The notes under the pieces: model-generated
Told to the model about the DNA's origin: nothing
Databases searched by the model: none
Seen by the model: the letters and a program-made list of their open reading frames with translations, nothing else
Made by a program: the position numbers and the translations under genes
Part shown: one piece after another, positions 1 through 16,072 of the stretch
How positions within the stretch are numbered: position 1 is the stretch's first letter
How the letters are laid out: every line of letters begins with the position of its first letter
From: Candidatus Thorarchaeota archaeon
Lineage (GTDB): Archaea; Asgardarchaeota; Thorarchaeia; Thorarchaeales; Thorarchaeaceae
Direction of reading: 5' to 3'
DNA: 16,072 nt
Assembly: GCA_048884785.1 (NCBI GenBank)
Contig: JBHLQM010000070.1
Span: 1 to 16,072 of the forward strand

Positions 1-1
1 C

Positions 2-1138
2 TTGATATCCATGATGCAGCTTCCAGGACAAGAAGCCGGCGAATTCAGCTGGCTAATCAACATAGCATTCTTCGTCTTCATCGTAGTCTTTAGTCTCTAC
101 GGTGCGAAGATTCAGATGTGGCAATGGCTAAAACAGATAGAAACAGGACTAATAGAACTCAAGCGGATGGCCATAGAATCGCGACAGGTTGCCATCGAGA
201 CCTTCAAGAGATACGGGAGGACAGAGGAGGAAGTTGCAGAAGGGCTAGACAGATGGCTTGACTACTTCACGATTATGCCTGTCGATCTGGACCCGGCGGG
301 AGTTCTCAAACGCCTAGACCATCTGCTTGATGAGAGGCGTGATAGATTCCAAGAGTTTGTTACAGAACTCGCTCCAGAAGGAACTGTTTCAGAGCACCAG
401 TCCCTTGAGAACACCCTAGAAGTATCTCAAGTTCTCAGTCTTATCTTTAGAATAGTACGCCATTTCTATATCCTTGGCAAGAAGACTGGCAGTCAGATTA
501 TGATAATGCAGATTCAGATGCAGCTCCCCGATATTATGCGCCTTGCAAAGGCCTACTATGAGGCTCTTGATGCGTTCTCAGAGGGAAAACCCATTGGAGA
601 TGGAATTGGACCACTGATAGTAACCAAGTTTGCACGTGAGTATGGTGCAAGTCCTCAGAGCTATGTTCATGAGGTGTCTCGTGAGGTTGGCTATTATCCT
701 GTAGATGTTGAGGGTCGTACCGTGTATGCACTGCGGGCAACAGGTCCGGGAGGAACAGTCGGAAAGCCCGGATTTGCTGTAAAGAAGATCGTCGATGAAC
801 ACAAAGGAGCGATTGCAAGAATCATCACAATTGATGCGGCTCTAAAGCTTGAGGGAGAGGATATGGGTCGCGTGTCTGAGGGAACAGGTGCTGCCATTGG
901 AGACCCCGGTCCCGAAAAGCACGCAATTGAGGAAGCCGCAACTCAGAACAGCATTGCAATTGAAGCTATCGTTGTTAAACAAGATGAAGCCGCAGCAGTT
1001 GGTGTCATGAACAAGCGGATACTCGATTCCACACCCGAGGTCATCGAGAGGATCAAAGTAGCAATACGCAAACGCACCAAACCAGGTGACAAGATCATTC
1101 TGGCTGGAATTGGAAATACAATTGGAATCGGCCTGTGA
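2..1138 (+). CDS. DUF1512 family protein with N-terminal TM helix
   Basis: Motifs recalled for archaeal DUF1512: PVDLDPAG, PIGDGIGP, GPGGTVGKPG, IDAALKLEGE, C-terminal GIGNTIGI. Start uncertain at the window edge (TTG at 2, ATG at 11 or 14). Confidence 0.85.
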   Translation: MISMMQLPGQEAGEFSWLINIAFFVFIVVFSLYGAKIQMWQWLKQIETGLIELKRMAIESRQVAIETFKRYGRTEEEVAEGLDRWLDYFTIMPVDLDPAGVLKRLDHLLDERRDRFQEFVTELAPEGTVSEHQSLENTLEVSQVLSLIFRIVRHFYILGKKTGSQIMIMQIQMQLPDIMRLAKAYYEALDAFSEGKPIGDGIGPLIVTKFAREYGASPQSYVHEVSREVGYYPVDVEGRTVYALRATGPGGTVGKPGFAVKKIVDEHKGAIARIITIDAALKLEGEDMGRVSEGTGAAIGDPGPEKHAIEEAATQNSIAIEAIVVKQDEAAAVGVMNKRILDSTPEVIERIKVAIRKRTKPGDKIILAGIGNTIGIGL

Positions 1139-1149
1139 GGTGAATGTAA

Positions 1150-1515
1150 ATGGGAATTATATCTAAAATGATTGGAGCTACTCTGGCTGGAATTGGCGCC
1201 ATAATTGTATTCCTTGGCATGAATGACCCCCTATCCTATCTCTGGTTCTTCTTAGGACTAATAGTCATGTCTGTTGGTTTCAGTCTAATCACTGGCGGGA
1301 AGAAACGGGTTGAACATGAACCACCGCCTCCTACAGTCACCGAGATTCATTGTGATAATTTGGAGTGCGACTTTAAGGAGATCAGGCAGTTTGAGAAGGG
1401 TGACTACATTCTCAAACCAGTCAATGCAAAATGCCCCAAATGCTCTGGTCCCATGACAGTTGAAGGCGTCTACGTGGTAAAAGAAGAGAAAGAAGAAGAC
1501 AAGGTGAAGATCTAA
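1150..1515 (+). CDS. Small membrane protein, two N-terminal TM helices plus a C-terminal Zn ribbon
   Basis: Two hydrophobic segments, a PPPP linker, CDNLEC...CPKC. GAGGTTGA SD-like motif upstream; 11 bp after DUF1512. Confidence 0.8.
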   Translation: MGIISKMIGATLAGIGAIIVFLGMNDPLSYLWFFLGLIVMSVGFSLITGGKKRVEHEPPPPTVTEIHCDNLECDFKEIRQFEKGDYILKPVNAKCPKCSGPMTVEGVYVVKEEKEEDKVKI

Positions 1516-2411
1516 TCCGGTCTTGTCAGAACCACTGGGCCACTCTCTGACACATAGACAGTGTGTTCAGATTGGCTCACCAGACGCCCCTTCTTTGATA
1601 TCTGAACTGGATACCCTCGTATAAACTTGTACTTCAGAAGCTCTTTCAGTTCTCCAAAGAGATTTATCTCCTTGGAAGTTGTTCCGATCCACCGGGATGC
1701 AAAGGGCAGCGGTCCATATTTTTTGCGCAAATGCACTCTGAGTTTTTCTCGTTCTCCTTGAAGCTGTTCATCCTTCCCCGTATTTGCAAAGATATACACC
1801 AAGTCAGAGTCAACGACCTGCCCAGTCCCATTAGTCGCAAATGGCTCTATTGCATATACTTCTCCAACCTCAACTACTTCAGAGCTCCTTGTTGCGACAT
1901 TAGGCACATTCTTGCCCCCATGAAGCATCCATTTTCTCATATTGTGGCCCATGAGGTTGCTGACAGGTTTAATCCCATATGCCTTAATCACTTTCTCAAT
2001 AGACTTTCCTACTTCACCCAGTTTTGTCCCTGGGCGCATCATGGAAATTGCCTCTTCCAAGGCATCATCTGTCGCTGATACAAACCCTTCGAGTGAGCCA
2101 TCCATGTCAAAAGTTCTTGCAACATCGGATAGATAACCATCAATCTGTGCTCCTATATCCACTTTCACCAATCCGGAGTGAGGAAGTACGGAACTATCCC
2201 CCACTGGAGAAGTGTAGTGTGCTGCAATATTATCAATAGAAACATTGCACGGAAAGGCTGGTCTTGCTCCATACTCGATGATTTTCTTTTCAGCAAGAGT
2301 ACATATTCTGAACACTTTTGTTCCAGGAGTCACCTCTTGGGCAATTTCTGCAAGTACTCTTGCAGCAATCTTGCCTGCATTCACTTGAAATGGATGTGGA
2401 GCTGATGACAT
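1512..2411 (-). CDS. map: Type II methionine aminopeptidase, copy 1
   Basis: AFPCNVS, AAHYT, KVDIG, GYLSD, GHN, LHGG, AIEPF, QSEHT: full D-D-H-E-E metal ligand set and the type II insertion. Confidence 0.95.
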   Translation of the reverse strand: MSSAPHPFQVNAGKIAARVLAEIAQEVTPGTKVFRICTLAEKKIIEYGARPAFPCNVSIDNIAAHYTSPVGDSSVLPHSGLVKVDIGAQIDGYLSDVARTFDMDGSLEGFVSATDDALEEAISMMRPGTKLGEVGKSIEKVIKAYGIKPVSNLMGHNMRKWMLHGGKNVPNVATRSSEVVEVGEVYAIEPFATNGTGQVVDSDLVYIFANTGKDEQLQGEREKLRVHLRKKYGPLPFASRWIGTTSKEINLFGELKELLKYKFIRGYPVQISKKGRLVSQSEHTVYVSESGPVVLTRPD

Positions 2412-2464
2412 GGTGATCCAGCCTCTTCAGAAACACAGTCCTTCTTAATACGTTCCATGCGCGC

Positions 2465-3379
2465 TTACTCTTCATCTCTACGTCTAGTCGAAACTATTGC
2501 ACCTTCGGGGCCAACAAATAGGCTGTGCTCAAATTGAGATACCATGCCTCTTCTGCCCTCGATGAGTACGGGATAACCATGGATGGCACCTGCGCGTTCT
2601 AGATTTTTTATTGCAGTATCCACATCAATATCCGACTTGATGCTATGGAGCCAACGTGCTGCCCATGGGAGTGTGCCGAATCTCTGTCGTGCAATGTTCC
2701 GTATTTGCAGTGTCAGTCTATCCAGTTTTCTCTTATTTTTCATATTATTAGAAAAGATGTAGGTTTCCTTAGCTCCACGAATAGTGCCATCTCCTGATGT
2801 GGCGAATGGCTCTACTGCAAAAGTCTCGCCAATATTCATCTTTGAAGAAAGAGCAGTTGCAACATTGGGCACGTTCTTGCCTGCATGCAAATTCCATTGT
2901 TGGAGCTGATGTCCCGAGAGCTGATGAACTGGATTTAGCCCGTGCTTCTTGATTGTGCGTTCTATTGCAGCACCCAGGTCTCCTACTCTGACCCCGGGTT
3001 TCACAGTATCAATAGCTGCCTCAAGGGCTTCCTTTGCAGCTGCGATATATCTCTCATAGGACCCATCCAAGTCCACGGTAACGGCAGTATCCGAGAGGTA
3101 GCCATTAACATGTGCACCAACGTCTATTTTCACAAGCCCCTTGTCAGGAAATGTTCTCATGTCACTGTGCGGACTAGTATAATGAGCCGCTTCCTCGTTT
3201 ATCGATACATTACAGGGGAACGCCAACCCCGATGCTCCGTATTCCATGATCTTCTTCTCAGCTACTACGCATACCTTCAGTACTCTTGCTCCAGGTTTGA
3301 CCTCATTCATTGCGTCACTGATTGCACGCGCAGCAATCTCTCCTGCGTTCATGAAATCAGGGTGTGGCTGGGTAGACAT
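2465..3379 (-). CDS. map: Type II methionine aminopeptidase, copy 2
   Basis: AFPCNVS, AAHYT, KIDVGAH, GYLSDTA, GHQ, LHAG, AVEPF, QFEHS. SD GAGGTG upstream. Confidence 0.95.
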   Translation of the reverse strand: MSTQPHPDFMNAGEIAARAISDAMNEVKPGARVLKVCVVAEKKIMEYGASGLAFPCNVSINEEAAHYTSPHSDMRTFPDKGLVKIDVGAHVNGYLSDTAVTVDLDGSYERYIAAAKEALEAAIDTVKPGVRVGDLGAAIERTIKKHGLNPVHQLSGHQLQQWNLHAGKNVPNVATALSSKMNIGETFAVEPFATSGDGTIRGAKETYIFSNNMKNKRKLDRLTLQIRNIARQRFGTLPWAARWLHSIKSDIDVDTAIKNLERAGAIHGYPVLIEGRRGMVSQFEHSLFVGPEGAIVSTRRRDEE

Positions 3380-3534
3380 GCTTTGGCACCTCTTTCTCTG
3401 TGTCCACCCAATCTGGTATTAATCTTAGTCTAGTGGCGGAAATTAGTGAATTAACAAATTAGCAAAAGGAGTGGTCGATGTCTGTTTCCCAGCACACTAA
3501 CCCCCAGAATCACAGCATCGGATATCCATCCGGC

Positions 3535-3777
3535 TCAACTGAGCTGTCTCGTGTCGGGTAGTATGACACCGACCTGTCCGCCAATGTACGAAACCTGGGT
3601 GACCTGCCACTCATCTAAAGGACAGACATCCCTATCATGCAAGTCCGTTATGGCTCGTCCAGTTGGTTTTCGGCAGACTGCCATCCAACGTGTATCCCAT
3701 TCTATGCGCACCACATCATCACCAAGTGGCTCAGTGTGCCCTCGGGAATGGGCGAATATCGCTGGACACTCAAACAT
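3535..3777 (-). CDS. Hypothetical 80-aa protein
   Basis: ATG preceded by AAGGA, protein-like composition (WQVTQVSYIGGQVGVIL), co-oriented with the map genes. No family recognised. Confidence 0.45.
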   Translation of the reverse strand: MFECPAIFAHSRGHTEPLGDDVVRIEWDTRWMAVCRKPTGRAITDLHDRDVCPLDEWQVTQVSYIGGQVGVILPDTRQLS

Positions 3778-4209
3778 GGCATTTGTCCTTTATCAGGATT
3801 TGTAATTGGCGCCAACTCTCACAAATTTTGAGAATCGGTAATCCTACAAGGTTTTAGATGGTTCTAGCGACATATTCAAAAGGCTTGAAATGCCAAAGAG
3901 CCTTGAAGCAAGGCTGACTAAGGTTCAACCTGCATTCAAAATAATCATATCATTACATTACAATGCCGCGGAGTCCTCGACAAATGCCGTGTGCAAGTCG
4001 ACAAGAAACCGCCAAGCAGTATCATTGGAATATTATCACTCATCATTCACCTATCACAATTTCACTCAACTGGGAAACCCCCCTGAATCTCTTGTAGAGA
4101 GAAATGTGGAGACCGAGTAGCATTATATTATCTCGGATATGAAGGGAGAAACTGGGCTTAACGCCTCGGCAAGTGGTACGAGGGCATGCGGCAATCATAG
4201 GAGACGTGT

Positions 4210-5484
4210 ATAGACATAGGCACAGGTGAATTTGATTCAAGTACTGCAAAATACGTCATCCGCGCCAAAATCGAAATTGATGGCGTCGTGGATAAACCTG
4301 ACGTAGTAGGTGCTGTATTCGGCCAGACCGAAGGCCTGCTAGGGGAGGACTTGGATCTACGTGAACTTCAGAGAACAGGGCGAATTGGTAGGATCCAAAT
4401 AGCAATCAAATCTGAGGGCGGAAATAGCAAGGGCGAGATAGTGATTCCCGTTTCATTGAATAAGACGGCAACAGCCATTCTTGCAGCATCACTGGAAACT
4501 GTGGATCGTGTAGGGCCATGCACCGCAAAAGTTACTCTGATGAAACTTGAAGACATAAGAGGTGCTAAACGGCGAAAGGTCGTAAGTCGCGCCATTAGTA
4601 TCCTGAAAGGATGGGAAGAAGATATTTCTCCTGGAACAGATGAGCTTACAGACGCAGTATCAAAGGCCAGCAAAAAGGGTGTTGCCAAATTTGGGCCTGA
4701 CAAGCTCCCTGCTGGACCGGAACTAAATGATAGCAATGAGATAATCATCGTTGAAGGGCGCGCAGATATTATCAATCTGATGAAAAGTGGCATCACTAAC
4801 ACAGTTGCAGTTGAAGGGACACACGTTCCCAAGTCCATCTCTGACTTAACTCGGAAGAAAGACAAAACAATTGTTGCATTCCTCGATGGGGATCGAGGTG
4901 GAGACCTTATTCTCCGTGAGCTAATGCAAGTGGCAAAAATAGACTATATTGCAAGAGCTCCGGAAGGCAGAGAGGTTGAAACTCTCTCTAGGCGGGAGAT
5001 AACTCAGGCGCTTCAGACGAGAATACGCGCTGACCAAGCACTTGCGCTTGTGAGCGATAAAAAGGTCCCAGTTTCAAAGAGAAAGAAGCCTCCTACTCGC
5101 AGAGATAAGAGAGAAGCACGAGGACCGATTGAGGAGGCACCTCGACGGATGATTCCAGCAAGAGAGCGGCCCCCATCTCGAAGAATCCCTGAAGTTGACG
5201 AGGTCTTTTTGACCAAGGCAAAAGAGCTTCAAGAGTCTTTCAAGGCTACTCTATTTGATGAGAGCAAGCAAGTTCTAATTGAGTGTGGGGTTGCAGAACT
5301 CGCAAAGACGCTCGAATCCCAGTCGACTGTTCCAGTTGTGGTCTTCGATGGGGTTGTGACACAGCGGCTCGTTGATATAGCGGCTACAAAGAAGACAACG
5401 CTTCTCATAGGCGCCGCTGTTGCAGACATTGAAACTAAGCCGCGAGAGATGCAAATAATCACGTTTGATGACATAATCAAGTAG
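4210..5484 (+). CDS. dnaG: Archaeal DnaG-type TOPRIM protein (exosome-associated); start extended to a probable ATA at 4210
   Basis: KPDVVGAVFGQTEGLLG, LRELQRTGRIGRI, TOPRIM VEGRAD and DGDRGG. The conserved N-terminal TAKYVIRAKIE lies in frame upstream of the called GTG at 4288. Confidence 0.93.
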   Translation: MDIGTGEFDSSTAKYVIRAKIEIDGVVDKPDVVGAVFGQTEGLLGEDLDLRELQRTGRIGRIQIAIKSEGGNSKGEIVIPVSLNKTATAILAASLETVDRVGPCTAKVTLMKLEDIRGAKRRKVVSRAISILKGWEEDISPGTDELTDAVSKASKKGVAKFGPDKLPAGPELNDSNEIIIVEGRADIINLMKSGITNTVAVEGTHVPKSISDLTRKKDKTIVAFLDGDRGGDLILRELMQVAKIDYIARAPEGREVETLSRREITQALQTRIRADQALALVSDKKVPVSKRKKPPTRRDKREARGPIEEAPRRMIPARERPPSRRIPEVDEVFLTKAKELQESFKATLFDESKQVLIECGVAELAKTLESQSTVPVVVFDGVVTQRLVDIAATKKTTLLIGAAVADIETKPREMQIITFDDIIK

Positions 5485-5490
5485 AGAATC

Positions 5491-5553
5491 AGGAGATATG
5501 CAACAGAGAAGGATGTATGCCCTCTGTTGCAGACTCCTTTTCCTGCGTTTTTT
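5491..5553 (+). terminator. Stem-loop followed by a T-rich tract after dnaG (terminator or processing site)
   Basis: TGCAACAGAG (5499-5508) pairs perfectly with CTCTGTTGCA (5522-5531), flanked by AGGAG/CTCCT, then TTTT...TTTTTT. Confidence 0.5.
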
Positions 5554-5624
5554 CAGGTATTACTCACATTCAATTCACACTTGTTTCTTACCTTCCAACT
5601 GCAGATAGTGTGAGGCCGCTCGAA

Positions 5625-7058
5625 TTGAAATCGTTCCTAGATGGAATTAGCTCGACAGCAGATATACCAATTAACAGAGATCCCCTACAAAGGATAATTG
5701 GTCAAGAGCAAGCAGTAGACTTGGTTAGGTCAGCTGTCATTCAACGGCGTCATATGCTCCTTTGTGGTGTCCCAGGCGTAGGCAAATCAATGATAGCCCG
5801 AGCAGCTTATACGCTTCTGCCACCTCCAAAGGAGGAAATATGTCTTCAAAGAAACCCTCTTTCTAATGATCGGCCCAAAGTTGTTATTATTCCAATAGTA
5901 AATGCTTTCCCGGAAAGAGAAATTCCTCGGAAGCCCCCTGATGTCAGATATGTGCGGCCGGAGATGCTTCCTTTTGATGTAGGAGTAAAGATGGGATTTC
6001 GATGTCCAAAATGTGGAACCACTTCCTTGCCGAGTCAGAATACATGTATAGATTGCTCGGCTCCCAAGAGGTCTGATTGGGGAGAAACAGGAGCTTTCCA
6101 TGGACTGCTTCATGAATTGGATGTAATAACTGAACCTGCCCTGACTTCTGTTTCTGCCACGGAAGTCATTGAAGGAGAAGAAATGACAATCACCTACAGA
6201 AGAGCATTTGGCGATACCGTGATGATGGTATATGAGGAGAATGATGAACCAGAGAAGAATGCCGCTTCTGGCGAAGAAGAAGGCCTACGAGTACTTGTTT
6301 CACGTGAATCGTCTAGGTTCATACATGTGAGCGGAGCCAGTCCAGTCGAGATTCTTGGTGATGTGAAACATGATCCCTACGGCAGTGCAGAGTCCTTGGG
6401 CATGCCATCACACCATCGAGTGGTACCTGGAGCTATTCATGAGGCACATGAGGGTATTCTCTACATAGACGAGATTGCATCTCTTGGGGATTATCAGAAG
6501 CATCTACTGACAGCAATGCAGGAACGCAAGTTTTCAATTTCCGGACATAATCCAAACAGCTCAGGAGCTGCTGTGCGAGTTGATGATGTTCCATGTGATT
6601 TTCTTCTTTTTGCAGCCTGCAACATAGAAGATTTGCAGAGAATAATTTCTCCTCTTCGATCAAGGATTCGAGGATATGGGTACGAAGTCATGCTGAATTC
6701 ATACATGCCAAAGAAAGATGAGAATATTGAAGGGATTCTAAGATTCATCGCACAGACTGTTGAGGAGGATGGCAGAATTCCTCATTTTTCCCTTGAGGCT
6801 GCAGATGCGATTGTAAAAGTTGCTGAGGAGCTTGCATTTCGCTTCGACGGCGCACGCAATTCCTTGACCCTTCGTCTGAGAGAGCTAGGCGGAATCATCA
6901 GAATTGCAGGTGATATTGCAGCTCAGGACGCAGAAACCCTTGTTCTACAGAAGCATGTCGTTGATGCAGAAGTCTTGAGTAGAGGTATCGAGATAGGTGA
7001 CAATATGATACTGAGGGCAAGAGAACTATCGAATTCCTACGGAGACTATTTCTTCTAA
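5625..7058 (+). CDS. LonB-type AAA+ ATPase lacking the protease domain and TM segments, with a Zn-ribbon insert
   Basis: IIGQEQA, Walker A GVPGVGKS, GDVKHDPYG, VVPGAIHEAHEG, Walker B ILYIDE, LRSRIRGYG, LRLRELGG. Start placed at TTG 5625 (GTGAGG at 5610-5615) rather than ATG 5517, which lies inside the hairpin. Confidence 0.88.
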   Translation: MKSFLDGISSTADIPINRDPLQRIIGQEQAVDLVRSAVIQRRHMLLCGVPGVGKSMIARAAYTLLPPPKEEICLQRNPLSNDRPKVVIIPIVNAFPEREIPRKPPDVRYVRPEMLPFDVGVKMGFRCPKCGTTSLPSQNTCIDCSAPKRSDWGETGAFHGLLHELDVITEPALTSVSATEVIEGEEMTITYRRAFGDTVMMVYEENDEPEKNAASGEEEGLRVLVSRESSRFIHVSGASPVEILGDVKHDPYGSAESLGMPSHHRVVPGAIHEAHEGILYIDEIASLGDYQKHLLTAMQERKFSISGHNPNSSGAAVRVDDVPCDFLLFAACNIEDLQRIISPLRSRIRGYGYEVMLNSYMPKKDENIEGILRFIAQTVEEDGRIPHFSLEAADAIVKVAEELAFRFDGARNSLTLRLRELGGIIRIAGDIAAQDAETLVLQKHVVDAEVLSRGIEIGDNMILRARELSNSYGDYFF

Positions 7059-7085
7059 CCAAGGCTTTAGACATGTGATGACACT

Positions 7086-8171
7086 TTGAAAGTCCTGAAA
7101 CGCATCCTCAAAGAAGGTAAAGTGGTTCTCAAGATTGAGTATCTGGACGATCTATGGCATCTCTACAATGTTGTAGTGCCATCTGATACAGTGATATCTA
7201 GGACCACTCGGCGAGTGCGTATAGGGGACGAAGACTCTCGCAAACAAGACAGTGTACGAAAACCCATGACACTCGAGATTAAGGTTGAGGATGTCGCTTT
7301 CCATTCCTTTTCCAATCGGGTTAGGATAAAAGGAACCATCTTGGAGGGGCCCTCTGACTTGGTAAGTATAGGTTCACACCATACAATAAACATCGAAACT
7401 GGTGATACCCTTACTATCATCAAGGATGTCTGGCCAAAGTACCTGCTCGATAGACTGCAGAAAGCCGAAGAGTCCCAGCAGAGTGCAGTAGCCCTGATAG
7501 TGACAATCGAAGATGGTGATGCTGAAATCTTTATGGCTGCTGACTTTGGAATAAAGGAGGCTGTTCGTGTTCGAATGGACATCTCCCGCAAGCGCGGCGA
7601 TCAAAAGACATACGATGCAACCATGAGGGACTTTTTTACGAATGTTACAATTGCTATAAAGGCACAATTGGAGCAAAACAGCATCGGACTAATCATCATT
7701 GCTGGACCTGGTTTTGTAAAAGATCACTACAAAGAACATCTTCTGGGTGCTGGTATAAAGAATCTGCCTTCAGTAGTAGCAGAAAGCACAAACTCAATCG
7801 GTATCCCGGGAGCGAAAGAGCTCCTCTTCCGTGGTGTCATTTCCAAGGTCGTGGAAAGCATCAAGTTAGAGGAAGAAACCCAGCTAATTGAGAGCATAAT
7901 TGAACATATTGCGAAAGGCGATGGCCTTGCAGCATACGGTCCTGCTGAAGTTGGAAAAGCCGTCCAATATGGAGCGGTTGAGAATCTGCTCATAACGGAC
8001 AAACGCCTGAGAGAAGGTGATTCTGAGCAAAGACGTTGGGCTGATAAGATTATACGCGAAACCGAGAACACCAGAGGCAAATTTCACATCGTTTCTACCG
8101 AGCATCCGGCAGGCGACCAGTTACAGAATCTTGGTGGTATTGCTGCTCTCCTAAGGTTCAAGATTGATTAG
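7086..8171 (+). CDS. pelA: Pelota/Dom34 ribosome-rescue and mRNA surveillance protein
   Basis: DDLWHLYN, TTRRV, RVRIKGTI, GSHHT, IAGPGFVK, AAYG, LGGIAALLRF. TTG start. Confidence 0.96.
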   Translation: MKVLKRILKEGKVVLKIEYLDDLWHLYNVVVPSDTVISRTTRRVRIGDEDSRKQDSVRKPMTLEIKVEDVAFHSFSNRVRIKGTILEGPSDLVSIGSHHTINIETGDTLTIIKDVWPKYLLDRLQKAEESQQSAVALIVTIEDGDAEIFMAADFGIKEAVRVRMDISRKRGDQKTYDATMRDFFTNVTIAIKAQLEQNSIGLIIIAGPGFVKDHYKEHLLGAGIKNLPSVVAESTNSIGIPGAKELLFRGVISKVVESIKLEEETQLIESIIEHIAKGDGLAAYGPAEVGKAVQYGAVENLLITDKRLREGDSEQRRWADKIIRETENTRGKFHIVSTEHPAGDQLQNLGGIAALLRFKID

Positions 8172-9301
8172 AGTGGCTCAAAGAGCGTCTGAAGCCTGTC
8201 CCATGATGGATACTCATATGCAATACCTATCTCAAGTTCTCCCGCCTGAGTGAATATCCTCTTCAGTTCTTGAGCAATCTCTTCCAGAATCCACGGAGCA
8301 ATCTCAAGTCGCAGTCTGCCATAATCGACACTCATCATCTCTTCAGGAACATCAAAATCAGTGAGGAGCAAATTCCACAGGGACTCCAGATTACGTTCAC
8401 TCATCACTCTCCCGCGAGGAGCTCGAATCACTCCTAGAATTAGCAGAGGCTCGTCATCATCCCGTATCTCGAACGGCCGAATCATCCTCTTCAAACGTCG
8501 CTCCAATCGATTCGTCAATTGCACAGAGTCTTTGTATCTTGCCGAACAATAGTGAACACTCATTTTTTGAAGGTTCTTAGAAGACCACTCTAGGACATTG
8601 AGTGCTGTCTCTGCACTTCCTGCGATGCTAGCCGAATCCAGACTGGTTAGCTTCATTCCCATCTTTACCAGACGCTCAAAATTGGTTTCACTAGACTCTA
8701 GCTCATTTACGTTCGCAAAACTTACCCCGACGCTCTCAGCTCTCTGCAGCAATTCCATTAGATATTCAGTCTTTCCTGGGATTGCGGGCACTTCAATTCC
8801 CACAGTCATATTCAGACTGATTGCCCGTTCGATGCCTGACCAATCATTGCCTTGGGGATGAAACCTGATCTCATCTAGCCCTGCAGCCCGAAGTTGCTGC
8901 AGATCTTCAATACTGACATCAGTCTTGCTTGTATAGAGGTGAAGATGGAACCCAGCTCCGTACTCGGACTTTAATAAATTGATGAAATGCAATGTCCTCT
9001 TCATCTCACAGAGAGGATCACCGCCACTTAGTCCGGCTCCTTCAGCACCAATTGCATCAGCTTCCCGAATTATGTCATCATCAACATTAGTAGGCATCTC
9101 GTCTGCGTAGGTCACATCTTTTCCTGCTCTCTTCTCTGAGAGTGGACAATAGTAACATGAGCTATCGCATAGCCCAGTCACAAACAAGACCATTTTGGAC
9201 CCCTTCGCACACATTTTACACCCCTTTGGAAGAACACCGAGTAGTATTGATCCACCATTCAACTCCTTAATTTTCCGGTCTCTCTTGCTCAATTCAGTCA
9301 C
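8168..9301 (-). CDS. Radical SAM protein, COG2108-like, function unknown
   Basis: GCKMC, LFVTGLCDSSCYYCP (CxxxCxxC), SGGDP, HLHLYT, GLDEIRFHP, NELE, HYC. Confidence 0.9.
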   Translation of the reverse strand: MTELSKRDRKIKELNGGSILLGVLPKGCKMCAKGSKMVLFVTGLCDSSCYYCPLSEKRAGKDVTYADEMPTNVDDDIIREADAIGAEGAGLSGGDPLCEMKRTLHFINLLKSEYGAGFHLHLYTSKTDVSIEDLQQLRAAGLDEIRFHPQGNDWSGIERAISLNMTVGIEVPAIPGKTEYLMELLQRAESVGVSFANVNELESSETNFERLVKMGMKLTSLDSASIAGSAETALNVLEWSSKNLQKMSVHYCSARYKDSVQLTNRLERRLKRMIRPFEIRDDDEPLLILGVIRAPRGRVMSERNLESLWNLLLTDFDVPEEMMSVDYGRLRLEIAPWILEEIAQELKRIFTQAGELEIGIAYEYPSWDRLQTLFEPL

Positions 9302-9999
9302 TCTCTTCTCTTTATCGTACGACGGAGTGCTGGATCACTATCTGATAGTTTCTTGGCAACGGCTTCAAAGCTCTCATCATCCTCAACTATGTGTGTAAGA
9401 TAGACGCCAGTACGTCCAACATCATCACGACGTCTGAGAACACGAACTCGCTCGTCTGCTATCGCTCTACTCACTCCAAGCACTTTTGCGACATAAGACT
9501 CATACCCAATGACACCATGTTCAGTATGACCAAAATCTGTTGGTTCAATCAATAACAATCTCTTATCTACACCCGGAACTCTATGACGATTCCTTAGTCC
9601 TTGAAGGTCAATTTGGCCTCCCCATTTATAGAACTCTCTCTCACGAGACATCATCCTAAACAACGGGAAGCTAACTACAATCCCGTCTTCCAGATGAAAG
9701 TGTCCCTTCAATACAGATGATGGTGTTGCCTGTACCAGTTCTTTTCGAATTCCTTTTCCTTCAAGTGCGACCTCAATTTTATAGCTGGAAACAATATCAG
9801 GGACGATTATATCAATGTCAGAGCTAGATGAAGTATCACCCCGTGCCAATGATCCATAGACGTATGGTTTGATACCTGCACGTTCGAGTTTCATCATATA
9901 TATTGAAGCTCTCGCTCTCAACTCATACAGAAGCTGCCAGTGATTATTGTCATACTTGACCATCCTTTTCTCATGGAGGACTTCTGGTTTCCGTGCCAA
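9298..9999 (-). CDS. Pol-beta-superfamily nucleotidyltransferase, COG2413-like
   Basis: GSLARGD...SDIDI, QATP, EFYKWGG, RVPGVDKRL, RRDDVGRTG. TTG start with GGGAG SD. Confidence 0.88.
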   Translation of the reverse strand: MARKPEVLHEKRMVKYDNNHWQLLYELRARASIYMMKLERAGIKPYVYGSLARGDTSSSSDIDIIVPDIVSSYKIEVALEGKGIRKELVQATPSSVLKGHFHLEDGIVVSFPLFRMMSREREFYKWGGQIDLQGLRNRHRVPGVDKRLLLIEPTDFGHTEHGVIGYESYVAKVLGVSRAIADERVRVLRRRDDVGRTGVYLTHIVEDDESFEAVAKKLSDSDPALRRTIKRRE

Positions 10000-10945
10000 T
10001 CTTCTCAGTCAACTCCCTGTTCTTGAGTTCATCAAGTAGACTACAGGTCTTACAAATCCGAGATGAGGTTGGAGTTCCACACTTCGAACATATCTGGGAA
10101 GTGATATCATCATCCGAATGAATCATTACCTCAGCTATTGCTTCTCCGGAGTGCAGGATTGCAGTCAACGTCCCAGGTCTCTTGTATTCCATCTCATTCA
10201 GGAATTCTCGAATATCATTCCTGTACGCCTCCACAGCATATGGACAGGGTATGTCATGATATGGAAGTTTGAGATGATGCGAGTATGCCACGACATCTCT
10301 CTCACTAAGCTCCATAATTGGCTTCACACGAGGTACAAATCCAGGAACTGCGTTTTCCCGAAGTCGATTGGTACGGCCAATCCTGCGACTATCTCCTCGA
10401 AGTATATTCATAATAGTAGTCTGAGCCTCATCATCCATGTTATGCCCAGTTGCAACAACATCTGCTGCAAGCTCTTTTGCTGCGTCGTTGAGAGCTCTTC
10501 GCCTGAAGACACCGCAATAGGAGCACGCTCCATATGTGTTATCCTCCGTTCGCCCTGAAATCACATCATCCAAAGACATTCCGAATAGATCATGAAATGA
10601 GCGAATCTCGAGTGGCAGACTCAGACTCTCTGTCAGTTTCTCTGCAGCTGCCAAAGCTCTATCTCGATATCCCTTAATGCCCTCGTCTATTATGAGTGGT
10701 ATTAGTTCTGATTTTGGGTAATTCTCTTCTATACGCTTCAGGACATCTAAGAGGACGGCGCTATCCTTTCCTCCTGAAATGGCAACAACGATTCTGTCGT
10801 CATCTTGAAACATCTTGTAGCGATTGATGGTCTTGCGTACTCTCTCCACTGTAGTCTGAACCAAACATGCTTTGCACAGGCGCTCAGCTGTATACCTTCT
10901 GAGATAGACAGCTTCCTGCCCACATTTAGAGCACTTAACAGACAT
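9971..10945 (-). CDS. TIGR00269/TtuA-NcsA-Ctu1 family tRNA 2-thiolation PP-loop ATPase
   Basis: SGGKDS PP-loop, CSYCGVFRR, TGHNMDDEAQT, CPY, and N- and C-terminal CxxC pairs. Confidence 0.92.
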   Translation of the reverse strand: MSVKCSKCGQEAVYLRRYTAERLCKACLVQTTVERVRKTINRYKMFQDDDRIVVAISGGKDSAVLLDVLKRIEENYPKSELIPLIIDEGIKGYRDRALAAAEKLTESLSLPLEIRSFHDLFGMSLDDVISGRTEDNTYGACSYCGVFRRRALNDAAKELAADVVATGHNMDDEAQTTIMNILRGDSRRIGRTNRLRENAVPGFVPRVKPIMELSERDVVAYSHHLKLPYHDIPCPYAVEAYRNDIREFLNEMEYKRPGTLTAILHSGEAIAEVMIHSDDDITSQICSKCGTPTSSRICKTCSLLDELKNRELTEKIGTETRSPP

Positions 10946-11013
10946 TCCATAGACTCCAGAATAGGCTTGAATCTGGAATCATTACACTCGCTGTTAAGAT
11001 TAGTCATCTGGGT

Positions 11014-11424
11014 CTATTCGTCTTCTTTCTCGTCAGTTGATTCGTCTGTATGACCATGGTGCTGTTTAGTCTGTACAGCAACCTTTGATGTTCGAAACTG
11101 CGCTGCAAGGATTACATCTTCAATTCCTCTATGCCAATCCGCAGGGGACGAAGCCAATTTAAGATCTTTACAAGCCTCAGCAAGACGTTCTACACGTGCC
11201 AATGATTCTACACGATCTGTTGAGTGGCGTCTTTCATCATACAACTGTAATGCTTGACCCTTCAGTGCTTCCCAATCAATATGTCCGTTTGATTGGAGAA
11301 TTAGCTTGACTCTTGCCAAAGGCTCTTGCCATGAGCCAGGTAGGAACATTGTGAGGTAATCCGTGAAGGCCTTTCTAGCCTTCTCTCTAACATCATCTAT
11401 TGCTACAAGTTGTGAGGTAATCAT
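11014..11424 (-). CDS. Hypothetical helical protein with acidic tail
   Basis: 136-aa ORF filling the gap between co-oriented genes, amphipathic helical pattern. No family recognised. Confidence 0.7.
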   Translation of the reverse strand: MITSQLVAIDDVREKARKAFTDYLTMFLPGSWQEPLARVKLILQSNGHIDWEALKGQALQLYDERRHSTDRVESLARVERLAEACKDLKLASSPADWHRGIEDVILAAQFRTSKVAVQTKQHHGHTDESTDEKEDE

Positions 11425-11515
11425 CGTCCATCATTGACTAATCATGTTTTGTCCCTTATTTAGTCCGATAAGAGTCAAGTTTGCACGGATAGTGCGCAAA
11501 ACTCGACTCGAATGT

Positions 11516-12682
11516 CTAGAATAGCGCTTTTCCTGTCAGAAAGGTGAGGGCAATACTCAATATGACAATTGATAGAGCAGCAATTCGTGCGGGCCACATG
11601 ATATACCTAATCTTCTTCTCATCCTTTATTCTCAGGCTAAGCCCGTTTGATAGGAGCTTGTCTCCATCAAGGAAGGGCACCGGCAAGAGATTGAAGAGAG
11701 CAACTGAGAAGAGGATAATGAACGTCCAGCTCATGAGCTGCTGAAAGTGAAACGCAAACATCGGGTCAAAGAGCAAATCAAAGCCCGGCTTTGGTTCCCA
11801 GTAGTCTGCTCCATATACCCCAATATATCCCCTAGTCGAATCAGGCGTTGCATTTCCTAAAGTCATTTGAAAGGTCCCACGTAACGTATGGACAGTCACA
11901 CTATCTCCGGTGGTTGTGTTGGTCATGAAGAGCGAAACACCGTACCAATTATCAATCTCTGTTTCATTAAGTCCTATAATGACATCACCAAGTTCCAAGG
12001 TTTGGGATGCCGGAGATTCCGGAACAATATCGTAGATATATGCCCCGCTCGGAGGATTAAAGCCCACCGATAGGATTGGACCCATATTCCATATGATTAC
12101 TAGGAAGAAGAAACTCCAGATCAGATTTGCATAGGATCCAGCTGCGAGCAATCGCATTCTTGCTTTTGGAGACGCTTCCTGCTCGAAGACATCCTCATCA
12201 GGCTCAACAAACCCTCCGAAGAGAACTAGAAATGCCAAAAGTCCGGAGCTCTTTATTGGAATTCCATCCTTTGCAGATGCAAGGCCATGTGCAAACTCAT
12301 GTACGATAAGCGTAATTGCCAGTCCAAATAGCATATAGATTAGCGGAAGACCTGTTATGGTGACTCCTGGAATGATTGGAACAACTCCTCCTGCAGTATC
12401 AGGTGCAATGAAGAAGCGTAATAGATTGTCCCCAAACATCCAGAATCCTACAATCATACCGCCAAACGCCACTATTACACCCAAGTTGAAGAATGCCACT
12501 GGAAACTTCTTTCCCATTCTTGTGAGAAAGGCATTCAAACGCTCTGTCTTCCACATCAGGAAGAAAGGCGTACCAGCCTCTAGTCCCTTTTGACTTAATT
12601 TGTCTACACCTACTGCTTGAGCTATGACATAGACAAGTAGATAGAGTCCAACAATGATGAGGAGCGCTGTAGTAATATCCAT
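11516..12682 (-). CDS. Site-2 protease (peptidase M50) with PDZ domain
   Basis: HEFAH zinc motif, GGFVEP, AAGSYAN, PDZ-like SPA...GDVI, NLLPVPFLDG, multiple TM segments. Confidence 0.93.
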   Translation of the reverse strand: MDITTALLIIVGLYLLVYVIAQAVGVDKLSQKGLEAGTPFFLMWKTERLNAFLTRMGKKFPVAFFNLGVIVAFGGMIVGFWMFGDNLLRFFIAPDTAGGVVPIIPGVTITGLPLIYMLFGLAITLIVHEFAHGLASAKDGIPIKSSGLLAFLVLFGGFVEPDEDVFEQEASPKARMRLLAAGSYANLIWSFFFLVIIWNMGPILSVGFNPPSGAYIYDIVPESPASQTLELGDVIIGLNETEIDNWYGVSLFMTNTTTGDSVTVHTLRGTFQMTLGNATPDSTRGYIGVYGADYWEPKPGFDLLFDPMFAFHFQQLMSWTFIILFSVALFNLLPVPFLDGDKLLSNGLSLRIKDEKKIRYIMWPARIAALSIVILSIALTFLTGKALF

Positions 12683-12883
12683 GGCAATTCACTTCAAACA
12701 AGGAGTGTTACTGTGGCGAGTTGCACGAGAGTTATAATGCTTATGTCATGGGCGAATACTTGTCGTTCATCCCAATGCATGAAAACTCAGCTAGACCACA
12801 ACGCTCATAAAGTGAAGTCAAGTGGCTACCGCTGCTGTCTGGCCTTCAGACAGCGGAATAATCTTAGGTAGGCGAGATAATAA

Positions 12884-13267
12884 TTGCCTTTCAAACTAGT
12901 AATTAGTGACCCAGAATCTAAAACGGCCATCCAGTACGAACTGGATGACGCCAAGACCAACGCGCTTGTTGGTAAGACAATCGGAGAGATTGTAGAAGGT
13001 GATGTTCTCGGCCTGCCAGGGTATAAGCTGAAGATTACTGGTGGGAGTGACAAGTCAGGATTCCCAATCCGACCCGATGTACATGGGTCCGGAAAGAAAC
13101 GCATTCTAATCCGTGGTCCTCCGGGCTTTAAGCCAGATAGGAGAGGCACTGCAAAGCGTAAAATGGTGCGTGGCAGAGAACTCGGTTCTGATATCTCACA
13201 GGTCAATATGAGAATTGAAGAGAAGGGATCCACTCCTCTCGAGGATTTGATCACTAAGGCCGCATGA
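12884..13267 (+). CDS. rps6e: 30S ribosomal protein S6e (eS6)
   Basis: FKLVISDP, LKITGGSDKSGFP, RKMVRG, ISQVN. TTG start. Confidence 0.97.
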   Translation: MPFKLVISDPESKTAIQYELDDAKTNALVGKTIGEIVEGDVLGLPGYKLKITGGSDKSGFPIRPDVHGSGKKRILIRGPPGFKPDRRGTAKRKMVRGRELGSDISQVNMRIEEKGSTPLEDLITKAA

Positions 13268-13420
13268 TTTCTAAAAAGTGCTGCATAATGCTGCAGCCTC
13301 GCCTTGGACTATACTTGTACGAATCAGAATCATTGTCTATTGGCCAACATACCATAGACTTCTTATGGGAACCGTTAAGTTCCTGAACACCGACAAGGGA
13401 CAGGTGGAAGTGATTATCAG

Positions 13421-14659
13421 GTGACCAGGTATCAGGGACAGTCTGAAGTTAGCATTGGTGCATTAGGTCATGTGGACCATGGAAAGACAACAATGGTTAG
13501 CTATCTGACCGGAGAGTGGACAGACCGTCACTCAGACGAAATCCGACGTGGTATCTCAATTCGTTTAGGGTATGCTGCCACTAGCATTCTGAAGTGCACA
13601 AAATGCCCTATACCTGATGGCTACACCACATCACATCTTGCAAAAGATGACAAATGTCCCAAATGTGGCGGCGACGTTCAGATAATCAGGGAAATCTCAT
13701 TTGTTGACAGTCCTGGTCACGAGTCTTTGATGGCAACATGTCTTAGTGGAGCCAGCTTGATGGATGGAGCCATACTTGTAATTGCAGTCAATGAGCCCTG
13801 TCCAATGCCACAGACATCCGAACATCTCCATGCACTTGAGATTGTTGGAGTTAATAATATAGTAATTGTCCAGAACAAGATTGAGCTTGTCAGCAGAGAA
13901 GAGGCACTGGAACACTACCGGCAAATCAAGGAGTTTGTTAAAGGCACAATCGCTGAGAACGCACCCATTATTCCCTTCTCAGCCGTCTTTGGTGCCAATG
14001 CTGATTTGCTCATCGATGCAATTCAGAAGGTAGTCCCAACTCCCCACAGAGATGCAGAGGCATTGCCAAAGATGTATGTCGCTCGGTCATTTGATATCAA
14101 CAAACCGGGATCTCTTCCTCAGAATCTCAAGGGAGGCGTTGTGGGCGGATCAGTAGTTCAAGGAAAACTCAAAGTTGGAGAAGAGATTGAGATCACCCCG
14201 GGTCATAAGACCGAAAAAGGCTTTGAACCAATCAGGGCAAAGATTACTAGTCTTCTCTCCGGAAGTGGAAACAGTCTTCAAGAAGCTTTTCCAGGAGGGC
14301 TAATTGGAGTTGGAACCGAACTGGATCCCGCATCTACAAGGGCTGACCGGTTGGTCGGGAATGTTATTGGACGGGTGGGAAAGCTTCCGAAACCAATAGA
14401 GAAGATGATGATAACTCCCAAACTCATGGAACGGGTCGTTGGCTCAGAGAGTCACGCAGCTGTTGGGAACCTCCGCTTGAATGAGCCTCTTATGTTGGTC
14501 GTTGGGACCGCTGCAACAGTTGGGGTAATCTCTAGACTGCATGGAGAAGACATTGAGCTTGTTCTGAAACGTCCCGTTGTCGCAGAGCCCGGACAAAGGA
14601 TTGCAATTGGTCGTCGTGTTGAGAACAAGTGGCGACTGATAGGTCATGCTCAGCTCTAG
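13421..14659 (+). CDS. eif2g: Translation initiation factor aIF2 gamma subunit
   Basis: [28 protein letters not shown], Zn knuckle, [28 protein letters not shown] start. Confidence 0.97.
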
Positions 14660-14676
14660 AAAAAAAATCTGGTAGT

Positions 14677-15093
14677 GTGAACCGAGTGCCTCTGGTGGTG
14701 GTCCTTGATACAAATTTCATTGCCGTACCAGCACAGTTTGGTGTAGATATCTTCTCAGAGGCACAGAGAGTACTAGAACAGAGTCTGGAGTTTGTCATTC
14801 TGTCAAGTGCGCTTGATGAGCTGGAACAGAGAATTAGCTCAGCCAAATCGAAAACTGAGGCTCGGGATTTTAGGATTGCACGAGACCTGGCCGAGCGCTG
14901 CAGAATCGAAATAATAGAGCCAGCATCTGAAGGCAAGAGCGTCGACGACCAGCTTCTTGAATTTGCACAGCTTAATAGCGGGGTTCTGGCTACAAATGAT
15001 AAGGAACTACGGCGGCGCGCACGGTCTGCTGGAGTTCCAGTATTACTTCTCAGAGGTCGGTCGCACCTTGTTCTCGATGGTACAGTAATTTGA
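14677..15093 (+). CDS. PIN-domain nuclease (Fcf1/Utp24-like)
   Basis: VVLDTN, ELE, VDD, LATNDKELR; canonical position between eif2g and rpoE1. Start GTG 14677 or 14686 preferred to the overlapping 14629. Confidence 0.88.
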   Translation: MNRVPLVVVLDTNFIAVPAQFGVDIFSEAQRVLEQSLEFVILSSALDELEQRISSAKSKTEARDFRIARDLAERCRIEIIEPASEGKSVDDQLLEFAQLNSGVLATNDKELRRRARSAGVPVLLLRGRSHLVLDGTVI

Positions 15094-15212
15094 CCCGTGT
15101 CACAATGTTTTTATGGCTTATACAGTGAAGGGCCGCTGAGCCGGCGGATTCAGACTATCGGGGCGAATCTGAAGTCTGATTGTTCTTCAACTCATCAATC
15201 AAGGAGCTGATT

Positions 15213-15809
15213 ATAACGTATTCAGTTGTTACTGTTAGAGATGTTGTACGCATTCCACCAAAGGAATTTGGTGCACCACTTGAGAAGGCGGCAGCAACGC
15301 ATCTCAGAAAGACATCAGAGAATGTTCTGGACCGCGACATCGGTCTTATGATTGCAGTCATTGGAATTGATGAGATTGGTCAGGGCAGATTGATGCCCGG
15401 TGACGGTGCGACATACCACACAGTCCAATATCAGGTACTTGCATTCAAGCCAGTTCGTGGTGAGTTGATTGAGGGAAATGTTGTAGAGCTAATGGACTTT
15501 GGAGCATTCATTCGAATGGGGCCTCTTGACGGATTATGCCACGTGAGTCAGATTTGCGATGATTTCATAACCCAAGACTCGAAAGGGAACTCCCTGCTTG
15601 GGAAGGAAACTGGTCGAACGCTCTCTGAAGGGGACCAAGTTCGAGCCAGAATTACGTCTATCAGCTTTGAGTCAGGAAACAGATCCGGAAAACTCGGTCT
15701 TACAATGCGACAGCCATTTCTAGGAAAAGTTGGACCTGATGCGTCATGGATTGAGGATGACGTCAGGTCAGCTCGAGGAGATGCAAAGAAGGAGAAGAAG
15801 AAGGAGTAA
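15213..15809 (+). CDS. rpoE1: RNA polymerase subunit Rpo7 (RpoE'), probable ATA start at 15213 (alternative TTG 15180)
   Basis: DVVRIPP, PGDGATYH, S1 domain FGAFIRMGPLDGLCHVSQI, GLTMRQPFLGK. Confidence 0.95.
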   Translation: MTYSVVTVRDVVRIPPKEFGAPLEKAAATHLRKTSENVLDRDIGLMIAVIGIDEIGQGRLMPGDGATYHTVQYQVLAFKPVRGELIEGNVVELMDFGAFIRMGPLDGLCHVSQICDDFITQDSKGNSLLGKETGRTLSEGDQVRARITSISFESGNRSGKLGLTMRQPFLGKVGPDASWIEDDVRSARGDAKKEKKKE

Positions 15810-15825
15810 ATCTAGGTGAGTAATT

Positions 15826-16038
15826 ATGGCCCGAGCAAAAGCCTGTCGTGAGTGTCATTATCTAACCACGGAACCACAATGTCCTAACTGCAAAAGCACC
15901 AACCTATCCACATCCTACACCGGTGTAGTAGTAATTCTTCCAGGACGCGATGTGCACGATGATCCCCGAAAATCGTCATACATTGCCGATCGGCTGAATA
16001 TTGACAAACCCGGTAAGTACGCTCTGAAGGTCAGATAG
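15826..16038 (+). CDS. spt4: Transcription elongation factor Spt4 (RpoE'')
   Basis: KACREC...CPNC, PGKYALKVR. SD AGGTGA. Confidence 0.95.
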   Translation: MARAKACRECHYLTTEPQCPNCKSTNLSTSYTGVVVILPGRDVHDDPRKSSYIADRLNIDKPGKYALKVR

Positions 16039-16072
16039 GTTCCAAATTCTTGTCACTGGTGAAAGCTTTATT

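Follow-up and report, generated by a model that had tools for sequence, protein, structure and literature searches.

A soluble, protease-less LonB paralogue with a zinc ribbon and an aromatic C-terminal tail in Thorarchaeota, a candidate motor for the 20S proteasome

The archaeal protease LonB (T. onnurineus, structures 3k1j and 4zpx; TIGR00764; MEROPS S16) is matched, motif block by motif block, by the AAA+ module of the ATPase described here. Two parts of the machine differ: the transmembrane hairpin of LonB is replaced by a zinc-ribbon domain, and its S16 Ser-Lys protease domain by a disordered linker and an aromatic tail. Two Swiss-Prot entries, Q9HLX6 (T. acidophilum) and P58275 (T. volcanium), both named 'Putative lon protease homolog', share the zinc ribbon and have no protease domain; they are 493-495 aa long and their tails (...DDRSYE) carry a penultimate Tyr, and a related Thermoplasma gene (locus L035) is immediately preceded by dnaG. 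However, they are at most about 45% identical to the Thorarchaeota protein, end in S-Y-E instead of Y-F-F and have no pelota neighbour. MtaLonC and the LonC-like proteins (4fw9, 8k8v) are also Lon relatives with half of the machine disabled or missing, and form the mirror case: the protease is kept there, whereas here an intact ATPase stands without a protease. The ATPase-like module of LonC is reported to be devoid of unfolding activity (PMC3391209).

The other systems to consider are the archaeal proteasomal ATPases PAN, Cdc48/VAT and AMA (Forouzan et al. 2012, PMC3493965), ring-type unfoldases with a flexible C-terminus ending in [small/hydrophobic]-[Y/F]-x. They belong to the classical AAA clade and not to the Lon branch, and carry an N-terminal coiled-coil/OB or double-psi barrel instead of a zinc-ribbon insert; moreover, the last residue of our ATPase is bulky and its docking is putative. 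In the archaeal docking motif as published, the penultimate residue is Phe or Tyr, the one before it is small or hydrophobic, and the last one is free to vary (pattern [LVIMGAPFYW][FY]x); a natural penultimate Phe is functional in M. mazei PAN-A, and the pattern is borne by 63 of 1484 and 133 of 3368 proteins in two archaea (Forouzan et al., PMC3493965). For the human 20S, the preferred residues are Tyr in the third-last position and Phe or Tyr in the penultimate one (Y-F/Y; 10.1101/2021.04.28.441858). This Y-F/Y motif and the YYX tail of Blm10/PA200 (Opoku-Nsiah et al., 10.1101/2021.04.28.441858) are matched exactly by the consensus of the Thorarchaeota ATPases, Y-[F/Y]-[F/L], although the motif was defined with peptides on the human 20S, the Thorarchaeota 20S may have another preference, and the PAN tail of Thorarchaeota reads M/L/F-Y-small.

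The ATPase gene and its AAA+ module

The window, that is, the whole stretch of 16,072 nucleotides that was analysed, carries the ATPase gene between dnaG and pelota:

4288..5484, + strand: dnaG (archaeal DnaG/Toprim protein), upstream partner gene; NF003108 (DNA primase DnaG), 441 bits against a cut-off of 300
5517, + strand: alternative ATG start of the Lon-type ATPase, without homologue support
5625..7058, + strand: protease-less, soluble, zinc-ribbon LonB-paralogue ATPase, 477 aa, TTG start
7086..8171, + strand: pelota (aPelota/Dom34), downstream neighbour; TIGR00111, 283.7 bits

The reading frame is open from 5517 to 7058 on the + strand, with a TAA stop at 7056-7058. The N-termini of the homologues (MTSxLD...) align with the TTG at 5625 rather than with the ATG further upstream (5517), and this TTG is preceded by a GAGG at a distance of 9 nt; thus, we consider the Lon-type ATPase to be 477 aa long. 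The TTG follows the end of dnaG by 140 nt on the same strand, and pelota begins 27 nt past the TAA, the spacing given in a preliminary description of this DNA. The core observation of that description, a protease-less soluble LonB ATPase with an aromatic end, was confirmed at 5625-7058.

The similarity to LonB is extensive within the AAA+ module. TIGR00764 matches the protein up to position 406 of the 608 of the model, with 325.7 bits, below the curated equivalog cut-off of 516.6. The best Foldseek matches are 4zpx and 3k1j (E ~1e-29, 32-33% identity), and phmmer retrieves 3k1j with an E value of 1e-77. The PAN model TIGR01242 did not match the gene: the best matches of the protein lie in the Lon branch, placing it outside the classical AAA clade (PAN/Rpt, Cdc48, AMA). 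The motifs of the module are as follows:

5766..5789, + strand: Walker A GVPGVGKS, residues 48-55, aligned with GEPGTGKS of T. onnurineus LonB (TonLonB)
6369..6383, + strand: HDPYG, with a candidate pore-loop-1 aromatic, residues 249-253, aligned with TonLonB HDPFQ
6456..6473, + strand: Walker B ILYIDE, residues 278-283, with D282 and E283 invariant
6654..6686, + strand: LRSRIRGYGYE, with a candidate arginine finger, residues 344-354, invariant and identical in TonLonB
6864..6893, + strand: LTLRLRELGG, lid with a candidate sensor 2, residues 414-423, aligned with TonLonB LTLRLRDLGG

That the Walker A and B, sensor and arginine-finger motifs are intact had been noticed from the sequence of this one protein, and the alignment bears it out: Walker A (G48-S55), Walker B (D282/E283), N333, R345/R347 and R417/R419 show no variation among 38 homologues and align with the same blocks of TonLonB. 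Within these blocks, the invariant positions include G48, P50, G51, G53, K54 and S55 of Walker A, and T415, L416, R417, R419, G422 and G423 of the lid. In the HDPYG block, H249, D250, P251 and G253 are invariant and Y252 nearly so; the Phe of the aligned HDPFQ is reportedly a pore-loop residue in the TonLonB structure. From the homology to hexameric LonB and the conserved HDPYG loop, we infer that the ATPase forms a hexamer with unfolding and translocation activity.

A motor for nucleic acids would be another possible use of such a ring: the ATPase could be a translocase or helicase paired with DnaG, primase-helicase-like, with the zinc ribbon on DNA or RNA. The conserved adjacency to dnaG (see below), weaker fold matches to the hexameric motors RuvB, MCM and ComM, and faint Pfam matches to MCM and RuvB_N would all fit. 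However, the LonB matches reach E values of 1e-77 and 1e-29 against ~1e-7 for RuvB/MCM, a degree of likeness to RuvB/MCM that is expected of any AAA+ core, and the LonB-aligned HDP[Y/F]G loop is conserved. We find this very unlikely.

A zinc-ribbon family without a protease domain

The HMMER match to LonB is split in two stretches by an insert that occupies the position of the transmembrane hairpin of LonB:

5847..6302, + strand: soluble insertion between Walker A and Walker B, residues ~75-226, at the position of the LonB transmembrane hairpin
6003..6056, + strand: zinc ribbon CPKC-x10-CIDC, residues 127-144, with four invariant Cys

The Kyte-Doolittle maximum over 19-residue windows is 1.1 in the whole ATPase and 0.71 in the insert, whose mean hydropathy is -0.42; no membrane segment is thus seen by this measure, in keeping with the soluble protein first proposed. 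In the AF2 model the insert is mostly beta, with moderate confidence. Its four cysteines (C127, C130, C141 and C144) are invariant in the Thorarchaeota homologues and in distant members of other phyla; the preliminary description does not mention this zinc ribbon.

The protease half of LonB is absent. The Pfam model Lon_C found no match in the ATPase, positions 407-608 of TIGR00764 are unmatched, and the ORF ends at 7058 with pelota following from 7086, so that the earlier claim that there is no room for a Ser-Lys protease holds. A stand-alone Lon protease domain elsewhere in the genome had been named as a finding that would speak against a proteasomal partner: none was found in this 91%-complete genome, where the only Lon_C matches are two LonC-like proteins of ~820 aa, both carrying their own N-terminal ATPase-like modules.

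These searches also bear on the idea that the ATPase feeds a peptidase other than the 20S, be it a stand-alone Lon protease domain, the LonC-like proteins or neighbouring M24 peptidases. The two LonC-like proteins are at hand in the genome, two genes for M24 peptidases belong to the neighbourhood conserved in Thorarchaeota, and one M24 gene is found beside an Anstonellales member. Yet no stand-alone domain was found in the 91%-complete genome, the LonC-like proteins already have ATPase-like modules, and the M24 peptidases are exopeptidases of small size rather than chambered proteases; we hold this idea to be highly improbable.

The protein belongs to a family. Proteins with the same architecture, 466-525 aa long, are found in hundreds of genomes of several phyla, and the window ATPase carries the family signature, CxxC-x(8-16)-CxxC in the Walker A-B insert and no protease domain. 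In a FastTree phylogeny of 80 proteins (SH-like support, midpoint root only), a 49-row clade containing the window ATPase and a 31-row LonB clade were each recovered with a support of 100. The family is almost certainly an ancient sister clade of LonB, a soluble unfoldase-type motor with a zinc ribbon and an aromatic tail, and it coexists with canonical LonB in several phyla. The proposal that the motor had replaced its own peptidase, which reads as a recent event, does not agree with such a separate and ancient clade.

For the same reason we regard as refuted the reading of this gene as a truncated or decaying LonB, or as an assembly artefact. The score below the TIGR00764 cut-off and the unmatched protease half of the model would be expected of such a gene; however, the same architecture recurs, at 466-525 aa, across hundreds of genomes, the catalytic motifs and the zinc ribbon are invariant, and the clade stands apart from LonB with full support. 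It is the conservation of the family that decides.

The Swiss-Prot entries Q9HLX6 and P58275 are members. The family is therefore already catalogued but apparently unstudied: in the literature searched, no paper was found on the family, 'Putative lon protease homolog', Ta0098 or Q9HLX6, and the paper on the ProEnd HbYX database makes no mention of Lon in this sense.

The C-terminal tail and the 20S proteasome

The last codons of the gene (tac gga gac tat ttc ttc) encode ...YGDYFF, and two segments can be distinguished beyond the AAA+ module:

6993..7040, + strand: variable disordered linker, residues 457-472, starting where the LonB interdomain linker starts
7041..7055, + strand: C-terminal motif G-D-Y-F-F-COOH, residues 473-477, with Y475 invariant

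In the AF2 model the last helix ends near residue 452, leaving about 25 residues past it (the first count was ~30 aa after the lid), and residues 455-477 have a pLDDT of ~30. Columns 486-508 of the Thorarchaeota alignment, which hold the linker, are conserved neither in sequence nor in length; the linker, first called flexible-looking, is thus both disordered in the model and variable among homologues. Residues 453-456 (RGIE) align with the KPLE that ends the AAA module of TonLonB. The tail hence begins exactly at the linker that leads to the protease ring in LonB, which places it on the exit face of the ring.

The tail itself is strongly conserved among close relatives. In a set of 121 sequences (the query and 120 homologues at 54-65% identity), all end in Y-[F/Y]-[F/L]: YFF in 102, YYF in 11, YYL in 4 and YFL in 4. 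At the species level, with Thermoplasmatota, Methanobacteriaceae, Altiarchaeota and Asgard lineages sampled, the penultimate residue is Tyr or Phe in 32 of 44 family members versus 2 of the 32 canonical LonB that the search also retrieved. The penultimate aromatic is thus kept among protease-less homologues, a check that the preliminary description had proposed. Tails are LYG or RYG in other Asgard families; SYE, SYQ, GYG, GYR, MFH or MFN in Thermoplasmatota; SYM or SYL in Methanobacteriaceae; and SYG or GYR in Altiarchaeota. Deviating tails are [LM]-W-N-G in Heimdall and f27 members, DVR in Anstonellales members and E-[TIV]-[ASV], without an aromatic residue, in Micrarchaeota members; the core function of the family therefore does not depend on the aromatic tail.

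The likeness to an HbYX tail, noted at the outset, is upheld, as Y-F-F fits both the archaeal pattern (PMC3493965) and the Y-F/Y motif (10.1101/2021.04.28.441858). In this genome the pattern [LVIMGAPFYW][FY]x ends 3.0% of 1732 long ORFs and Y[FY]x only 2 of the 1732. The other protein ending in Y-F-x (C12:46639-47463, ...MMYFS) was considered as a proteasome chaperone and rejected, being an AAT/Ntn-hydrolase family protein. A PCNA-interaction (PIP box) tail was likewise rejected by eye: the upstream positions misfit Qxx[LIVM]xx[FY][FY].

Docking of the tail on the 20S proteasome is the best-supported mechanism, with a probability that we put at about one half. By comparison with known motors, the ATPase would assemble into a hexamer like that of LonB; the zinc-ribbon crown, on the substrate-entry side, would select substrates, which the conserved pore loop would thread through the ring. 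The six C-terminal tails would enter the pockets between the 20S alpha subunits, like the HbYX tails of PAN, Cdc48/VAT and AMA, and the 20S would provide the peptidase that this Lon-type motor is missing. In Thorarchaeota the ATPase would act beside PAN and Cdc48, not in their place.

The putative partner is present: the 20S genes of this genome comprise two for alpha and two for beta subunits, and the Y, D, R, P, G and Lys residues of the alpha subunit are invariant. A PAN match above cut-off was not obtained in this genome (G000, 91% complete), which most likely reflects assembly incompleteness. Of 43 genomes from the same taxonomic family, 41 have PAN, among them the two that share the genus; the ATPase as a replacement of PAN was rejected on this ground, and it would rather add to PAN. 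The PAN tails of Thorarchaeota are FYG, MYC, LYC, LYS, MYG and, once, MFC. A complex prediction with three copies of alpha-1 and residues 446-477 returned an ipSAE of 0.00, in a run without controls and with a 32-residue, mostly disordered partner unlike the calibration set, and is counted neither for nor against binding. The second alpha paralogue has close relatives only in the Asgard families f1, f7 and f19, all of which have the ATPase; because the three families are probably related, the co-occurrence was not counted as independent.

Several observations run against docking. In other lineages the third-last residue is often Ser (Arg in one family), outside the published set. The last residue is bulky (F/L), as opposed to the small last residue of the Thorarchaeota PAN tails. 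The conserved neighbour is dnaG and, at the family loci examined, never a proteasome gene. Micrarchaeota members have no aromatic tail although their genomes keep the 20S. For this lineage, the explanation that tail loss tracks proteasome loss was rejected: 20S subunits and Cdc48 are present in all five genomes tested, and the Cdc48 tails are canonical (MYR, MYG, MFR or GYG).

The dnaG link and its implications

The deepest conserved gene link of the family is dnaG directly upstream. At 29 of 44 family loci across phyla, versus 0 of 32 canonical LonB loci, a homologue of dnaG precedes the gene in the same orientation by no more than 200 nt, often with gaps of -27 to +20 nt and overlapping stop and start codons. 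DnaG is a subunit of the archaeal exosome. The link to pelota is shallower: the order of ATPase and pelota is conserved within Thorarchaeota only (the same order is found in L015), with gaps of 10-28 nt in L074-L077 and pelota 1391 nt downstream in L093, and pelota was not found beside family members of other phyla at the loci examined.

This neighbourhood could be read as that of a non-proteolytic remodeller of DnaG or the exosome and, in Thorarchaeota, of ribosome rescue, the tail binding DnaG, an exosome or ribosome protein or its own ring. Besides the dnaG adjacency that canonical LonB loci do not share and the closely following pelota of Thorarchaeota, such a role would fit the Micrarchaeota (one lineage), most of which have neither an aromatic tail nor dnaG next to the gene, and the zinc ribbon, a possible binding site for nucleic acid or a protein partner. 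We know, however, of no recognition of such a tail by DnaG or by the exosome cap. The penultimate Tyr/Phe, the free C-terminus, the disordered linker and the exit face of an unfoldase together make up the signature of a 20S binder (PMC3493965). Moreover, RYG/LYG tails persist in the Asgard families f7 and f19, where the adjacency to dnaG has been lost, and the order of housekeeping genes alone is no proof of physical interaction. We judge a remodeller possible but rather doubtful.

If the ATPase docks on the 20S, RNA decay or translation quality control may be the source of its clients, as suggested by its place after dnaG and, among Thorarchaeota, ahead of pelota. A bolder version, which we think unlikely, would see in the Thorarchaeota array (dnaG, the lonH-like ATPase gene and pelota) an archaeal equivalent of the ribosome-associated quality control of eukaryotes, and in the ATPase a fourth class of archaeal proteasomal ATPase. 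Pelota would split the stalled ribosome, the DnaG-bearing exosome would degrade the faulty mRNA, and the zinc-ribbon Lon-type motor would extract the nascent chain and feed it to the 20S via its eukaryote-like Y-F/Y tail. The family would then be a proteasomal ATPase outside the classical AAA clade that physically couples RNA decay to protein decay. A proteasome alpha gene has long been noted in the exosome superoperon, a placement that such coupling would echo.

At present, no ATPases other than those of the classical AAA type (PAN, Cdc48/VAT, AMA) are known to serve the archaeal 20S. Docking of a Lon-derived motor would add an unrelated class of proteasome regulator and would mean that a lineage of self-compartmentalised proteases gave up its own peptidase and used another chamber. 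It would also provide a handle on how RNA surveillance (DnaG and the exosome, pelota) is linked to protein degradation in archaea and in Asgard archaea, the relatives of eukaryotes. Since T. acidophilum encodes Q9HLX6 (...RSYE), docking is directly testable in the classic 20S system of this organism. If the tail binds something else, the family would still be of interest: a widespread and conserved archaeal ATPase with a strongly conserved partner gene, dnaG, whose product has a cellular role that is itself still debated.

An intact gene for a LonB-type ATPase without a protease

The window ATPase, P0001, lies in an open frame spanning 5517-7058 (+). The ATG at 5517 does not match the starts of homologues and the 36 residues after it are unconserved; the N-termini of 37 homologues (MTSxLDxIETT...) align with a TTG at 5625, 9 nt downstream of a GAGG. 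Because both point to this TTG, the protein was taken as 477 aa. It ends in ...S-Y-G-D-Y-F-F before a TAA at 7056-7058 with pelota right behind, as the preliminary description had it. The gene is intact and conserved and the observation is real; conservation refutes a decayed gene.

Genes around the ATPase in the window
1150-1515 (+): 121-aa ORF between the DUF1512 and M24 genes, no Pfam match
1512-2411 and 2465-3379 (-): tandem M24 metallopeptidase paralogues (methionine aminopeptidase or prolidase type), upstream of dnaG
4288-5484: archaeal dnaG, upstream of the ATPase (NF003108, 441 bits)
5625-7058 (+): ATPase
from 7086: pelota (TIGR00111, 283.7 bits)
8168-10945 (-): radical-SAM gene, small nucleotidyltransferase-like ORF and TtuA (tRNA 2-thiouridine synthetase), convergent to pelota

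The NCBIfam LonB model TIGR00764 matched P0001 with 325.7 bits (cut-off 516.6) and reached only position 406 of 608, so that the protease half has no counterpart. In a Pfam search, Lon_C was absent and AAA+ fragments were the sole matches. No 19-residue window reached membrane-helix hydropathy (maximum 1.1). P0001 is no LonB protease, and its earlier description as a soluble, protease-less LonB-type ATPase was confirmed. The top PDB match of an AlphaFold2 model (38-sequence alignment, mean pLDDT 72.5) was the T. onnurineus LonB ATPase (4zpx and 3k1j; Foldseek E about 1e-29, identity 32-33%); RuvB, MCM and ComM matched more weakly, at about 1e-7 only. A phmmer search of PDB sequences gave 3k1j an E of 1e-77, with identical or near-identical Walker A, HDP[Y/F], Walker B, LRSRIRGYGYE and LTLRLR[E/D]LGG blocks; the family alignment shows no variation at these positions. 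The alignment with LonB ends at residues 453-456 (RGIE versus KPLE): where LonB begins the interdomain linker to its protease, P0001 has a 21-residue tail with pLDDT about 30. The insert between Walker A and B holds C127-x2-C130...C141-x2-C144, all four cysteines being invariant in close homologues and in members from other phyla.

An 80-protein tree cleanly separated canonical LonB (31 rows) from a zinc-ribbon protease-less clade including P0001 (49 rows, two of them labelled LonB by a length and regex rule but in fact mislabelled family members). Both groups had an SH-like support of 100, and branching within the latter broadly tracked taxonomy. The two paralogues co-occur in Thermoplasmatota, Methanobacteriota and Micrarchaeota. 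Of the 43 genomes that represent the window's own family in the Asgard sample, 42 carry the full-length ATPase. Families f7, f19 and f27 have it too, and most other families had canonical LonB alone; canonical LonB was not found in the window's family. Given the clean split, the coexistence with LonB and this distribution, the family is an ancient LonB paralogue and not the product of recent protease loss; the initial view had been that the enzyme may have replaced its own peptidase. The family is already catalogued yet unstudied: the Swiss-Prot "Putative lon protease homolog" entries of T. acidophilum (Q9HLX6) and T. volcanium (P58275), both ending in ...DDRSYE, are members, and a literature search found no functional study of it.

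The C-terminal tail and the proteasome

P0001 and its best 120 database homologues (identity 54-65%, 471-513 aa; where named, Thorarchaeota, Hermodarchaeota or Promethearchaeota) ended in YFF (102), YYF (11), YYL (4) or YFL (4), and the 20 residues before these varied freely in sequence and length. The expected penultimate aromatic was thus conserved in 121/121. It was also kept in more distant orthologues: ...SLYG and ...ARYG in other Asgard families, SYE, SYQ, SYD, SYH, GYG, GYR, GYE, MFH, MFN or MFS in Thermoplasmatota, SYM or SYL in Methanobacteriaceae, SYG or GYR in Altiarchaeota, and YFA in a korarchaeotal member. In a species-level sample from the same search, 32 of 44 complete members had a penultimate Tyr/Phe, against 2 of 32 canonical LonB. 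As background, [LVIMGAPFYW][FY]x ends 3.0% of 1732 long ORFs in the source genome (about 4% of two archaeal proteomes; Forouzan et al., PMC3493965), and Y[FY]x ends 2 of the 1732. The exceptions are Heimdall and f27 ([LM]WNG), Anstonellales (DVR) and Micrarchaeota, which have a different conserved motif, E-[T/I/V]-[A/S/V] (PETA, KEIS, KEVA, REIA, SETV; loci L059, L064, L065, L069-L073, L078 and L079), and mostly lack the dnaG neighbour.

The source genome has genes for two alpha and two beta 20S subunits, along with a pair of Cdc48 proteins whose tails read ...PQYM and ...TMYG. PAN was not found over cut-off in this 91%-complete assembly, probably an assembly gap, since the same family has it above cut-off in 41 of 43 genomes, both of those from the same genus among them; the ATPase therefore coexists with PAN. 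Thorarchaeota PAN tails (FYG, MYC, LYC, LYS, MYG, once MFC) indicate that the lineage's 20S uses standard HbYX docking and tolerates a penultimate Phe, which is experimentally functional in M. mazei PAN-A (PMC3493965).

Proteasome, AAA and Lon loci of the source genome
L007:1402-2166 (-), contig C21, and L005:1408-2148 (+), contig C2: proteasome alpha paralogues, 38% identical to each other
C60:17226-17984, C30:22736-23494, C3:33700-34452: coordinates given with the PAN, Cdc48 and AAA observation
C46:11490-13961 (+) and C15:10473-12932 (+) (L001, L002): LonC-like proteins of ~820 aa

The divergent alpha paralogue adjoins a 243-aa gene that looks SBDS-like by eye alone. Its close relatives (E <= 1e-65) were found in no Asgard families but f1, f7 and f19, which also carry the protease-less ATPase, a co-distribution that may simply reflect shared ancestry. 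The genome also encodes a 408-aa AAA protein whose N-terminus resembles a Vps4 MIT domain, again by eye alone. The LonC-like proteins each join Lon_C to an ATPase-like module that has a Walker A and a long helical insertion; no other Lon protease domain turned up in the genome. That the window ATPase is a motor feeding another peptidase is a minor alternative.

Conserved neighbours and candidate functions

The order DUF1512, two M24 peptidases, dnaG, ATPase, pelota, radical-SAM gene and TtuA is conserved in Thorarchaeota. The syntenic locus L015 repeats the M24 pair and the radical-SAM/nucleotidyltransferase-like/TtuA block behind pelota, and has an ORF of matching size (123 aa) without a Pfam family between the DUF1512 and M24 genes. 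In an Anstonellales genome (L030), the family member has one M24 gene directly beside it. In f7 and f19, a class I SAM methyltransferase (Methyltransf_11) lies directly downstream of the ATPase (L025:3461-4378 (-), overlapping its stop by 4 nt; L026:3551-4366 (-), with a tRNA-splicing endonuclease upstream; L029:5823-6653 (+)).

Pelota adjoins the ATPase in Thorarchaeota only. Across phyla the sole retained neighbour is dnaG: at 29 of 44 family loci it sits on the same strand and <=200 nt upstream, in many cases running into the ATPase start (gaps -27 to +20 nt), and it is near none of the 32 LonB loci. Archaeal DnaG is an RNA exosome cap subunit (PMC4227792, PMC3672285). That this neighbour is not a proteasome gene counts against 20S docking, as do a third-last Ser or Arg in many lineages and the missing aromatic in Micrarchaeota, whose genomes with family members lack PAN and retain the 20S and HbYX-tailed Cdc48 (MYR, MYG, MFR or GYG). 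The ATPase might instead work as a remodeller without proteolysis, linked to DnaG, the exosome or ribosome rescue, its tail recognising another partner; we consider this main rival less likely than docking, and a role as DnaG's partner in a nucleic-acid motor pair a minor possibility.

The best-supported reading, with a probability of about one half, is that of a hexameric unfoldase resembling LonB, with C-terminal tails on its exit face that are predicted to dock into the 20S alpha pockets. The tail stands in place of the protease ring, is disordered, keeps a penultimate aromatic at a free C-terminus across phyla and fits the published motif. In Thorarchaeota its Y-[F/Y]-x agrees with the Y-F/Y preference reported for the human 20S (10.1101/2021.04.28.441858); it differs from PAN by a bulky last residue. 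The original interpretation is therefore partly borne out: the protein belongs to a LonB-paralogue family and is a plausible further proteasomal ATPase.
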